Of a stretch of 64,000 nucleotides of DNA, positions 1-64,000 are shown piece by piece. This DNA comes from Elusimicrobiota bacterium. Lineage in GTDB: Bacteria > Elusimicrobiota > Elusimicrobia > UBA1565. The stretch spans positions 32,001 through 96,000 of the forward strand of contig JBDRPD010000003.1 of the NCBI GenBank assembly GCA_043827405.1. Reading direction: 5' to 3'. The notes under the pieces were generated by a model that searched no databases, was not told where the DNA came from, and was given only the letters and a program-made list of their open reading frames with translations. Position 1 is the first letter of the stretch; each line of letters begins with the position of its first letter. Position numbers and translations under genes: made by a program.

Positions 1-1316
1 GCCGGGCCGGGAAAGAAGGGCTTCTGAAGCTCGCCGTCCGGCAATGGGGCGGCCATGAGGAGTCTTAGTTCCTCTCCCCGCTCGAGGATTAGTTCATCGG
101 CCTGCAGAACTTCGAGATCCTTGGACAGCAGCGATGTTTCAGCCCGCAATAGATCGTCTTTTTCCGCTTCGTAGCGCTGGGCAAGCTTTTTTGTCGTGTC
201 GAGGAATTCGCGCGCGTCCTCCCGGGAACCGCTGAGAACCTTTTTGTTCTCGTGGCTGAGCCAGAGCTCCGTATAAGCGGTTGCGACCCGTTGGGCGAGC
301 AGTTCAGAGGCGCGGTCGAGATCCGCCCGGGCCGCGCGCACGTCGATAGCCGCTTCCCGCAGCGCGCTGCGTTCGGGGCGGCCGATAAAGCCTTTGAGCA
401 GGGATTGCGTTACGGATAGATCAAGCTTGGATCTCGTGCGCGGATTGAGGGTGAAGGTGGAGCTGACGTCGTCGATCTCTTTGGCCAGCGAGGAGTCGAG
501 CGCGAGGCCGGTGCCGGTGGCGAAGCGCTTGGCCAGCCCGATGCCGGCGCTGTCGGTGATGGTGCGCGGGGTTTGGAAAAACACGGCGGGCGGCGTTTTG
601 GCATCGAGGCGTTGGATGGCGGCGCTGATCGACGTGTCGTAAGCGCCGAGCAGCGCCAGTTGCCGGGCCAGCGCCGCCTGATGCGCGGCGCGGACGGGGG
701 CAAGTTCGGGATTGTTTTTCAGCGCGCTGTGCACCGCGGTCAGCACCGGAAAGGGGGGGCGGTGTACGCTGGGGACCGACAAGGCGTCCGCGGTGCCGGG
801 AATCGCCAGCAGCAGCGCGCCGAGCAGGGGCAGCAGCTTGGCCCGGATATTCGCCATGGCGGAGCGCATCGTTTTCCTTTCCGCGCCGGAGACGCCGGCG
901 TAGATGGTCTTGAGCAGCTTGATAATGCCGGGCCAGAAGGCGCGTATTTTTTTGCGCCCGGCCGGCGTGATCTCGATCAGGGTTATCCGGCGGTCTGCGC
1001 GGGTGCGCAGACGGCGTACCAGTCCGGCCTTCTCCAGCGTATCGGTCAAGCCGGTCACGTTGGCCTGGGAGACCAGCAGCTGCATGCTGACCGCGCTCAT
1101 CGGCAGCGGTCTCTCCTGGCCGTCGAGCAGGAACAGGATGCCCATGGCCGGCGGCGTCAGGCCATGCGGCCGGAGCTGCTTGGAGAGGGTGCGAAAGAGC
1201 ATGTCGAAGGTGCGGATGATGCCGATATGCGTCTCGATGAGTTCGGGATCGAATCCGGGATAGTTCTCCGCCATGTGGGCGAAGCGCTCGCGCATGGGAT
1301 CTTTCGGCTGCGGCAT
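1..1316 (-). CDS. MarR-family regulator fused in frame to a TolC/outer-membrane efflux protein (3' end beyond the window edge)
   Basis: Manual translation from ATG 1316 has no stop down to base 1. N-terminal part is MarR-like: LRPHGLTPPAMGILFLL...ANVTGLTDTLEKAGLVRRLRTRADRRITLIEITPAG. It is followed by a signal-like stretch AKLLPLLGALLLAIPGTADA and OEP-type segments ALKNNPEL, LSVTQSLLKG, VATAYTEL, DLLRAE. Not in the ORF track because no stop lies in the window. Confidence 0.85.
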   Translation of the reverse strand, partial: MPQPKDPMRERFAHMAENYPGFDPELIETHIGIIRTFDMLFRTLSKQLRPHGLTPPAMGILFLLDGQERPLPMSAVSMQLLVSQANVTGLTDTLEKAGLVRRLRTRADRRITLIEITPAGRKKIRAFWPGIIKLLKTIYAGVSGAERKTMRSAMANIRAKLLPLLGALLLAIPGTADALSVPSVHRPPFPVLTAVHSALKNNPELAPVRAAHQAALARQLALLGAYDTSISAAIQRLDAKTPPAVFFQTPRTITDSAGIGLAKRFATGTGLALDSSLAKEIDDVSSTFTLNPRTRSKLDLSVTQSLLKGFIGRPERSALREAAIDVRAARADLDRASELLAQRVATAYTELWLSHENKKVLSGSREDAREFLDTTKKLAQRYEAEKDDLLRAETSLLSKDLEVLQADELILERGEELRLLMAAPLPDGELQKPFFPGP

Positions 1317-1327
1317 GCCCTAGGATA

Positions 1328-1347
1328 ATACTTAAGGACTTAACTAT
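1328..1347. promoter_or_regulatory. Imperfect palindrome ATACTTAAG-GA-CTTAACTAT, candidate MarR operator
   Basis: 8/9 bp inverted repeat directly upstream of the -10-like TATCCT (1327-1322) of the MarR gene. Confidence 0.55.
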
Positions 1348-1483
1348 CAAGGCCTAAATATTATTGCAGGTCCACCGGCCCAGGCCCCGGTGGGCCGATT
1401 TATCGGGCTATTTTGGGACTTTGGACACGCGGGGAAGGGAGCTTCTTCCATATATAATCCAGATACCTGAGGAGAAACCCATT

Positions 1484-4400
1484 ATGAAACATCTACGCAC
1501 AGCGCTTACCGTCTTCATTTCCGTCAGCCTGATCACTTTGTCGCCCGGACTCGGCGCCTATCGCGCCTGTGCCAGCATGATCGGCGCGGCGACGGCGGTC
1601 AAAGGTTCCGCCGCCGGCGTCAACGGCGCGGTCGGCGCGGCCGTCGGCAATCCCGCTCTCATCCGCTCCCTGAGCGTGACTCCCGTCAACCTGAACCTCA
1701 ACTCCGGCGTTCTTCCCGGTATGAGTTCGCTGCCGGGTTCCGTTATCGCGCCGCATGCGGGTGTCCGGCTTGCGCCCAGCCTGATGGTTCAGACGCAGAT
1801 TTCAGGCGCGGCGGCGGCGCTTCCGCTCAAGGCGGCGCTTTCCGTCAAGACGAGCCGTGCGCCGCCGGCGGCAAAAAAGACGCAGTCTCTCCTCAAGAGC
1901 CTCAGCCTTGCGCTGCCCAAGTTCGGCGAGATGTCCGGCGCCGAGGCCAAGTCCTCCGCCCAGACCGACTTCCTGAGCCGTATCGGCAGCTATAAGTCCC
2001 GCGGCGAGTCCGCCGCGGTCGCGCCCAAGGCCTCGGTCTTTCAGAGCCTGCGGCGTGGAATGCGGCTGAGCGCCGCCAAGAAGTCCTCCAAGAAAGAGGA
2101 TATGCCGGACTACGGGCGCGATGATGATCGCAGTTCGGAACCGGACTATAATGATCTGGACGAGCTGGGCAATGAACGCCGCCGGCAGGACCCCGGTCCG
2201 GACGATGGCTACGACGAGTTCGGCGGCGACGGCGGCCGCGGCAACAGCGATCTTTTCGGCTTCATGCCCTTGGTGTTCGCGGGCTCGAGCCTGTTTATCG
2301 CGCCGCTCTTGGGCGCGCTTTCGCTCCCGGTGATGATCGGCACCTATCTCGCCGTCGTCCTGCCGTCTTTGGTGCTCCATGAGATGGGCCATGCCTGGGC
2401 GGCCGACAAGCTCGGCGACCCCAGCGCCCGCCTCGCCGGACGCATGAGCTTCAGCCCCCGGAACCTCTGGAATCACCTGAATATGCCGCTGAGCTTCAAC
2501 CTTTTCGGCCGGCAAATCTCCATCCCGCTGGGCATGAGCTTCGTGCTGCCGCTTGGGATGATGACGATCTCAATGCTGACTGTGGGCGTGCCGATCCTGT
2601 TCGGCGGCGCGCGGCCGGTTCAGGTCAATTCCGGCAATCTCGCGAGCCCCGCGCAGAACCGGACGGCCGCCAAGGGCATGGGACTTGTCGCCTTGGCCGG
2701 CCCGGCGGTTAACTTCGGCATCGCCGCGCTCGCCGGCCTGACGCATTTCGGTCTCATGGCCGCGGGCGTGGGCGGCGCGGTGCTGCCGGTTCTGGCGGCT
2801 TCGGTCTTCCTTAATGTGCTGCTCGGAGTCTTCAACCTGCTGCCGTTCGCGCCGCTTGACGGGCATCATGTCGGGCGCTCGTTTCTCGCCGACACCCTCG
2901 GCCGGCCGGACTGGGCCGAGAAGGCTTACGGCAGCGCCGAAGGCTATATGAGTCCGGCCGCCCGCGCGGTCAATATCTACGGGCTGATCGGAACGGTTCT
3001 GTTCATGCTGGGGCCGGTGCTGGGCGCGGTGCATTTGATCTCGAGCGTCTTCCTCGCCGGCTCATCGTGGCTGGTGAGCTCGGGCGCGCTGGCGGCGTCG
3101 GGCGTTCTCCCGGCGGTCGGCGCGCTGGGTCTCATGGTCGGCCAAATCCTCGGCGGCGGCAGCACCATGGGCGGCAATTCGGACGGCGCCAAGTCGGAGC
3201 CGGCCGTTGAGATTCCGGACGCCCGCGAGCTTATCGTACGCTTTGACGGCGCGAAGTCGAAGCTTTCGGCGGACCATCATCTCAGCCTGGTGGACGTCGG
3301 CGCCCAGGGCGGCATGCGGCTCTATCAGGCGACCGTGCAGGGGATGATGGCGCAGCTGCACCTGTCGGGTCTGGACATGAGCCTGCTCCACCGCTTCGGC
3401 GCCACTCCGATCGCCACCTATAAAAGGATAAACGCGGCGACCCTGCGCATGCCGGCCTCGCAGAAGGACGCCATGAAGCAGGCGCTCACAGCGCGCGGCT
3501 TCAAGGTCTACGAGAACGAGCGGCGCGAGATCGTGCGCCCGATCGAGGACGATCCGAACGTGCAGATGCCGCAGGCCGCGCCGCAGCGGGGAGCGGTTTC
3601 TATGAAGGAGACGCTCGAAATTTCCACTATGGACAAGGTCCATGAAGCGGCACGCCAGCGGTGGGGTTCGCCGCAGCGCAGCGACTGGCGCGCGCGGCTG
3701 CTGAACTTCCTGCTCACCAAGGTGCTGCGCGGCAGCATCGCGCAGCCCAATATCGGCGTCATCGATACCGGGGTGGAGAAAGACCATCCGCTGATCGCCC
3801 CCGGCCTTAAAGCCGCCAAGGACGTCGATCCCAACGGCAGCGGCGCCGACAGGAACGGGCATGGGACCTGGGTGACGTCTATGGTGTTCTGGTTCGCCCC
3901 CTGGCTCAAGAATATCACGCATTATAAAATCTTCGGCGATAACGGCGGGGCGACCCTCGACGACGTGCTCAAGGGTCTGACCATGGCCGGCAACGACAAG
4001 AACATCGTCATCTCCAACTCCTGGGGCTCCGACGACGGCGACCCGAACAGCCCGGACTCCATGCTGGTCAAGAAGTTGGCGGAAGAGGGGCATATCATGG
4101 TATTCGCCGCCGGGAACGCCGGCTATCGGGGCGCCAATACCATCGGCTCTCCCGCGATATCGCATTACGTGGACGCCAAGACCGGCGCGCCCCGGGTGAT
4201 CGCGATCGCCTCTACCGACCGCAATAAGGCGGTTTCGAGCTTCTCCTCCAAGGGGCCGGGCAGCCGCAAGACGCGCAATATCCCGGATTATCCGCGCAAA
4301 CCCAACGCCGCCGAGCAGGGCGACAATACCGAGGGCGCCTGGCTGGGCGGCAGGACCCGGGCCATTTCCGGAACCTCGATGTCGACCCCGAAGTTCGCGG

Positions 4401-4705
4401 GGACGATTGCCATGCTGGCGCAGCTCTTCGGCGTGACCGAGGTCGGCGAGGACCTCGACCGGATCGTCAACGCCGTTATGGGCACTCTCGTGAACCCGAA
4501 AAATGAGACGCCGACGGCCATCGGGGACGGCTTCAGCGCCGCTTACGCCGCCTATGAGCGGCTTAATGCGACCGGCTTCATGCCGGTTAAGCGCGGGCTG
4601 GTCCGGCGCCTGCTTATTTGGCTGCTGGACCGCGCTCAGGTCGGCGGCGAGGCGCCAAAAGCGCCGCCCGCTCCCGCGGCAGACGAAAGAAACGTAGAAA
4701 AATAA
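1484..4705 (+). CDS. Site-2 protease (M50) / subtilisin-like (S8) fusion protein with N-terminal signal-like sequence
   Basis: SD AGGAG before ATG 1484. M50 motifs HEMGH (2378-2392) and NLLPFAPLDG (2834-2863) lie among hydrophobic segments. S8 triad: GVIDTG (D at 3764), NGHGT (H at 3860), GTSMSTP (S at 4376); oxyanion motif AAGNAG. Confidence 0.9.
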   Translation: MKHLRTALTVFISVSLITLSPGLGAYRACASMIGAATAVKGSAAGVNGAVGAAVGNPALIRSLSVTPVNLNLNSGVLPGMSSLPGSVIAPHAGVRLAPSLMVQTQISGAAAALPLKAALSVKTSRAPPAAKKTQSLLKSLSLALPKFGEMSGAEAKSSAQTDFLSRIGSYKSRGESAAVAPKASVFQSLRRGMRLSAAKKSSKKEDMPDYGRDDDRSSEPDYNDLDELGNERRRQDPGPDDGYDEFGGDGGRGNSDLFGFMPLVFAGSSLFIAPLLGALSLPVMIGTYLAVVLPSLVLHEMGHAWAADKLGDPSARLAGRMSFSPRNLWNHLNMPLSFNLFGRQISIPLGMSFVLPLGMMTISMLTVGVPILFGGARPVQVNSGNLASPAQNRTAAKGMGLVALAGPAVNFGIAALAGLTHFGLMAAGVGGAVLPVLAASVFLNVLLGVFNLLPFAPLDGHHVGRSFLADTLGRPDWAEKAYGSAEGYMSPAARAVNIYGLIGTVLFMLGPVLGAVHLISSVFLAGSSWLVSSGALAASGVLPAVGALGLMVGQILGGGSTMGGNSDGAKSEPAVEIPDARELIVRFDGAKSKLSADHHLSLVDVGAQGGMRLYQATVQGMMAQLHLSGLDMSLLHRFGATPIATYKRINAATLRMPASQKDAMKQALTARGFKVYENERREIVRPIEDDPNVQMPQAAPQRGAVSMKETLEISTMDKVHEAARQRWGSPQRSDWRARLLNFLLTKVLRGSIAQPNIGVIDTGVEKDHPLIAPGLKAAKDVDPNGSGADRNGHGTWVTSMVFWFAPWLKNITHYKIFGDNGGATLDDVLKGLTMAGNDKNIVISNSWGSDDGDPNSPDSMLVKKLAEEGHIMVFAAGNAGYRGANTIGSPAISHYVDAKTGAPRVIAIASTDRNKAVSSFSSKGPGSRKTRNIPDYPRKPNAAEQGDNTEGAWLGGRTRAISGTSMSTPKFAGTIAMLAQLFGVTEVGEDLDRIVNAVMGTLVNPKNETPTAIGDGFSAAYAAYERLNATGFMPVKRGLVRRLLIWLLDRAQVGGEAPKAPPAPAADERNVEK

Positions 4706-4718
4706 TAAGAAATATTTA

Positions 4719-4758
4719 TAGGCCCTAAGACCCTAAGAGACCTGGGCCTCTTGTCCCT
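4719..4758. promoter_or_regulatory. Pair of 16-bp TAGGnCnnnnGnCCTA-like palindromes, 24 bp apart
   Basis: TAGGCCCTAAGACCCT at 4719-4734 and TGGGCCTCTTGTCCCT at 4743-4758. Confidence 0.5.
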
Positions 4759-4806
4759 TTAATGAAAACGGCATACGGCTACACTGGTGGTGGACGGGAA
4801 TCGGCA

Positions 4807-5205
4807 ATGAAGACCGCAGCGAAAACTTCGATACTCCTGGTGGACGACGACGATAATTTCCGCGAAACCATGTCGGACGCGATGGCTTTGCGGGACGTCG
4901 AAATCCAGGGAGCGACCAACGGGGCGCAGGCGCGTACGAGCCTGCAGTCTCATACGCCTTCCTTGATACTGCTGGATGTTCAGCTGCCGGACACCCAGGG
5001 CTTCGCTCTCTGCCGCGATATCAAGCAGGACGAGCGTTATAAAAACGTGCCGGTCGTGCTGTTGTCGGCGAAGTATACGGAGCCGGCGGATCGAGTCGAA
5101 GGCATGCTTTGCGGCGCCGACGCATATCTCTCCAAGCCCATTAAGTTGGATGCGCTTTTCGACGAGATGGAGTACCTTCTTGACAAGGCGGGTCGAGCCT
5201 GCTAA
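4807..5205 (+). CDS. Single-domain response regulator (CheY-like receiver)
   Basis: ILLVDDD, LILLDVQLPD, VVLLSA, GADAYLSKP; alternative start at 4762. Confidence 0.9.
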   Translation: MKTAAKTSILLVDDDDNFRETMSDAMALRDVEIQGATNGAQARTSLQSHTPSLILLDVQLPDTQGFALCRDIKQDERYKNVPVVLLSAKYTEPADRVEGMLCGADAYLSKPIKLDALFDEMEYLLDKAGRAC

Positions 5206-5208
5206 TAT
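5180..5208 (+). promoter_or_regulatory. Sigma70-type promoter upstream of trxA
   Basis: TTGACA (5180-5185), 17-nt spacer, TAATAT (5203-5208). Confidence 0.7.
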
Positions 5209-5269
5209 GTCTTTGTCGTTGACGTAGCGTCGTTCTCTCCGCATTTTTCCCCGCTTCTAGGAGGCCTGG

Positions 5270-5605
5270 ATGTCCGCCGAGATTCAGCTAACTGACGATA
5301 CTTTCGAGAAGGAAGTTCTGCAGAGCAGTGAACCCGTTTTAGTCGATTTTTGGGCGCCCTGGTGCGGCCCTTGCCGCATGATCGCGCCGATCGTTGAGGA
5401 GCTGGCCGAGGAGTATGCGGGGAAGGCCAAGATCGCCAAGCTCAATACGGACGAGAGCCCCAATACGGCTACGAAGTTCAATATTTCGGCCATTCCGACC
5501 ATGCTGTTCTTCAAGGGTGGGGAGGTCGAAAAGCAGGTGGTCGGCGTTCATTCGAAGGCCGACATAAAAAAGATTCTTGACGAGCTTCTCGGGACGAACA
5601 CTTAG
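5270..5605 (+). CDS. trxA: Thioredoxin
   Basis: VDFWAPWCGPC active site, cis-Pro loop AIPT, SD GGAGG. Confidence 0.97.
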   Translation: MSAEIQLTDDTFEKEVLQSSEPVLVDFWAPWCGPCRMIAPIVEELAEEYAGKAKIAKLNTDESPNTATKFNISAIPTMLFFKGGEVEKQVVGVHSKADIKKILDELLGTNT

Positions 5606-6119
5606 CGTCCCGGCGGCGCTTTTCGCGCTGCTCCTGGCGGCCGGCTGTACGCCTCCGGGGGATGGGTCCGGTGGAGATGCCGGGCTCGGAGAACCCGCGC
5701 CGGAGTTTGCGCTCAAGGACCTGACGGGGCGGATTGTCCGGCTCGCGGATTTTAAGGGGAAAGTCGTTCTTATCGACTTTTGGGCGACGTACTGTCTCCC
5801 CTGCCGGGACGCCATACCCGAACTGCAGGCGCTCCATGATAAGCATCAGGCGGAGGGCTTCGCGGTCATCGGGATCAGCGTGGACGCTTATGCCGGACAT
5901 GTGCCGGACTTCGTTCGCGAGCTGGGTGTGAAGTACCCTGTCGTTTTGGATCCGGAGCAGGAGACGGCGAGATCGTTCGGCTTCAGCCAGCTGCCGACGA
6001 CCTTCCTCGTGGACCGCTCCGGCAGGATACGCCGGAAATGGCTCGGATACGATCCCGCGATCGCCGAGGAAATTCACCGTGAAGTCGCAGCAGCGCTGCA
6101 AGATAAAGGAACCTCCTAG
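5577..6119 (+). CDS. TlpA/ResA-like thiol-disulfide oxidoreductase, lipoprotein
   Basis: Lipobox LAAGC; APEFAL, GKVVLIDFWATYCLPC, LPTTFLVDRSG; start codon uncertain. Confidence 0.85.
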   Translation: MTSFSGRTLSVPAALFALLLAAGCTPPGDGSGGDAGLGEPAPEFALKDLTGRIVRLADFKGKVVLIDFWATYCLPCRDAIPELQALHDKHQAEGFAVIGISVDAYAGHVPDFVRELGVKYPVVLDPEQETARSFGFSQLPTTFLVDRSGRIRRKWLGYDPAIAEEIHREVAAALQDKGTS

Positions 6120-6147
6120 CCGCACCTGCTAACCCTTGTCTCCTGTT

Positions 6148-8808
6148 ATGACCGCACAACAGCGTATATACCTGGTGGACGCGCACGCGTATCTCCACCG
6201 GGCGTATCACGCCCTGTACGGCTCCCAGCTGCGCAGTTCCGCGGGCGAGCCGGTGTGGGCGCTGTTCGGCTTCGCCAAGATGCTGCTGGCGATCATTAAG
6301 AAGGAAACGCCGGACTATCTGGCCGTGTGCTTCGACTTGCCCGAGCCGACTTTCCGCCACAAGAAATTCAAGGAATACAAGGCGACCCGCAAGGAGCTCG
6401 ATGAGGATTTGATCGTCCAGCTGGGGCAGGCCGAGAACATGGTCCGGACCATGGGGCTCACTACCGTCGCGCAGCCCGGCTATGAGGCGGACGACCTGCT
6501 CGCCACGCTGGCGCGCCGGGCGATAGAGGACGGCCTGGACGCCGTGATCGTGAGCGGCGACAAGGATGCGCTGCAGCTGATCGGCGAGCGGGTCAAAGTT
6601 TACAACGAAGCGAAAGAAATCTTCTACGATGCCGAAGGGGTCCGCGAAAAGCTCAAGGTCGCGCCGGAGCAGGTCGTCGACTATTTGGCGATTATCGGCG
6701 ACACCTCGGACAATGTCCCGGGGGTGCCGGGGATCGGCCCGGTAGGCGCCGTCAAGCTGCTCAACCACTTCGGCACTCTGGCCGAGGCGATCGAGGCGGC
6801 AAAGCAGGGGCATAAGGACATCAAGCCCAAGGCGGCGGAGAGCCTGGTCAAATTCGCTGAGGCCGCGCGCCTGAGCCAGGACCTTATCCGCCTCGACGCC
6901 CAAGCGCCGATTAAGGTTAAGCCGCGCGACTGCTCGCCGGAAGTTGAGCCGACGCCCGAGCTCATCGAGCTGTTCTCCCGTCTTGGTTTCAAGAGTATTC
7001 TTAAAAGCCTGGGGGCGGTTCCGGCTTCCGCGGAGCCGCCCGCGCCGTCCGTCGCGGGCGCCGGCAGCGCCGCCGCGCCGGCCGCGATCCTCTTTAAGCC
7101 GGTCCCGCCCCGGGAGATGGCGGCGGCGGCCCAGACGGCGCCCATGGTGGCGGTGGCGGTGGAGCATGGAGCGCAGCCCGACCTGCTGACCACGGCGAAC
7201 CCGCAGGTGGGCTTGGCGCTGCCCGACGGCCGGACCGCGGTATTTATTGATGAGGACTTCGTGAAGCATCGCGGCGCCCTGGCCAAGATTTTCGGCGCCG
7301 GCGACGTGCAGAAGTTCGGCCACGATCTCAAGGCGGTGATTCGCGGCCTGGACGGCAGCGGATTGGAGCTGGCACCTCCGCTGGCCGATACCATGCTCGC
7401 GGCCTACTGTCTCGATCCGTCGCGCCCCGAGTATGCGCTGGAGGCGGTGCTCGCCGAGGCAGGTTTGGATCTGCCGCCGGATGAGGAGCGTTCCCAGGCG
7501 CTGGCGCGCCGCGCCGCCGCGGTATGGGCGCTGCATAAGCGCTTTGACCCGGAGCTGCGCCGGACGGGGCTCGAGAAGCTGTATCGCGAATTCGAACTGC
7601 CGCTGCTGCGCGTGCTCGCCGCTATGGAAATCGAGGGGGTCGCGATCGACCGCGCTTATCTGCAGCGGCTCGCCAAGGAGTTCGCGGGCGAGATCGCGCG
7701 GATCAAGCGCGAGGTGGATAAGCTGGCGGGCGTGGAGATCAACCTCGGTTCTCCCAAGCAGCTCGTTGAGCTGCTCGTCGATAAGCTCAAGCTGCCCGTT
7801 ATCCACAAGACCAAGAAGGGCGGCGTCTCGACCGACGAGACCGCGCTGCGGGCCTGGTCCGAACAGCATCCGATCCCCGGGAAGATCATCGAGTACCGCG
7901 AGCTGACCAAGCTCAAGTCCACCTATATCGACGCGCTGCTGGAGAAGGCCGATCCCGAGACGGATCGCGTCCACTCCCATTTCAATCAGGCCGGGACGGC
8001 GACCGGCCGGCTTTCGAGCCTCGACCCCAATCTGCAGAATATCCCGGTGCGGACCGCTCTCGGGCGCCGTATCCGCCGCGGCTTCATCGCCGGCAAGGGG
8101 CGGGCGCTGCTGGCCGCCGACTACTCGCAGATCGATCTGCGGGTCCTGGCCCATTTGTCGGCGGACCCGATGCTGTGCGGGGCGTTTCGCGGCGGGGAGG
8201 ACGTCCACCTGAAGACCGCCAGCGAGGTGTTCGGCCTGGCGCCGGAGGACGTGAGTCCTGAGATGCGCCGCCGCGCCAAGGCGGTAAACTTCGGCATCGT
8301 CTACGGCCAGAGCGCGCATGGCCTGAGCGGCGAGCTCGGTATCGCGCATGGGCAGGCGAAAGAATACATCGACGGCTATTTCCAGCGCTACAGCGGCGTG
8401 GCCGCCTGGCTCAAGAGCAACCTGGATGCCGCCCGCCGGGACGGCTGCGTTAAGACCCTGCTCGGCCGCATTCGCTACCTGCCCGACATCAACGCGAAGA
8501 ATTTCCGTGAGCGCGCGTTCAATGAACGGGTTGCCGGCAATACTCCCATCCAGGGCACGTCCGCCGACATCATCAAGGCGGCGATGATTAACATCCATAC
8601 TAAGATGGCGGAGTCGGGCAAATGGAAGGCCCGACTGGTGCTGCAGGTGCATGATGAGCTGATCTTCGAGCTGCCCCAGAGCGAGGTCGTGAAGTTCGGC
8701 GCTTGGGTGCGCCGGGAAATGGAGACCGCGATCAAGCTGGACGTGCCGGTCGTTGTTGATGTGAAATCCGGACCAAACTGGAACGAGATGAAGGCGGTCA
8801 AGCTATGA
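6148..8808 (+). CDS. polA: DNA polymerase I
   Basis: 5'-3' exonuclease motifs (YEADD, GDTSDNVPGVPGIG); polymerase motifs TGRLSS.PNLQNIP, ADYSQI, AKAVNFGIVYG, QVHDEL. Confidence 0.98.
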   Translation: MTAQQRIYLVDAHAYLHRAYHALYGSQLRSSAGEPVWALFGFAKMLLAIIKKETPDYLAVCFDLPEPTFRHKKFKEYKATRKELDEDLIVQLGQAENMVRTMGLTTVAQPGYEADDLLATLARRAIEDGLDAVIVSGDKDALQLIGERVKVYNEAKEIFYDAEGVREKLKVAPEQVVDYLAIIGDTSDNVPGVPGIGPVGAVKLLNHFGTLAEAIEAAKQGHKDIKPKAAESLVKFAEAARLSQDLIRLDAQAPIKVKPRDCSPEVEPTPELIELFSRLGFKSILKSLGAVPASAEPPAPSVAGAGSAAAPAAILFKPVPPREMAAAAQTAPMVAVAVEHGAQPDLLTTANPQVGLALPDGRTAVFIDEDFVKHRGALAKIFGAGDVQKFGHDLKAVIRGLDGSGLELAPPLADTMLAAYCLDPSRPEYALEAVLAEAGLDLPPDEERSQALARRAAAVWALHKRFDPELRRTGLEKLYREFELPLLRVLAAMEIEGVAIDRAYLQRLAKEFAGEIARIKREVDKLAGVEINLGSPKQLVELLVDKLKLPVIHKTKKGGVSTDETALRAWSEQHPIPGKIIEYRELTKLKSTYIDALLEKADPETDRVHSHFNQAGTATGRLSSLDPNLQNIPVRTALGRRIRRGFIAGKGRALLAADYSQIDLRVLAHLSADPMLCGAFRGGEDVHLKTASEVFGLAPEDVSPEMRRRAKAVNFGIVYGQSAHGLSGELGIAHGQAKEYIDGYFQRYSGVAAWLKSNLDAARRDGCVKTLLGRIRYLPDINAKNFRERAFNERVAGNTPIQGTSADIIKAAMINIHTKMAESGKWKARLVLQVHDELIFELPQSEVVKFGAWVRREMETAIKLDVPVVVDVKSGPNWNEMKAVKL

Positions 8809-9668
8809 CGCGGCGCTTCGCGCACGGCCCGCTGGATTTTCGGGCGATGTCTCCGGTCATCAAGGGGCTGATCATCGCCAATGTGGTCGTTTTTCTTCTG
8901 CTGGAGCTGACCAGCCGCGCCCACTTTTCCCAGTTTTTTGGACTGGTCCCCTACCGGGTGCTGCACCAAGGGCTTCTCTGGCAGCCGTTCACCTACCTTT
9001 TTCTGCACGGCGGCTTCTTCCATCTGTTCTTCAATGTTTTCGCCCTGTGGATGTTCGGTATGCCCGTCGAAGCGGAATGGGGCCCGCGGGAGTTCCTGAA
9101 GTTCTACTTCATCTGCGGCGTCGGCGCGGGGGTGCTCAACGTGATCCTTACCCCGCATTCGGTGGCGCCGATTATCGGCGCATCCGGCGCCGTCTACGGC
9201 CTGCTGATCGCTTTCGCCATGCTGTTTCCGGATGCGGTGATCTACCTCTACTTTCTCTTCCCTATCAAGGCGAAGCATATGGCGGTACTCTTCGTGGTTC
9301 TGGAGTTTATGGCCGCGACGTCGACCAATAATACTACGGTCGCCCGCTTCGCGCACCTGGGCGGGGCGCTGATCGCCTACGTCTATATCCGCTGGTGGAA
9401 CTGGGCGCGCATGTACGGAACCGCCCTGCTGCGGGAGATCTTTTCGCGCAGCGGCTATAAGGGCAAGGCCGGTGCGCGGCGCAAGACCAGCGCCCGAATC
9501 GCCCCGCCCCGCCGGAAGCCGGAGCCCGCGATGAATTACGTCGACGAGATCGCGGAGGTCGACCGTATTCTCGACAAAATTTCAGATCACGGCGAGGAAT
9601 CGCTGACGCCGCAAGAGCGTGAGACGCTCCTGCGTCAGGCCAAGAAGAAGCCGGAGGGGCATGCCTAA
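8805..9668 (+). CDS. Rhomboid family intramembrane serine protease
   Basis: WQPFTYLFLH, HLFFN, IGASGAVYG, AHLGG; C-terminal VDRILDKIS.G.ESLT tail. Confidence 0.92.
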   Translation: MTRRFAHGPLDFRAMSPVIKGLIIANVVVFLLLELTSRAHFSQFFGLVPYRVLHQGLLWQPFTYLFLHGGFFHLFFNVFALWMFGMPVEAEWGPREFLKFYFICGVGAGVLNVILTPHSVAPIIGASGAVYGLLIAFAMLFPDAVIYLYFLFPIKAKHMAVLFVVLEFMAATSTNNTTVARFAHLGGALIAYVYIRWWNWARMYGTALLREIFSRSGYKGKAGARRKTSARIAPPRRKPEPAMNYVDEIAEVDRILDKISDHGEESLTPQERETLLRQAKKKPEGHA

Positions 9669-10293
9669 GCGCGCGCGGACATTGACGGTGGGTCTGACGG
9701 GCGGCATCGGCTCCGGCAAGAGCGAGGCGCTTAAGTGCTTCGCGCGGGCCGGCGCGGAAACCCTCTCTTTGGATGATATCGCGCATGAGCTTTCCCGGAA
9801 GGGACGCCCGCTGCACCGGGCGATTGTGCGGACGTTCGGCCGCGGCGCGCTCGACCGCTCCGGCGCCGTTGACCGTGAGGCTCTCGGGACGCGGGTCTTC
9901 GCCGACGCCCGGCAGCGCCGCCGCCTCGAGCGCGCCGCGCACCCGGTTATCCGCCGCGAGATGCGGCGGCGTCTGGCGGCCGCGCGCCGTGCCGTGACCG
10001 TGGTGGATGTGCCGCTGCTGTTCGAGGGCGGCCTGCAGGGGAATTTCGACGTAACGGTCATCGTGACCGCGAGCCGTGAGCGCCGCATCGAGCGTGTGCG
10101 CCGCCGGAGCGGGCTGAGCCGCAGTGCCGTTGTACGACGGATGCGCGCGCAGCTGCCGGAGCGGACCAAGCGCCGTCTGGCCGACGTCAGGATTCCCAAC
10201 GACGGGAGCCTGCGCGAGCTGGGATGTGCCGTGCGCGAATACCAAAAGGCCTTACGGCTGATCGCAGGAGGCAACAATGACTCATTCTACTAA
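9661..10293 (+). CDS. coaE: Dephospho-CoA kinase
   Basis: [13 protein letters not shown]-loop, HPVIR, DVPLLFE; follows polA. Confidence 0.95.
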
Positions 10294-11728
10294 TCCCACC
10301 GAACCGCAGAAGCATAGCGCCGGCAGCAGGAACAAAAAGCCCGACGCCGCGCCGCCGCCGCGCCCGGAAGGCCCGGGCGGCAATAACAAGAAGCCCGACG
10401 CCGCGCCGCCGCCGCGCCCGGACGGCCAGGGGAGCGGCAGCAGCAAGGGGGAGCCCGGCAGGACGCTGGATGTCGCGGCCATCAGCAAGATGAAGATCGC
10501 CGACTTGATGAAGCTCGGCGAAGAGATGAGCTTGGAGGGCATCTCGGGACTGCGCAAGCAGGACCTGATCGTCAAGATATTGGAAGGCCACGCCAAGCGG
10601 CATGGCCAGATATTCGACGAGGGAGTGCTGGAGATCCTTCCCGACGGTTTCGGATTCCTGCGGTCGATCGACTACAACTACCTGCCCGGCCCCGACGATA
10701 TCTATGTGTCGCCGTCCCAGATCAAGAAGTTCGGCCTGCGCAAGGGCGACACCGTGGCGGGCAATGTGCGCGGCCCCAAAGAGGGGGAGCGCTTCTTTGC
10801 CTTGCTGCAGGTGGTCAGCGTCAACGGCGTGGCGATCGAGAAGCGGGGGAACCGCATCTTCTTCGACAACCTGACGCCGCTGCACCCCAACGAGAAATAT
10901 GTGCTCGAGACCGTGCAGCAGGAGTCGACGACGCGCTGTCTCGATCTGATCGCGCCGGTGGGCAAGGGGCAGCGCTCGCTGATTGTGGCCGCGCCCAAGA
11001 CCGGCAAGACGATTATGCTGCAAAAGATCGCCAACGCCATCGCCAAGAACTATCCCGAGGTCAAGCTCCACGTGCTGCTGATCGACGAGCGGCCGGAAGA
11101 GGTGACCGACATGCAGCGCAGCGTCAAGGGCGAGGTCGTGGCCTCGACCTTCGACGAGCCGGCCGACCGGCATGTGCAGGTCGCGGAGATGGTGATTGAG
11201 AAGTCCAAGCGCCTGGTGGAGATGGGCAAGGATGTGGTCATTCTGCTGGACTCCATCACCCGCCTGGCCCGGGCCTACAACACCATCGCGCCGTCCTCCG
11301 GACGCGTGCTCTCGGGCGGACTCGAGGCGACTTCGCTGCAGCGGCCCAAGCGCTTCCTCGGCGCGGCGCGCAAGATCGAGGAGGGCGGCAGCCTCACCAT
11401 CATCGCCACGGCGCTGGTCGACACCGGCAGCCGCATGGATGAGGTCATATTCGAAGAGTTTAAGGGCACCGGCAACTCGGAGGTGGTGCTGGACCGCAAG
11501 CTCGCCGACCGGCGGCAGTTCCCGTCCATCGAGATCAACCGTTCGGGCACCCGCAAGGAGGAACTGCTGCTGACCGAGGACGAGATCAACAAGATCTACA
11601 TCCTGCGCAAGGTCCTGGCGCCGCTGGCTTCGGTGGACGCGATGCAGCTGCTCAACGACAAGCTGCTGGCCACCAAGTCCAATAAGGATTTCCTGAAATC
11701 CATGGAAATTTCGTCCATGGATGGCTAG
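10277..11728 (+). CDS. rho: Transcription termination factor Rho
   Basis: [54 protein letters not shown]. Confidence 0.98.
10331..10427 (+). repeat. Two-copy 54-bp-period in-frame duplication in the rho N-terminal extension
   Basis: aacaa(a/g)aagcccgacgccgcgccgccgccgcgcccgga(a/c)ggcc at 10331 and 10385, encoding [12 protein letters not shown](E/D)G twice. Confidence 0.9.
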
Positions 11729-11731
11729 GGG

Positions 11732-12244
11732 TTAGGACTTTTCCCGCAGCGCGGTCTCAATCTCGGCCCGCATTTGGGCGGCGTGCTGCGGGCCGAAGCT
11801 GATCCATTTTTTGCGTACGACGCCGTCTTTCCCTACCAGGAAGGTTTCGGGGACTTTGCGCACGCCGTAGGCTCGCGATGTCGCGAGCTTGGAGTCCTGC
11901 AGCACGGTGTAGCCCATTCCGGTTTCCTGCGCGAACTGCTTTAGGTGCCCGGTATAGGTGTCGATGCTGACGCCGAGGACGACGAGGTCTTTTTCCGCGA
12001 ATGCCGTATGCAGCTCCTGCAAGGCGGGGAGGGAAGCCCGGCAGGTGTCGCAGTAGGTGGCCCAGAAGTCCATAAGCAGCACCTTGCCGCGCAGATCTTC
12101 CGAGCGCACTGTTTTGCCGCTGAGATCCTTGAGCTGGAAGCTCGGCGCCGGGTCGGATGCCTGAATGTCGCCCCACTTTTCCGCGGGCGCGCACCCGGAG
12201 GCCGCGAGCAGGCATAGGAGACTGAGGATGCGTATCACGGTCAT
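11732..12244 (-). CDS. TlpA/ResA-like thiol-disulfide oxidoreductase, lipoprotein
   Basis: Lipobox ASGC; APSFQL, GKVLLMDFWATYCDTC, VPETFLVGKDG. Confidence 0.88.
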   Translation of the reverse strand: MTVIRILSLLCLLAASGCAPAEKWGDIQASDPAPSFQLKDLSGKTVRSEDLRGKVLLMDFWATYCDTCRASLPALQELHTAFAEKDLVVLGVSIDTYTGHLKQFAQETGMGYTVLQDSKLATSRAYGVRKVPETFLVGKDGVVRKKWISFGPQHAAQMRAEIETALREKS

Positions 12245-12300
12245 TGTTATGTATAATACATTATTGCCACCTATTTAGTGCTAATTAAGCCCGACGATCT

Positions 12301-12747
12301 ATGATAACGGTTTCTACCCGCGGACGGTACGGTCTCAGAACCATGCTCGAGCTGGCGCTCCACTCCGAGCGCGGTCCGGTGCAGCTGGGGAGTATCGCGA
12401 AAAAGCAGGGTATCCCGCGGCGCTACCTGGCGCAGCTCGCCCAGGACCTGCGAAAAGCCGGCCTGCTGCGCAGCGTGCGGGGCGCCCATGGGGGCTATGC
12501 CCTGTCGCGACAGCCGTCAAAAATCAGGCTTATCGATATCCTGGTCGCGCTGGAGGGGCCGGTCCTGCCGGTCGCCTGCGTGACGCGAGACGACATTTGT
12601 TCGCGGCGCGCGGTCTGTGCGGCCGGCGACCTATGGGACGAGGTGCGAAGCGCCGTCGTTAAGGTGCTGCAGCGCAAGACGTTGAATGAACTGGCGAAGC
12701 AGCAGGCGCGCAAGGAGCGCCGTTACGGCAAGGCGGTAGGCAAATGA
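12301..12747 (+). CDS. Rrf2-family transcriptional regulator (three Cys, probably Fe-S binding)
   Basis: STRGRYGLR, SVRGAHGGY, C-x6-C-x5-C in ACVTRDDICSRRAVC. Confidence 0.92.
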   Translation: MITVSTRGRYGLRTMLELALHSERGPVQLGSIAKKQGIPRRYLAQLAQDLRKAGLLRSVRGAHGGYALSRQPSKIRLIDILVALEGPVLPVACVTRDDICSRRAVCAAGDLWDEVRSAVVKVLQRKTLNELAKQQARKERRYGKAVGK

Positions 12748-13886
12748 CGCATCCCGGCGGGCATGGGAAGGGCGGCCGCCCGCAAGCCGTCGACTTCAAG
12801 AGCGCGCCGTTTCTCGTTATATGGGAGGCGACCCGTTCATGCGGCCTGGCGTGCCGGCATTGCCGCGCCAAGGCGATACTCGGCCGGCATTCCCAAGAGC
12901 TGACGACGGCGGAAGGCAAGCGCATTATCGAGCAGACCGCCGAGATGAAGACGCCTATCTTTATTCTCTCCGGCGGTGATCCCTTCAATCGCCCGGATTT
13001 GGAAGAGCTGATCCGCCACGGCAAGGACTGCGGGCTGCGCATGGGGACGATACCGGCCGCAACCGAGCAGTTGACCAAGGAGCGCGTCCAGGCCTGCAAG
13101 GCGGCCGGGCTCGACCAGATGGCTTTCAGCCTCGATGGGCCGACCGCGGCGCTGCATGACGATTTTCGCCGGGTCGCGGGATCTTTTGCGCGCACGATGG
13201 AGGGGGTGCGCTTTGCCCATGAGGCCGGCGTCCCCGTGCAGATCAATACTTGCTTTTTTTCCGAGAACTTCAAATATCTCGAGGAAATGGTGGCCCTGGT
13301 CAGGAGCCTGGACATCGTGTTCTGGGAAGTGTTCTTTCTCATCCCCACCGGACGCGGCGCCGAGCTGAAGAATATGACGGCCGAGCGCTTTGAGCAGGTT
13401 TTTGCGCGTTTATGGCGTCTCAACAAGGAAGAGAAATTTATTATCAAAGTGACCGACGCTCAGCACTACCGCCGCTTCGTCATTCAGAAGGAGGCCGCGG
13501 AGGATAAAAGCGAGGAGAGCATGGCGGAACGCGTCCGCCATATCCTCGCGCGGCCGCGCGGGGTAGGCGGCAGCATGGGCATGTCTCCCGAGGCGGTCAA
13601 TGCCGGCAAGGGCTTCGCTTTTGTGGATCATCTCGGCGACGTTTATCCTTCCGGCTTTCTGCCGCTCACGGCCGGCAGCGTCCGGCAGACTTCTTTGGTG
13701 GAGATCTACCGGAACTCCAAGCTCTTTACCGAGCTGCGGGATCCCGCGCTGCTGAAGGGCCGCTGCGGGGCCTGTGAGTTCAAGCGGATCTGCGGCGGCT
13801 CGCGGGCCCGTGCTTACGCGTTAACGGGAGATTATCTCGAGACGGACCCCTGCTGCGCATATATTCCTAATGGTTGGGAGGAGTAG
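12744..13886 (+). CDS. Radical SAM/SPASM protein, AhbC/AhbD/NirJ-like (heme-related)
   Basis: WEATRSCGLACRHCRA (CxxxCxxC), GGDP, C-terminal CGACEFKRICGGSRARAY...DPCC. Confidence 0.8.
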   Translation: MTHPGGHGKGGRPQAVDFKSAPFLVIWEATRSCGLACRHCRAKAILGRHSQELTTAEGKRIIEQTAEMKTPIFILSGGDPFNRPDLEELIRHGKDCGLRMGTIPAATEQLTKERVQACKAAGLDQMAFSLDGPTAALHDDFRRVAGSFARTMEGVRFAHEAGVPVQINTCFFSENFKYLEEMVALVRSLDIVFWEVFFLIPTGRGAELKNMTAERFEQVFARLWRLNKEEKFIIKVTDAQHYRRFVIQKEAAEDKSEESMAERVRHILARPRGVGGSMGMSPEAVNAGKGFAFVDHLGDVYPSGFLPLTAGSVRQTSLVEIYRNSKLFTELRDPALLKGRCGACEFKRICGGSRARAYALTGDYLETDPCCAYIPNGWEE

Positions 13887-13890
13887 CTTT

Positions 13891-14538
13891 ATGGCGAAGA
13901 TTTTATCCGGATCGGCCGTGCTGGCCGGCGCGGTGCTGTGTCTGAGCGCCTGTTCCGACAAGGATGTCGAAATCTACCGCATCGCCAAGACCGCGGAAGC
14001 GCCGCCGGCCGCGGAAGCGCTGCCCGCGGGGCACCCGCCTATGGACGGCGGCGCGCAAATGCCGGACGGCCATCCTCCGCTCGGCGCGGGAGGCGGGGCG
14101 GCCGCCATGCCGGGCGCCGCGCCGGTCTCCGGCGGCTTGCGCTGGAAACTCCCTGCGGGGTGGACGGAAAAGGCCGGCGCGGGAATGCGGGCCGCCACTT
14201 TTCTCGTCGGCGAGGGAGAATCCCAGCTCGAAGCGTCCGTGATCTCGCTGGGCGGCATAGGCGGCGGCATGCTGCCGAATGTCAACCGCTGGCGCCGGCA
14301 GATCGGGCTGCCGCCGATCGATGAGGAGGCGCTTAAGCGGGATACTCTCAAGCTGGTCAGCCCCGCCGGTCCGGTATTGATGTTTGATATCCCCGGGCCT
14401 AAACAGCGGATTCTCGCCGGCAGCATCCGGGACGGCGAGGCGACGTGGTTTATTAAAATGTGGGGCCCGAAAGACCCGATCGGCAACGCGAAGAAGGATT
14501 TTCGCCGGCTGCTGGAAAGCCTCCACTGGAACAAGTAA
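13891..14538 (+). CDS. Hypothetical lipoprotein with two P.GHPP motifs
   Basis: Lipobox LSAC; LPAGHPPM and MPDGHPPL; NVNRWRRQIGL; stop overlaps next start (TAATG). Confidence 0.75.
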   Translation: MAKILSGSAVLAGAVLCLSACSDKDVEIYRIAKTAEAPPAAEALPAGHPPMDGGAQMPDGHPPLGAGGGAAAMPGAAPVSGGLRWKLPAGWTEKAGAGMRAATFLVGEGESQLEASVISLGGIGGGMLPNVNRWRRQIGLPPIDEEALKRDTLKLVSPAGPVLMFDIPGPKQRILAGSIRDGEATWFIKMWGPKDPIGNAKKDFRRLLESLHWNK

Positions 14539-15698
14539 TGAAGAAAACCACGCGCAAGGCTCTATCCCTGCTGGCATCCATGCACCTGACGGTCGCGCTG
14601 CTGGTTGTGCTGATGCTGTTGGTGGTGCTCTGCACCCTGCACCAGGTTGAGCTCGGTACTTACGGGTCGGTGCTGAAATACATGCGGGGCTTTTTCGTAT
14701 ACGCGGCGCTGCCCGGGCTGGGGGTGCGCGTCCCCGTCTTTCCCGCCGGAGGCCTTGTCGGGTTGGGGCTGATCGCCAACCTGCTGGCCGTCCTGTTTTC
14801 CGCTCCGGGCGCCTTCCGGCAGCGGGCCGGCTTCTGGCTTATCCATACCGGTCTGGTCCTTCTGGTGCTGGGAGAGTTTATGACGGGCATGTTCTCGGTG
14901 GAGACGCAGATGACGGTGGAAGAAGGGCAGACCGTCAACTACACCGAGAACCGCGGCCGTGAGGAGCTTGTTCTTATCGATCACTCCCTTCCCGAGTTCG
15001 ACGAGGTTTACAGCATGGATGCCGCCGCGATGCGGGAGGGGCGGACAATTTCGCATCCGCGGATGCCGCTGGATTTCAAGGTCATCGCCCATTATCCGAA
15101 CGCGAAGCTCGAGCGCCGGCCGCCGGATTCCAAGCTTCCGCCGTCGAAAGCGAACCGCGGAGTCGGTCCCGGTGTGACCGTTTGGCCGCTGGCGCCGGCG
15201 GCCGAGGAGCAGGGGGGCAATCAGCGGACGGCCTATGTCGAGGCGACGGCCGGCGGGAAGCCGCTGGGCACTTGGCTGGTATCGGCGGCTTTAGCTCAGC
15301 CGCAGCATATCGACCATGCCGGCGGGCATTATTCGCTGCTGCTGCGGCCCAAACGCCACTATCTGCCATACAGCATCACGCTTAAGGATTTTCGCCACGA
15401 CGTCTATCCGGGGACGAGCATCCCGAAAAATTTCGCGAGCCTGATTCAGTTGAGGCATCCGCAGCGAGGAGAGGACCGTGAGGTCCTCATCTATATGAAC
15501 CATCCTCTGCGCTATGCGGGAAAGGCGTTCTTTCAAGCGAGCTACGGCAAGGGGGATACGCTCTCCGTGCTGCAGGTCGTGGAGAACCCGGGCTGGCTTC
15601 TGCCCTATGTCTCGTTTCTGCTGGTGACTTTGGGCCTGCTTTTTCAGTTCGCCATCCAGATGCGCGCATTCAGCAAGATCGAAGGGGGGGCAGGATAA
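14538..15698 (+). CDS. Cytochrome c biogenesis protein, ResB/CcsB-like
   Basis: LASMHLTV TM, LIHTG TM His, large soluble loop, MNHPLRYAG.FFQ, C-terminal PG..LPY TM. Confidence 0.82.
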   Translation: MKKTTRKALSLLASMHLTVALLVVLMLLVVLCTLHQVELGTYGSVLKYMRGFFVYAALPGLGVRVPVFPAGGLVGLGLIANLLAVLFSAPGAFRQRAGFWLIHTGLVLLVLGEFMTGMFSVETQMTVEEGQTVNYTENRGREELVLIDHSLPEFDEVYSMDAAAMREGRTISHPRMPLDFKVIAHYPNAKLERRPPDSKLPPSKANRGVGPGVTVWPLAPAAEEQGGNQRTAYVEATAGGKPLGTWLVSAALAQPQHIDHAGGHYSLLLRPKRHYLPYSITLKDFRHDVYPGTSIPKNFASLIQLRHPQRGEDREVLIYMNHPLRYAGKAFFQASYGKGDTLSVLQVVENPGWLLPYVSFLLVTLGLLFQFAIQMRAFSKIEGGAG

Positions 15699-17530
15699 TG
15701 CGCATGGCATGGAAGCCTTTGCTTATGAGCGCGCTGTTGGGACTGCTGTTCATGGTCCCGGCGGGAGCGGAGTCTTCGCCCCCGGATTTCGCGGGGCTCG
15801 GCAAGCTGCCCGTTTTACATAACGGCCGCATCAAGCCGTTGGATACGATCGCCCGCAACTCCCTGCTGCGCATCCGCGGCAAGCAGACGCTGCAGGCCGC
15901 CGGCCGGCGCATGCCGGCGATCGAATGGCTGCTCGAGGTGATGGCCGGTACAGGCAAGGCGGATTCTTTCGCGATATTCGTGATCAATGATCCGGACGTG
16001 CTCGGTCTCATCGGCAAAAAACAGAGCAAGAATAGATATTTTTCGTTTCAAGATATCGCTCCGGCCGCCAGCGAAATTCTGCGCCAGGCCGAGCGCGCGA
16101 GCGGCATCCCGCCGCAGCAGCGCGACCGCTTCACGCGCGCCGTCTATGACTTGGGGCAGCGGCTCAACCTTTATCAGCAGCTGCAAAACACCCTATGGGG
16201 CAGGCTGGTGGCGGACCCCGATGCCGACCTGAAGGCATTTAAGGCGGTCGTCGAAAAGGATTTGACCAAGGTTATGGCGATGCTCGGCGGCGGGTCCGCC
16301 GATGACGCGGCCGCGCGCCGCTTCGCGGACTATCTCGACCGCTATCGCTTTCTTTCCGGATCGGCTTACTTCCGTGCCGTGCCGCCCGCGCCCGGGCGTC
16401 CGGTTGAGGAGTGGACTAATATCGGCGAGGCGCTGCTTCAGGGTTTGCGGGGCGACGCGGTGCGGCCGGAGGTGGAACTCTACGCCGGCCTGGTCACGGC
16501 GTATCGCCGGGGAGATATCGCGGCTTTTAATCAGCGGGTGGCTGAGCTGCAGCGCCAGCTGACGGCGCGGGCCCCGCGGGCCGCCGGCCGGGCCAAGCAT
16601 GAATCCATCTTTAACCGGCTGCAGCCGTTTTACTGGGGGATGATCCTCTATCTGATCGTGTTTCTGACCGTCTGCATGTCGTGGCTGTTTAAGCCCAGGC
16701 TGCTGCGGCGCGCGGCGTTCACTTTGCTCGCCGCGGCGCTGGCGGTGCAGACTCTGGGCTTGCTTTCGCGTATGATCCTGCAGGGACGGCCGCCGGTCAC
16801 GAACCTCTACTCCTCGGCGGTGGTCGTCGGCTGGGTCGGCGTGCTGCTGAGCCTGGTGCTGGAACGGATGCATCGGCGCGGGATCGCCTGCGCGGTGGGC
16901 TCGCTCGCCGGCTTCTGCACGCTGCTGATCGCCCATAATCTGGCGATGAGCGGCGATACCATGGAGATGATGCAGGCGGTGCTGGACTCGAACTTCTGGC
17001 TGGCCACGCACGTCATCACCATTATCATCGGTTATGGCGCGACCTACCTGGCCGGCGGCTTCGCCGTCGTCTTTATCCTGCTGAAGTTTATAGGACGGTT
17101 AAGCCGGGAGAACTCCCGCTCTCTGGCGCAGATGGTTTACGGTACGGTCTGTTTCGCCCTGCTGTTTACCTATATCGGCACGGTGCTGGGAGGTATTTGG
17201 GCGGATCAGTCCTGGGGGCGTTTCTGGGGCTGGGACCCAAAAGAGAACGGCGCGCTGCTGATGCTCCTATGGCAGTCCGTGATCCTGCATGCCCGCGCGG
17301 CCCTCTTCATCCGCGAGCGCGGCCTCATGGTGATGGCGGTATTCGGCAATATCGTCACCAGCCTGTCCTGGTTCGGCGTCAATATGCTGGGCGTCGGGCT
17401 GCACTCATACGGTTTTATGGATAAGGCGTTCTTTTGGCTGGCGCTTTTTGTCGTGAGCCAGCTGCTGGTGATGTCTTTGGCCTTTGTGCCGCGGCTGGAG
17501 ATTCGCCTGCGGAAGTCCGCCGCCCATTAG
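15698..17530 (+). CDS. ccsA: Cytochrome c biogenesis protein CcsA/ResC (WWD domain)
   Basis: GRIKPLDT, PPVTNLY, WLATHV, GGIWADQSWGRFWGWDPKEN, GLHSYG. Confidence 0.92.
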   Translation: MRMAWKPLLMSALLGLLFMVPAGAESSPPDFAGLGKLPVLHNGRIKPLDTIARNSLLRIRGKQTLQAAGRRMPAIEWLLEVMAGTGKADSFAIFVINDPDVLGLIGKKQSKNRYFSFQDIAPAASEILRQAERASGIPPQQRDRFTRAVYDLGQRLNLYQQLQNTLWGRLVADPDADLKAFKAVVEKDLTKVMAMLGGGSADDAAARRFADYLDRYRFLSGSAYFRAVPPAPGRPVEEWTNIGEALLQGLRGDAVRPEVELYAGLVTAYRRGDIAAFNQRVAELQRQLTARAPRAAGRAKHESIFNRLQPFYWGMILYLIVFLTVCMSWLFKPRLLRRAAFTLLAAALAVQTLGLLSRMILQGRPPVTNLYSSAVVVGWVGVLLSLVLERMHRRGIACAVGSLAGFCTLLIAHNLAMSGDTMEMMQAVLDSNFWLATHVITIIIGYGATYLAGGFAVVFILLKFIGRLSRENSRSLAQMVYGTVCFALLFTYIGTVLGGIWADQSWGRFWGWDPKENGALLMLLWQSVILHARAALFIRERGLMVMAVFGNIVTSLSWFGVNMLGVGLHSYGFMDKAFFWLALFVVSQLLVMSLAFVPRLEIRLRKSAAH

Positions 17531-17581
17531 CGGCTCGCTTCGATCCTGGATATTCCTTTACCCGTTAAATATACTGATACC

Positions 17582-18097
17582 ATGACGGCCGCCGGACGGA
17601 AGAATCTCCAGAAAAGCAAGCAAGCGGCGGCGCCGCCGTGGTGGGCTATCGTCGCCGGCGTCGTCGTGTTGGCTTTGGCCGCGGCCGCGGCGTTGAGCCG
17701 GGGAGCGGGGGAGATCGAAACATTCGCGGCGGCCGCTCCGGCGGATACGCGCCAGGCGGCGCTCGGCGGCGACCGGCATTTCGAAGCCGGGCGGTACGCG
17801 GAGGCGATCAAGCTGTACCGGAAGGCTCTGGAGCTGGATCCCGCGGATGCCGATACCCGCAATGACCTCGGGCTGGCCCTGCATTATACCGGCCGCTCCG
17901 AAGAAGCCGTTAAAGAGCTGGTTGAGGCCACGGAGACGGAACCGTCTTTTAAAAATGCCTGGCTGAGCCTGGGTTTTGTGCTGACCTCGCTGGGCCGCAA
18001 CGAGGAAGCCCGGCCCGCCTTGCGCCACGTTATCGAGCTCGCTCCCGGGTCGCCGCAGGCGAAAGAAGCGCAGCGGATGCTGGAAGGCAAGCAATGA
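17582..18097 (+). CDS. Membrane-anchored TPR protein
   Basis: N-terminal TM, then TPR-type repeats (GRYAEAIKLYRKALELDP; LGLAL...GR.EEA). Confidence 0.85.
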   Translation: MTAAGRKNLQKSKQAAAPPWWAIVAGVVVLALAAAAALSRGAGEIETFAAAAPADTRQAALGGDRHFEAGRYAEAIKLYRKALELDPADADTRNDLGLALHYTGRSEEAVKELVEATETEPSFKNAWLSLGFVLTSLGRNEEARPALRHVIELAPGSPQAKEAQRMLEGKQ

Positions 18098-18906
18098 ATA
18101 TTTATGCGGGACTGATCCTCTGCGGGGCGGCGGCGCTGTACCTGGCCAGCTGGCTGCAGAGTATGCTCCGGAAACCGGAGGACCGCTCCGGCGTATGGGG
18201 CGTCGAGCTTACGCCGGACCGGATCATGGGGGCGGCGCTGGCTTTGCATACGCTATTCCTCTTCGTGCACGCGGCCACCCAGCACCGGTGTCCCACGACC
18301 TACTCCTATGAGGCGATTATTTTTCTCTGCTGGTGCATCGCGCTTGTTTATTATTTCGTCAGCTTTTCGTTCACCGTGCCCTGGCTGGCGAAATATGTGA
18401 CGCCGATCATCGTCGCGCTTTTTGTCGTTGCGTTTGTCGGCATGCTCTCGGTCCCGGCGGCGCATGACGTGGAAAAGGGCTGGCGCATCAAGCTGCATGT
18501 CGTCTCGCTGCTGCTGGCGTACTCTTTCTTTCTGGTCAGCTTTATTTCCGGAGTGCTCTATCTATTCAAGGAGAAGGCGATGAAGCTGCAGCGGCCGAGC
18601 CACCGGCTGCCGCCGCTGGAGCTGCTGGACAAGGTCAACCTGTGGACGCTGGTTATCGGGTTTCCGATTATGACGTTCGGTCTGTTCGTCGGTTTGCTTT
18701 TGGCGCAGGCGAACCCCAAGCTGGGCAGCTGGATGCTGGAGAAGAAAGTGATATTCGTCACGGTCTCCTGGGCCATGTACGGCATCGTGCTCCATCTGCG
18801 GCTGATGTCCCATTATCGGGGGCGGCGCGTCATCATCTTGACCGTGGTGAGCTTCTGCTTTCTGCTCCTGTCGCTGATCGGCACCCAGTGGCACTATTTC
18901 AAGTGA
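18094..18906 (+). CDS. Cytochrome c assembly family membrane protein (CcsA-like/HemX-like, degenerate WWD)
   Basis: About 8 TMs, LHVVSLLLAY, RLPPLELLDK, C-terminal His; directly upstream of hemA. Confidence 0.8.
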   Translation: MNIYAGLILCGAAALYLASWLQSMLRKPEDRSGVWGVELTPDRIMGAALALHTLFLFVHAATQHRCPTTYSYEAIIFLCWCIALVYYFVSFSFTVPWLAKYVTPIIVALFVVAFVGMLSVPAAHDVEKGWRIKLHVVSLLLAYSFFLVSFISGVLYLFKEKAMKLQRPSHRLPPLELLDKVNLWTLVIGFPIMTFGLFVGLLLAQANPKLGSWMLEKKVIFVTVSWAMYGIVLHLRLMSHYRGRRVIILTVVSFCFLLLSLIGTQWHYFK

Positions 18907-18915
18907 ACTGAAACC

Positions 18916-20199
18916 ATGCATTCGCCGTCCATCACCGGCCTGAGCCATAAGAAAACGGGCATCGACCTGCGCGAAAAGCTCAGCTTTTCCCGGCAGGACT
19001 ATCCCTGCGTGCTGCGTCATTTTGAGCTCGACCCGGCGGTGAGCGAGGCGGTCGTGCTTTCCACCTGCAACCGGGTGGAAATCTACTGCCTCGGCGCCGG
19101 CGGCAGGACGGTGGAGGCGGAGCGCGTCGTCCGCTTCCTGGCGGAGTATCATAAAGTATCCCCCGCGGCGTTCGCCGGCCATGTCCACCACTATCAGGAT
19201 GAGGCGGCGATCGCGTACCTGCTGAAGGTCGCCAGCGGCCTGGATTCCATGGTGCTCGGCGAGACCCAGATCCTGGCGCAGCTCAAGGACGCTTTCGCCT
19301 GCGCCCAAGAGCGTGAGAGCACCGGCAAGTACACCAACGCCCTGTTTCAGCGCGCCTTCTCCGCGGCCAAGCGCATCCATACCACCACGGGCATCTCGCA
19401 GGCGAAGATCTCCGTGCCGTCGGTCGCCGCCGACTTCGCGGCGGACCTTTTCTCTTCTTTCGCCGACAAAACCCTGCTGCAGATCGGCTCCGGTGAAACG
19501 GGCGAGCTGACCATGCGGCACTTCGCCGAGCGCGGCTTGAGCCGCATGCTCCTGACCAACCGGACCCATAAACGGGCCGTGGAAACCGCCGCCAAGTTCG
19601 GCGCCGAGGCGGTTCCGTTCCAGGATTTTCCCCAGCATCTGCATAAAGCCGATATCATCGTGACGGCGCTGGCGTCGGACGCCCATGTGATCGCCGGGGA
19701 GATGATGGAGGCGGCCATGCATTCCCGCCGCAACCGGCCGCTCGTTCTCTTGGACTTGTCCGTCCCGCGCGCTGTCGACCCCCGCGTGGCGGAGATGGAA
19801 AACGTGTTTCTCTATGATATCGACAGCCTGGAGGCGGTTGTCCTGCAGAATATGGAGCAGCGCCAGGCGGAGCTTTCCAGCTGCCTGGAGATCGTCGACG
19901 AGGAAACGCAGGCTTTTTTGGCGCAGATCGAGGAGTGGAAGGCCGAGCCCCTGATCCGCGATCTGCGCGACAGCCTGGAAGCGATCCGGGATCAGGAGTG
20001 GCGGCGTATCGAAAGCCGGCTCGGCAAGCTCGATGCCCGTCTGCGCGACGACCTGGAGCATATGACCCGCCGCATCACCAACCGGTTCCTGCACTCTCCC
20101 ACGACCGCCCTCCGGGAGGAAGCCAAAGACGGAGGCGGCTTCCGGCTCGTCGAGATGGCGCGCAAGCTGTTTTTGCCGGCCCCCAAGCGCAAGCCCTAG
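18916..20199 (+). CDS. hemA: Glutamyl-tRNA reductase
   Basis: GLSHK, STCNRVE (catalytic Cys), GLDSMVLGETQILAQ, IGSGETG, DLSVPR. Confidence 0.97.
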   Translation: MHSPSITGLSHKKTGIDLREKLSFSRQDYPCVLRHFELDPAVSEAVVLSTCNRVEIYCLGAGGRTVEAERVVRFLAEYHKVSPAAFAGHVHHYQDEAAIAYLLKVASGLDSMVLGETQILAQLKDAFACAQERESTGKYTNALFQRAFSAAKRIHTTTGISQAKISVPSVAADFAADLFSSFADKTLLQIGSGETGELTMRHFAERGLSRMLLTNRTHKRAVETAAKFGAEAVPFQDFPQHLHKADIIVTALASDAHVIAGEMMEAAMHSRRNRPLVLLDLSVPRAVDPRVAEMENVFLYDIDSLEAVVLQNMEQRQAELSSCLEIVDEETQAFLAQIEEWKAEPLIRDLRDSLEAIRDQEWRRIESRLGKLDARLRDDLEHMTRRITNRFLHSPTTALREEAKDGGGFRLVEMARKLFLPAPKRKP

Positions 20200-20263
20200 C
20201 CCGCAGAGTCCTCTTAATTTTGTACAATAACCGTTCAATCTATTGCGCAATCAGGAAGTTACT

Positions 20264-20611
20264 ATGAAGACAGATATCCATCCCAACTATTACAACGTGG
20301 AAGTGGTTTGCGCCTGCGGCAACACCTTCAAGACCCGCTCCACCAAAAAGTCGATCCGGCTCGAGATTTGCGGCGCCTGCCATCCGTTCTACACCGGCAA
20401 GCAGCGTCTCATCGACACCGCCGGCCGGGTCGAGCGCTTCCAGAAGCGCTTTGCCAAGACGGCGGGCAAGACCGTGCGCATAAAGCCCAAGGCCAAGGTC
20501 AAAAAGAAGCTGGAGTCGCAGGCCACGCGCAAGCGTGTGCTGACGACCGCGCCTCGGGCGTCGGACAAGAAAGAGAAGGGAGCGAAGAAAAAGGCCGATA
20601 AAAAGGCTTAG
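20264..20611 (+). CDS. rpmE: 50S ribosomal protein L31 (Zn-ribbon type) with Lys-rich C-terminal extension
   Basis: [31 protein letters not shown]. Confidence 0.97.
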
Positions 20612-20625
20612 CCTCCCCCTCGCGA

Positions 20626-20657
20626 AAAGCCCCGGCTGCGGAAGGCGCCGGGGCTTT
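20626..20657 (+). terminator. Intrinsic terminator-like hairpin after rpmE
   Basis: AAAGCCCCGGC ... GCCGGGGCTTT, 11-bp stem followed by CTCT. Confidence 0.7.
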
Positions 20658-20682
20658 CTCTATCATGGCTTGAGGATTGATC

Positions 20683-21756
20683 ATGGGCCTGCTGGAAGAC
20701 CTGGAGAAGGAACACTTGGAGATCGAGGCGCGCTTAAGCTCCTCGACCCCGCTGCCGCCGCGTGAACTTAAGACGCTTACCCGGCGGCATTTCCAGCTGT
20801 CGGGACCCATGAAGCTCGCGCGCGAGCTGCGCGCGATCGATGCGGAACTCAAGGGCGCCGAGGAGCTGCTCTCGGGCGCGGACGAGGAGCTCCGCGAGAT
20901 GGCGCAGCTGGAGGTGGATTCGCTCACCGCGCGCCGTTCGGCGCTGGAGGACACGCTGCGCCGCGAGCTTCTGCCGCGTGACCCGGACGAGGACAAGGAT
21001 ATGTACCTGGAGATCCGGGCCGGAGCGGGCGGCGAAGAGGCGGCGCTGTTCGCGGCCGAGCTTATGCGCGCCTATACCTGTTTCGCGGAAAGCGTCGGCT
21101 GGAAAATTACGGTCGTGGAATTTTCGCGCACCGGGCTCAAGGGCGCCAAGCAGGCGGTGCTTCATATCCAGGGCGAAAAGGTTTTCGGCTGGCTCAAGTT
21201 CGAGGGCGGCGTGCACCGGGTGCAGCGCGTGCCGCAGACCGAGTCCTCGGGCCGCATTCACACTTCGACGGTCACCGTGGCCGTTATGCCCGAGGCGGAG
21301 GAGAAGGAAGTGGAGATCGAGGCCAAGGACCTGCACATCGACACCTTCCGCGCCGGGGGCGCGGGGGGGCAGAACGTTAACAAGGTCGAGACCGCCGTGC
21401 GCATCACGCATGTCCCCAGCGGCGTGGTCGTGGCCTGCCAGGAGGAGCGCTCGCAGCTGCAGAACCGGATGCGGGCCATGTCGATCCTGCGCGCCAAGCT
21501 GGTCGAGGCGGCCCGCCGCACCGCCAAGGACGCCAACGAGGCGGCGCGCCGCAGCCAGGTCGGCACGGGCGACCGTTCCGAGAAGATCCGCACCTATAAT
21601 TTCCCGCAGAATCGGGTAACCGATCATCGGATCGAGCGCTCGTGGCACAACCTGCCGGCGGTCATGGAGGGCGAGTTCCGCGCGATCCTGGAAGCGCTGC
21701 GCGCGGAGGAAGAGGAGCGCCTGCTGCGCGGCGTCGAGGGGAGCGGAAATGGTTAA
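20683..21756 (+). CDS. prfA: Peptide chain release factor 1
   Basis: PxT anticodon loop (VPQTE), [27 protein letters not shown]. Confidence 0.97.
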
Positions 21757-22618
21757 GGCGCTCAGGCGCGCCGTGACCGAGCGCCTGGGTGACGGCGAGA
21801 AGTACCTCGCCGAGCGGGGGGTCGACGAGACCGCCGCCAACGCGGAGTTCCTCATGGCGGAAGCCCTCGGCTGCGGACGGGCGGACGTCCATGCGCGCGC
21901 GGATTATATTCTCGAGCCCAAGCAGGACCATCACTTTTGGGACATGATCAAGCGGCGCGGCCGGCGCGTGCCGCTGGCCTACGTGCTCGGCTTTCAGCCG
22001 TTCATGGACTGCCGCATCAAGGTGAACTCGTCGGTGCTGATCCCCCGGCCCGAGACCGAGCAGCTGGTCGAGGCCGTCATCGAGCTCGCCGGCGGGAAAG
22101 GGGCGGTCCATATCGTCGATGTGGGAACCGGGAGCGGCTGCGTGAGCATCGCCCTCGCCCGGCGCCTGCCCGCCGCGATGATCTATGCCACCGAGATCAG
22201 CGCTGCGGCGCTCAAGATGGCCGAGGAGAACGCCGGGCTCAACGGCGTCGCTCAGCGTATTCGCTTTCTGTGTGAGGATTTGTTCAAGCCGGAGCGGCGC
22301 TCTTCGCCGTGGGCCGATATCGTGGTGGCCAATCCTCCCTATATCCCTACGGCGGAGCTGAAAACGCTCGACAAAGAGGTGCTGCGCGAGCCGTTCCTCG
22401 CGCTGGACGGCGGCAAAGACGGCCTCGACGCGGTGCGCGCCATCGCGGCGGATGCGCCCCGGATGCTCAAGCCCGGCGGCCGGCTGGCGCTGGAGATCGG
22501 CGACGGCCAGGCGGACAAGGTCCGCGGCATCCTGGAGCGCGGCGGCTTCTCCGCGGTCGAGATCCGGCGTGATCTGCAGCGGCGTGAACGTATCGCGTTG
22601 GCGGGACTTCCCAAATGA
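21749..22618 (+). CDS. prmC: Release factor glutamine methyltransferase
   Basis: [29 protein letters not shown]; follows prfA. Confidence 0.95.
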
Positions 22619-22630
22619 TAGAATCGAAAA

Positions 22631-23884
22631 ATGGATAAATTCGTCATCGAAGGCGGTCGTCCCCTGCGGGGCACTTTGCGCGTTAACGGTTCGAAGAACG
22701 CCGCGCTCCCCATACTCATCGCGACTTTGCTGACCGATGAGGCTTGTGTGATCGAGAACGTGCCGGATTTGCGGGACATCCGCACCACGATCCGCCTGCT
22801 GGAGAGTCTCGGCAAACGGGTGGCGGTAGAGGGTAAGGTCGTGCGCGTTGAGTTCGGCCGCCGGCTGCGCACCCGGGCGCCTTACGAACTCGTCAAACAG
22901 ATGCGGGCGTCGGTGCTGGTGGCCGGCCCGCTGCTCGCGCGCTTCGGCCGCGCCCGGGTTCCCCTGCCCGGCGGCTGTGCGATCGGTCTGCGGCCCGTCG
23001 ATATCCACTTGAAAGCTTTTCAGGCGCTGGGCGCCAAGGCGGACAACGCCGGCGGCGATGTCGTTTTTTCCGCGCGCCGGCTGCGGCCCGCGCGGGTTAA
23101 ATTCCGCTTCGCCAGCGTGGGGGCCACCGAGAATATCCTGATGGCCGCAGCGGCCACGCCCGGCCGGACGATTATTGAAAACGCCGCGCGCGAGCCCGAA
23201 ATCGACGACCTCGCGCGCTTTCTGGGCGCGATGGGAGCGAAAATTTCCGGCGCCGGTAAATCGCGCATCGTCATCGAAGGCGTGTCCGCGCCGGCGGGAG
23301 TCCGCCATCGTGTAATATCCGACCGCATCGAGACGGGGACGCTGCTGATCGCCGGCGCGGCGGCGCGCGGCCCGCTCACTTTGGTCGGCGCCGAGCCCGG
23401 GCATCTGGGATGCTTGCTCCGGGCGCTGGCCAAATCCGGCGCTCGCGTCCGGCAAACCGCCGACGGCCTGTGCGTTACCGGTCCCGCGCGTCCCCGGCCG
23501 GTCTCGATCACGACCGGGATTTATCCCGGTTTTCCGACGGACCTGCAGGCGCAGTGGATGGCGTATATGTGCCGCGCGCGCGGCAAGAGCAGTATTCGCG
23601 AGGCGATTTTCGAGCGGCGGTTTATGCACGCGGCCGAGCTGGCGCGCTTGGGGGCGCGGATCGCCTTCCGCGGAAACTGCATTATCGTGACGGGCGTTCC
23701 CCGCCTGCAGGGCGCTTCCATTATGGCGTCCGACATCCGGGCCGGAGCGGCGCTGGTGACGGCGGGGCTGGCGGCCGAAGGCGTTACGGAGATCCATCGC
23801 GTCTACCATATCGACCGCGGCTACGAGCGGATCGAGCGGCTCCTGCGCCGCGCCGGCGCGCGCATGCGGCGGGTCAGGGCGTGA
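22631..23884 (+). CDS. murA: UDP-N-acetylglucosamine 1-carboxyvinyltransferase
   Basis: GSKNAALP, LPGGCAIG (catalytic Cys), SVGATEN, PGFPTDLQAQ, HIDRGYE. Confidence 0.97.
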   Translation: MDKFVIEGGRPLRGTLRVNGSKNAALPILIATLLTDEACVIENVPDLRDIRTTIRLLESLGKRVAVEGKVVRVEFGRRLRTRAPYELVKQMRASVLVAGPLLARFGRARVPLPGGCAIGLRPVDIHLKAFQALGAKADNAGGDVVFSARRLRPARVKFRFASVGATENILMAAAATPGRTIIENAAREPEIDDLARFLGAMGAKISGAGKSRIVIEGVSAPAGVRHRVISDRIETGTLLIAGAAARGPLTLVGAEPGHLGCLLRALAKSGARVRQTADGLCVTGPARPRPVSITTGIYPGFPTDLQAQWMAYMCRARGKSSIREAIFERRFMHAAELARLGARIAFRGNCIIVTGVPRLQGASIMASDIRAGAALVTAGLAAEGVTEIHRVYHIDRGYERIERLLRRAGARMRRVRA

Positions 23885-25146
23885 ACTGCGCCGAGGCGCT
23901 GCGCTTTCTCGAGCGGCGTCAGGAGACGCGGTGGAAGCTCGGCCTGGAGCGCATCGAGGGGCTGGTCACGGGACTGGGGCGCCCGCAGCGCGGCTTTCCT
24001 TCGATCCATGTCGCCGGCACCAACGGCAAGGGGAGCGTCTGTGCGATGCTCGACTCCATCCTGCGGGCCTCCGGCCGGCGCGTCGGTCTCTTCACCTCGC
24101 CGCATTTGGTAACTCCCCGCGAGCGGATTCGCATCGACGGGCAGCCGATCCCGCCGCAGGATTTTGCCCGGATATTGACGCAGGTGCGGGCGGCGGAGCG
24201 GGAGGAGGCATCCTACTTCGAGCTCGTTACGGCCGCGGCTTTTCTTTATTTCAAGGAATGCGAAGTGGATATCGCCGTTTTCGAGACGGGACTCGGCGGT
24301 CGGCTCGACGCCACCAATGTCCTGCGGCCGGTCCTTTCCGTCATCACCAGCATTGATATCGATCATACGCTCCATCTCGGAAGCACGACGGAGGCTATCG
24401 CGCGAGAGAAGGCGGGAATCATCAAGCCGGAAGTTCCTTGCCTGTGCGGGGCCGAGTCCTTTAGCGCCGTCGAGGTGTTTCGCCGCCGGGCGCGGACGCT
24501 GGGGTCGCGCTTCGTCAGCGTCAAGCCGCGCGCCAAGACCGTGGAGGCGCGCTGGCGGCAGGGTACGCAGACGTTTGAGACCGACGGCCGCCGCTACGAG
24601 CTCGCGCTGCTGGGAGCCGCGGCCGCGCGCAACGCCGCGTTCACGCTGGCGGCCGCGGATGAACTGCGGCGGCTGGGTTTTGCGATTAAGGAAGAAGACG
24701 CCGCCCGGGGACTCGCCGAGCTGACATGGCCCGCACGGTTCCAGGTCCTGCCGCAGGTCGGGGGGCGCACTATGATTCTGGACGGCGCCCATAACCTCGC
24801 CGCGATGGAAGCATTCGTGGACACCTGGAAGGCGTCTCCGTGGCGGGATGAGGCGACTATCATCTTCGGCGTGCTCGAGGATAAGGATTACGCGGGCATG
24901 ATCCGGGCGCTCGCGCCGTATGCCAAGCGCGTCGTCGCGGCGCAGGTGGATTCCCGGCGGGCGCTTTCCCCGGATGTGATCGCGAAGCATTTTCAGGCGG
25001 CCGGCGTGCACAGCGTCGAGACCGCGCATACGCCCCGGCGCGCCATCGAGAGGTGGCTGGCTTCGGAGTATTCCGTCGCCGCGGTGTTGGGGTCGTTTTA
25101 TCTCGTCGGCAGCGTGCTGGACCGGGTTGAGGAGGTCGTCGTGTGA
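23881..25146 (+). CDS. folC: Folylpolyglutamate synthase/dihydrofolate synthase
   Basis: GTG start overlaps murA stop; HVAGTNGKGS, TSPHL, ETGLGGRLDATN, LDGAHN, GSFYLVG. Confidence 0.95.
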   Translation: MNCAEALRFLERRQETRWKLGLERIEGLVTGLGRPQRGFPSIHVAGTNGKGSVCAMLDSILRASGRRVGLFTSPHLVTPRERIRIDGQPIPPQDFARILTQVRAAEREEASYFELVTAAAFLYFKECEVDIAVFETGLGGRLDATNVLRPVLSVITSIDIDHTLHLGSTTEAIAREKAGIIKPEVPCLCGAESFSAVEVFRRRARTLGSRFVSVKPRAKTVEARWRQGTQTFETDGRRYELALLGAAAARNAAFTLAAADELRRLGFAIKEEDAARGLAELTWPARFQVLPQVGGRTMILDGAHNLAAMEAFVDTWKASPWRDEATIIFGVLEDKDYAGMIRALAPYAKRVVAAQVDSRRALSPDVIAKHFQAAGVHSVETAHTPRRAIERWLASEYSVAAVLGSFYLVGSVLDRVEEVVV

Positions 25147-26102
25147 CCATGCTCAAGCGCGTCGGCCTCGGCATCGATACGGGGGGGACCTTTACCAAGA
25201 TTCTGGCGGTCTCCGAATCGGGTCAGGTCCTGCGCCGGCTGCAGGTACGCAGCGAGCCGCACCTGGGCCCCGCCCGCTTCATCCCGCGCGTGGCGGCCGC
25301 CGTGCGCCGGATCGAGCGCTCGCTCGGCCGCTCGGCGCAGACCGCCTGCCTGGCGGTGGCCGGCGACGTGGACCCGGTCAGCGGCCGCCTCAGAAGGTCG
25401 CCGAACCTCCCTGCTTTCGAGGATTTTCCGCTGCGGGAGCGCCTTAGCCGGGCATTGTCGCGCCCGGTGGAGGTCCACAACGACGCCAATATGGCGGCGT
25501 GGGGCTGCTACACCCTCGAGTTCAAGCGCCGCTGCCCCAACGTGGTCGGGGTGACTATGGGTACGGGCGTCGGCGGCGGGGTGGTGCTGGATGGACGCCT
25601 GGTCACGGGCGCGACAGGCTCGGCGGGCGAGATCGGGCATGTGCGTGTCGCCGTCGACGGCGCCGTCTGCCGCTGCGGAGCGCGCGGCTGCCTGGAAGCC
25701 TATGCCGGCAAGTACGGCGTGACGCGCATCGCGCTGGAGCTTCTGCGCGAGAAGGGCGAGACCGCGCGGGGCCGCTTTCGCGTCGGGGAGAGCGCTTTGC
25801 AGCCGCATCATCTGGCCGCCGCCGCCGCACAGGGCGACCGGCTCGCCCGCGAGGTGTGGCGCCGCGTGGGCCGGGCGCTCGCCGTCGGCATCGTCAACGT
25901 CGTCTATCTGCTCAATCCCGACGCGATCATTTTCGCGGGCGGGGTGTCCCGGGCCGCCCCGTATTTCATGGGGAGCATCCGTCGGGCCCTGCGCGCGGAA
26001 ACGTTTCGCGCGCCGTTCGGCCGCGTCCGCATCGCGGTCGCTCGCCGTGAAGATATGGGAGCGCTGGGAGCGGCGCTTTATTCCCTTGAAGGACCTCATT
26101 AG
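25143..26102 (+). CDS. ROK family sugar kinase (glucokinase-like)
   Basis: GIDTGGT, NDANMAA, GTGVGGG, GEIGH...CRCGARGCLE. Confidence 0.9.
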   Translation: MTMLKRVGLGIDTGGTFTKILAVSESGQVLRRLQVRSEPHLGPARFIPRVAAAVRRIERSLGRSAQTACLAVAGDVDPVSGRLRRSPNLPAFEDFPLRERLSRALSRPVEVHNDANMAAWGCYTLEFKRRCPNVVGVTMGTGVGGGVVLDGRLVTGATGSAGEIGHVRVAVDGAVCRCGARGCLEAYAGKYGVTRIALELLREKGETARGRFRVGESALQPHHLAAAAAQGDRLAREVWRRVGRALAVGIVNVVYLLNPDAIIFAGGVSRAAPYFMGSIRRALRAETFRAPFGRVRIAVARREDMGALGAALYSLEGPH

Positions 26103-28197
26103 ACTGCTGCTCCTGCTGCTCCTGCCCTTCGCGGCCTCGGCCGCGTCGGGCGCGGAGGCGCCGCCGTTCGAGCTGCCGCCGGCGCCGGTCGCCGAGCCGA
26201 TACGCTACCGGGCGGATTACTTCGAATACCAGGGGAGCACCACGGGCGCGAATGCGCGGATCATATTGCGCGGGGCCGTCGAAATTGTGGAATCCTCCCG
26301 CACCTTGCGCGCGCAGGAAGCGACCCTCGATATGAGCCGGCGCCGCGCCAAGGCACGGGGAGGCTTCGAGCTCGATGACGGCCTCAGCGTGCTGCGCGGC
26401 GAAGGCGGCGAATTCGATATCGACGACAAGTCCGGAATCGTCGACGACGTGCGGGCGGAATTCCCGCCCTGGCGCATTTGGGCGCAGCGCGGCAGGCTGG
26501 ATCAGACGCGCAAGGCGTATTTCCGGCGGACGCTGTTCACCAGCTGCGACGGCAATCCGCCGGACTACCATTTCCGGGCCAGCGGCCTGCATGTCAAGCC
26601 CAAGAAATGGCTCTATGCCACCAATGTCCGCTTCCATTTGGGGCCGGTCCCTATTTTTTACACTCCGTTCATGTGGAAGTTTTTGGATCCGGATAAGCTG
26701 ATCCGCACCCGCATGAAGTTCTCCTATGACCGGCGCAACGGCGGGGCCGCCCGCTCGACCACCGAGTTCCAGCTGCATCGTTCGCTGTTCAGCCGGCTGT
26801 TTCTCGACTATTACTCGGAGACGGGCTTCGCGCAGGGCGGCGAGGCGCTGTTTAAGTCGAGCGAGGACTCGCGCGGCGCGCTCTACGGCTACCGCATTCG
26901 CGAAAACGCCACCCGCCAGCAGCGCTGGACGGTGCTGGGCAGCTATTACCAGACGCTGGTCTCGAGCTACTCCGTGCAGGGCCGGCTGCAGGCGCAGTCG
27001 GATCCGGAAGTCAATAATCACTACATGCGCTCGAACGCTTTCCGCGTGACGCCGGAGCTCATCAACAGCGGCGCGCTGGTGCGTACGACCGCCTTGACGA
27101 CTACCCGCATCTCCTACTCCCGCCAGGACGTCCGCTTCGGCGAGCAGAACCGTTTCATCCGGCAGACGGAGAGCACTCCGCGCGTCGACTTTCGCACCGC
27201 GCCGCTGCCGATCCCGCATTTGCCGGCGCTCATGACCTTCGACGCCTTCGCCGAAAACAGCTTCGATCGCGCGCGCGGCTACCAGCAGAAGGCGCTCGGG
27301 GCGGGCACGCGGCTGACGCGGTCATTCCGCCTGCGCCGGGGCTTAAGCCTGACGCCGCATGCGGCGCTGCGCGAGGTCTTCGAGGACCGGCGGACGATCT
27401 ACGCCGATTTCTCGTCGACGCGGACCATTAAGAACCCGTTTACCGGTTTTTACGAGTTCGGGGGAAACCTGCGCATCGATACCCCCGCCGGCGACTGGGA
27501 TGCCGGCTACGTATTCGAGCGGCGGCTCAAGCCGGATAAGGTCCACGGCGATATCGGCGCTCCCGATTACGGCCAGGTGCAGAACCTGATGTCGATCCAG
27601 GATACCATCCGGCCGAACCGCCGGGTCCTGGTGCGGGTGAAGAGCGGCTACGACCTGCGGCGGCACCGCGAGTACAACCTCGGCTTCCGCCGGCGGATGC
27701 AGCCCTTTACCAGCGATCTGGTCTATTTGCCGAAAAGCGGCCTCCAGTTTTCGCTGCGCAATGACTATCAGTTGGAGGACGGGAACCGCTCGTTTCTGCT
27801 GCAGGCGGACTGGGGCGACCGGGACTCGACCTTCGCGGCGTTCGGCGTCACCTATGCGCTGGACCGGCCGCGGGAGTATCTCTCGGCGCTGGAAGGCGGC
27901 TGGAAGCCGCCGGATTCCAGCTGGAAATTCGGCGCCGCGCTGCGCTCGCTGGTCCGCAAGGAAGACCGGCTGAAGTTTCACGGCTTCGAGCTCTTCGAGA
28001 AAGAGCTTTCGATCCACAAGGACTTCCATGATTTCCTGACCCGGCTGGTCGTTCGCTTCCGTCCGGGCAACGTCGCCGAGATCACCTTCCGCCTCGACCT
28101 GCGGACCGACCGGGAGACGGTGCGCCGCGCCGTGCGCAAGGCTTGGGAGAAGGAGTGGTTCCCCTGGCGCCGCGGCGAGAGCGACGAGCGTGATTGA
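26086..28197 (+). CDS. LPS-assembly outer-membrane protein, LptD-like
   Basis: Signal peptide (LLLLLLPFAASA); OstA-like N-terminus; FTSC...P.Y, VPIFYTPF; beta-strand-rich remainder; start approximate. Confidence 0.75.
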   Translation: MKDLIRLLLLLLLPFAASAASGAEAPPFELPPAPVAEPIRYRADYFEYQGSTTGANARIILRGAVEIVESSRTLRAQEATLDMSRRRAKARGGFELDDGLSVLRGEGGEFDIDDKSGIVDDVRAEFPPWRIWAQRGRLDQTRKAYFRRTLFTSCDGNPPDYHFRASGLHVKPKKWLYATNVRFHLGPVPIFYTPFMWKFLDPDKLIRTRMKFSYDRRNGGAARSTTEFQLHRSLFSRLFLDYYSETGFAQGGEALFKSSEDSRGALYGYRIRENATRQQRWTVLGSYYQTLVSSYSVQGRLQAQSDPEVNNHYMRSNAFRVTPELINSGALVRTTALTTTRISYSRQDVRFGEQNRFIRQTESTPRVDFRTAPLPIPHLPALMTFDAFAENSFDRARGYQQKALGAGTRLTRSFRLRRGLSLTPHAALREVFEDRRTIYADFSSTRTIKNPFTGFYEFGGNLRIDTPAGDWDAGYVFERRLKPDKVHGDIGAPDYGQVQNLMSIQDTIRPNRRVLVRVKSGYDLRRHREYNLGFRRRMQPFTSDLVYLPKSGLQFSLRNDYQLEDGNRSFLLQADWGDRDSTFAAFGVTYALDRPREYLSALEGGWKPPDSSWKFGAALRSLVRKEDRLKFHGFELFEKELSIHKDFHDFLTRLVVRFRPGNVAEITFRLDLRTDRETVRRAVRKAWEKEWFPWRRGESDERD

Positions 28198-28204
28198 GTC
28201 GGCT

Positions 28205-28504
28205 CTAAACAATCCTTAATCTGCCGACATTTCGTACTGCGTCTTGGCGCGGTTGGATGAGTCGTTCGGTCAGCCGAAGGCGCTCTAGCGCTGTCGCTTT
28301 ACCAACGTCGATCCGTTCCGGGGCATTATGCGGCAGATAGCACCCGGCATAATTTGGCGCGATATTTCGCTTCATCTCACGGGATATGGCGCTGACGTCG
28401 CGACCAATTTCCACCGCGATCCTGTGCCGCGACATGCCGTGGGCTCTAAACAACGACAAACAATCCCTTTCTCCTTTCGTCAAATGCTTATAGTCCCTTG
28501 GCAT
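28205..28504 (-). pseudogene. IS30-family transposase remnant (N-terminal HTH only)
   Basis: YKHLTKGERD...GMSRHRIAVEIGRDVSAISREMKRN is the IS30 HTH pattern; ORF stops after 99 aa with no DDE domain; lower GC than flanks. Confidence 0.8.
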
Positions 28505-28591
28505 TGCGCCGCATCATAGCGGGTCCCTTGGCGTTGCGCCGCATCATAGCGGGTGCCTTGGCGTTGCGCCGCATCATAGCGGATGCCTTGG
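28496..28591. repeat. Three tandem 30-bp repeats over the IS30 start/promoter
   Basis: ccttggc(a/g)ttgcgccgcatcatagcgg(g/a)t(c/g) at 28496, 28526 and 28556, then a partial ccttgg. Confidence 0.95.
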
Positions 28592-28618
28592 GTGTTTGCA
28601 CTTCAAAGTTGAACTTGC
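28592..28618 (-). mobile_element. Probable IS30 left inverted-repeat end
   Basis: Minus strand GTTCAACTTTGAAGTGCAAACAC resembles IS30-family terminal IRs and lies just upstream of the transposase remnant; no partner end found. Confidence 0.6.
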
Positions 28619-28672
28619 ACTGGGCCCGGGCCCAGTTGTATTCGCTGTATTTTTCAGCATAATTTTTGCGAA

Positions 28673-28758
28673 ATTTTCACGCCGGCAGGCGCGGGTGCCG
28701 CATTTTCACGCAGCAGGCGCGGGTGCCGCATTTTCACGCCGCAGGCGCGGGTGCCGCA
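28673..28758. repeat. Three tandem 28-29-bp repeats
   Basis: attttcacgc(cg/a/c)gcaggcgcgggtgccgc at 28673, 28702 and 28730. Confidence 0.95.
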
Positions 28759-28897
28759 CTAAACTTCGACGCTTGATTGTCGGCAGCAGCGCCGGCGCGG
28801 ACAGAAAGTGCCGAAAATGGAGGTTTTTCTGTTTACTGGCGAAACGGCGGGTTGCTTTCGCTATGCGGGAAGCGCGGCAGAATGCCGGCGGCCGCGC

Positions 28898-30286
28898 CTA
28901 CGCCGTGCGGACGAACTTGCCCGCCATATAGTCCTTGATGTAGTCGCGCGTTTCCGCGGCGAGCTTGCGGATGAGCATAAGGTTGGCGATCATGTTGGGG
29001 ATGACCAGCAGGCCGAATACCGCGTCCGATATGTCGATGACCGGTCCCAGCTTCCATAACGAGCCGATCATGATGAAGACGATAAAGACATAGCGGTAGG
29101 TCTTCACCCATTTGGTCCCGAACAGGTAGACTGTGCCCTGCTCGCCGTAGTAGGCCCAGGAGATGATGGTCGAGAAGGCGAACAGGACCACGGCCAGCGT
29201 GACCAGCACGGTGCCCATCCCGCCGTAAGAGGTCGAGAAGGCGTAGGCGGTGAGAGCGGCTCCGCTAAATCCCTGGGTGTCGGCCCAGGCGCCGGTCAGG
29301 AGCATGACGAGTGCCGTCATGGTGCAGACGATGATGGTGTCGATGAAGGGCTCCAGCAGCGCCACGAAGCCCTCGCGCAGGGGGATGCTCTCCTTGACGG
29401 CGCTGTGCGCGATGGCCGCCGAGCCCATGCCGGCCTCGTTGGAGAAGCAGGCGCGGCGTACGCCTTGGACCAGGACCTGCTTGAAGCCCGCGCCGGCGAA
29501 GCCGCCGACCGCCGCGGTTCCGGTGAACGCCTCGGTGACGATGCGGCGCAGCATCTCCGGCACCTCGCCGATATGCATCACAATGATGCCGGCCGCCCCG
29601 ATGAAATAGATGACGCACATGGTCGGTACCAGCTTGCCGGCGACATCGCCGATGCGCTTGATGCCGCCGATAAGGACGAGCCAGGCGAAGAAGCACATGG
29701 CGCCGCCGGAGAGCCATTTGGGAACGGCGTAGCCCGCCGCCAGCGCGCCCGCCACGTTGTTGGACTGAAACATATTGCCGGCGCCGAACGAGCTGAGGAT
29801 GATGAAGAAGGAATAGGCGGCCGCCAGCGGCAGGAAGGCCTTGCCGAGGCCGTTTTTGATGGTGTACATCGGACCGCCGTGCATATGGCCGTCCTCGTCC
29901 TGCTCGCGGTATTTCAGCGCCAAGGTGACTTCGGTGAACTTCGAGGCCATGCCCAGGCAGCCCGCCACCCACAGCCAGAAGATCGCGCCGGGGCCGCCGG
30001 CGGCCACGGCGACGGAGACCCCGGCGATATTGCCCAGGCCGATGGTGGCCGAGAGCGCGGCGCATAGCGCCTGGAAGTGGTTGATCTCGCCCTTATTCTC
30101 CGGCTTGTCGTAGCATCCCCTGACGATGTCGAGGGCATGCTTGAACATAGTGAACTGAACGCCTTTATTAATGATGGTGAACAGCAGGCCGGCGCCGAAC
30201 AGCAGAAAGACCAGGGGCAGGCCCCACACCAGGCCGACGAAGGTCGCGCAGAAATGTTCGAGCGCGGGGAATAGGCTGGTTTCCAT
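28898..30286 (-). CDS. Alanine/glycine:cation symporter (AGCS) family
   Basis: ATIGLGNIAGV, GGPGAIFWLW, GGPMY, FSNEAGMGSA, EPFIDTIIVCTMT, YYGE. Confidence 0.95.
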   Translation of the reverse strand: METSLFPALEHFCATFVGLVWGLPLVFLLFGAGLLFTIINKGVQFTMFKHALDIVRGCYDKPENKGEINHFQALCAALSATIGLGNIAGVSVAVAAGGPGAIFWLWVAGCLGMASKFTEVTLALKYREQDEDGHMHGGPMYTIKNGLGKAFLPLAAAYSFFIILSSFGAGNMFQSNNVAGALAAGYAVPKWLSGGAMCFFAWLVLIGGIKRIGDVAGKLVPTMCVIYFIGAAGIIVMHIGEVPEMLRRIVTEAFTGTAAVGGFAGAGFKQVLVQGVRRACFSNEAGMGSAAIAHSAVKESIPLREGFVALLEPFIDTIIVCTMTALVMLLTGAWADTQGFSGAALTAYAFSTSYGGMGTVLVTLAVVLFAFSTIISWAYYGEQGTVYLFGTKWVKTYRYVFIVFIMIGSLWKLGPVIDISDAVFGLLVIPNMIANLMLIRKLAAETRDYIKDYMAGKFVRTA

Positions 30287-30326
30287 TGGACTGTTATAGC
30301 GAAAAGTGGTTACCTGTCGCCAGTCT

Positions 30327-31175
30327 ATGACGCGGCGCAGCGGTCCGATTTACGTTCTCGGGGCGGCCTCGATGCCGGGCTGGAGCCTGCTCCGGCACCC
30401 GGCGGGGAACCGGCTGGTTCCGTTCGGCGGCGCCCGCGCCAAGGCGCCCGCCAGCCGCGGCTGGCGCCGGTTCAACCTCGAGGACGGCGGCGCCTACGCG
30501 CGGCTGTTCGCGGGGGAGCCGCCCCGGGCGCTGGTCCATTGCGGGGGCGTCTGCGACGTCGAGAAATGCGAGGCTCACCCCGCTTGGGCGCGCGCGGTCA
30601 ACGTGGAAAGTCTCGGCTATCTGCTGGCGTGCCTGCCGGCGGCGACGCGGCTCGTTTACATATCTTCCGACCATGTCTTCAGCGGCCGGCGGCGGGCTTA
30701 CGACGAACGGTCGCGCCCGTCGCCCTTGACCGAGTACGGCCGGCTGCGCGTCGCCGCGGAACGGCTGATCCTGAAAAAACGGCCCGACGCTTTAGTCCTC
30801 CGCTATGCGCTCTGCGTCGGGCCCTCGAGCGGCGGACGGACCGGGCATCTGGACTGGCTGCGCTACCGGACCCGCCGCGGTCTGCCGATAACGCTGGTGC
30901 GCGACGAGTATCGTTCGGCCGTGCGGGCGGAGGACCTGGCCCGCCGGATCCTGGCCTATGTGGATTCCGCCGCGGCCGGAATCCGGCATATCGCGGCGGC
31001 CGCCGTTTCGCGGCCGGAGCTGGCCGAGTATTTAAACAGGCGCTTTAGGATCGGAGCGCGCTTCACGCTGGTATCCCGCGCCGACCGCCCTGTCCCGCAC
31101 CTCGGGCGCGTGGAGCTCGCGACGGTTTACCGCGACGCCCTGGCCGCTCCGCTGCCCGCGGTCGTCAGAGCTTGA
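30327..31175 (+). CDS. RmlD-like sugar-nucleotide-binding SDR (degenerate motifs)
   Basis: CDVEKCE.HP..A.AVN, ISSDHVFSG, PSPLTEYG; start 30306 or 30327. Confidence 0.75.
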   Translation: MTRRSGPIYVLGAASMPGWSLLRHPAGNRLVPFGGARAKAPASRGWRRFNLEDGGAYARLFAGEPPRALVHCGGVCDVEKCEAHPAWARAVNVESLGYLLACLPAATRLVYISSDHVFSGRRRAYDERSRPSPLTEYGRLRVAAERLILKKRPDALVLRYALCVGPSSGGRTGHLDWLRYRTRRGLPITLVRDEYRSAVRAEDLARRILAYVDSAAAGIRHIAAAAVSRPELAEYLNRRFRIGARFTLVSRADRPVPHLGRVELATVYRDALAAPLPAVVRA

Positions 31176-33579
31176 AGACGCGGGTTTGGCCCGGCTTAAG
31201 CAGGTGCCGGCGCCCCCTGACGAGTATCGGCGCCGCGGACTTGGATTTCTTGGACGAGCGTACGCGCACGGAGCGGCGGGAGACTTCGGCGCTCAGCAGC
31301 GCCCCGCGGTATTCCACGGGCAGGCGGACGGCGCTGAATGCCGCCGGCAGTTCGGGCTGAAAGCGCACGCCGTCGCGCCCGACCGAGAGGCCGGCGAACT
31401 GGCGGACCACCATATTGATGGTGCCGGCCATGGCGCCCAGGTGGATGCCTTCGGGCGTGGTTCCGCCTTGGGCGTCCTCCACGTCGCTTTTTAGGGCTTC
31501 GAGGAAGTACTCCCATCCGCGTTCCTTGCTTTTGCGGTTGATGAGGATGGCGAAGACCATTTTGCTTAGAGTCGAGCCATGCGCGCTGCGTTCGAAGTAG
31601 TACTGGACGTTCTTGGCTACGGCGCTGCGGCCCAAGCGGCAGCCCAGCTGCTTGAGCAGCCGCATGCATTCATCTTCCTTAAGCAGGTAGAACAGCATGC
31701 AGGTATCGGGCTGCTTGGCGAGCTTGTAGGGATCCGGGGAGTCGCCTTCCGCCTTCAAAATGCGGTCGAGCCGTCCGATGTCGCCGTATTTCTTCCGGTA
31801 GCCCTCCCAGTCGAACTCCTTGAGTTTTTCGTAGCCGTCGAATTGGCTGATAATGCCGCCGCCCAGCTGCGGCACTTTCATGCGGCGGGTGATATCCTTC
31901 CACTTCGCGTAGTCCTTGGGCGTCACGCCGGTCAGCGCTTCGACCTCGCGGCGCGCACCAGCGGACAGCAGGCCGACGATCTCCAGGGTGCGCTCCAGGC
32001 ACCAGACGACCATCACGTTGGTGTAGGCGTTGTTGTCGAGGCCGCCCCGCCCGGCGCCGGGATATGCCTCGTGGTACTCATCGGGTCCCATGACGCCCTT
32101 GATCTCGTAGCGCTTATGGCGCGGATGGTAGCTCGTCGCGCTCTCCCAGTAGCGGCAGATCTCGACCATCATCTCGGCGCCGCAGCGCTCCATGAATTCC
32201 ATGTCGTCGGTCGTCGCGAAATATTTCCAGGTGTTGTAGACGATGGCGATATTGATGTGGCGCTGGAGCCGGCTGTGGTCCGGATCCCATTTATTGGAAC
32301 GCGGGTTGTAATGGATGACCTGCGTCTCCTCGCTGCCGTCGCTCGAGCTTTGCCAGGGGAACATCGCGCCGCGCAGCCCTTCGGCTCGCGCCAGGGCGCG
32401 GGCGGCGTTGAGCCGGCGGTAGCGGTACATCAGCAGGGAGCGTGCGACTTCGGGCAGGCAGCGGCGATAGAACGGAAAGATATAGATTTCGTCCCAGAAG
32501 ACATGTCCCCGATAGGCTTCGCCGTGCAGGCCGCGCGCCGGCGTGCTGAAATCCCGGCCCACGGTGTTGGGGCTGGCCGTCTGCAGGAGATGAAAGGCGT
32601 GCAGCCGCAGGATGGTCTGGATGCGGCCGGCCGACTGCCGGCGGCCGGGCGCGGGCTTCAGCTCCACATCGCAGCGCGACCACAGGGTCTCCCAGGCGCG
32701 GCGGTGGCTGGCCAGCAGCTCGGCGAAGCGTCCGCACAGCGAGAGATGCCGCCGGGCCGAGTCCGCCGGCTCGCATACGCCCGGGTCGAGCGAGGTATGA
32801 ACGGCGACGATCTTCTCGGCGGTGACGCTGGCGCCGCGCTTGATCTCGAACTGGAAGTCCTGACCGATGACGTCCGGCTTTTTGACCTGGACGCTGCTCA
32901 GCGGCAGCGGCCGGTCTTGGCAAAAAAAGCGCGTGCGCGAGGCCTGCGCCATAACGATCCGCGACTGCGTCGTTTCCGCTTCGAGCCACACGCCTTCGGG
33001 CGCGGCGGCGCCGGACCGGAGCGTCCGCAGATGCCGGTCGCTGAGCTGGCGGTAGCGGGCCACCCCCCGGTTGCGGACGCTGCCGTCGAGGAGCGAACGA
33101 AACAGGATGGTGCCGGACCAGTTCTCCGGCGTGACCGTGTACTCGATCGCCGCCAGGTGCGGATCGCGCATATGCACGAAGCGGCGGATGCGGACGGCGC
33201 TCACGCGGCCCTGGGCGTCTGCGACGCGGAAGCGGCGGATGAGGACGCCTTCCCGCAGGTGGAGCTCCTGCCGGTAGGAGAGGACCTTCATCCGCGACAG
33301 GTCAAGCCAGTCCCCGTCTTCGGGGCGGAAGTTCAGCGGCAGCCAATTCGGGAAATTGACGAGATCCTCATTGTGAATGGTCCGTCCCGAGACCTGGCTC
33401 GGCAGGCGGTTCCAGCCGCCGGCCAGGTAGGTCCCCGGATAGTGGACATCGCCGGCAACCGCTTCCTCCGCGGCGCCGCGGACTCCCAGGTAGCCGTTGC
33501 CCAGCGTACAGAGGGACTCCCGCAGCCCCTCCATCCGGGGATCGAAATCGTCGTAGGCGAGTACCCAGGCGTCTTTCAT
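31165..33579 (-). CDS. Glycoside hydrolase family 65 (trehalose/maltose phosphorylase or hydrolase)
   Basis: RESLCTLGNGY, ARGLHGEAYRGHVFWDE, GAMFPWQS, MGPDEYHE, KQPD, EGIHLGAMAG. Confidence 0.93.
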   Translation of the reverse strand: MKDAWVLAYDDFDPRMEGLRESLCTLGNGYLGVRGAAEEAVAGDVHYPGTYLAGGWNRLPSQVSGRTIHNEDLVNFPNWLPLNFRPEDGDWLDLSRMKVLSYRQELHLREGVLIRRFRVADAQGRVSAVRIRRFVHMRDPHLAAIEYTVTPENWSGTILFRSLLDGSVRNRGVARYRQLSDRHLRTLRSGAAAPEGVWLEAETTQSRIVMAQASRTRFFCQDRPLPLSSVQVKKPDVIGQDFQFEIKRGASVTAEKIVAVHTSLDPGVCEPADSARRHLSLCGRFAELLASHRRAWETLWSRCDVELKPAPGRRQSAGRIQTILRLHAFHLLQTASPNTVGRDFSTPARGLHGEAYRGHVFWDEIYIFPFYRRCLPEVARSLLMYRYRRLNAARALARAEGLRGAMFPWQSSSDGSEETQVIHYNPRSNKWDPDHSRLQRHINIAIVYNTWKYFATTDDMEFMERCGAEMMVEICRYWESATSYHPRHKRYEIKGVMGPDEYHEAYPGAGRGGLDNNAYTNVMVVWCLERTLEIVGLLSAGARREVEALTGVTPKDYAKWKDITRRMKVPQLGGGIISQFDGYEKLKEFDWEGYRKKYGDIGRLDRILKAEGDSPDPYKLAKQPDTCMLFYLLKEDECMRLLKQLGCRLGRSAVAKNVQYYFERSAHGSTLSKMVFAILINRKSKERGWEYFLEALKSDVEDAQGGTTPEGIHLGAMAGTINMVVRQFAGLSVGRDGVRFQPELPAAFSAVRLPVEYRGALLSAEVSRRSVRVRSSKKSKSAAPILVRGRRHLLKPGQTRVFKL

Positions 33580-34487
33580 CGCCGGCTCCTGATGAAGCGT
33601 ACCAGGCGCTCGAGGAAATTTTGGACTTCCCGCAGGCGTCCCGGCGCCGCAGGGCGCACGTGCTCGCGGTTTGCGAAGTGGGCGTTGATCTGATCCAGCG
33701 AGATGAACTGCAGGTCGTCGACTACCATGTCGGCGCCGTTCTCCAGGAGATTGATTCGGTTGCCGCCGCGGTCGATGCCGAGGACCAGCCCGAAGCCCCC
33801 GGCGCGGCCGGCGGCCACGCCGCTGACCGCGTCCTCGACCACTACCGTCTTGGAGCGGCCGACCCCGAGGAGCTCGGCGCCCTTGAGGAAAATATCGGGT
33901 TCGGGCTTGCCGTTGAGCTTCATCGCGATGGAGTTGACGCCGTCGACCCGGATTTCGAATAGGTCGAGCAGTCCGGCGCGCTCAAGGATCGGCTTGCAGT
34001 TCTTGCTCGAGGAGACGATGCCCACTTTGATGCCGGCGGCCTTCATCTCCCGGATCAGGCTGACGGTGGATTCAAATACCTCGGCGCCCTGCTCGCGGAG
34101 CATGCGGTTGAAGTTGGCGTTCTTGATGTCGCCCAGGCTGTAGATGGTCTCCCGGTCCGGGCCGTCGCCGGGATCGCCCTCCGGGAGCTCGATCCCTCGC
34201 GACTGCAGGAAGCTGGCGATGCCCTTGCCGCGCGGCTTGCCGTCGACGTAGAGCTTGTAGTCCTGTTCGGCGTCGAATTCCTTGAACGGCGGGCCGCCGC
34301 GCGCGGCGCGCTTCTTCAGGTAGTCGTCAAAGAGCTGCTTCCAGGCGGCGGCATGCAGACTGGCGGTGCGGGTGACCACGCCGTCCAGGTCGAATAGGGC
34401 GGCATCGAACGAGAGCGCGCGGTCTTTACTTGTCTCTCGTGATTGCAAAGCAAGTATAGGGTAACTTATGCGGCGCCTTCTCGCCAA
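33576..34487 (-). CDS. Beta-phosphoglucomutase-family HAD hydrolase
   Basis: FDLDGVVT, VDGKPR, SSSKN, GKPEPDIF, VEDAVSGV; start uncertain (possibly TTG 34448). Confidence 0.88.
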   Translation of the reverse strand: MARRRRISYPILALQSRETSKDRALSFDAALFDLDGVVTRTASLHAAAWKQLFDDYLKKRAARGGPPFKEFDAEQDYKLYVDGKPRGKGIASFLQSRGIELPEGDPGDGPDRETIYSLGDIKNANFNRMLREQGAEVFESTVSLIREMKAAGIKVGIVSSSKNCKPILERAGLLDLFEIRVDGVNSIAMKLNGKPEPDIFLKGAELLGVGRSKTVVVEDAVSGVAAGRAGGFGLVLGIDRGGNRINLLENGADMVVDDLQFISLDQINAHFANREHVRPAAPGRLREVQNFLERLVRFIRSRR

Positions 34488-34560
34488 CCTGGCTCCTTCC
34501 GATAATAATAAGATATATAAATTGGTCGCCTGGACAGGCGCAACCTATTAGGGAGGAAGC

Positions 34561-35901
34561 ATGAAGAACTTTCTTGTACTCACACTTTCACTGTTACTGA
34601 CCGCACCGGCGTACGCCCAGTGGGCCTCGCTCAACGCCCCGATCGGAGAGTCCGCGCCGTCCGCTCCTCAAGAAAAGGGGGGGAGTGAGTTCGATTTCAG
34701 CCTCGGCGGGAACTTCGGCGCGGCCTCGGTGCTTAATCCAAGGACCGGCAAGATGGAGATATACAATACGATCTCCTTTCAGCCCGAGCTGTCCTTCGGG
34801 AAACTGGGCCTGGGACTCGATCTCTACATCTACTTCGACGCCGACGGCAAGCTTCGCGATGAGGATTGGGATACGACTTCGGACATCATCAGCAAGATCT
34901 GGTACGTGCGTTGGGCCCAAAAGGGCGACCCCATCCACGCCCGCCTCGGCGGCCTTTCAGGCACGACGATCGGCCACGGCCTGATCATGGGCAATTACTC
35001 CAACCGGCTCGGCTACCCCGACGTCCGCAAGGTCGGCGGCGTGCTCGATGTCGACGCCGGCTGGGCGGGTTTCGAGTCGGTCGTGACCGACGTTATCCGC
35101 CCAACGATCATCGGGGGCCGCGTGTTCGCCCGGCCGCTGTACGGTTCGGATATCCCCCTGCTGAAGAATCTGTCGTTTGCGGCGAGCGCCGTGACCGATA
35201 CCGATCCCGACGGTTTTTCGCAGACGAAGAGCGACGAGGTCTCCGTTTACGGCGTGGACCTCGACCTGCCCCTGCTCAAGAACGACGCCTTCAGCTCCGT
35301 CCTTTACGCGGACGCCGCGATGATGCAGCTCGGGAAGCGCTACACGGCGGCCGGCAGCAAGAACCACGGCAAGGGCGCCGCCGCGGGCGTGCAGGGCAAG
35401 GTGCTCTTCTTCGACTACAAGGCGGAGATGCGTTCGACGCAGGCCAACTTCATCCCGACCTTCTTCGATTCCTATTACGAGGTCGACCGGGCCACCGGCA
35501 GCATACGGAAGGCCGACGGCATCGTCACGACCGCCAATCCCCAGGCGAACGGTCCGCTCGTCTCGCTCTATGCCAATATCCTCGAGCGTGTTCGGGTGGG
35601 CGGTTCCTACGAGAGCCTGAGCTACGATCCGCTCGATATCTTCCCCCGCGTGCGCGCGGAGATACGTACCGACCCCCGCCTGCTTTTTGATCGGTTCTAC
35701 GTCGCTGCCGCTTACGAGCAGCGGAACCTCGAGATGATCAAGCGGATCGGGCGGACGCAGGACTCCAATACCCTGATCACGGCCGAGATCGGCTACAAGC
35801 CGAACCCGAACCTCGCGCTCGTCGTGGTCCAGAAGCAGACCTACGACCGCAGCGGCCGTCCGGAACGGACGACCCAGGTCCGGGCCGACGTGCGTTTTTA
35901 A
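34561..35901 (+). CDS. Secreted hypothetical protein, probable outer-membrane beta-barrel
   Basis: SD GGGAGG; signal peptide ending AYA; alternating beta-strand pattern; C-terminal Phe (ADVRF). Confidence 0.65.
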   Translation: MKNFLVLTLSLLLTAPAYAQWASLNAPIGESAPSAPQEKGGSEFDFSLGGNFGAASVLNPRTGKMEIYNTISFQPELSFGKLGLGLDLYIYFDADGKLRDEDWDTTSDIISKIWYVRWAQKGDPIHARLGGLSGTTIGHGLIMGNYSNRLGYPDVRKVGGVLDVDAGWAGFESVVTDVIRPTIIGGRVFARPLYGSDIPLLKNLSFAASAVTDTDPDGFSQTKSDEVSVYGVDLDLPLLKNDAFSSVLYADAAMMQLGKRYTAAGSKNHGKGAAAGVQGKVLFFDYKAEMRSTQANFIPTFFDSYYEVDRATGSIRKADGIVTTANPQANGPLVSLYANILERVRVGGSYESLSYDPLDIFPRVRAEIRTDPRLLFDRFYVAAAYEQRNLEMIKRIGRTQDSNTLITAEIGYKPNPNLALVVVQKQTYDRSGRPERTTQVRADVRF

Positions 35902-35912
35902 AAGGAGCTGCG

Positions 35913-36860
35913 ATGACGACGGCGGATAAGAACTGCCGGGAGATTCTCGAGAAGGTCGACGCGAACATCCAAAAGGTCATGAAGGGCCAGACCGCGGCGG
36001 TGCGCAAGCTCCTCGCCGCCTTGGTCAGCGGCGGCCACGTCCTTATGGAGGATTTTCCCGGCACCGGCAAGACGACGCTGGCCAAGTCTCTCGCCAAGTC
36101 CGTGGGCGCCGTTTTCAACCGCGTCCAGTTCACCCCGGACCTCATGCCGTCCGATATCCTGGGCGTCTCCATCTTCGATCAGCAGGAACGGGCCTTCCGC
36201 TTCAACGAAGGGCCTATCTTCACCAATATCCTGCTGGCCGACGAGATCAACCGCACCTCCCCGCGCACCCAATCGGCCCTGCTGGAAGCCATGGCCGAGA
36301 ACCAGGTCAGCGTGGACGGGAAGACCTATAAGCTCGACGAGCTGTTCTTCGTCATCGCGACGCAGAACCCCGTTGAGACCCATGGGACCTATCCCCTGCC
36401 CGAAGCGCAGATGGACCGCTTTATGATCCAGTTCAGCCTCGGCTATGTCCCGCCCGAAGATGAAGTCGCCATCCTGACGGATCAGGAGAAACGCCATCCG
36501 GTCGACGACGTCCAGGCCTGCGTGGAGCTTGAGGATATCCTGGCGCTGCGGCGGCGCGCTCAGGATATCCGCATGAGTCCCGAGATCATGCGCTACGTCG
36601 TGGACATCGTCGGGAAGACACGCGGCGCCGACGGCGTCGCGCTGGGCGCGAGCCCCCGCGCTTCGCTCTCTCTGATGAAAGCCGCCCGGGCGCTGGCGCT
36701 GATGGACGGCCGGGACTTCGTCGCTCCGGACCTCATCCAGGAACTGGCCGTTGGAGTCATCGCCCACCGCCTCATGCTCGATCCCCAGGCCAAGTTCTCC
36801 GGAGTGACGGCGATATCCGTGGTCGAGGAGATCCTGAAATCCATCCCGGCGCCCGCCTAA
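35913..36860 (+). CDS. MoxR-family AAA+ ATPase
   Basis: GHVLMEDFPGTGKT, RVQFTPDLMPSD, LADEINR, ATQNP, YPLPEAQMDRF, GASPR. Confidence 0.95.
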   Translation: MTTADKNCREILEKVDANIQKVMKGQTAAVRKLLAALVSGGHVLMEDFPGTGKTTLAKSLAKSVGAVFNRVQFTPDLMPSDILGVSIFDQQERAFRFNEGPIFTNILLADEINRTSPRTQSALLEAMAENQVSVDGKTYKLDELFFVIATQNPVETHGTYPLPEAQMDRFMIQFSLGYVPPEDEVAILTDQEKRHPVDDVQACVELEDILALRRRAQDIRMSPEIMRYVVDIVGKTRGADGVALGASPRASLSLMKAARALALMDGRDFVAPDLIQELAVGVIAHRLMLDPQAKFSGVTAISVVEEILKSIPAPA

Positions 36861-36866
36861 GCCGTC

Positions 36867-38273
36867 ATGCGGCTTGAGCGTTGGCGCTACCGCGGACTCT
36901 GGTACGTCTACACGGCGCTCTATTGGCTGCGCCGGCGGTTCACGACGGCCGGCCAGCTGGTATTGATCGCTCTCGTCGTTTCCGCCTTGGTGGGCTTCGA
37001 CACCGACCAGAACGTCGCCTATCAGATGTTCACCTTTATGCTCGCCTTGACCGCCGCGGCCATGCTGCAAAGCCTGTTCTTCCGCGATGACTTCGAGGTG
37101 CGCCGGACCCTGCCCCGGTTCGGCACCGCGGGCAAGCCCCTGCCGTATACGGTGTCGGTCCGCAGCCGCAGCGGGGAGGCGCAACGGGGCTTGAGCCTGC
37201 TGGAGGAAGCCGCGTTCGTCCTGCCGACCTTTGACGAGTACCGGCTCTCTTCCCCGCCGCCGCGGGAGGAGCAGACCCCGCTCGGCCGCTTGACGGGAAA
37301 CGACCGCTGGCAGCGCCTGCTCAGCCGTTCGCGGGTCGCATCCGGCGAGGAACACCCGCTTGCGGATATCCCGCCGCGCGGCTCGGCCGCGGTCACGCTC
37401 GAGCTCACCCCCCGGCGCCGGGGGAAACTCAGGCTGGACGCCGCCTCCGTGGCCCGGCCGGGAACCCTTGGCCTGTATAAGTCCTTGCGCCCCTGTGTCG
37501 AGGAGCGTTCCGTCCTCGTCCTGCCCAAGCGATATCCCGTGCCGCGCGTCTCGCTGCCGGGACTGCGCCGGTACCAGAGCGGCGGCATCGCCCTCTCCTC
37601 ATCGGTGGGGGATTCCCAGGAGTTCATGTCGCTGCGGGACTACCGTCCCGGCGATCCGCCCAAGCGCGTGCACTGGAAGAGCCTGGCCAAGACGGACAAG
37701 CTCATCGTCAAAGAATATCAGGACGAGTACTTCGTGCGCCACGCCCTGGTGCTCGACACCTTTGCGCGTCCCGGCCGGGGCGCGGCGTTCGAGGAAGCCG
37801 TGTCCGTGGCGGCGTCTTTCGCGTGCTCGGTCCTGACGCAGGAGTCCCTGCTGGACCTGCTGTTTGTGGGCGGCGAGTCCTACTGCATCACCGCGGGCCG
37901 GGGACTGGGCGGGCCGGACAAGCTCCTCGAAGTCCTGGCTTGCGTCGAGAGATGCGAGGATAAGCCGTTTACGGAGCTCGATCACGCCGTGTCGCGAAGG
38001 CATGCCGCCTTGAGCGGCTGCATCAGCGTCCTGCTCGCCTGGGACGAGGAGCGCCGCGCTTTTATCCGGCGCTTGGGCGCTCTGGGCGTGCCGGTCTTGG
38101 CGGTGGTCGTCGCCGAGCCGGTCGACCCGCCCATCGACGAGCCGGGCGTTCATCGCCTGGAAGTCGGCCGCATTGCCGAAGGCCTGGCGGCCCTCCCGGC
38201 CGGCCGCCCTCCAACAGCGTGCGGAGGCGGCACTTCCTCACGTAAGGGTTCGGTCGGCCGGGGGGCTGCATGA
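36867..38273 (+). CDS. DUF58 domain membrane protein
   Basis: EFMSLRDYRPGDP.KRVHWKSLAK...VKEY, FEEAVSVAAS. Confidence 0.9.
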   Translation: MRLERWRYRGLWYVYTALYWLRRRFTTAGQLVLIALVVSALVGFDTDQNVAYQMFTFMLALTAAAMLQSLFFRDDFEVRRTLPRFGTAGKPLPYTVSVRSRSGEAQRGLSLLEEAAFVLPTFDEYRLSSPPPREEQTPLGRLTGNDRWQRLLSRSRVASGEEHPLADIPPRGSAAVTLELTPRRRGKLRLDAASVARPGTLGLYKSLRPCVEERSVLVLPKRYPVPRVSLPGLRRYQSGGIALSSSVGDSQEFMSLRDYRPGDPPKRVHWKSLAKTDKLIVKEYQDEYFVRHALVLDTFARPGRGAAFEEAVSVAASFACSVLTQESLLDLLFVGGESYCITAGRGLGGPDKLLEVLACVERCEDKPFTELDHAVSRRHAALSGCISVLLAWDEERRAFIRRLGALGVPVLAVVVAEPVDPPIDEPGVHRLEVGRIAEGLAALPAGRPPTACGGGTSSRKGSVGRGAA

Positions 38274-40246
38274 GCGCGCCGCCGCTTCTCATCGGCGCGG
38301 GGCTGCTCTTTTGGGGGTATCAGACCGGGATGCTTATCCCGGCCGCGGGCATGGCGCTGCTGCTGGAAGCGAGCCGGGCGCTGCCTCGCCGCCTTGACCT
38401 TTCGCGGTCGAACTTCCACCGCATGTCGGACCTCTGCGCCCTGATCTTTACCGCCGCGGCGATCTACTCCTATGCCGTCGACGGGGCGTCGGACGCTTTC
38501 CGCATGATCTCGCAGCGCATGCCCATGTTCCTTTTCCCGCTGATCGCGGCGCAGGCCGGCAGCGTCCAGCGGGGGGTGGACGCCAGCACCTTCTTCTGGT
38601 CTTTCCGCAAGCGGCAGCAGGCGCGCGGCCCCCGCAGGTTCGTGGACTTCACGTACCTGTATTTCACGGCCTGTCTCCTTGCCGCCGGCGCCGCCAACCT
38701 GAGGTCGCCGGTGTTTTACGGCGGCATGTTCCTCCTGACCGCTTGGGCGTTGTGGCGCGTTAAACCCGTCCGGACTTCGGCCGCGGCCTGGGGCGCGATG
38801 CTCCTTATCGCCGGCGCGGCGGGATATCAGGGGCAGTTGGGGCTGCATGGGCTGCAGCGGCAGATGGAGCAGGTGGTCGCCAAAGTCGCGATGGGCTTGG
38901 TCGGCGTGCGCAAGAATCCCTTCAAGAGCAGCACCGCCATGGGCACGATCGGGAAGCTCAAGCAGAGCGACAATATCCTGCTCCGGGTGAAAACGCCGGG
39001 CGGCGAGTACCCGCCGGCTTTGCTGCGCAATGCCGCCTACAATAAATATAAAGGAACGTCGTGGTTCGCCGGCAAGGCGAGTTTCAGGGAGCTCGCGCGC
39101 GGTACGCGCGAAACCACATGGGAGATCGCGGCCACTACGCGGGCGGCGAATCGCGTCCGCATCTCGGGCTATCTCCCCGGCGGCGAAGGGGTCCTCGCAC
39201 TGCCGCACGGCGCCTCCCGCATCGACGGCCTATTGGCCTCCGCCGTCAGCGTCAACGATCTCGGTTCGGTCAAAGTGGTGGACGCGCCGGGTCTGGTCGT
39301 CTACGCGGTGAGCTACGGACGCGATGAGGCGCGCGACGGCGCGCCGGACGAGGATGACCTCGCCGTTCCCCCGCATCTGCGCAGGATCCTGGCGCGGATA
39401 TCCGGCGAACTGAGGCTGAGCGCGCAACGCCCTCGCGAGGCCGTGTCCGCGCTGTCCGCCTATTTCTCGGAGGGGTTCCAGTATTCCATCTTCCAAAAGG
39501 AACGCCCGCTCGGCGCGAGTCCGGTGGCGGATTTCCTGGAGCGGACCAAGACCGGCCACTGCGAATTCTTCGCCGCGTCGGCGGCCCTGCTGCTGCGTGC
39601 CGCCGGAATCCCGGCGCGCTACGCGACCGGCTATGCGGTGGAAGAGTTCAGCGCTCTTGAGAACGCCTATGTCGTGCGCCAGCGCCACGCCCATGCCTGG
39701 ACCCGGGTTTATGTCGACGGGAAGTGGCAGGACCTGGATACGACGCCGGCCACATGGAGCGAGGTCGAAAAAGAGGACGTGTCGGCGCTGCAGCCTCTGC
39801 GCGACGCCCTGTCCTGGCTCAAGTTCCGCTTCTCGAAATGGCGCTGGTCCGGCTCCGAGGAAAGGGATGGCTCGCGCGTCGGCTGGATCCTCATCCCGCT
39901 CATCCTGCTCATGGCGTGGCGGGTCTATGCCGCGCTGCGCTCGGCCCGGCTTAAGCGGGAAGAAGAGGAAAACGCCGCCCGTGTCGTCGTCCCCGGGGAG
40001 GACTCGGAGTTCTACGAGATCGAGGATGTTTTAGCGAAGTCCGGCCGCGGCCGCAACTCCTGGGAATCGCCGTCCGGCTGGCTCAAGCGGCTTGAGAATA
40101 CCGAGGGCGGGCTCATCAGGCCGCTGCGCGTTCTTGTGGATCTGCATTACCGCCACCGCTTCGACCCCGAGGGGCTCGACGCGGAAGGCCGCGCGGCACT
40201 GCGCGAGGGGGTGCGGACCTGGCTCGAGGAACAGAAACATGAATGA
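38270..40246 (+). CDS. Membrane transglutaminase-like protein (TgpA-like)
   Basis: N-terminal TMs; triad GHCEFFA / HAW / DLDTTP; AGIPARYATGY. Confidence 0.9.
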   Translation: MSAPPLLIGAGLLFWGYQTGMLIPAAGMALLLEASRALPRRLDLSRSNFHRMSDLCALIFTAAAIYSYAVDGASDAFRMISQRMPMFLFPLIAAQAGSVQRGVDASTFFWSFRKRQQARGPRRFVDFTYLYFTACLLAAGAANLRSPVFYGGMFLLTAWALWRVKPVRTSAAAWGAMLLIAGAAGYQGQLGLHGLQRQMEQVVAKVAMGLVGVRKNPFKSSTAMGTIGKLKQSDNILLRVKTPGGEYPPALLRNAAYNKYKGTSWFAGKASFRELARGTRETTWEIAATTRAANRVRISGYLPGGEGVLALPHGASRIDGLLASAVSVNDLGSVKVVDAPGLVVYAVSYGRDEARDGAPDEDDLAVPPHLRRILARISGELRLSAQRPREAVSALSAYFSEGFQYSIFQKERPLGASPVADFLERTKTGHCEFFAASAALLLRAAGIPARYATGYAVEEFSALENAYVVRQRHAHAWTRVYVDGKWQDLDTTPATWSEVEKEDVSALQPLRDALSWLKFRFSKWRWSGSEERDGSRVGWILIPLILLMAWRVYAALRSARLKREEEENAARVVVPGEDSEFYEIEDVLAKSGRGRNSWESPSGWLKRLENTEGGLIRPLRVLVDLHYRHRFDPEGLDAEGRAALREGVRTWLEEQKHE

Positions 40247-40733
40247 GCCGCCTCAGGCGCCGGAACCCCAAAAGAGGGGGGGTTGCGTAAAAGGCTGTCT
40301 GACCGTTGTGGCGATCGGCGCGGCCTTGTTCGCTTTGTCTGTCTATAGGTTTATGAACCATCCCTCTGGTGTTAGGAACGGGGAAAACGATGTAAGAATA
40401 AATCTGGGCAGTATCCGTACCGCGCTTTCCGTTTATTATGACGACATGGAGGGTGTCTATCCCGCGGACCTGGGGACGGTGGGCGCAAGCCTGTACAATA
40501 AACGCATTCCTCGGATATGGAGCGGCGATGACGTCACCGACAGCTTTTTCCCCGCGCGTAGGCCCGACGTGCCGCATCCTTTCAGCGCCGAAGTTGAGTA
40601 CTTCGACGAGCGCATCCCGCGCGACTCCGGCCGCTGGGGTTATGTCAGCAATCCGACCGACGCGAACTTCGGCACGGTCTTTGTCGACTGCACCCATACC
40701 GACAGCAGAGGCGACTTATGGCATACCTATTGA
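40239..40733 (+). CDS. Pilin/pseudopilin-like protein, paralog 1
   Basis: TM, then NLGSIRTALSVYYDDMEGVYP...DSGRWGY...VFVDCTHTDSRG..WHTY; ATG overlaps the transglutaminase 3' end. Confidence 0.75.
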   Translation: MNEPPQAPEPQKRGGCVKGCLTVVAIGAALFALSVYRFMNHPSGVRNGENDVRINLGSIRTALSVYYDDMEGVYPADLGTVGASLYNKRIPRIWSGDDVTDSFFPARRPDVPHPFSAEVEYFDERIPRDSGRWGYVSNPTDANFGTVFVDCTHTDSRGDLWHTY

Positions 40734-40742
40734 GTAATAGAT

Positions 40743-41234
40743 ATGACTGAACCACCCCCCACGCCGAAACCCCGTAAGAAGAGCGGCTGTCTGAAGGTTC
40801 TAGCGATCGGCGCGGCCCTGTTCGTCTTGTTCATCTACCAGTGGGTGAACAATCCCGCCGGAGTCATGCATGGCGAATCCGATGTTAAAATGAATCTGGG
40901 CAGCATCCGTTCGGCGATATCCATCTACTATGGGGACATGGAGGGACTTTATCCCGCGGACCTGGGGGCGCTGACGGTCGGCGGGAGGTACATCGAGCGC
41001 ATCCCCCGTGTATGGGATAACGACGGCGGCCGCAGCGGCGACAGTCTATTCCCGGCGAGTAAGCCCGCTGTACCGCATCCCCTCAGTGCCGAAGCGGAGT
41101 ACTTCGATGGATTCGTCCCGCGCGACTCGGGACGCTGGGGCTATGTCAATAACCCGGCGAGCAAGGAGTTCGGCGTGGTCTTCGTCGACTGCACCCATAC
41201 CGACAGCAAGGGCACCTCATGGCATACCTACTAG
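40743..41234 (+). CDS. Pilin/pseudopilin-like protein, paralog 2
   Basis: NLGSIRSAISIYYGDMEGLYP...DSGRWGYVNNP...VFVDCTHTDSKG..WHTY. Confidence 0.78.
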   Translation: MTEPPPTPKPRKKSGCLKVLAIGAALFVLFIYQWVNNPAGVMHGESDVKMNLGSIRSAISIYYGDMEGLYPADLGALTVGGRYIERIPRVWDNDGGRSGDSLFPASKPAVPHPLSAEAEYFDGFVPRDSGRWGYVNNPASKEFGVVFVDCTHTDSKGTSWHTY

Positions 41235-41243
41235 GAGCGCATT

Positions 41244-41708
41244 ATGAGTGAAGAACCCAAGAAGGGCTGCCTTTCACAGTTGATCCGTGCCGGCGGCGTT
41301 TTTGTCCTGGTAATCGGCGGCTTTATGGTCTTCAGCTATTCTGTTTTCATGCGGCCGATGCTCAAGAAGCGCGCCGAGGGCCGTGTCAAAGGCAGCCTGG
41401 GGATGATGCGCACCGCGCTCTCGATCTATTATGGAGATAACGAGGAGGTCTATCCTGCGGATTTCCAGGCGCTGCTGCAAAAGCCTGAATGGCTGCGCGA
41501 GATTCCTCAGACCTGGACGGGAGTCGAGGCGCCCAAGGTGAATGTTCCGCATCCCATCAGCCGCGACGTCGAGCAGAAGCCGGACGGAAAGTCCGGCGAC
41601 AGCGGCAAGTGGGGCTATATCAATGATCCCGCCGACGCGAACTTCGGCTTTGTCTTCGTCGACTGCACCCATACCGACAGCCGCGGCAACGCATGGAACA
41701 CTTATTGA
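41244..41708 (+). CDS. Pilin/pseudopilin-like protein, paralog 3
   Basis: EGRVKGSLGMMRTALSIYYGDNEEVYP...DSGKWGY...VFVDCTHTDSRG..WNTY. Confidence 0.78.
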   Translation: MSEEPKKGCLSQLIRAGGVFVLVIGGFMVFSYSVFMRPMLKKRAEGRVKGSLGMMRTALSIYYGDNEEVYPADFQALLQKPEWLREIPQTWTGVEAPKVNVPHPISRDVEQKPDGKSGDSGKWGYINDPADANFGFVFVDCTHTDSRGNAWNTY

Positions 41709-41712
41709 GCTG

Positions 41713-42561
41713 CTACCAGCGGCCCGGATCGTCGGCCAGGCGCCGCAGCGCGCCGAGGGACTGGGAGGTGCGCATCAGGCCCCGGCTCGACTGAAACGGT
41801 TTGACCAGCAGCGGCTCCTTGCCGCCCTGCTGCTTGCGCGTGAGCGGCACGACCGGTTCGCCGCTGCGCCACTGGCCCAGGACCCAGGAGTAGAGGCGGC
41901 GTTCCGCCAGGCGGATGCGCTCGATGTTCTCCCAGCCGAAAGGAAAGCCCGTCTGTACGCTCAGGCCCCGGAGATCGTCGAGGTAAACGACCGGGCTGCC
42001 GCCTTCCTCTGTTCTCCGGACTTTGATGCGCACGCTGCGCAGGAAAGCCATCATGCGCTTGGCCCGCGCGTTGAAGTAGCTGACGTGATCCTGCTCGAAG
42101 ACGAGCGCCGCCTGGCGGCGGCCGAGGATCATCGCCTTCATCCAGAAAGGATTGCCGAGCTCATCGACGCCCGAGAGCGGGGTCGTCAGGTCGACCACGA
42201 AGGCCTCGTCGATCAGGCGCAGCGTCGCGGCGCGCAGGTAGAAGGCGCATTCGCCCTGAAAGCCGGGATCGGCGACGAAGTCGACGGCGCCCCAGCCTTT
42301 CTGCGCGGCGTCGTCGATGATGTCAAAAGCGACGGCGTCCGGAATCTCCCGCAGGTCCACCTTCAGGCGGTAGCTGTTCTTGCCCGTCTTGGCGAAGAAG
42401 TCGGGGGCGCCCCGGAGGACGTCCAGCAGGGCGCTTTGGTCCGTTACCTGAGGCAGCGACGCGCACAGGTCCGGCGGCAGGACGGACTCCTGGGCGAAGC
42501 CGCGCGCAGGAAGCAGCGCCGCGGCCGCCAGCGCTCCCCAGAGAAGGAGCCGAACTCTCAC
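41713..42561 (-). CDS. Hypothetical secreted protein
   Basis: Signal peptide VRVRLLLWGALAAAALLPARGFA; fills the gap; start 42561 or 42585. Confidence 0.7.
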   Translation of the reverse strand: MRVRLLLWGALAAAALLPARGFAQESVLPPDLCASLPQVTDQSALLDVLRGAPDFFAKTGKNSYRLKVDLREIPDAVAFDIIDDAAQKGWGAVDFVADPGFQGECAFYLRAATLRLIDEAFVVDLTTPLSGVDELGNPFWMKAMILGRRQAALVFEQDHVSYFNARAKRMMAFLRSVRIKVRRTEEGGSPVVYLDDLRGLSVQTGFPFGWENIERIRLAERRLYSWVLGQWRSGEPVVPLTRKQQGGKEPLLVKPFQSSRGLMRTSQSLGALRRLADDPGRW

Positions 42562-42724
42562 GTTCCCATTTAAGCATGCGGGCAAAAATTGTTTACGGAG
42601 CGATGGTCCTAGAGGCGGCGCGGCGATGGGCCCGGACGTTTTTCCGGGTTATCGACGACAAATGAGTGAAGAAATTATATGATGGCCTCTCAGTAAATTG
42701 ATTCGTACCGGGAAAGATACCGAT

Positions 42725-44704
42725 ATGCCAAAGACTCCAACGACGTCCCCCGTCCGGAAGCGCAGCGCTCGTCCTTCGATCGGGCGAACCGCCGCCGAGA
42801 TGGGCGCCAGCCAGCGGGAGATTTCCGTCTCCGAGTTCTTTACCAAGAACCGCCATCTCCTGGGCTTCGACAGCCCGCGCAAGGCGCTGCTGACCTGCGT
42901 CAAGGAGGCGGTGGACAACGCGCTCGACGCCAGCGAAGAGGGGGGGATACTTCCCGAGGTCGTCATCAAGGTGGAGGTGGCCGCCGAAGGCGGCGCGCCG
43001 CTTCTGCCTCCCAGCCAGGCGAAGCGCTTTCGGGTCACGGTGATCGACTATGGCCCCGGCATCATTCGTCAGCAGATTCCGCGCATCTTCGCCAAGCTGC
43101 TTTACGGCTCGAAGTTCCACCGCCTGCGCATGAGCCGCGGCCAGCAGGGCATCGGCATCTCGGCCGCCGGCATGTACGGGCAGCTCACTACGGGCAAGCC
43201 GGTGCAGATCATCTCCCGCACCGGAGAGAATAAGCCCGCGCACTACTTCGAGGTTCAGATCAATACCAAGAAGAACGAGCCCCGTATCCTGGAGAAGAAA
43301 GAGATCGAATGGGAGAACCACCGCGGCACCCAGGTCACCATCGAGCTCGAGGGACGCTACCAGAAGGGCCGCGCTTCAATCGACGAATATATCGAGCAGA
43401 CCTCGATCGCCAACCCGCATGTGAAGCTGACCTATATCACGCCGGAAGGCGAGACCAAGGAGTATCCCCGGACTTATCATCAGCTGCCGGAACAGCCGCG
43501 CGAGATCAAGCCGCACCCCTATGGGATCGAGTTCGGCATGCTGCTTAAGATGCTCCACGACACCAAGAGCCACTGGCTCTCCGGCTTCCTCAGCAGCGAC
43601 TTCAGCCGGGTTTCCACGCGGGTCGCCGAGGAGATCTGCGCCAAGGCGGAGCTGACTTCGCGCAAGCGGCCGCGCGATATCCACGGCGTCGACGCCGAGC
43701 GGCTGTACAAAGCGATTCAAGAAACCAAGATTATGGCGCCGCCCACCAACTGCATTGCGCCGATCGGTGAAAAGGCCATCCTCTACGGCCTGTACAAGCA
43801 GATAAAGGGGGATTTTTATACCGCGGTGACCCGGCCGCCGGCGGTCTATCGCGGCAATCCCTTCGTGATCGAGGCGGGTCTTGCCTTCGGCAAGGGCGTG
43901 CAGGAAAACGCGAAAGAAGCGCAGAAAGTGAAGATGCCGCTCGCCGAGGGTGAGGAGGCGGGCAAGGGCGGCGAGCTGGCGCGCGTAATCCGCTATGCCA
44001 ATCGCGTGCCGCTGCTCTACCAGCAGTCGGCCTGCTGCACCTTTAAGTCGGTGCTTGAGATCGTCTGGCGCAACTACGGCCTGTCCCAGTCGCGGGGGGC
44101 GCTGCCCGCCGGCCCCATGGTCATCTTCATCCATATGGCCTCGGTCTGGGTGCCGTTTACCAGCGAGTCCAAGGAGGCGGTCGCCGACTACGACGAGATC
44201 CGCAAGGAGATCAAGCTCGCGGTGCGGGAATGCGGACGGCGGCTCGGCATCTTCCTCAAAAGGAAGGAGCGGGCGAAGAGCGAGTACAAGCGGCGCAATA
44301 TCTTCGACCTATATATTGAGGAAGTCGTCGAGGCCTGCCGGCGGCTCAAGGGCGGCCGCATCCCCGCCGAGCGGCTCAAGAAGGAGCTGCATATGATCGC
44401 CATGAAGCGGACCGGCGGTGAGAAAACCGATGAGCTGCTGGGGACGAGCGGCGGGCCGGAAGGGCTGCCGCATTCCATCATCGTCACGCCGGACGGTCCC
44501 GAGGGCGAGATCCCGGAGACCGGCGAATCCAGCCCTCCCGAGGAGGCGGCTCCTGAGCTTCCGCTGCAGCTGCCCGAGCCGGAGAAAGCGCCGCCCACAG
44601 AGAAGGCGCCGGCTAAGCTGAAGAACCCGGCGAAAAAGAAGATCAAGAAGGCGGCGCCGGCCAAGAAAAAGCCCGCGCCCAAGCCCAAGCGAGCGAAGAA
44701 GTAA
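42725..44704 (+). CDS. top6B: DNA topoisomerase VI subunit B
   Basis: QREISVSEFF.KN, KEAVDNALDA (GHKL), DYGPGI, SRGQQGIGISAA, KPHPYG, RYANRVPLLY, VPFTSESKE. Confidence 0.93.
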   Translation: MPKTPTTSPVRKRSARPSIGRTAAEMGASQREISVSEFFTKNRHLLGFDSPRKALLTCVKEAVDNALDASEEGGILPEVVIKVEVAAEGGAPLLPPSQAKRFRVTVIDYGPGIIRQQIPRIFAKLLYGSKFHRLRMSRGQQGIGISAAGMYGQLTTGKPVQIISRTGENKPAHYFEVQINTKKNEPRILEKKEIEWENHRGTQVTIELEGRYQKGRASIDEYIEQTSIANPHVKLTYITPEGETKEYPRTYHQLPEQPREIKPHPYGIEFGMLLKMLHDTKSHWLSGFLSSDFSRVSTRVAEEICAKAELTSRKRPRDIHGVDAERLYKAIQETKIMAPPTNCIAPIGEKAILYGLYKQIKGDFYTAVTRPPAVYRGNPFVIEAGLAFGKGVQENAKEAQKVKMPLAEGEEAGKGGELARVIRYANRVPLLYQQSACCTFKSVLEIVWRNYGLSQSRGALPAGPMVIFIHMASVWVPFTSESKEAVADYDEIRKEIKLAVRECGRRLGIFLKRKERAKSEYKRRNIFDLYIEEVVEACRRLKGGRIPAERLKKELHMIAMKRTGGEKTDELLGTSGGPEGLPHSIIVTPDGPEGEIPETGESSPPEEAAPELPLQLPEPEKAPPTEKAPAKLKNPAKKKIKKAAPAKKKPAPKPKRAKK

Positions 44705-44712
44705 GAGGCAAT

Positions 44713-45816
44713 ATGGCAAAGACCAAAAGGAGCAGTACCCGGGTCGGCAAGAAGCTCGTCGGGCTGGCGGACATCGTAATCAACGCGGCGGCGCGGAAAA
44801 AGGATCCCACGATCCAAATCCCGGTGCGTTCGCTGTCGAACGTCAAATTCAACGAAAGAACGGGCATTATTGAGATGGGCCGCAACAAGCAGGCCCGCAC
44901 TTTCTTCAACGTCGGCATGGCCAAGAAATTCATGCAGACCATGCTGGTGGCCGACGCGCTCAACGAGCTGCAGAGCTCGGATCTGACGACGTCGCTCAGG
45001 GAAATTTACTACCGCACCAAGCATACCATCAAGGACTCGCACGAGAATACCTTCGACGGCCAGAACGAGTCGGATCCGGTCATCGAAGATCTCGAGGTCG
45101 CCTTGGAGGCGCTGCGCGAGGAGCTGCACGTGCGCGCCGATAACGGCGGCACCGTCGTCGGTCCGCTGACGCTTATCGACGACGGCGATACGGTCGACTG
45201 CACCAAGCTCGGCAAGGGCGGCTACTCCATCCCCTCGATCGTCGAGCCCGAGTACCTGCGGATCAAGAAGTGCACGGCCAATTTTATCCTTTTGGTCGAA
45301 AAAGGCACGCAGTGGAACCGCCTGTCGGAGGATAAGTTCTGGCGAAAGTACAACTGCGTCATGATTACCGGCAACGGCCAGCCGCCGCGCGGCGTGCGGC
45401 GCCTGACCCGGCGCCTCCATGAGGAGAAGAAGCTCCCCGTCTACGTGCTCGTCGATAACGATCCTTGGGGCTACTATATCTACTCGGTCATCAAGCAGGG
45501 CTCGATCAACCTCGCCTTCGAGAGCCAGCGCATGGCCATCCCCAAAGCCAAGTTCATCGGCCTGTCGAGCGTCGACCCCCAGCGCTACGGCCTGCCGCGC
45601 AATGTCGGCATCAAGCTTAACGATAAAGATGTCAACCGCGCCAAAGAGCTGCTGAACTACCCGTGGTTCCAGAAGAAAGAGTGGCAGAAGGAGATCAAGC
45701 ACATGCTCTCCTCCGGCCTCAAGTATGAGCTCGACGCGCTGGCCAACAAGGACTTCCAGTTTCTGACCAAGCAGTACCTGCCCAAGAAGCTCAAGGACCG
45801 GGACTGGCTGGACTAG
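44713..45816 (+). CDS. top6A: DNA topoisomerase VI subunit A (Spo11-like)
   Basis: LREIYY (catalytic Tyr), Q.ESD, TOPRIM VEK, GQP, DNDPWG, K.ELDAL. Confidence 0.93.
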   Translation: MAKTKRSSTRVGKKLVGLADIVINAAARKKDPTIQIPVRSLSNVKFNERTGIIEMGRNKQARTFFNVGMAKKFMQTMLVADALNELQSSDLTTSLREIYYRTKHTIKDSHENTFDGQNESDPVIEDLEVALEALREELHVRADNGGTVVGPLTLIDDGDTVDCTKLGKGGYSIPSIVEPEYLRIKKCTANFILLVEKGTQWNRLSEDKFWRKYNCVMITGNGQPPRGVRRLTRRLHEEKKLPVYVLVDNDPWGYYIYSVIKQGSINLAFESQRMAIPKAKFIGLSSVDPQRYGLPRNVGIKLNDKDVNRAKELLNYPWFQKKEWQKEIKHMLSSGLKYELDALANKDFQFLTKQYLPKKLKDRDWLD

Positions 45817-45853
45817 AGCGTATAGGCTGAGTTTTACACTAGTGAAGCTCTGT

Positions 45854-45876
45854 GCCGGCCGAAGTCATCGGCCGGC
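45854..45876. terminator. Hairpin between convergent top6A and YgiQ genes
   Basis: GCCGGCCGA-agtca-TCGGCCGGC, 9-bp stem; no clear U-tract. Confidence 0.45.
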
Positions 45877-45886
45877 CTAAGGCGGA

Positions 45887-47590
45887 TTACTTCCTTTTTT
45901 CGCGGGGCGGCAGGCAGACGGCGTCTTTCTGCCGCTCCTTGCCCGCCGCGCCGCGCTCGACGAATACCTCTGCGCCGGTGAAGGGATCCCGTCCGGTATA
46001 GTACATGAGCGTCGAATAGGTCGACGGCGTGGGGGTGAATATCTGCACCTGCTCGGGGCGCAGGCGCAGCTTTTCCCGGGTGAAGCGTTCGAGCTTCGCC
46101 ATATCCTCTATCGTGCACCCCGGATGCGCGGCGATGAAGTAGTAGGTGAGAAACTGCTTCTTGCCGGCCTCTTTATTCGCCTGCGCGAACAGCCGGCGGA
46201 AGCGCTCGAGGTTTTCGCCGTCGGGCTTGCCCATCAATGCCAGCACCCGGCGGTCGCAGTGCTCCGGCGCGATCTTCAGCTGGCCTGAAACATGGTGCGC
46301 CGCCAGGTCTTTTAGAAAGCGCGTTCCAGATTCGCCCGCCTCCAGCAGCAGGTCGTAGCGGATGCCCGAGGCGACGAACACCTTCTTGACGCCGGGGATT
46401 TGCCGCAAGCGCGCCAGAAGCTCCGTGTAGCGTGCGTGGTCGCGGCGCAGGGCTTTGCAGGCGCCGGGAAACAGGCAGCGCTTGTCATCGCACAGCGCCT
46501 GGTCCGGCCGGGCCCCGCAATCGGTGCCGTACATGTTGGCCGTCGGCCCGCCGGCATCGGCGATGACGCCCTTGAACGCCGGATGGCGCGCGATCGCTTC
46601 CGCTTCCCGGACGATGGAGTCCTCGCTGCGGGAGATCACGCGGCGCCCCTGATGCGAGGCGATGGCGCAGAAGCTGCATTCCGCGTAGCAGCCTCGATGG
46701 GTGGTGATGGAGAAGCGGATGGTCTCGAGCGCGCGGATTTCGCCGCCCCGCCGGCAGCGCGGATGCGCATCGCGCTCGTAGGGCAGGCCGTAGGCATAGT
46801 CGAGCTCCGCGGAGGTGGGGTGCGGGGCGGGCGGGTTATGGATGAGCCAGCGGCCGCCGTGACGCTGCGTCAGGCCGCGTACGTGATGGGGGTCGCCGCC
46901 GCGGTAGAAGGCATGGAACATCGCTTCGAACGTTTTCTTGTCCGCCGCGGTTTCTTCATAGGAAGGCAGTTCCAGAAAGCCGTCCTTCGGAGCTTTCGCG
47001 ATATAGCAGAGGCCCCGGATGCCGGAGGGGTCCTCCTTGTTCTGTAAGGCCTGCGCCAGCCGCAGGGCGGTCATCTCGCCCATGCCGTAGACGAGGTAGT
47101 CGGCTTTCGCGTCAAACAGGATCGAGCGGCGCAGGCGGTCGCTCCAGAAATCGTAATGCGCCGTTCGCCGCAGGCTCGCTTCGATCCCGCCCAGTACGAC
47201 GGGCGCCGTGTTCTTGCAGGCGCGGCGGATCAGGTTCGTGTAGGCGATGCAGGCCCGGTCGGGCCGCCGGTCGTTTTTGCCGCCGGGGGTGAGATCGTCC
47301 TGCCGCCGCCGGCGGCCGGAAGCGGTGCGGTTGGATACCAAAGAGTCCATGCAGCCGGCGGTGACGCCCCAGAATAGTGCGGGTTCGCCGAGGCGCATGA
47401 TATCGGCGGTGCTTCCGGTTTCGGGCTGGGCGATAATTCCGACCCGGAAGCCGTGATCCAGAAGGACGCGCCCGACCACGGCCGTGCCGATAAAGGGGCT
47501 GTCGATATAGGCGTCGCCCGTGACCAGAATGACGTCGAGCCGGTCCCAGCCGCGGGCTGCGGCTTCTTCGCGGGTGGCGGGCAGAAACAT
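45887..47590 (-). CDS. YgiQ-family radical SAM protein
   Basis: MFLP.T, VTGDAYID, GGIEASLRR, HRGCYAECSFC, GGPTANMYG, LKIAPEH, YFIAAHPG, QVQIFTPTP. Confidence 0.93.
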   Translation of the reverse strand: MFLPATREEAAARGWDRLDVILVTGDAYIDSPFIGTAVVGRVLLDHGFRVGIIAQPETGSTADIMRLGEPALFWGVTAGCMDSLVSNRTASGRRRRQDDLTPGGKNDRRPDRACIAYTNLIRRACKNTAPVVLGGIEASLRRTAHYDFWSDRLRRSILFDAKADYLVYGMGEMTALRLAQALQNKEDPSGIRGLCYIAKAPKDGFLELPSYEETAADKKTFEAMFHAFYRGGDPHHVRGLTQRHGGRWLIHNPPAPHPTSAELDYAYGLPYERDAHPRCRRGGEIRALETIRFSITTHRGCYAECSFCAIASHQGRRVISRSEDSIVREAEAIARHPAFKGVIADAGGPTANMYGTDCGARPDQALCDDKRCLFPGACKALRRDHARYTELLARLRQIPGVKKVFVASGIRYDLLLEAGESGTRFLKDLAAHHVSGQLKIAPEHCDRRVLALMGKPDGENLERFRRLFAQANKEAGKKQFLTYYFIAAHPGCTIEDMAKLERFTREKLRLRPEQVQIFTPTPSTYSTLMYYTGRDPFTGAEVFVERGAAGKERQKDAVCLPPREKRK

Positions 47591-47595
47591 GCGCG

Positions 47596-48393
47596 TCAGC
47601 TCCGCCGCCGAATGCCGAGGATTTTGTCCGACTCCCGGTTGAGCATTAGGATCCAGAAGAACACCAGCATCACGGGGCACAGCATATTGAAGAGCCACCA
47701 GCCTTCGAGGTCCATCATCAAAGGAACCGCGGGGTTGAGCGCCGCGCCGAGAACCGCGCTGGCCATGGCGACTTCCCAGTAGCCGCGGCACAGTGCGAAG
47801 TAAACGCTGTGCGCGCAGACGAGGCAGACGACGACGCGCATGGCGCTGAAATAGCCTTTGAATATCGTAACGTCGATGAAGTAGAAGAGCGCCAGGGTGA
47901 TGATCGCCAGCAGGTAGGACGCGCCGAGCTGGAAGAGCCCGGCGAAATCCGGTTCATCGGCCGGCATGCCGTGCCGGAAAGGCGACCATTCATGCGGCCG
48001 GCGGCGCAGTTCGGCCTCTTTGGCGAATTCTTCGTCGAAGCGGGTGATCCCCGGCTCCGCCTCGTCCACCGGTTCGGGCTCCGCCCAGGGCTCTTCTTCG
48101 GCGGCGGCATCGCGGCCGTAGCGGGCGGCCAGGTCCGGTTCCGGCTCGTCGTATTCCGGCGGCGGCGCAGCGGCGTCCGGCGCGGGCTCGTCGGGTGCGA
48201 TATCGCGCAGGAACTCGTAGGCTTCGTTGATCTGCTGCATTCTGCGTACGCAGCTCTGGCGGGAGACGTCATCGTAGGGATAGAGGTCGGGGTGATAGGT
48301 CTTGGCCATGGCGCGAAACGCCCGCTTTATTTCCTGGCGGGAGGCGCCGGGCTCGAGCTCCAGAATCTGGTAGTAGCGTTTGGCGGCGGACAC
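47596..48393 (-). CDS. J-domain (DnaJ-like) protein with C-terminal membrane domain
   Basis: YYQILEL...IKRAFR...YHPD...INEAYE; acidic linker; about 4 TMs. Confidence 0.85.
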   Translation of the reverse strand: MSAAKRYYQILELEPGASRQEIKRAFRAMAKTYHPDLYPYDDVSRQSCVRRMQQINEAYEFLRDIAPDEPAPDAAAPPPEYDEPEPDLAARYGRDAAAEEEPWAEPEPVDEAEPGITRFDEEFAKEAELRRRPHEWSPFRHGMPADEPDFAGLFQLGASYLLAIITLALFYFIDVTIFKGYFSAMRVVVCLVCAHSVYFALCRGYWEVAMASAVLGAALNPAVPLMMDLEGWWLFNMLCPVMLVFFWILMLNRESDKILGIRRRS

Positions 48394-48459
48394 GCCTTAG
48401 GATAACAGTCTAAACGAAGATTTGGTAGTATGGACCCACTTCGTATTTTGGGGAAAGTC

Positions 48460-49818
48460 ATGGAGAAAGCGGCGATATCACGCGGTCAATGGGCCAGCCG
48501 GATGGGCTTTATTCTGGCCTGCGCCGGCTCCGCGGTGGGCCTGGGAAATATTTGGAAGTTTCCGTACGTCGCCGGCATGAACGGCGGCGGGCTTTTCGTC
48601 ATCATCTATCTGCTCTGCGTCGTTTTTATCGGCCTGCCCATCATGATCTGCGAGTTTTCGATCGGGCGCACGACCCAGCGCTCTCCGGTGGACGCCTTTC
48701 GCGCGCTGACGTCTCCGGGCGGCTGGTGGCAGTGGGTGGGCTGGATGGGGGTGTTCGCGGGCTTCATTATCCTTTCCTATTACAGCGTGGTGGCGGGCTG
48801 GACCCTGCAGTATGTGGTGATGGCGCTCAAGGGCTTCGGCGGCGCCACCGACCCCGACACCGTGGCGGGCTTTTTCGGCAAGCTGTACGGCAGCGCGTCC
48901 TTGAACCTGTTTTGGCATATGGTCTTTATGTCGATGACGATCGGCATCGTGATCGGCGGCGTCAAGGGCGGCATCGAGAGAGCCTCCAAGATTATGATGC
49001 CGCTGCTGTTCGTCATGCTGGGAGTGCTTTTCCTGCGGTCGATTTCGATGCCGGGCTTCGGCAAGGCCCTGACCTTCGTGTTCAGCCCGGACATCTCCAA
49101 GCTCACTCCGGGGGCCGTCATCGAAGCCATGGGCCAGGCGTTTTTCTCGCTGAGCCTCGGCATGGGCGCCATGCTGACCTACGGCAGCTACCTTACCAAG
49201 GAGACGGATCTGGCCAAGTCGGCGCTCATCGTGGCCATCATGGATACGGGCGTGGCGCTGATGGCGTCTCTGATCATGTTTCCGATCATCTTCTCCTTCG
49301 GCATGAGCCCGCAGTCCGGCCCCGGGCTGGTGTTCAAGAGCCTGCCCATCGTTTTCGTGCAGATGCCGGGCGGGATGTTCTTCGCCGTGGTGTTCTTTCT
49401 GCTTCTCGCCTTCGCGGCCCTGACCTCGGCCATCTCCCTGATGGAGGTGGTGGCGTCGTTCTTTATCGATACGCTGAAGTGGGACCGCGTCCGGGCGACG
49501 CTGATCCCGGGGCTTTTGATATTCGTCTTCGGCGTGCCCTCGGCTCTGTCGGGCGCCGATACCTCCGGGCTTGATCTGCTGCCGGGCAAGAATGTCTTTG
49601 AGTCGATGGACTATATCGCTTCCAACTGGCTGCTGCCGCTGGGCGGGCTCTTTATCGCCCTCTTCGTCGGCTATCGTATGGATCCCAAACGGGTCAAGAC
49701 CGAGTTCCAGCAGCATTCGGTCTTCAAGCATCTGTTTATCCCCTGGCTCTACTGCGTCCGCGTGCTCTGCCCGCTGGCCGTCGCCGCCGTCTTCATCTAC
49801 GGCCTCATGCCTAAGTAG
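48460..49818 (+). CDS. Sodium-dependent transporter (NSS/SLC6 family)
   Basis: GSAVGLGNIWKFPY, GGGLF, YYSVVAGW, GQAFFSLSLG, GPGLVF; alternative start 48430. Confidence 0.95.
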   Translation: MEKAAISRGQWASRMGFILACAGSAVGLGNIWKFPYVAGMNGGGLFVIIYLLCVVFIGLPIMICEFSIGRTTQRSPVDAFRALTSPGGWWQWVGWMGVFAGFIILSYYSVVAGWTLQYVVMALKGFGGATDPDTVAGFFGKLYGSASLNLFWHMVFMSMTIGIVIGGVKGGIERASKIMMPLLFVMLGVLFLRSISMPGFGKALTFVFSPDISKLTPGAVIEAMGQAFFSLSLGMGAMLTYGSYLTKETDLAKSALIVAIMDTGVALMASLIMFPIIFSFGMSPQSGPGLVFKSLPIVFVQMPGGMFFAVVFFLLLAFAALTSAISLMEVVASFFIDTLKWDRVRATLIPGLLIFVFGVPSALSGADTSGLDLLPGKNVFESMDYIASNWLLPLGGLFIALFVGYRMDPKRVKTEFQQHSVFKHLFIPWLYCVRVLCPLAVAAVFIYGLMPK

Positions 49819-49961
49819 TCGGGCGGCTCCGGCTGTCGCCTGTCCTTCGCGCTTGGCAAGGTCTACGCTTCGTCAGAAGGGTTCCCTCCTCCCGCTTTAT
49901 GGCGCCCCGGATTCATAGTTGATATAATCCGGCTACCTTCCTTACGCAGAGAGAGCGATTA

Positions 49962-50924
49962 ATGGCAAAGAAAACATGGCTCGTAACCGGCGGCGCCGGC
50001 TTCATCGGTTCGCATATCGCGGAAACCCTCGTTCGCAAGGGCGAGAAGGTCCGCATCATCGACAATTTTTCATCCGGCAAGAAGTCGTTCATCGCGCCGT
50101 TCGCCTCGAAGATCGAGCTGATCCGGGGCGATATTCGCAGCCTCGCGGCCTGCCGGCGCGCGGCCAAGGGCGCGAGCTACGTCATCCATCAGGCGGCGAT
50201 CCGCTCGGTGCCCAAGTCGATGGACCATCCGACCGCTTCGCATGACTCCAACGCGACGGGGACCTTGAACCTCCTCATCGCCGCCCGGGACGCCAAGGTC
50301 AAGCGTTTCGTCTACGCTTCCTCGAGTTCGGCCTACGGCGAGTGCCAGCGCTTTCCGCAGCGGGAGTCGTTTAAGACCGCGCCGGTCAGTCCCTATGCCG
50401 TCGCCAAGCTGTGCGGCGAGCACTATGCGATCATGTTCGCCAAGGGGATGGGTTTGGAGACGGTGTCGCTGCGCTACTTTAACGTATTCGGTCCGCGCCA
50501 GGATCCGGAGTCGATGTACTCGGCGGTGATTCCGAAGTTCATGGAGCAGGCTTATCTCGGCCTGCCGCTCGAGGTGCACTGGGACGGAAAGCAGAGCCGC
50601 GACTTTACGCATATCGACAATGTGGTGCACGCCAACCTGCGGGCGGCCCAGTCGCGCACCGGCGTCGGCGAGGCCTTCAATATCGCCAACGGCAAGACGT
50701 ATTCCCTGCTCGACATCGTCCATGCGATCGAGAAATTCGTCGGCCATAAGCTCGAGCGCCGGCACTCGCCCAAGCGCAAAGGCGACGTGCGCAAAACCCA
50801 GGCCGACATCTCCCGCGCCAAGCGTCTGCTCGGCTATAAGCCCACGGTGAATTTTGAAGAGGGCATGCGGGAGACCTGGGACTACTTCGTGAACTCCTAC
50901 TTCGCCAAGCGCAAGCGCCGGTGA
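49962..50924 (+). CDS. NAD-dependent epimerase (UDP-hexose/HexNAc 4-epimerase-like SDR)
   Basis: TGGAGFIGS, HQAA..SVP.S, ASSSSAYG, YAVAK, LRYFNVFGPRQ. Confidence 0.9.
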   Translation: MAKKTWLVTGGAGFIGSHIAETLVRKGEKVRIIDNFSSGKKSFIAPFASKIELIRGDIRSLAACRRAAKGASYVIHQAAIRSVPKSMDHPTASHDSNATGTLNLLIAARDAKVKRFVYASSSSAYGECQRFPQRESFKTAPVSPYAVAKLCGEHYAIMFAKGMGLETVSLRYFNVFGPRQDPESMYSAVIPKFMEQAYLGLPLEVHWDGKQSRDFTHIDNVVHANLRAAQSRTGVGEAFNIANGKTYSLLDIVHAIEKFVGHKLERRHSPKRKGDVRKTQADISRAKRLLGYKPTVNFEEGMRETWDYFVNSYFAKRKRR

Positions 50925-51931
50925 AGCTGCTGGTCACGGGCGGGCTCGGCTTTATTGGGTCGAACTTTGTCCGCTATTATTTGGACCGGCATCGCCGGGA
51001 CCGGATCGTCAACCTCGATTGCCGCACCTATGCGGGCAACCCGGCCAATCTCAAGGGTATGTGCGGCGCGGACCGCCACCGCTGGGTGCGCGGCGATATC
51101 GCCGATCCCAAGGCCGTTGATCGCTGCATGCCGGGCGTCGATGTCGTGGTCCATTTCGCGGCGGAGACCCATGTCGACCGCTCGATCCAGGACGGAAACG
51201 CCTTCCTGCGCACCAATGTCACAGGAACCAAGGTGCTGCTCGACGCGGCGCTGCGGCATAAGGTCCGGCGCTTCGTTCATGTCAGCACCGACGAGGTTTA
51301 CGGCAGCGTCGCGCGGGGCTCCTCGCGCGAGGGAGATCCCCTGCTGCCCAACAGCCCCTATGCCGCGGCCAAGGCCGCTTCCGACCATATCGTGCGGGCC
51401 TATCATGTCACTTACGGCCTGAACACGGTGACGACCCGCTGCTCGAATAACTTCGGGCCGTATCAGTTCCCGGAGAAAGCCCTGCCGTTGATGATCACCA
51501 ATTGGCTGACGGGCGAGCCCTTTCCTCTTTACGGAAAGGGGCTGAATATCCGCGATTGGATCTATGTTCTCGATCATGTGCGCGCGCTCGAACTGCTGCT
51601 GCGCCGCGGGAAGGCGGGGGAGGTCTACAATATCGGCGGTACGGCCTCGCTGCGCAACAAGGATCTCGTCGCCCGGGTGCGCCGTATCATGAAGGTGCCC
51701 GAGAACCTGGTGCGCCGGGTCCCGGACCGGCTCGGCCACGACCTGCGCTACGCGGTTGACTGCCGCAAGCTCAAGCGTTTGGGTTTCCGTCATTCCCTGT
51801 CGTTCGATGCGGCGCTGCGGCAGACCGTGACGTGGTACGGCGAGCATGCGCCGTGGTGGAAGGCGATCAAGAATAAAGCGCAGTTTAAGCGCTATTACAA
51901 AAGACAGTACAGGACCTTGGTGAAAAAATGA
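50921..51931 (+). CDS. rfbB: dTDP-glucose 4,6-dehydratase
   Basis: HFAAETHVDRSI, VSTDEVYG, PYAAAKA, SNNFGPYQFPEK, RDWIYV.DH, DRLGHDLRYA. Confidence 0.95.
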   Translation: MKLLVTGGLGFIGSNFVRYYLDRHRRDRIVNLDCRTYAGNPANLKGMCGADRHRWVRGDIADPKAVDRCMPGVDVVVHFAAETHVDRSIQDGNAFLRTNVTGTKVLLDAALRHKVRRFVHVSTDEVYGSVARGSSREGDPLLPNSPYAAAKAASDHIVRAYHVTYGLNTVTTRCSNNFGPYQFPEKALPLMITNWLTGEPFPLYGKGLNIRDWIYVLDHVRALELLLRRGKAGEVYNIGGTASLRNKDLVARVRRIMKVPENLVRRVPDRLGHDLRYAVDCRKLKRLGFRHSLSFDAALRQTVTWYGEHAPWWKAIKNKAQFKRYYKRQYRTLVKK

Positions 51932-52527
51932 ACGCGATATCAGCTCGTGCCAGCGGCAGTCCGGACCTCGTCCAGCCGTGCGGCCTTTCCCATGGCTGGA
52001 TCGAAGTCGTCTGCGGGAGCATGTTTTCCGGCAAGACCCAGGAGCTCATTCGCCGCCTGCGTCTGGCGAAGATCGCCAGGCAGAAGGTCCAATCCTTCAA
52101 CTCCAAGCTGGATACCCGCTACGGCAAAAGCCAGATCATCTCGCACGATAAGCTGAAGATCCCCTGCGTCCCGGCGAAGAATGCGCGCGACATCCTGTCC
52201 AAGGTCGACGACGACACCCAGGTCGTGGGGATCGACGAGGTCCACTTCTTCGGCCCAAGCATCGTCGAGGTGGCGGAAAAGCTCGCCGATCAGGGCCGGC
52301 GGGTTATCGTCGCGGGCCTCGATCAGGACTATCGCGGTCGGCCCTTCGAGGCCACCGCCAATCTCATGGCGGTAGCCGAGTTCGTGAGCAAGCAGCTCGC
52401 GATTTGCGTGGCCTGTGGGAACCCCGCCAACAAGAGCCAGCGCTTGTCGCATACCCGCAAGCGCATCAGTGTCGGCAGCACCGACCAATACGAGGCGCGC
52501 TGCCGGGGCTGCTTCGAAAAGGGCTGA
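51928..52527 (+). CDS. tdk: Thymidine kinase
   Basis: GSMFSGKT, GIDEVHF, AGLD.DYRG.PF, C..CG...YEARCRGC. Confidence 0.95.
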   Translation: MNAISARASGSPDLVQPCGLSHGWIEVVCGSMFSGKTQELIRRLRLAKIARQKVQSFNSKLDTRYGKSQIISHDKLKIPCVPAKNARDILSKVDDDTQVVGIDEVHFFGPSIVEVAEKLADQGRRVIVAGLDQDYRGRPFEATANLMAVAEFVSKQLAICVACGNPANKSQRLSHTRKRISVGSTDQYEARCRGCFEKG

Positions 52528-52533
52528 ACCGGC

Positions 52534-53436
52534 TCAGTCGCCAAACAGCAGGTTGGAGAACCAGGTGTGGAGCGCCAAGCGCGTCCGCGCCAGGCGGTCG
52601 TCTTCTTTTTTGACTGCGGGTTCCGGCGGCGGCTCCGGCACTTGCGGCAGCCGCATCTGCGGACGCCGGTAGCCCTGCTCGATCATGTTGAGCTCGGCGA
52701 TCTTCGCTTTCCGGTCCTCGCGGCGGCCGCCCGCTGTGCCGCCGCCGGCGGCGACGGCTCCGGCGGCGAGCGCGTCGCGGCCGCCCAGCATGCCGCCGAG
52801 CTTGCCGGCGTCGAGCTGCGCGATGCGGCCGCGGTCCATCAGGCGCTGCAGCGCGTGCGAAATCTCTCCATTGTCCAGCACGCTGCCGGCCTTGCGGGAC
52901 TCCCTTTTCGCGCGGTAGGCGAGCTCGCCGCCCGCGGTGTAGTCCAGCTGAGCGCTCTGCAGCCGGTCGCGCATCATGAGAGCTCCGGATTCCCGGTGGT
53001 AAATATTGCCCCGGTCATCATGCGTGAAGCCGTCGGCGCGCAGGAAGGCGGAAAGCTGCGGGCTGAGCTGGAAGCGGTCCGGCGCCCAGGCGACCTCGCC
53101 CGGGATCTCGGCCAGCCGGCGCTCCAGTTCCCAGGGCGGCATCAGGGAGACATGCTCGTCGCGCGCCGCGGCCGCCCTGCCGTCCGTAACGTCCATGAGG
53201 ACGCCGTCATCGCTGTACTGGAAGTTCGCCGCGCTGAGCGCATCCCGGCGGATGCGGCGGTGCGCGACCTCCAGGTCGACGAGATCTCCGTTGTAGTCGA
53301 TCGAGTAGCCGGCCTGCCGCAGGGTTTCCGCCGCCACGGGGCGCGGCGCGGCGGCGCTTAAATGAACAGACGGCAGGAGAAGCAGCGCCGCCGTCAAAAC
53401 CACCAGCTTTCTCCCGCCGTCCGCGTCCATCACCAC
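52534..53436 (-). CDS. Hypothetical secreted protein
   Basis: SD AGGAG upstream; hydrophobic signal-like stretch LVVLTAALLLLPSVHLSA; no recognised domain. Confidence 0.65.
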   Translation of the reverse strand: MVMDADGGRKLVVLTAALLLLPSVHLSAAAPRPVAAETLRQAGYSIDYNGDLVDLEVAHRRIRRDALSAANFQYSDDGVLMDVTDGRAAAARDEHVSLMPPWELERRLAEIPGEVAWAPDRFQLSPQLSAFLRADGFTHDDRGNIYHRESGALMMRDRLQSAQLDYTAGGELAYRAKRESRKAGSVLDNGEISHALQRLMDRGRIAQLDAGKLGGMLGGRDALAAGAVAAGGGTAGGRREDRKAKIAELNMIEQGYRRPQMRLPQVPEPPPEPAVKKEDDRLARTRLALHTWFSNLLFGD

Positions 53437-53453
53437 CCCCGGTACTCCTAGTT

Positions 53454-53598
53454 TGAGCCTAAAGGCCCGGGTGTTCCAGACACAAAGGGCCTAATTGAAA
53501 ATAGGCCCAAAGACCTATTTTTGGAAAGATTGCGTCGGGAGAAGGCGATTCGCGCCGAGGGGTCTATAGGCCTAGCCGGCACTAGGTCGGACTCACCT
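53454..53598. promoter_or_regulatory. Cluster of five 16-bp TAGGnCnnnnGnCCTA-like sites in 24-bp-spaced groups
   Basis: Sites start at 53454, 53478, 53502 (TAGGCCCAAAGACCTA) and at 53559 (GGGGTCTATAGGCCTA), 53583. Confidence 0.6.
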
Positions 53599-53631
53599 GG
53601 AGGAGCGCGGCCGTCCCGCTAACCTATAAGC

Positions 53632-54783
53632 ATGAATCGCTTGGCCGCGCTCCTCACGCTGAGCCTGTGCTGTCCGCCGGCGCAAGCCGCGCCGGGCGTC
53701 GGGCGGGGTGAGGTGTGGAACGAGCTGTTCGCGGCGCGCGAGCAGCGCGTCCTCTCCGCGATAAACGCCGATCCCGCCGCCAACCGGGAATTCTGGAGTG
53801 GTCTGCAGGCGGTTGTCGATAAGCAGCAGGACGCCGACAAGTTCGAGCAGGCGAAGCGCCGCTTTCAGATCAGGTGGTTTGAGCGGATCAAGGATTTTTC
53901 CGGGCAGTACCGCCGCAGCGATGCCGCGCTGCGCCAAAAGATGGCGGGGCTCGCCAAGCCGGACAGCAAGGCGGTCGGCCAGGATAAACTGCTGCAGTGG
54001 TTCGCCGATTACGACCGCGACGTCTGGGCCGGTCAGCTCGTTCCCGCGATATGGAAGCATGCCGATCCATACCACCTCGCCTATAACATCTCCTCGATGC
54101 GGGCGATGAACAAGGCGCAGCGGGACTCCCTCATCGCTCGTTTCGACAAGGGCAAGGACCATTGGCTCAAGCCGTCGGCCGAGACCGTGGCGGAAATCGC
54201 GGTTGAAGAAAGCCGCAAGGAGTTCGTCAAAGAACTGACGCAGGCCGAAAGTGAGATCGTCGCGCGCTTCCGCAGCGTCAAGGAACAGCTCGCGGCCATC
54301 GATCTCAAGCTGGGGGCGGCCGCCTCGATTATCGCCAAGGGCCCGCAGGCGGGCAGCGACGAGGCCTTGGCGGAAAAAGGAGCCGATTTCGACGGCGCGC
54401 TGCCGTCCAAGGACAACGGCAGCGCGGTCGTAGATGCGCGTCCGGACAGCGCCGAGCAGGCTGCCGCCGGCGCGGCCGTCGCCGACGATAAACCCAATAG
54501 CGGCCTGCAGCGCAGCGCCGAGACGGCGCCGGCCGCGGAGCAGGGAGTCCATTTCGGTGAACCGCCCGCTCCGAAGACGGACGAGTCGCAGAATCTCGCG
54601 GCGGCGGAGGAGCCCGGCTTCGGCTCCAAGCTTCGTGCCGCCTGGAAGAGCCCGAAGGTCAAGGCGGGAGCCGGCGCGCTGCTCGGCGGCATTCTGGGCT
54701 TTATCTTCGGCGGACCGATCGGAGCGCTGATCGGCGCCGCGGCCGGCGCCGCCGCGATGTACGGCGCCTCCAAACTCCTCTAA
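53632..54783 (+). CDS. Hypothetical secreted protein with C-terminal glycine-zipper helices
   Basis: Signal peptide ending AQA; C-terminus GAGALLGGILGFIFGGPIGALIGAAAGAAAMYG. Confidence 0.72.
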   Translation: MNRLAALLTLSLCCPPAQAAPGVGRGEVWNELFAAREQRVLSAINADPAANREFWSGLQAVVDKQQDADKFEQAKRRFQIRWFERIKDFSGQYRRSDAALRQKMAGLAKPDSKAVGQDKLLQWFADYDRDVWAGQLVPAIWKHADPYHLAYNISSMRAMNKAQRDSLIARFDKGKDHWLKPSAETVAEIAVEESRKEFVKELTQAESEIVARFRSVKEQLAAIDLKLGAAASIIAKGPQAGSDEALAEKGADFDGALPSKDNGSAVVDARPDSAEQAAAGAAVADDKPNSGLQRSAETAPAAEQGVHFGEPPAPKTDESQNLAAAEEPGFGSKLRAAWKSPKVKAGAGALLGGILGFIFGGPIGALIGAAAGAAAMYGASKLL

Positions 54784-54834
54784 ACAAGTACCGGTACTTA
54801 TTACTTGAGTCGACGGCGGGTGCGGAGTTTCGGG

Positions 54835-56118
54835 CTAGTCGGCGGGGCCCCAGCTGGGGGTGAAGGACTGGCTGGGCATATCGCCGAGCGCGTGCGGGGC
54901 GCTGCCGTCGCGGTCCATGATGAAGATGCGCCGCCGTTTGCCGCGCGTCGAGGAGAAGGCGATGAATCGCCCGTCGGGCGACCAGGTCGGGTCCTCATTG
55001 GAGCCCTCGCCGTGGGTCAGCTGTACGATGCGGTTGCCGGTGATGTCGGACAGGTAGATGTCGAATTTGTCTTTCGGATTCACCCGGCCGGCGAAGGCGA
55101 TCCACTCGCCCGTGGGCGACCAGGCCGGAGAATCGCACCAATTGAGCCGGGACAGGCGCCGGGAGCGTCCGGTGGCGATTTCCATGCTGTAGATCTGGGG
55201 ATTGCCCGAGCGGTCGGTGACATAGGCGATCTGCTCGCCGTCGGGTGAGAACGTGGGCGAAGATTCCAGGCCGCTGCTCGAGGTGATGCGCTTGCTCTTC
55301 CCGTCGCGGATGTCGACGAAGTACGCCTTGGGCGTACTGCCTTGCGTCAGAGTCGCCGCCAGCCGCGAGCCGTCCGGCGAGAAGCCTCCGGCGAGATTCA
55401 GCCCTTGGAGGTTCATGATGGGACGGACTATTCCCCGGCCGAGGTCGAGGAGAAAGATGTCCGGGTTGCCGTCCTTGTAGCTGGTGAAGGCGAGGCGGCG
55501 CCCGTCGGCTGTCCAGCGAGGCATCAGGTTGATCGAGTTGTTGGCGGTGACGCGCTTGGTCCGAAAGCCGTCATAGTCCATCAGGTAGACTTCTTTGCTG
55601 CCGGTCTGGTCGTTGACGAAGGCGATGCGCGAGCGGGCGATTCCCTTTTTTCCGGTCAGTTGGCCGACGACATCGTCCGCGACGCGGTGGGCAAGGGTGC
55701 GCCAAAAATCGGCTTTCTGCCGGTAGTAGCGCGACAGCATCGCGTCGCCTGAGGCGAGGTCGCGGACAACTGCGGTCAGCTCGATCTGATCATTGACGCG
55801 GGCGACCTTGGCTTCCAGCAGGAAGCCCGCTCCCAGCTTCGTCCATTCACGGTAGGCTTCGGTGGTTCCTCCCGCCGGACCGCCCTCTTTCAGATCGAAG
55901 TAGCGGGAAAACAGCAGGTCGGCGCGCACGATTTCGCGCAGTTGTCGTCCGGTTTCAGCGTCGGCCGGGAGCCGGGCGTCCTGGGGGAAAAAAGTGTCGA
56001 TCCCCAACGCCCAGCGGGGCGATTTCGCGCGCTCCACTCCAATGTAGATGTCCGAGGCCGCGGCGGGGAACGGCTGGGCCGCCGTCAGCAGGAGCGCGCA
56101 GCAAAGAACGGTCCTCAT
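54835..56118 (-). CDS. tolB: Tol-Pal beta-propeller protein TolB
   Basis: Signal peptide; AH..AD, RIAFV, MDYDG; PD40 repeats (PTFSPDG, PAWSPTG, PTWSPDG). Confidence 0.92.
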   Translation of the reverse strand: MRTVLCCALLLTAAQPFPAAASDIYIGVERAKSPRWALGIDTFFPQDARLPADAETGRQLREIVRADLLFSRYFDLKEGGPAGGTTEAYREWTKLGAGFLLEAKVARVNDQIELTAVVRDLASGDAMLSRYYRQKADFWRTLAHRVADDVVGQLTGKKGIARSRIAFVNDQTGSKEVYLMDYDGFRTKRVTANNSINLMPRWTADGRRLAFTSYKDGNPDIFLLDLGRGIVRPIMNLQGLNLAGGFSPDGSRLAATLTQGSTPKAYFVDIRDGKSKRITSSSGLESSPTFSPDGEQIAYVTDRSGNPQIYSMEIATGRSRRLSRLNWCDSPAWSPTGEWIAFAGRVNPKDKFDIYLSDITGNRIVQLTHGEGSNEDPTWSPDGRFIAFSSTRGKRRRIFIMDRDGSAPHALGDMPSQSFTPSWGPAD

Positions 56119-57020
56119 GGAGCCGCTTTCTCGGCCGGCTCCGGTTCCGGCAGAGCATCGCCGTCTTGGGCGGATTTGATGTTCTTCTCCCAGGAGCGGA
56201 GCAGCTCGGAGGCTTTCTTCGCTTCCGGGGACTTCGGGAAATCATCCGGAATGGATTCCAGGTAGCGTTTGGCTTCCTCAAGAAGCGTCTTCATCTTCAT
56301 CAGGCATAAAGCGTAATGCAGGCGGGCGGACGGCGTGATGTCGCTCTTGGGGTAACGGTCGAGCACCAGCGCGAAGTTCCTGGCGGCCAGCTTCCATTGC
56401 TTCTGCGCGTAGCGTACCTTGCCGAGGTAATAGGTGGCGATGTCGACCATCTCGCCCTTGGGGTACTCGTTAACGTAGAGCTTGAAGCCTTCGGCTGCCA
56501 TGGCGTACTTCTTCTGGCTGTACTGAACGCGCGCCTTGTGATATATCTCGCTCGGCGCGGGTCCGGCGGCCTGCGGGGTCGTCGCAGTTTGCGCCTTCTC
56601 TTCCTCTTGCTTGCGGCGCTCCAGTTCCCGCTGCTCCTCCTCCTTTCTCAGCCGCTCCTGCTCCTCTTTCTTTTCGCGCTCTTGGAACAGCTCGCGGCTC
56701 TGCTTGATGGAGGTGTCCAGGTTGGTGAACTTGTGGCCGAGTCCAGCGCCTACGTCATCCATTTTCGCCGAAAGGTTGGACATGGCTTCACGGTTGTCCT
56801 TGAGGTTCTCATTAAGGACGGTGATATCCGAGCTCATCTGCTCGAGCTTGGAGTTGAGATCGGCCTGGTTGGACTGCAGGTTGGACATGATTTTTTTCAG
56901 CTGATGGACCTGCAGATTCATGCCGTCGGTCTGCTGGGATAAATCGAGGATGTCTCTTTGCGTCGCGACACAGCCGGCCAGAACTAGCGCCCCCAGCAGC
57001 GGAAAGATCGCGCGGCGCAT
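56115..57020 (-). CDS. cpoB: Tol-Pal system protein CpoB/YbgF (lipoprotein, coiled coil plus TPR)
   Basis: Lipobox LAGC; coiled coil; TPRs with YP.G, YP.S, FP.S; lies between pal and tolB. Confidence 0.82.
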   Translation of the reverse strand: MRRAIFPLLGALVLAGCVATQRDILDLSQQTDGMNLQVHQLKKIMSNLQSNQADLNSKLEQMSSDITVLNENLKDNREAMSNLSAKMDDVGAGLGHKFTNLDTSIKQSRELFQEREKKEEQERLRKEEEQRELERRKQEEEKAQTATTPQAAGPAPSEIYHKARVQYSQKKYAMAAEGFKLYVNEYPKGEMVDIATYYLGKVRYAQKQWKLAARNFALVLDRYPKSDITPSARLHYALCLMKMKTLLEEAKRYLESIPDDFPKSPEAKKASELLRSWEKNIKSAQDGDALPEPEPAEKAAP

Positions 57021-57026
57021 GGCGTC

Positions 57027-57665
57027 CTAACGGGTCTCGCGGCTTTCCGATGCCGCGTTTTCCGGAAGGATGGCCTGATCGCCGCCTTCGTGCTGGTTGC
57101 GCGCGAGCGTCGCGGCGCGCCGGTTCTGCCGCCAGCAGTCATCGGTCGATTCGACGCAGACCGGCTTTTCCTCGCCGTAGGATATCGTGCCCACCGCCGT
57201 TCCGTCGACCCCGAGCCGAATGTAGTATTCGCGCACGGTTTTTGCGCGCTTCTGTCCGAGCGCCAGGTTGTAGCCCAGGGTGCCGCGCTCGTCGCAATGT
57301 CCTTCCACCAGAATCTGCAGTTCGGGGTGGCTTTTGAGATACTGCGCATTGTTTTTAAGCGTGACCCGCATGTCGGGAGTGAGCGTGTAGCGGTCGTATT
57401 CGAAAGTGATCGGCCGCAGGTCGGGGATGTCGGTGAAGCCCTCGCCGCGGATGTCGGCTTCGGCCACGTCGACATTCGGATCGTTGAGCCCGCCCTCATC
57501 GCCGTATAGCGAACCTCCCGCATAGTCCTTGCCGTCTGCGTCGGCTCCGGTCGCCGGGCCGGCGGTGCGGACGGTCTTTTTCGCGCAGCCGGCCGCGGCG
57601 AAAACCGCGCACAACAGCACGGCCGCGATGATGTGCGGATCAAAATAGGAGCTGCGTTTTTGCAT
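57027..57665 (-). CDS. pal: Peptidoglycan-associated lipoprotein Pal (OmpA C-domain)
   Basis: Lipobox AAGC; EGHCDERGT.GYNLALGQKRA, SYGEEKP, NRRA; SD GGAGG before ATG 57665. Confidence 0.92.
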   Translation of the reverse strand: MQKRSSYFDPHIIAAVLLCAVFAAAGCAKKTVRTAGPATGADADGKDYAGGSLYGDEGGLNDPNVDVAEADIRGEGFTDIPDLRPITFEYDRYTLTPDMRVTLKNNAQYLKSHPELQILVEGHCDERGTLGYNLALGQKRAKTVREYYIRLGVDGTAVGTISYGEEKPVCVESTDDCWRQNRRAATLARNQHEGGDQAILPENAASESRETR

Positions 57666-57707
57666 CAATCCTCCAACGTCGAAAATTCTATTTACTTCTT
57701 CGAACAC

Positions 57708-57736
57708 ATTCTACCCTACCCACCCAACACTGTCAA
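57708..57736 (-). promoter_or_regulatory. Sigma70-type promoter of pal-cpoB-tolB
   Basis: TTGACA (57736-57731), 17-nt spacer, TAGAAT (57713-57708). Confidence 0.75.
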
Positions 57737-57748
57737 GTTATAAGGAAT

Positions 57749-57782
57749 AGCAGACTGCGCGGCGCCGGCCGCGCAGTCTGCT
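57749..57782 (-). terminator. 15-bp perfect hairpin downstream of the 57807-58181 gene
   Basis: AGCAGACTGCGCGGC-gccg-GCCGCGCAGTCTGCT; followed by ATTCCTT on the minus strand. Confidence 0.65.
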
Positions 57783-57806
57783 GTAATCGCAAGTCGGAGC
57801 GGCGGT

Positions 57807-58181
57807 CTATTCCAGCTCCGGCTCAGGTCCGTCATCGTCGTTCATCTCGCCGCAGCGCTTCGCCCGACGTTCCTTCCGGCCGCGCTTGCGCCGTTCCTGC
57901 CGCTTGCTCATCCGCTTCTCAAACCGGTCCTTGAGTTCGGGGTTGGCGGCGAGGAATGCGTCTCTCTCCTTCTTCATCTCTTTTTGGAACGTCTCCCGTT
58001 TGGCCTTCATTTCCTCACGGAACTTCTTGCGCTTTTCCTGCTGCTGTTTGAAGAAAGCCTTGGCTTTCTCCTTCGTCTCGGCTTTCACCGCCTTGGATTC
58101 ACCTTTTTCGGTTTTTTCCTTGGCGTAGAGTGCCGGGACGCAGAGGGCGCCTACGAGCATCGCAGTCATTAGGTATCTCAT
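57807..58181 (-). CDS. Small secreted, highly charged helical protein
   Basis: Signal peptide ending LYA; K/E/R-rich helical body; SD GGGAGA. Confidence 0.75.
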   Translation of the reverse strand: MRYLMTAMLVGALCVPALYAKEKTEKGESKAVKAETKEKAKAFFKQQQEKRKKFREEMKAKRETFQKEMKKERDAFLAANPELKDRFEKRMSKRQERRKRGRKERRAKRCGEMNDDDGPEPELE

Positions 58182-58223
58182 TTCATCTCTCCCGAGGGCG
58201 GCTATGCACCCCTCACCACGTAG

Positions 58224-58249
58224 TACGAGCGACCCCCCATTTTAGTTCC
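58224..58249 (-). promoter_or_regulatory. ECF-sigma-type promoter
   Basis: GGAAC (58249-58245), 17 nt, CGTA (58227-58224), upstream of the 58181 start. Confidence 0.5.
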
Positions 58250-58299
58250 CTGCCCCCGGGAACTTTATTTTGCGCTTATTTCTGCTAGACTTTATCCAG

Positions 58300-59046
58300 A
58301 TGCCCGAGAAGATTCTCATTGTCGAAGACTACGAGCCCTGGATCGAGCTCCTGCAGGTATGGCTCAAAGGCGCCGGTTACGAGGAGATTTACGTGGCGCG
58401 CTTCGGCAAGGACGGCGTCGAGCTCGCCCGCAAATGTCTTCCGGACTGCATCCTCCTTGATCTGGGCCTGCCGGATATCGACGGCATGGAAGTCTGCAAA
58501 ATGGTCCGTTCCATCCCGGCGCTCGGCAAGACGCCGATCGTGATGATCACGTCCCACCGCAAAGACAAGATCCTGGGGTTGGAATACGGAGCCGATTACT
58601 TCGTGCAGAAATCGGAGAATCCCGCCGAATTGCTGGCGACTCTGCGCGCGGTGTTCCGGCGCCGTGAATTGGACCAGAATATCGTCCGGGTCAGCGACGT
58701 CGCGGTGCATATGGAGACGCGCAAGGTCTACTTCCGCGATCTCGAAGTGGCGACGCTGACGCCCAAGACCTTCGAGCTTTTCTATATCCTCATCGAGCGC
58801 AGCCCCGAGCCGGTGCACAAAGACATCCTGTTCTCGGCGGTCGAGGGCAAGCCCATGCCGGAGCTCTCGCGCGCGCTCGACATCCTCATGAACCGCCTGC
58901 GCAAGGCGCTGCCCGTCATCCTGGAAAAGCGCATCATGGCGGTCAAGGGCTTCGGTTACGTCTACATCAAGCCCGGCAATAAAGACGAGAAGCCGGCTTC
59001 CCCCGAGAAGCTGGCTCCCAAAGTTCCGCCCCGTAAAAAGAAGTAG
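58300..59046 (+). CDS. OmpR/PhoB-family response regulator
   Basis: ILIVED, ILLDLGLPDIDG, GADY; winged helix LTPKTFEL...RLRK...VKGFGY. Confidence 0.92.
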   Translation: MPEKILIVEDYEPWIELLQVWLKGAGYEEIYVARFGKDGVELARKCLPDCILLDLGLPDIDGMEVCKMVRSIPALGKTPIVMITSHRKDKILGLEYGADYFVQKSENPAELLATLRAVFRRRELDQNIVRVSDVAVHMETRKVYFRDLEVATLTPKTFELFYILIERSPEPVHKDILFSAVEGKPMPELSRALDILMNRLRKALPVILEKRIMAVKGFGYVYIKPGNKDEKPASPEKLAPKVPPRKKK

Positions 59047-59053
59047 GGGCGTT

Positions 59054-59512
59054 CTACTTAAACTTTATCCCCTCCAGCCGGCGCAGGCGATTTTTCGGCA
59101 GCTCCATAACGACGACGGCGCCGTTGTCGCTGGTGAAGCGCGTGCTGACGATCTGGGCGCCCCGGATAATGTTCTTGACCCGCGAGGCGAGCGCGGAGTC
59201 CGTCTCCATGGCGCGGGAGACCGTAATGCCGCCTTCTATCTCCACCCCTTTGACCACGGTAAGCATCTCGTACTGGGCGGCGACGATGGCGGCGTTGCGG
59301 GCGGTGGCCTTGCGCTGGGTGTCGGTCGCCAGCGCCGGGTCGGCGGCGCCGATGCCGACCGCGCGGATGTGCGTGCGGGTGACCATATTCTGCTCGATGA
59401 CGTCGACGACCCTGCCCTTCTTGACGTACTTCGGCGCGCAGCCGGTCAACGCGACGGCGGCGATAACGGCGCCGGCCGCCGTGGCGATCAGTACTCGGTC
59501 GATATTTTTCAT
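59054..59512 (-). CDS. LPP20/FlgP-like lipoprotein
   Basis: Lipobox LTGC; AVGIG...ARNAA..AQ..L...VKGV.I...T; IIRGAQIV. Confidence 0.7.
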   Translation of the reverse strand: MKNIDRVLIATAAGAVIAAVALTGCAPKYVKKGRVVDVIEQNMVTRTHIRAVGIGAADPALATDTQRKATARNAAIVAAQYEMLTVVKGVEIEGGITVSRAMETDSALASRVKNIIRGAQIVSTRFTSDNGAVVVMELPKNRLRRLEGIKFK

Positions 59513-59550
59513 GGCGTGGCCTCCCCGGGTCCGGCTGAAATCGTTGATCA

Positions 59551-60432
59551 TTAGTAGTAGCACTCCTCGAGGATGCGCTCGACTTGGCGGTCGGCCGCAT
59601 CCAGGCGCTCCTTGGCGTGCACCGTGACTCCGGCGGTGAAATTCTGCGTGTAAAGCTCCTGGGTGCGGCTGTAGAACTGCTGGCGCAGGCCGAGATCGCG
59701 GATGTTCGAACCGGGGTTGCGCGTCAGGGTGGAAGCCCGGAAGCCCGGCTCATGCAGGCGCGCCGCCCAGAAGCGGGCGCGCTGCTCGATCGTTCCTGAT
59801 TGGACGGCGCGGACGCGGTCCTCCCAGTCGTCGCAGGAGTTGATATCGGCCAGGGCGTCGCGCATGTCCGGGATGCCTCCCAGCGACGGCGCGCCGAAGC
59901 CGACGATGGAGGGCGGCGGCGTGTCCCAGACGTCGGCGGAGGCGATCATGATTTCATCCTCCCACTCTTTCTCGACCTTGGCGGTGGCCGCGCCGAGGAC
60001 GCGCGCCGTCTCGGTGTCGATGAGGCGGGCGTGCACTTCCAGCTTGCCGCGGCGGAGCTTGAGATAGGTCCCGGTGACGATCGCGTCCACGCCCAGCACC
60101 TGGCCGAGCTCTTTGGCCTGCTCAGCCCGGACTACGCCTTTATAGCTCAGCCCCTGCTCTTGCAGCACCTGGTCGAGGAGGGCCCGCTCGACGATCTTGA
60201 TGTCCCGGCTCATTGACAGCCGCGAGGTGAGGCGGGCGGCGAGGATTTCGCCGCTCTGCGCGCCGCCGCCGGTGATCGGCTGCAGCGGCATGACCGCGAG
60301 GCGCTGGTAGCCGGTCTGGCGGGCGATGTCCGCGAGGTCGCGGGCGAGCTGTTCGTAGGGGTCCGCCTGAGCCGGCAGCCCGAGCCCGACGATCAGGGCG
60401 GCGAGGGCGAGGGTCTTGGCTTCGGCGGTCAT
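59551..60432 (-). CDS. Secreted FlgO/CsgG-like domain protein
   Basis: Signal peptide; IVER..LDQVL.EQ.L...A.ELG.VLGVDAIVTGT...ARLIDTET; SD AGGAG before ATG 60432. Confidence 0.78.
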   Translation of the reverse strand: MTAEAKTLALAALIVGLGLPAQADPYEQLARDLADIARQTGYQRLAVMPLQPITGGGAQSGEILAARLTSRLSMSRDIKIVERALLDQVLQEQGLSYKGVVRAEQAKELGQVLGVDAIVTGTYLKLRRGKLEVHARLIDTETARVLGAATAKVEKEWEDEIMIASADVWDTPPPSIVGFGAPSLGGIPDMRDALADINSCDDWEDRVRAVQSGTIEQRARFWAARLHEPGFRASTLTRNPGSNIRDLGLRQQFYSRTQELYTQNFTAGVTVHAKERLDAADRQVERILEECYY

Positions 60433-60480
60433 TTTTTCGGCTCCTGCTAAGTTCATAGCAGGCGGAGTCCGTTACGTCAA

Positions 60481-60527
60481 TTCACAGGCATGTAACCGCC
60501 GGTAACATGAATGTTACTTTGGTCACA
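60481..60527. promoter_or_regulatory. Array of five GT(A/C/T)AC-like direct repeats at 9-11-bp spacing
   Basis: TTCACA 60481, GTAACC 60492, GTAACA 60502, GTTACT 60513, GTCACA 60522. Confidence 0.5.
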
Positions 60528-60546
60528 GGGTGAAGTGAACGGCCGG

Positions 60547-61404
60547 CTATTTGCGACGGGGCGCGCAGCGGCGGGCGATTTCGTCCCAGGCGGGTTCGAC
60601 GCCGCGTTCGCGGCTGATGCGGTGGAAAACATCGAGAAAAATCTCCAGCGCGCGGCTGCCATCGGTCTCGATCGAGGCGTTATGCTCGCGCCCCTCGTCA
60701 AGGCAGGCGCGCCATTCCTCGGCGTCCAGTTCGATGTCGCGGCGGAAGCCCGCCTCCTCGCCCTTGGACTCGAAGATCGTGACGATGCTGCCGCAGCGCA
60801 CGCAGGCATCGACATAGCGGTCGACTTCGGGATCGCTGAGGTCCATGATGCGGTGGATGAAGTACGGCTGATTCGGGATGTCGTAGAGATTGAACAGCAG
60901 GCCGATGAGCGCTCCCTCCGGCATAAGGAAGAGGCGCGTCTGCACCTGGTAGCGTACGCCGCGGAAGCGCGAGGGCTGCACCGTCTTCAGCCGCCAGGCG
61001 GGGCGGGTGTCCTCGTAGTCGAGCGTGATCGTCCGCGCCGGCCCCTTGAGCGGTGGGGCGCCGCGCAGCCCCGCGGGGGGCGTCTGTTCGGGGTGTACGG
61101 GGTGCTGCCCGTCGACGAAAATAATCCGTACCGGTTCGCGGCAGAGAGCGCAGCTGACGGCATAGGCGTCGACGATGCAGCCGCCGGCGCCGGCGCCTCC
61201 CGCGTGTCCGGGCGAATCGGGACAGGCGCCTTCCACCGAGCCTCGCCGGCTGATTTCCAGCCGGTGGCCCTTCGCGCAGGTCCAGCTTTCAAGCATCGCC
61301 CGGGCGTCGGCGGGGCCGGCGGACAGCAGGGGATTGCGCGGCGACCAGCCCCGGGGCTTGCCGGCGCCGCCCCAGCCGCTGAACAGCCGTCCCAGCAGGC
61401 TCAT
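60547..61404 (-). CDS. Hypothetical protein, Cys-containing N-terminal region
   Basis: ATGA overlap with the upstream gene; CAKGH and CALC motifs; no family recognised. Confidence 0.7.
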   Translation of the reverse strand: MSLLGRLFSGWGGAGKPRGWSPRNPLLSAGPADARAMLESWTCAKGHRLEISRRGSVEGACPDSPGHAGGAGAGGCIVDAYAVSCALCREPVRIIFVDGQHPVHPEQTPPAGLRGAPPLKGPARTITLDYEDTRPAWRLKTVQPSRFRGVRYQVQTRLFLMPEGALIGLLFNLYDIPNQPYFIHRIMDLSDPEVDRYVDACVRCGSIVTIFESKGEEAGFRRDIELDAEEWRACLDEGREHNASIETDGSRALEIFLDVFHRISRERGVEPAWDEIARRCAPRRK

Positions 61405-62510
61405 GCGGGCTTCTCCTCTTCCCGGGGCAGCTGCAGGCGCAGCCGCACGCGTTCGGCGAATTGTCCCGGGATCGTGAGGACTTGGACATTGAGCCCTTTA
61501 TAGCCCGAGCTTTCCGAGAAGCAAATCAGGCCTTCCTGCTGGCGGGTGCGCTCGGCGATGTCGAGGGCGGCCAGGTGCTTGATCCGCGTCAGCAGCGCCC
61601 GGTACAGCGTACGCGGAAACTCCACGATGGGACGAATCTCGCGGCCGATGCGGTACTGCAGCAGGGCGGAGGCCTCTCCCGCCTCGATATAGACGTCGCG
61701 GATTTGGCGCTGCGCGGCGTCACGGAAGATGCGGTCCAGCAGATGGTTGGTGGGACGCGAGTCCTCGTCGGAATCTTCCGGGGTCCCGGCGAAATTCAAG
61801 TCGCCCAGCGTCCGGTCGCCCAAATGCGGACGGATCTCCGCCAGGATGCGGCGCAGATCCGAATAATCCTCCTGGGTCACCGTTTGCAGCAGGCAGGGCG
61901 CGGCGCCGTCAGGCGGACGGTCGTCGCCGCCCCAGGCCGCGCGCTCGGCCTCGACAACGCGCGCCAGCGCGCGCGCGGTGCGGTCCACCGCGGGGTAAAT
62001 GTCGCGCAGGCGGCGCAGGGTCGCTTTGGCGGGGGCGTCATCGAGAATGGAGGCGAAGCGGTCGCGCGCTTCGGAGGCCCATTGCGGGTAGGGGCCGTTG
62101 AGGAAATTCTCGGCCTGCCGCCGCTCGCGCAGCAAGCTTTCAGCGGCGTCGCTGCGCAGGGCCTTGTCGATGGACTGCAGCATGTCCAGCGCCAGTCCGG
62201 TTCCGGCGCGCAGGGTGGACAGTTCGTCTTCGGCGACATCGGGCACATCCTGCTCGGCCGCCGCTTCCGGCGGCTTCGGCGGTCCCGTCAGGAACTCGAC
62301 ATGGCGTACACCCTGCCCTTTCTGCAGCAGCATCTGTTCCACCGAGTACTGGATCGCCCGCAGGTCTTCCTCGGTGGTGTTGGAAAGCGGTTTATGCAGC
62401 AGCTCGACCACGCCGAAGTCGGCGTCAAAGAAATAGACCTCGATCGCCGCGCCCGAGGCTTCGATATAAGGACGCATGCGTTTGATGATATCGTCGGCGG
62501 TTTCTTTCAT
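61401..62510 (-). CDS. Protein with NifU-like N-terminus and PilB/GspE N2D-like C-terminus, no ATPase domain
   Basis: RMRPYIEASGAAIEV (NifU-like); LLDRIFRDA...DVYIE...YRI...RIKHLAALDIAERTRQQEG...TIP...ERVRLRL (secretion ATPase N2D-like). Confidence 0.7.
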   Translation of the reverse strand: MKETADDIIKRMRPYIEASGAAIEVYFFDADFGVVELLHKPLSNTTEEDLRAIQYSVEQMLLQKGQGVRHVEFLTGPPKPPEAAAEQDVPDVAEDELSTLRAGTGLALDMLQSIDKALRSDAAESLLRERRQAENFLNGPYPQWASEARDRFASILDDAPAKATLRRLRDIYPAVDRTARALARVVEAERAAWGGDDRPPDGAAPCLLQTVTQEDYSDLRRILAEIRPHLGDRTLGDLNFAGTPEDSDEDSRPTNHLLDRIFRDAAQRQIRDVYIEAGEASALLQYRIGREIRPIVEFPRTLYRALLTRIKHLAALDIAERTRQQEGLICFSESSGYKGLNVQVLTIPGQFAERVRLRLQLPREEEKPA

Positions 62511-62650
62511 GACTCGGCGCACAACGGGGGTCCGGAGTACGGAAGGTCAGCTGAATCTAGTGTATGCGGTATTCGCGGCGCGCGCAAGGCCCACCGGGGG
62601 TGACCAATGACGGGTGGCGGGAAATCGCGGGCCGAGCTATGATATCGGGC

Positions 62651-63532
62651 ATGGTTATCGATTTCGCGGCCGTTTGCGACGTCGGCCCGGTGCGCAGCGA
62701 GAATCAGGATCGCTACGTGGTCTCGGATTTTGCGATTACGTTTACCGCTACCCAAAGCAGCAAGCTCCGTATCGGCGAGCAATCCGACGAAGTGCTCCTG
62801 GCCGTGGCCGACGGCATGGGCGGAGTCGCCGGCGGCGCGCAGGCCGCGGAGGTCGCGCTCGAGACGATCGCGGCGGACTATATCGAATATGCCGATACCC
62901 GCAGCACCCAGGACGCGCTGTCGGGCGCGATCGAGGCGGCGCATCACGCCGTCCGCGACCGCGCTGATGAACAAGGCCTGACGGGCATGGGGACTACCGC
63001 CACGGTCGTTCTGCTGCGGGGCGACATGCTGTATCTGGCGCATGTTGGGGACTCGCGCGCCTACTTGTACCGCGGCCGCGAGCTGGTTCGGCTGACGACC
63101 GATCACGGCTATTGGTCGAAGCTGCGCGGCTACGATGGAGACGACGTCCGGAACCTGGCGGGAGGCAATGTCCTGGCGCAGTGCGTCGGCGGCATCGCCG
63201 AAAGCGTCCTGGTGGAGGTGTCCCAGGTCGAGCTTTGCCGCGGCGACCGGCTGCTGCTGTGCTCGGACGGCCTGCACGGCGTAGTCGACCAGGACGATAT
63301 TCGCCGTCGTATGGCGGGCGGGGGTCCGTCGTGGACGGCCGGCGCGCTGCACATGGCGGCGCTCGCCGCCGCGACCCAGGACAACGTGACCGCCGTGGTC
63401 GCCCACCTGATCGATGAGGAGCTGCCGGAAGCCGCGGAGGGGGAGACGATCCGCCTCGAGCCCGTGGTCGAGGTGGTCTACGATAAAAAGACGCACAACT
63501 TGGTCCGCCGGATCGTCTCGGGCGTGGACTAA
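62651..63532 (+). CDS. PP2C-family Ser/Thr protein phosphatase
   Basis: DVG.VRSENQD, VADGMGG, MGTT, HVGDSRAY, LLCSDGL, DNVT. Confidence 0.93.
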   Translation: MVIDFAAVCDVGPVRSENQDRYVVSDFAITFTATQSSKLRIGEQSDEVLLAVADGMGGVAGGAQAAEVALETIAADYIEYADTRSTQDALSGAIEAAHHAVRDRADEQGLTGMGTTATVVLLRGDMLYLAHVGDSRAYLYRGRELVRLTTDHGYWSKLRGYDGDDVRNLAGGNVLAQCVGGIAESVLVEVSQVELCRGDRLLLCSDGLHGVVDQDDIRRRMAGGGPSWTAGALHMAALAAATQDNVTAVVAHLIDEELPEAAEGETIRLEPVVEVVYDKKTHNLVRRIVSGVD

Positions 63533-63545
63533 AGCCGGTGCGGCG

Positions 63546-63569
63546 GCAACTGTTGCCGGCAACAGTTGC
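63546..63569. repeat. Perfect 24-bp palindrome built from two 13-bp palindromic units
   Basis: GCAACTGTTGCCGGCAACAGTTGC. Confidence 0.85.
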
Positions 63570-63622
63570 TAAAAAACCGCTCCGCGCGCATATTTCCCGC
63601 GAAGGTTTGATAAGATAGGTCC

Positions 63623-64000
63623 GTGAGCGAGGACAAGCCCGCCGGAATCTGGGTCCGCTACGTGGCGCATTGCATTGATGTCGCCGTTTTCGCGCTGGTC
63701 TGCGCCGCCGCCTTCTTCTTTCTCGGCCTGCTCCAATACCTGTTCGGTTTCGGCGACGCGCTGGCGGGCTTCCTGTTTCTCGCCGTCTGCGCCCTTCTAT
63801 GGGGCATCAACTGGATCTACTATTTCCTCTGGCACTGGAACGGCGGGCAGACCCTCGGCAAGCGCTGGCTCGGGCTCATGGTCGTGGGCGATGCGCATCC
63901 TTTGCTCGACTTTCGCCAGGCCAACCGGCGCTGGCTCGCCTATCATCTAACCTATTTGACCCTGGGTATCGGCTTCATCGCCGCCGCCTTCCGTGACGGC
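63623..64000 (+). CDS. RDD family membrane protein (3' end beyond the window edge)
   Basis: Manual translation from GTG 63623: PAGIWVRYVAHCID...IYY...GQTLGKRWLGLMVV...RRWLAY; open to the window end. Confidence 0.88.
   Translation, partial: MSEDKPAGIWVRYVAHCIDVAVFALVCAAAFFFLGLLQYLFGFGDALAGFLFLAVCALLWGINWIYYFLWHWNGGQTLGKRWLGLMVVGDAHPLLDFRQANRRWLAYHLTYLTLGIGFIAAAFRDG

Follow-up and report, generated by a model that had tools for sequence, protein, structure and literature searches.

Results

A Single Open Frame Joins MarR and OEP Domains

The window analysed here is a 64,000-nucleotide stretch of DNA (G000:C3:32001-96000) from the metagenome-assembled draft genome, in 108 contigs, of an Elusimicrobiota bacterium. 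One end of it is occupied by an uninterrupted minus-strand open frame, which runs from an ATG at 1316 to the window edge (3..1316, 438 amino acids, 3' end open) exactly as the first-pass annotation had described. When the flanking DNA was added, the frame (L002, 11379..13316, minus strand) reached a normal stop codon and encoded a complete protein of 645 amino acids. Three parts can be distinguished along this chain. Residues 1-160 (837..1316, minus strand) form a MarR-family winged-helix repressor domain, as judged by Pfam, alignment to solved structures, AF2 modelling and Foldseek; residues 161-178 (783..836, minus strand) form an internal signal-peptide-like segment, recognized by its hydrophobic core and its -3/-1 pattern; and the remainder is a predicted mature TolC-like outer-membrane factor (OMF), recognized by OEP repeats and Foldseek, whose first 260 residues (179-438; 1..782, minus strand) lie in the window and whose residues 439-645 (G000:C3:31379-32000) lie outside it.

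The N-terminal half scores above the Pfam cut-offs of two profiles, MarR_2 (PF12802; residues 51-111, 42.6-42.9 bits, cut-off 27) and MarR (PF01047; 37.9-38.3 bits, cut-off 24.6). It is matched by 27 solved MarR-family sequences, the best of which is 22oz_A, a 166-residue protein whose residues 5-155 align with residues 6-155 of the fused protein (E = 2e-13). The best NCBIfam regulator match is the MprA profile (NF008122), aligning to residues 57-160; its 33.8 bits compare with a cut-off of 157 for MprA/EmrR equivalogs, a status that the domain does not reach. An AF2 model (mean pLDDT 69.7, built from a 9-row alignment, with pLDDT below 50 at residues 163-185) displays the helix-wing pattern expected of a MarR protein, with the last helix at residues 144-171, and in a Foldseek search HpaR (22oz_D, rank 40) and MftR, both of them MarR proteins, matched the N-terminal part. 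The MarR domain is complete from its N-terminal helix through its last helix, the two helices that flank the winged helix. An earlier estimate of about 150 amino acids for this domain was right about its presence, but the 22oz_A and MprA alignments place its end at approximately residue 155-160, so that two internal methionines, M150 and M154, lie inside the last MarR helix. Stand-alone relatives of the MarR half (for instance P0018, 175 amino acids, 39%-41% identity) end a few residues past the same helix.

The C-terminal half carries two OEP repeats (PF02321) at residues 193-406 and 444-627 (best stretch), with a score of 95.8 bits against a cut-off of 22, which bears out the OEP-type repeats noticed from the first part of the frame. 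Foldseek matched the model of this half with probability 1.00 to CmeC (4mt4, E = 1.6e-8), TolC (1ek9), OprM (1wp1), CusC (3pik), MtrE (4mt0) and VceC. The channel half is therefore predicted to have a TolC-like fold, in a monomer model whose strand regions (residues 234-311 and 476-524) are of low confidence with pLDDT below 50. Neither of two more specialized families claims the protein, the scores being 33.5 bits against 225.15 for TIGR01844 (TolC, type I secretion) and 20 bits against 210.05 for TIGR01845 (NodT lipoprotein). The fused protein has no N-terminal Sec signal peptide and no Cys lipobox; its sole signal-like segment is the internal one at residues 161-178.

The Junction Resembles a Cleavable Signal Peptide

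At the junction, two basic residues of the MarR helix, R158 and K160, precede a 12-residue, Leu-rich core (residues 161-172), which is followed by the c-region PGTADA. We compared this segment with the rule for Sec signals cut by signal peptidase I, i.e., a basic n-region, a hydrophobic core of roughly 7-15 residues and small uncharged residues at positions -3 and -1. The segment follows the rule throughout, with R158/K160, the core at 161-172, and A176 and A178 at -3/-1. R158 and K160 are predicted to serve as the n-region, and the cut is predicted to fall after A178.

We then read the junctions of 16 fused proteins, namely nine from alignment A1, three translated from related genomes (G002, G016 and G011) and four distant forms (P0011, P0020, P0035 and P0092), the -3/-1 residues being assigned by eye as a rule of thumb rather than by a trained predictor. 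All 16 have basic residues at the end of the MarR helix, an uncharged stretch of 12-25 amino acids (16 residues long in 9/16) and small residues at -3/-1, with ends such as ADA, AHS, SQA, ASA and ARA. The signal-like stretch pointed out by the first-pass annotation, M150 to A178, thus reads as it was quoted, and its features are kept in every fused protein read. Past the predicted cut, the length varies and conservation is poor until the first OEP helix is reached. The internal segment looks much like the signal peptides with which stand-alone OEP proteins begin, and the genome encodes three signal peptidase I homologues as well as BamA.

The Fusion Is Conserved and Occupies Several Places on a Tree

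A word-index protein search returned nine proteins besides the query: six full-length fusions (636-695 amino acids, 50%-64% identity, with both MarR and OEP Pfam domains), two cut pieces that span the junction, and one distant plain OEP protein. Where sources name the fused proteins, they are called TolC family proteins of Elusimicrobiota metagenome-assembled genomes. Among related genomes, G003 (53%), G016 (45%) and G002 (45%) gave full-length, stop-free matches, and the copy in G011 is split over two contig ends. Across the database proteins and related genomes together, the fusion recurs at 44%-64% identity, and it is present in 5 of 41 genomes (the source genome and 40 relatives), representing 3 of the 10 sampled genera of family f1. 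The carriers are a group of uncultured groundwater Elusimicrobiota. In relatives belonging to family f2, by contrast, the marR, OEP, adaptor and MFS genes are adjacent but separate.

Two further candidates were set aside. In G022:C31 the same 587-residue frame is listed for both matches, but a separate 169-residue MarR frame is present and the locus was counted as separate; a 661-residue frame on C54 with an OEP match proved to be an ordinary 463-residue OEP protein with an N-terminal signal.

The first-pass annotation had raised a recently lost stop codon as an explanation, and had proposed inspection of the junction for a stop or an indel as well as its comparison in relatives. A contig from a sequencing run of a different study (X2) spans window positions 1-1048 with 10 substitutions and no gaps, so that a slightly different strain carries the same frame. 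With an intact frame in X2 and conservation among database proteins and related genomes, the lost-stop explanation fails, and it is not the case that all relatives carry separate genes. Identity is 47%-63% over the MarR half and 51%-66% over the OEP half; such equal divergence is as expected if both halves are under selection. The MarR-OEP gene is a genuine, conserved fusion.

To judge the size of the family, we consider the wider searches together. Scans of genome and metagenome contigs gave three loci each, mostly duplicates of genomes already found, and a survey of 401 genomes at the scale of the phylum turned up 14 with a match at E ≤ 1e-20. An exhaustive protein search yielded 8,072 matches at E ≤ 0.001, of which just 10 were at E ≤ 1e-30, indicating that the close fused family is small. 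Distant fused forms are P0011 (670 amino acids), P0020 (591), P0035 (608) and P0092 (627); P0035 is encoded in G386, from family f9 of the same class, and the source of P0092 is labelled as a PVC group bacterium. When compared with our OEP half by BLASTP, 108 of 111 stand-alone OEP proteins outscored the OEP half of P0011, and the OEP halves of P0020 and P0035 gave no match at E ≤ 1e-3.

A quick maximum-likelihood tree was calculated from 11 fused and 32 stand-alone OEP halves, with rows taken by BLAST rank and a length of 420-560 amino acids, leaving out the cut proteins P0006 and P0009. The close fused clade (seven rows, support 100) is sister to stand-alone OEP proteins (support 99). Fused forms fall in four separate places and require at least four state changes across well-supported branches, with a warning of long-branch joining for the P0020/P0035 pair. 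This suggests that the join was made, kept or undone several times, and repeated joins would be expected if the internal signal peptide still works in its new position. The scatter of fused forms over the tree hints that evolution can reach such a join easily and by a route open to many lineages.

The Predicted Promoter Contains a Candidate MarR Operator

Upstream of the fused gene we found one promoter-like site, compared with a mean of 0.2 in shuffled sequences. This predicted sigma-70-type promoter (1322..1350, minus strand) consists of TTGATA (1350-1345), a 17-nt spacer and TATCCT (1327-1322). A TTGAyA-17 nt-TAnAnT layout ending 5-7 nt before the ATG is seen in all five aligned lineages (our own, G003, G002, G016 and L026); in our own, 5 nt separate the second hexamer from the ATG at 1316. 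With so short a distance to the start codon, the mRNA of the fused gene is probably leaderless. Two metatranscriptome runs from the source study gave no coverage of this stretch, an outcome that does not bear on whether the gene is expressed.

The promoter spacer holds an inverted repeat, TTAAG-TC-CTTAA (1332..1343, minus strand), within a T/A-rich block that is better conserved across the five lineages than the rest of the upstream region. The arms are short; they are perfect in our own lineage and in L026, and imperfect (3-4/5) in G003, G016 and G002. We regard TTAAG-N2-CTTAA, with N2-3 between the arms across the five lineages, as a candidate MarR operator, which would give classical autorepression.

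An AcrB-type RND gene abuts or overlaps the 3' end of the fused gene at every locus with downstream sequence (our own, G003, G002, G016, G011 and L026), and none of these loci has an adaptor (MFP) gene in the operon. In our genome, matches to the adaptor profile TIGR01730 occur on other contigs only (C40, C71, C68 and C7), and the matches on C71, C68 and C7 adjoin ordinary OEP genes. On the other side, a divergent gene (1484..4705) encodes a protein of approximately 1,100 amino acids with Peptidase_M50 and Peptidase_S8 domains and is adjacent to the fused gene in all five fusion genomes. We considered this neighbour as a dedicated protease that frees the MarR domain and dropped the idea, since it is far commoner than the fusion (5 of 41): in 21 of the 41 related genomes a homologue covers both protease domains, and 34 of 41 have any match at E ≤ 1e-10. 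That it frees MarR is a loose possibility.

Discussion

A Proposed Precursor Cut by Signal Peptidase I

MarR proteins act on cytoplasmic DNA whereas an OMF is a trimeric barrel in the outer membrane, therefore the two parts of the chain must be separated. The first-pass annotation had offered two ways in which this could happen, nested in-frame translation from an internal start or cleavage of the full chain by signal peptidase. The fusion on which both depend is real and conserved, and a cut at the signal-peptide site fits the features that are kept, but the internal ATG is not conserved. A cut at the internal signal is the most economical reading of the separation, and we favour, with a probability of roughly 0.6, the view that the 645-residue product is a self-separating precursor cleaved by signal peptidase I.

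According to this model, the MarR domain (residues 1-160) would fold in the cytoplasm while the hydrophobic segment 161-172 would act as an internal N-in signal sequence, delivering the growing chain to SecYEG. The channel part would be threaded into the periplasm, signal peptidase I would cleave after A178, and BAM would build the resulting 467-residue channel subunit into the outer membrane. A 178-residue MarR protein with a short hydrophobic tail would remain on the cytoplasmic side of the inner membrane, where it would dimerize and repress its own promoter through TTAAG-N2-CTTAA in the promoter spacer, either while loosely tethered or after removal of the tail by general proteases that clear signal peptides. 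The steps of this model that we infer are delivery to Sec, the cut, what becomes of the MarR piece, and autoregulation. As the 12-residue tail is too short for a stable anchor, the MarR piece may come off the membrane unaided or once proteases that clear signal peptides have trimmed it. RseP is reported to eliminate signal peptides from the membrane (PMC8144685), and RseP-type proteases could free the MarR piece.

Several considerations temper the precursor model. Production of the repressor and the channel at a ratio of 1:1 is an odd dosage for a repressor, which counts against it, as do the low AF2 confidence at residues 163-185 and the internal start signals discussed below. Furthermore, the efficiency with which a bacterial signal peptidase cuts behind a folded cytoplasmic domain of 160 amino acids is a matter of individual examples.

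Possible Nested Translation from an Internal Start

The chief rival to the signal peptidase I precursor is nested translation, in which most of the channel in our organism would be made from M150 (or M154) and the full chain would be a minor product or would serve merely to supply MarR. The start signals pointed out by the first-pass annotation are present (855..879, minus strand): AAGGA at 879-875 is followed after 5 nt by an ATG at 869-867 (M150) and then by a second ATG at 857-855 (M154), and a start at M150 would yield a well-formed signal peptide. Shine-Dalgarno (SD) sequences are used in this organism, for example GAGGAGAAA ahead of the neighbouring gene's ATG at 1484, and the main start of the fused gene, being probably leaderless, might be weakly translated. 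To estimate how often such signals arise by chance, we examined 35 proxy genes of the window, in which a 5-mer SD stands upstream of 13 of 288 internal in-frame ATGs (4.5%) and a 4-mer core upstream of 37 of 288. The combination of AAGGA and ATG at M150 is weakly above chance, and an equally good SD at 4.5% of internal ATGs weighs against reading much into it.

Among the aligned fused proteins, only P0001 and P0002 have a methionine at the M150 column, and of the 16 fused proteins read, 6 have a methionine no more than 12 residues from the core. At the DNA level, the M150-column codon is ATG in our own lineage, which has the further ATG at M154; TTG in G002, with more in-frame TTG codons nearby; TTG in G016, with more upstream; and CTA in G011, where a GTG stands one codon earlier. 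These lineages leave room for nested translation, in that four of the six with DNA have an ATG, TTG or GTG no more than 12 codons ahead of the core, and two of them carry TTG at the M150 column itself. The other two do not fit. In G003 the codon is CTG, there is no ATG, GTG or TTG in the 25 codons before the core, and the sole nearby ATG falls within the hydrophobic core; in L026 the codon is ATC and the nearest canonical start is an ATG 29 codons before the core. Without a canonical start in 25 to 28 codons, the channel of G003 and L026 must derive from the full chain.

The SD itself is not a stable feature either. In the close X2 strain, a C>T change at 877 turns AAGGA into AAAGA and R147 into lysine (R147K), and the codons of the purine-rich, SD-like run spell an E-R/K-K motif that is conserved in the MarR helix. 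As a conserved element, the internal ATG with its SD therefore does not stand. Moreover, ribosomes that start at 1316 would still read through, leaving the cell with a full-length chain to handle in any case. Nested initiation may add some channel in our own organism, and may do so where TTG or GTG occur; as the chief source of channel there we consider it unlikely; judging from the start codons available in the relatives, it cannot be the mechanism on which the fused family depends.

Other Readings of the Fused Chain

It is tempting to speculate that the precursor serves as a regulatory device, in which each exported channel subunit would leave behind one MarR molecule held at the inner membrane by its spent signal peptide, and intramembrane proteolysis would decide between its release, shutting the operon, and its destruction. 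We think this rather doubtful. If true, it would couple transcription of the pump to the success of channel export, and would represent a bacterial counterpart of viral core maturation by signal peptidase and signal-peptide-peptidase.

The chain might also stay uncut, as a bitopic protein with a permanent signal-anchor, similar to the ToxR/CadC type of regulator and with its TolC-like part tethered to the inner membrane. An N-in DNA-binding domain, one hydrophobic segment and a periplasmic C-terminal part are the arrangement of membrane-bound winged-helix regulators, and in an operon without an adaptor gene an unusual assembly is conceivable. However, the core is only 12 residues long, like that of cleaved signal peptides, and leads into a conserved small-x-small site typical of them, which counts for cleavage. 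The C-terminal part is a full two-repeat OMF fold by prediction, requiring the outer membrane. A TolC protomer has its N-terminus at the equatorial domain, a long way from the inner membrane, so that the linker of merely 10-25 or so residues after the predicted site could not keep an uncut chain in both membranes. Lastly, a stand-alone OEP protein with an ordinary N-terminal signal also precedes an adaptorless RND gene in G408; the missing adaptor is thus not tied to the fusion. An uncut protein is, in our judgement, highly improbable.

That the frame is an assembly or sequencing artefact, or a very recent and functionless, inactivating loss of a stop codon, finds some footing in the draft, metagenome-assembled nature of the genome and is next to inconceivable given the same frame in a contig of an independent study, the fusion in four other genomes (two further genera) and eight database proteins, and the similar constraint on both halves.

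Comparison with Known Systems

A literature search outside the subscription journals found no paper on MarR-OEP fusions or on fusions of a regulator to an OMF. The parts by themselves are ordinary, since MarR autorepressors, OMFs and RND pumps are all well known; it is their MarR-OEP architecture that no paper found in this search describes. Annotation of these proteins as TolC family proteins makes the regulator half invisible to regulon mining.

In E. coli, MprA/EmrR and MarR are autorepressors encoded by the first gene of the efflux operons that they control, with emrAB and marRAB, respectively. Like them, the fused gene places a complete MarR winged helix at the head of an efflux operon, with a candidate palindromic operator in its own predicted promoter. 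Unlike them, it has no stop codon after the repressor, and the last MarR helix runs directly into the signal peptide of the channel. With TolC, OprM and CmeC, the channel half shares the two OEP repeats and the fold matched by Foldseek, but its export signal comes only after the 160 residues of the MarR domain, and its operon is without an adaptor gene.

In ToxR/CadC and RseA/FecR-type regulators, as in the fused protein, an N-in domain that binds DNA or regulates leads into a single hydrophobic segment. RseA and FecR undergo release of the site-2-protease type and are cut by RseP (PMC8144685). In contrast to these regulators, the hydrophobic segment of the fused protein looks cleavable rather than like a stable anchor, and no sensor domain would be attached to the regulator after the predicted cut.

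Along with membrane-bound winged-helix regulators, the nearest parallels to the predicted mechanism are precursors split at an internal signal peptide. In Bradyrhizobium, the cytochrome b-c1 precursor FbcH is a bacterial polyprotein which signal peptidase divides at such a site. In FbcH and in the glycoprotein precursors of flaviviruses and bunyaviruses, a single chain carries its signal peptide internally and is cut on the trans side of the membrane, and the same is predicted for the fused protein. It differs from FbcH and the viral precursors in that its N-terminal part is a soluble transcription factor and its exported part an outer-membrane beta-barrel channel, and in that cleavage is here a prediction. 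If the predicted cut occurs, nature would have provided a bacterial example in which signal peptidase works on a signal peptide that follows a folded domain of 160 residues, and a MarR repressor born at the membrane at 1:1 with the channel it controls. This raises questions about how Sec recognizes internal signals, what becomes of long signal-peptide remnants and how repressor dosage works in efflux regulation, and it makes the fused gene a natural test case of a mid-protein signal peptide in bacteria.

Gene order and motif conservation around the fused gene

The fused gene encodes a MarR domain followed by an internal signal-peptide-like segment and a TolC-like channel of the outer-membrane OEP family. 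The OEP half of the 645-residue protein (P0001) carries, in the region of its first strand and loop, the motif D-x-K-T-P-P-x-x-F-F-x-x-P-x-T (residues 238-252, encoded at about 561-605 on the minus strand of the window), which served as a search pattern and is invariant, being kept in every member of the close family. Upstream, a conserved predicted promoter region occupies window 1317..1350 on the minus strand. In five lineages only 5-7 nt separate the end of its second hexamer from the ATG, and this position of the promoter implies that the mRNA of the fused gene would be leaderless.

Divergent from the fused gene in all five fusion-bearing genomes lies a plus-strand gene (window 1484..4705) for an unusual two-protease membrane protein of ~1,073 aa. 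It combines a Peptidase_M50 domain of the site-2-protease type, with HExxH and LDG motifs present, and a C-terminal subtilase domain (Peptidase_S8), and homologues covering both domains were found in 21 of 41 related genomes. Between the two genes, 5' of the M50-S8 gene start, a GC-rich hairpin with a T-run behind it (window 1386..1407, plus strand; inverted repeats at 1369-1378 and 1387-1396) looks like a terminator. Since this element occupies a 5' leader position, it may instead be a regulatory hairpin.

On the other side, an RND pump gene directly follows the OEP gene in 6/6 fused loci with downstream sequence; in our genome it lies just beyond the window edge (own locus L002 8224..11406, G000:C3:28224-31406). 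None of these six operons contains a gene for the periplasmic adaptor (MFP) of tripartite RND efflux systems. The genome G408, where the RND gene comes directly after a stand-alone OEP gene and a TetR gene is also present ahead of it, likewise has no MFP gene in the operon (loci listed for this arrangement, fused or not: L002, L023, L025, L026, L005, L024, L033). The MFP genes of our genome are located on four other contigs, on three of which they stand beside other OEP genes.

A TldD/PmbA-type metallopeptidase gene pair lies downstream of the RND gene, separated from it by a PtsI-like gene in our genome (L002 2959..6359, G000:C3:22959-26359) and directly after it in the relative G003 (locus L023 11192..12964). 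Together with the M50-S8 gene, this pair makes the neighbourhood rich in proteases, which might conceivably point to a link with the processing or export of peptides.

Follow-up and report, generated by a model that had tools for sequence, protein, structure and literature searches.

A subtilase and a site-2 protease joined in one chain in Elusimicrobiota, possibly a precursor that releases its own acidic peptide

Kexin-type subtilases cut pre-pro-peptide precursors, such as yeast alpha-factor and prohormones; in borosins and BURP-domain peptides the precursor is fused to its maturing enzyme, and in the cyanobactin PatA/PatG/PatE system subtilases serve for release. Ile and Val are poor P1 residues for subtilisins. 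In eukaryotes, site-1 protease (S1P, MBTPS1) is an S8 enzyme and site-2 protease (S2P, MBTPS2) an M50 enzyme, with DegS/RseP as the bacterial pair. S1P prefers R-x-(L/I/V)-Z, has an acidic S4 pocket and excludes Ile and Val at P1 (PMC12067269). PMC10202637 summarises groups II and IV of Kinch et al. as lacking additional domains, describes the subgroup without accessory domains as not extensively characterised, and states that S2Ps mature peptide pheromones from signal peptides.

Here, we analysed a gene of an uncultured Elusimicrobiota bacterium that combines both protease families in a single open frame, within a window (the whole stretch of DNA analysed) of 64,000 nucleotides (Table 1). Pfam identifies Peptidase_M50 (E 2e-10) and Peptidase_S8 (E 2e-29) in the 1073-residue product, the ATG is preceded by a GAGGAG ribosome-binding-like site, and the N-termini of homologues begin at the equivalent position. 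Both domains occur in 107 of 120 hits, and among the 7996 candidates scored (with a genome scan that returned 80 of 249 loci) the fusion was found in one Elusimicrobiota order and one relative. It is also encoded in a complete chromosome record (L091). In a DNA run from a separate study (X2), all 30 bins over the gene had depth, with long, near-identical pieces covering most of it, and a piece from a further run (X4) matched positions 3035-3185 with zero differences. Literature look-ups gave no earlier description of the fusion or of the acidic cassette described below, in agreement with the suggestion of the earlier note that the architecture is uncharacterised. The fusion is a conserved, order-wide and undescribed architecture.

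Table 1. Features of the fusion gene and its downstream neighbour (positions in the window)
Feature	Position	Strand	Description
Whole gene	1484..4705	+	1073 aa; order: leader, low-complexity pro-region, acidic cassette, M50, propeptide, S8, short tail
Signal-like leader	1484..1576	+	Basic n-region, hydrophobic stretch, SPG turn, AxA-type end; putative cleavage
Ala/Ser/Pro-rich low-complexity region	1577..2077	+	Predicted disordered except two helices, residues 134-166
Basic cluster KKSSKKED	2078..2101	+	Directly upstream of cassette; candidate processing site
Acidic peptide cassette	2102..2257	+	52 aa, MPD...DELGN...GPDD...NSDLF; 17 D/E, 6 K/R; homologous to free-standing small proteins
TMa, variable hydrophobic segment	2252..2317	+	Between cassette and HExxH helix; membrane-crossing or interfacial; low model confidence
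M50 site-2 protease domain	2318..3076	+	HEMGH 2378-2392; NLLPFAPLDG 2834-2863; without PDZ or CBS
Extra hydrophobic segment	3077..3151	+	Consensus GVQLASAxLPAVAALGLAVG; shortened in some members
Subtilisin-type propeptide	3215..3541	+	Junction N-x-x-R-x-I-(I/V)-x-P at 3515-3541, predicted self-cleavage region
S8 catalytic domain	3581..4573	+	D761 (3764), H793 (3860), N878 (4115), S965 (4376)
Receiver-only response regulator	4762..5205	+	Conserved neighbour; housekeeping block, not part of protease system

Judged by their residues, both enzymes look active, and the earlier description of one polypeptide with two intact protease domains holds. In the M50 domain (HEMGH at residues 299-303, NLLPFAPLDG at 451-460), H299, E300 and H303 are kept in 109 of the 110 rows that have the residue, and D459 in 111 of 112, across 119 family proteins, and the HExxH and LDG zinc ligands lie on separate membrane helices. 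The nearest solved chain by sequence is MjS2P (3b4r, E 2e-5); by structure, RseP (9j83, Z 9.8) and 3b4r (Z 8.7) match. Pfam found neither the PDZ domain of S2P group I (RseP, human S2P) nor the CBS domain of group III (MjS2P, SpoIVFB); the AGP and NLLP helices are joined by a loop of just 8 residues. The same genome encodes a separate RseP-sized M50 and a stand-alone 214-aa M50 to which the embedded domain is related. The hydrophobic segment behind the M50 domain was considered as a recurring internal signal and rejected, having no other match in the genome. The S8 triad and oxyanion Asn are present in all 119 proteins.

The segment ahead of the S8 domain, described earlier as propeptide-like, gave no match to the Pfam I9 propeptide domain and is borne out by structure: model residues 579-1025 align to unautoprocessed pro-subtilisin E (3whi) with Z 37.3 and rmsd 2.5 over 332 aligned residues, a fold compatible with the earlier idea that either domain could mature or free its partner. 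The junction is strongly conserved in the 119 rows (N678 in 118, R681 in 113, I683 in 118, P686 in 119). Because the predicted P1 is Ile or Val in 117 of 119, S8 autoprocessing may be slow, shifted or absent. The cassette start and the predicted self-cleavage site are alike in being followed, two residues on, by a conserved Pro, and acidic loops lie near the substrate cleft (D826 in 119, D827 in 118, D850 in 99, D853 in 111 and D858 in 118 of 119). The three cut sites proposed below share no single P4-P1 motif.

The stretch that the earlier note called an Asp-rich linker turned out to be a conserved module that also stands alone in other proteins. It is present in 76 of 96 near-full-length fusions, as one copy in 60, two in 15 and three in one, the other 20 having no recognisable cassette. 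Apart from one false hit to a repeat protein, the 49 matches of a profile search of 1.84 billion representatives were family members, small precursors with a signal, and tiny proteins that consist of the cassette only. The 22 tiny proteins without a signal peptide (59-138 aa) all end in Phe and have 0-1 K/R ahead of their MP start; one is labelled Patescibacteria. The 16 short signal-bearing proteins (signal peptides judged by eye and hydropathy) mostly carry 3-6 K/R upstream of the cassette and end in LF-stop (6), otherwise at the cassette (3) or in tails or fragments (7). At least 3 K/R occur in the 10 residues upstream of 75 of 87 cassette copies, versus 162 of 8528 linker windows. The NSDLF end of the window's cassette recurs in P0145, P0150, P0152 and P0160, and the LF end is the same inside tandem copies and at free C-termini. 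Third codon positions of the cassette vary, so selection acts on the peptide; an RNA element was rejected on this synonymous variation and on the absence of any Rfam match other than tRNAs in four loci. Pfam had no match for cassette proteins P0145, P0152 and P0138.

By hand count, 63 of 101 genomes of the order encode the protease, 59 the cassette and 54 both. The nine with a protease and no cassette match include several contig fragments, and five (G381, G412, G421, G424 and G427) have a cassette without a protease match; in two others (G005 and G034) the only cassette match lies outside the fusion, in a separate signal-peptide precursor. Since there are genomes with a cassette and no protease match, and the source genome holds the cassette fused as well as free, complementarity is not strict. 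The sole tiny cassette gene seen in context (L165, one context recovered twice in the metagenome scan) has no protease beside it. Two further matches were discarded, one on a viral contig (L166) as a chance match antisense to a terminase-like gene, and one of 3064 aa (P0123) as an unrelated repeat protein. In the ESM Atlas, P0138 gave nothing usable, and P0145 gave no more than a lead, an unnamed cluster of 67 aa (0.90, low recognition).

The architecture, the intact catalytic residues, the propeptide fold, the free-standing cassettes with the same ends, the basic cluster found only where the cassette is embedded and the independent loss of modules lead us to a tentative reading, plausible if somewhat short of even, of the protein as a precursor that processes itself into a mature subtilase and a free acidic peptide, with M50 as an optional cutter of membrane stubs. 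The co-occurrence of protease and cassette in the order, the pheromone maturation known for S2Ps and the M50-less orthologues without a transmembrane-like stretch (below) also speak for it. Counting against it are the Ile/Val P1, the lack of a common motif at the cut sites, the fusions without a cassette, the genomes with only one of protease and cassette, the tiny gene with no protease nearby, and the signs of a cytoplasmic S8 discussed below. The combination of signal peptide, pro-region and repeated units behind basic sites, as in pre-pro-peptide precursors, is present. The leader would route the chain to the membrane, with the pro-region, cassette and S8 on the same face. S8 would cut itself at the R-x-I-(I/V)|x-P junction and become detached from the M50 anchor, and its acidic cleft might then make two cuts, one between the basic cluster and Met/Thr-Pro and one behind the C-terminal Leu-Phe. 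The freed peptide would resemble the direct product of the tiny cassette genes, and M50 could cut TMa, cleaved leaders or similar stubs of its own and sibling leader-bearing proteins. That the peptide is a signal or effector acting through its free C-terminal Phe is a guess.

M50 is missing from 13 of 57 orthologous loci, its presence requires at least 5 changes on the S8 tree, and M50-only versions exist too; the cassette core is kept in 10 of the 13 M50-less orthologues. Such independent loss of M50 and S8 would suit a membrane-tethered general subtilase that keeps the cassette as a tag for regulation, metal binding or interaction, with M50 as an anchor or a co-inherited passenger with housekeeping substrates of its own. 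This reading, which we regard as possible but rather unlikely, gains from a leader class that shuffles many unrelated cargo domains, from the slot upstream of the receiver gene, which other leader proteins fill in other genomes, and from the D/G/P-rich cassette, predicted to be disordered apart from a short hairpin. However, a passive tag would need neither a basic cluster restricted to precursors, nor a shared LF end, nor stand-alone signal-peptide precursors.

The signal-like N-terminus and the low-complexity region noted earlier are both present, the latter with model pLDDT under 50 at residues 35-133 and 170-222. The leader (P21 kept in 108 and G22 in 110 of 112 aligned proteins) is common to about 26 unrelated proteins of the genome, whose cargo includes five MFS proteins, an ABC transporter, MscS, two ClpB-type ATPases, PPK2 and an ATP-grasp domain. 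The N-terminus of the first MFS helix is normally cytoplasmic. Four of the five MFS proteins have no extra hydrophobic run before that helix, and PPK2 follows the leader without a transmembrane segment. Such cytoplasm-type cargo suggests the inner face for S8, as do K/R-rich loops and long uncharged runs that fit a six-helix M50. The leader itself and the M50-less orthologues, none of which (0 of 13) has a transmembrane-like stretch within the 120 residues that precede the propeptide, suggest the outside, and on balance we slightly favour the outer face. Should the leader not be a normal export signal, it might anchor the protein so that pro-region, cassette and S8 face a cytoplasm, be it that of the cell itself or of a host or prey cell that receives the leader class as effectors. 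Besides the cargo, this improbable reading is consistent with positive-inside counts that fit a canonical M50 with both ends inside, with the tiny cassette proteins without a signal peptide and with a proposed role in predation for giant peptidase-bearing Omnitrophota proteins (10.1101/2023.11.21.568195). Against it, the cassette precursors P0138 (source genome) and P0130 carry ordinary signal peptides and Cys-paired small domains.

We consider it still less probable that the protein is a one-chain S1P/S2P cascade, as the earlier note had proposed, in which a separate anti-sigma or transcription factor, bound to the membrane, would be cut at site 1 by S8 and at site 2 by M50. Both active sites are conserved, the domains are inherited together where fused (pairwise identities of M50 and of pro+S8 correlate with Spearman 0.85 in 37 proteins, kin not being independent), and sigma-70 region 2 is matched by 13 proteins of the genome, several of them of ECF size, so that a substrate encoded away from the locus is conceivable. 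The R-x-I-(I/V) junction and acidic loop resemble the S1P preference and acidic S4 pocket (PMC12067269), but the loop is offset from S1P D312/D315 and the P1 is one that S1P excludes. By sequence, S8 matches human S1P (E 5e-5) no better than it matches Bacillus subtilases (SubTY, E 5e-13), and its fold scores Z 35.2 against S1P versus 37.3 against pro-subtilisin E. Maturation would separate the two enzymes, since the propeptide lies between them; M50 is dispensable at five or more points of the tree, and the genome has its separate RseP-sized M50.

The surroundings also speak against this cascade, with no conserved substrate gene near the locus. Sequence clustering and targeted BLAST of the recurring neighbours of 57 loci brought out no sigma factor, anti-sigma factor or membrane regulator. 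The receiver gene does follow the protease gene as the earlier note observed, adjoining it in 52 of 57 loci, but the implied partnership is rejected: the receiver-trxA-polA block is a housekeeping one and wider than the protease (100 of 401 phylum genomes, versus 39 of 401 for the subtilase), and the receiver accompanies trxA-polA behind other genes in 20 genomes examined. The only RNA run touched just the trxA-like sequence and says nothing either way on the expression of the fusion gene. The palindromes thought to bracket the gene were not recovered: neither flank has an inverted repeat of at least 12 nt, a longer palindrome pattern is not enriched genome-wide (366 versus 356 shuffled), and only a GGNCCW-type intergenic motif is found at about 4720-4760, ahead of the receiver gene. 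As for an assembly or annotation artefact, the source is a metagenome-assembled genome, but the architecture shared by family hits, the complete chromosome and the independent reads over the gene already refute this explanation to near certainty.

If the self-processing precursor reading is correct, this would be a bacterial peptide precursor fused to its processing enzymes, together with a family of small acidic peptides with a free C-terminal Phe in Elusimicrobiota and at least one Patescibacteria genome, and it would provide a first function for the S2P subgroup without accessory domains. More speculatively, and with a probability we put on the low side, the protein may be a prohormone-like polyprotein in which an outside subtilase and an in-membrane S2P free a peptide shared with Patescibacteria, and the same proteases may strip the shared leader from an exported or host-delivered protein class; leader stripping would then mark an undescribed secretion and processing route in the order. 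Even if the release model fails, the fusion gives a handle on the shared leader.

Compared with S1P/S2P and DegS/RseP, the protein has the same two protease families, and with S1P it has in common an acidic loop behind the SxG motif and, where self-cleavage is predicted, Arg as P4. Unlike these systems, it is one chain rather than two, has no PDZ domain, an optional M50 and no conserved regulator substrate, and its S8 lies outside the S1P sequence neighbourhood and has no C-terminal anchor. Pro-subtilisin E (3whi) and Tk-SP (3afg), both S8A, are similar in propeptide and catalytic fold, triad and oxyanion Asn (Z 37.3 and 36.7); the present S8 differs in having a membrane M50 and a peptide cassette ahead of it, and in its Trp after the catalytic His motif (HGxW), SNSWG, strongly acidic cleft and Ile/Val P1. 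The M50 domain, whose nearest solved chain is MjS2P (3b4r), resembles S2P groups II/IV in having HExxH and LDG on separate helices and no PDZ or CBS, but is embedded in a leader-bearing polyprotein. With borosins, BURP-domain peptides and cyanobactins the protein shares a core peptide in tandem copies, with an enzyme in cis or release by a subtilase, whereas its chain includes M50, its core sequence is unrelated and no peptide-modifying enzyme was found in the chain (Pfam) or among the recurring neighbours of the 57 loci. Unlike in kexin-cut precursors, peptide and proteases share one chain, S8 is subtilisin-like and not kexin-like, and the peptide is acidic and 50-60 aa long; like them, and as in pheromone maturation by Eep/RseP (PMC10202637), the protein has a signal peptide, a pro-region and one to three peptide units behind basic clusters, with a subtilase and an S2P as candidate processors.

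The frame at window positions 1484-4705 runs for 1073 residues without a stop and matches both M50 and S8 in Pfam. A homologue search with residues 250-1073 returned 120 matches, 119 of them forming a single family and 107 carrying both Pfam domains, and the gene is covered by reads of a separate study. The joining of the two proteases in one polypeptide, put forward in an earlier note, is thus confirmed: the M50-S8 fusion is real and conserved. Both catalytic sites, described there as intact, are near-invariant in the family (HExxH in 109/110 rows, D459 of M50 in 111/112, the S8 triad plus Asn in 119/119). The segment before S8 that had looked propeptide-like also held up, since in an AlphaFold model built from 96 of the 119 members, near-full-length and picked for coverage (mean pLDDT 77), residues 579-1025 align to unautoprocessed pro-subtilisin E (Z 37.3); RseP (Z 9.8) and MjS2P (Z 8.7) are weaker structural matches.

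The modules come apart. M50 is present in 42 of the 57 loci (including one frameshift-split and one contig-start-cut copy), absent from 13, and in 2 the sequence is cut before the M50 region. On a careful tree of the propeptide plus subtilase domain (55 sequences, after dropping five loci of truncated or broken domains and bringing in two without M50), the M50 label must change five times, each change forced by starred branches and, the tree being unrooted, readable as gain or loss. M50-only versions occur in three genomes (G300, G318, G412), and S8 has decayed in G020; where the two are fused, M50 identities run parallel to S8 identities. Such frequent loss of M50 or S8 is not what one would expect of an obligate two-step machine. 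The window's own genome (G000) also encodes a paralogue that lacks M50 and carries a hydrophobic segment at its C-terminus, an M50 of RseP size, a 214-aa M50 standing by itself and further M50 fusions. In the two listed in the table, M50 is followed by a common domain, acidic and helical, that bears a CxYDYWC motif.

All named members of the 119-member family are Elusimicrobia/Elusimicrobiota or plain 'bacterium'. Of 401 genomes of the phylum, 39 have a match to the propeptide-subtilase clade. The window's order accounts for 38 of these; the remaining genome belongs to a different family of the class, and its copy is likewise an M50-S8 fusion. Among 101 genomes of the order, 63 have a protease match. 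A receiver-only regulator gene directly follows the orthologue in 52 of 57 named loci, and trxA-polA lies downstream in 30. The receiver, already noted as following the gene, occurs in 100 of the 401 genomes, against 39 for the subtilase, and among 20 genomes listed (19 without a match to the subtilase clade) what precedes it is either housekeeping genes of the smc type or other proteins with the leader. Being wider than the clade and found behind other genes, it is a landmark of the locus, not a partner of the fusion. Downstream of it is a conserved housekeeping run, trxA, TlpA-like, polA, rhomboid-like, coaE and rho (window 5270-11728; named by sequence likeness, the Pfam scan covering trxA). 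Upstream, a MarR regulator and a TolC/OEP outer-membrane efflux domain are fused in a single frame (window 3-1316, minus), as in 4 of 57 related loci; in 30 of 57, a leader-bearing M48 protease-MFS fusion, often shorter, lies immediately upstream of the M50-S8 gene.

What had been read as an Asp-rich linker (about 2100-2260) is a conserved cassette that is also free-standing. Residues 207-258 retain MPD, D-[ED]-L-G-N, GPDD and a terminal LF, match no Pfam family, and are predicted to be disordered apart from one short hairpin. The cassette is present in 76 of 96 near-full-length fusions, in one to three tandem copies, and in 10 of 13 M50-less orthologues. LF or a close variant ends 88 of 93 embedded copies, and a cluster of at least three K/R precedes 75 of 87, versus 1.9% of linker windows. 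In a relative at class level (L155, G131 C77), a frame of 3623 aa also contains a cassette-like segment, flanked by two hydrophobic segments.

Stand-alone precursors, consisting of signal peptide, linker, basic cluster, cassette and stop, are encoded in G005 (two copies), G034, G381 and G424, and G427 has one with a short tail; in G381 a minimal precursor fills the slot ahead of the receiver. G000 has a cassette protein without a Pfam match, in which an ordinary signal peptide and a small Cys-containing domain precede the cassette. Searching 1.84 billion representatives with the cassette profile gave 49 matches and, with follow-ups, 22 proteins of 59-138 aa that have no signal peptide and consist of little more than the cassette, many closely related and hence not 22 independent cases. 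Each of the 22 has a C-terminal Phe, and the basic cluster is missing from all of them. One (P0152) is named Patescibacteria, with no protease at its locus; the rest have no recorded taxon. Longer alternative starts of P0140, P0154, P0155, P0159 and P0164 have upstream sequence in common, a hint that the tiny genes are preceded by a conserved element, either DNA or RNA; Rfam gave no match.

Coordinates of cassette genes, leader-bearing genes and M50 fusions
Feature	Location	Remarks
223-aa secreted-type protein, C-terminal cassette ending PLF-stop	G000 C107:21653-22321 = L119:7654-8322	minus strand
Tiny cassette-only gene (Patescibacteria-named P0152)	L165:5923-6168	
Shared SPG leader genes	~26, genome-wide (L001-L020)	proteins up to 5460 aa
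M48 + MFS leader-bearing fusion	L067:846-5714 (example)	29 other loci too
Leader-M50 fusion	G000 C30:5668-9153	altered motifs (HESAH/HETAH, WLDG/WSDG across the two fusions)
Leader-M50 fusion	G000 C50:196650-198767	altered motifs (HESAH/HETAH, WLDG/WSDG across the two fusions)

Free cassettes start at or near MP and end at F; embedded ones add a basic cluster ahead of MP and retain LF even where one copy follows another. Read most simply, both would yield the same mature peptide, embedded copies being cut out. Conserved acidic residues surround the predicted S8 cleft, which would suit basic sites. The propeptide junction reads N-x-x-R-x-I-(I/V)-x-P; if the spacing is that of subtilisin, S8 may cleave itself after residue 684 and so be freed from its M50 anchor. 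M50 might act on membrane stubs, much as Eep and RseP act on signal peptides during pheromone maturation (PMC10202637). The best reading, which we hold tentatively and at slightly less than even chances, is that the fusion is a self-processing peptide precursor. Against it stand Ile/Val at the predicted P1 of the junction, proposed cuts without a single common motif, and incomplete co-occurrence in the 101 order genomes (both 54, protease alone 9, cassette alone 5).

In M50-less forms no membrane segment separates pro-region, cassette and S8, so these would share one face in either topology. The signal-like leader and the ordinary signal peptides of cassette precursors speak for an outside location. 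An inside one is favoured by K/R-rich M50 loops, by the uncharged stretches, 35-49 residues long, that precede HExxH in 77 of 96 proteins, and by the same leader preceding cytoplasm-type cargo. A profile built iteratively from residues 1-75 matches 26 G000 proteins at E 0.001 or better and 30 at E 0.05. Pfam cargo in 25 leader-bearing proteins other than the fusion includes MFS (five), ABC, MscS, SDF, ClpB-type ATPases (two), PPK2, alpha-amylases (two), M48, Rce1, M50 (two), S8 (two) and VWA. With one leader preceding such varied cargo, the fusion belongs to a class of proteins in which cargo is shuffled behind a common leader; a bolder idea, kept alive by topology evidence pointing both ways, is that this class is delivered into another cell. 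By eye, about 13 of 30 leader proteins have a helix-helix-(F/L)DG element some 140-190 residues in. A GGNCCW-type DNA core, possibly a shared operator, is present no more than 220 nt upstream in 23 of 26 leader genes, versus 313 of 969 other genes that have open space upstream; it also occurs at window 4720-4760, and its strict form is absent upstream of the fusion gene.

The one-chain S1P/S2P cascade originally proposed is unlikely, at about one chance in ten, given the repeated shedding of modules, a receiver that is no partner, and an S8 with no special sequence kinship to S1P. The protein belongs to M50 and S8A. On sequence kinship its S8 is not an S1P; the propeptide junction and an acidic loop do resemble the S1P preference (PMC12067269). 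Work on RseP structure and site-1 autoproteolysis (PMC9401612, PMC10556640) supplies further background. Literature searches judged from their listings (M50-subtilase/S8 fusion, Elusimicrobiota subtilisin/polyprotein, Elusimicrobia secreted proteases) returned no description of the fusion, which is apparently new. Sections of two Omnitrophota giant-protein preprints suggest that S8 domains might cleave giant proteins, and 'M50' is absent from those of the first (10.1101/2023.11.21.568195). In working mode, the closest likeness would be to a pre-pro-peptide precursor with its convertases in cis.
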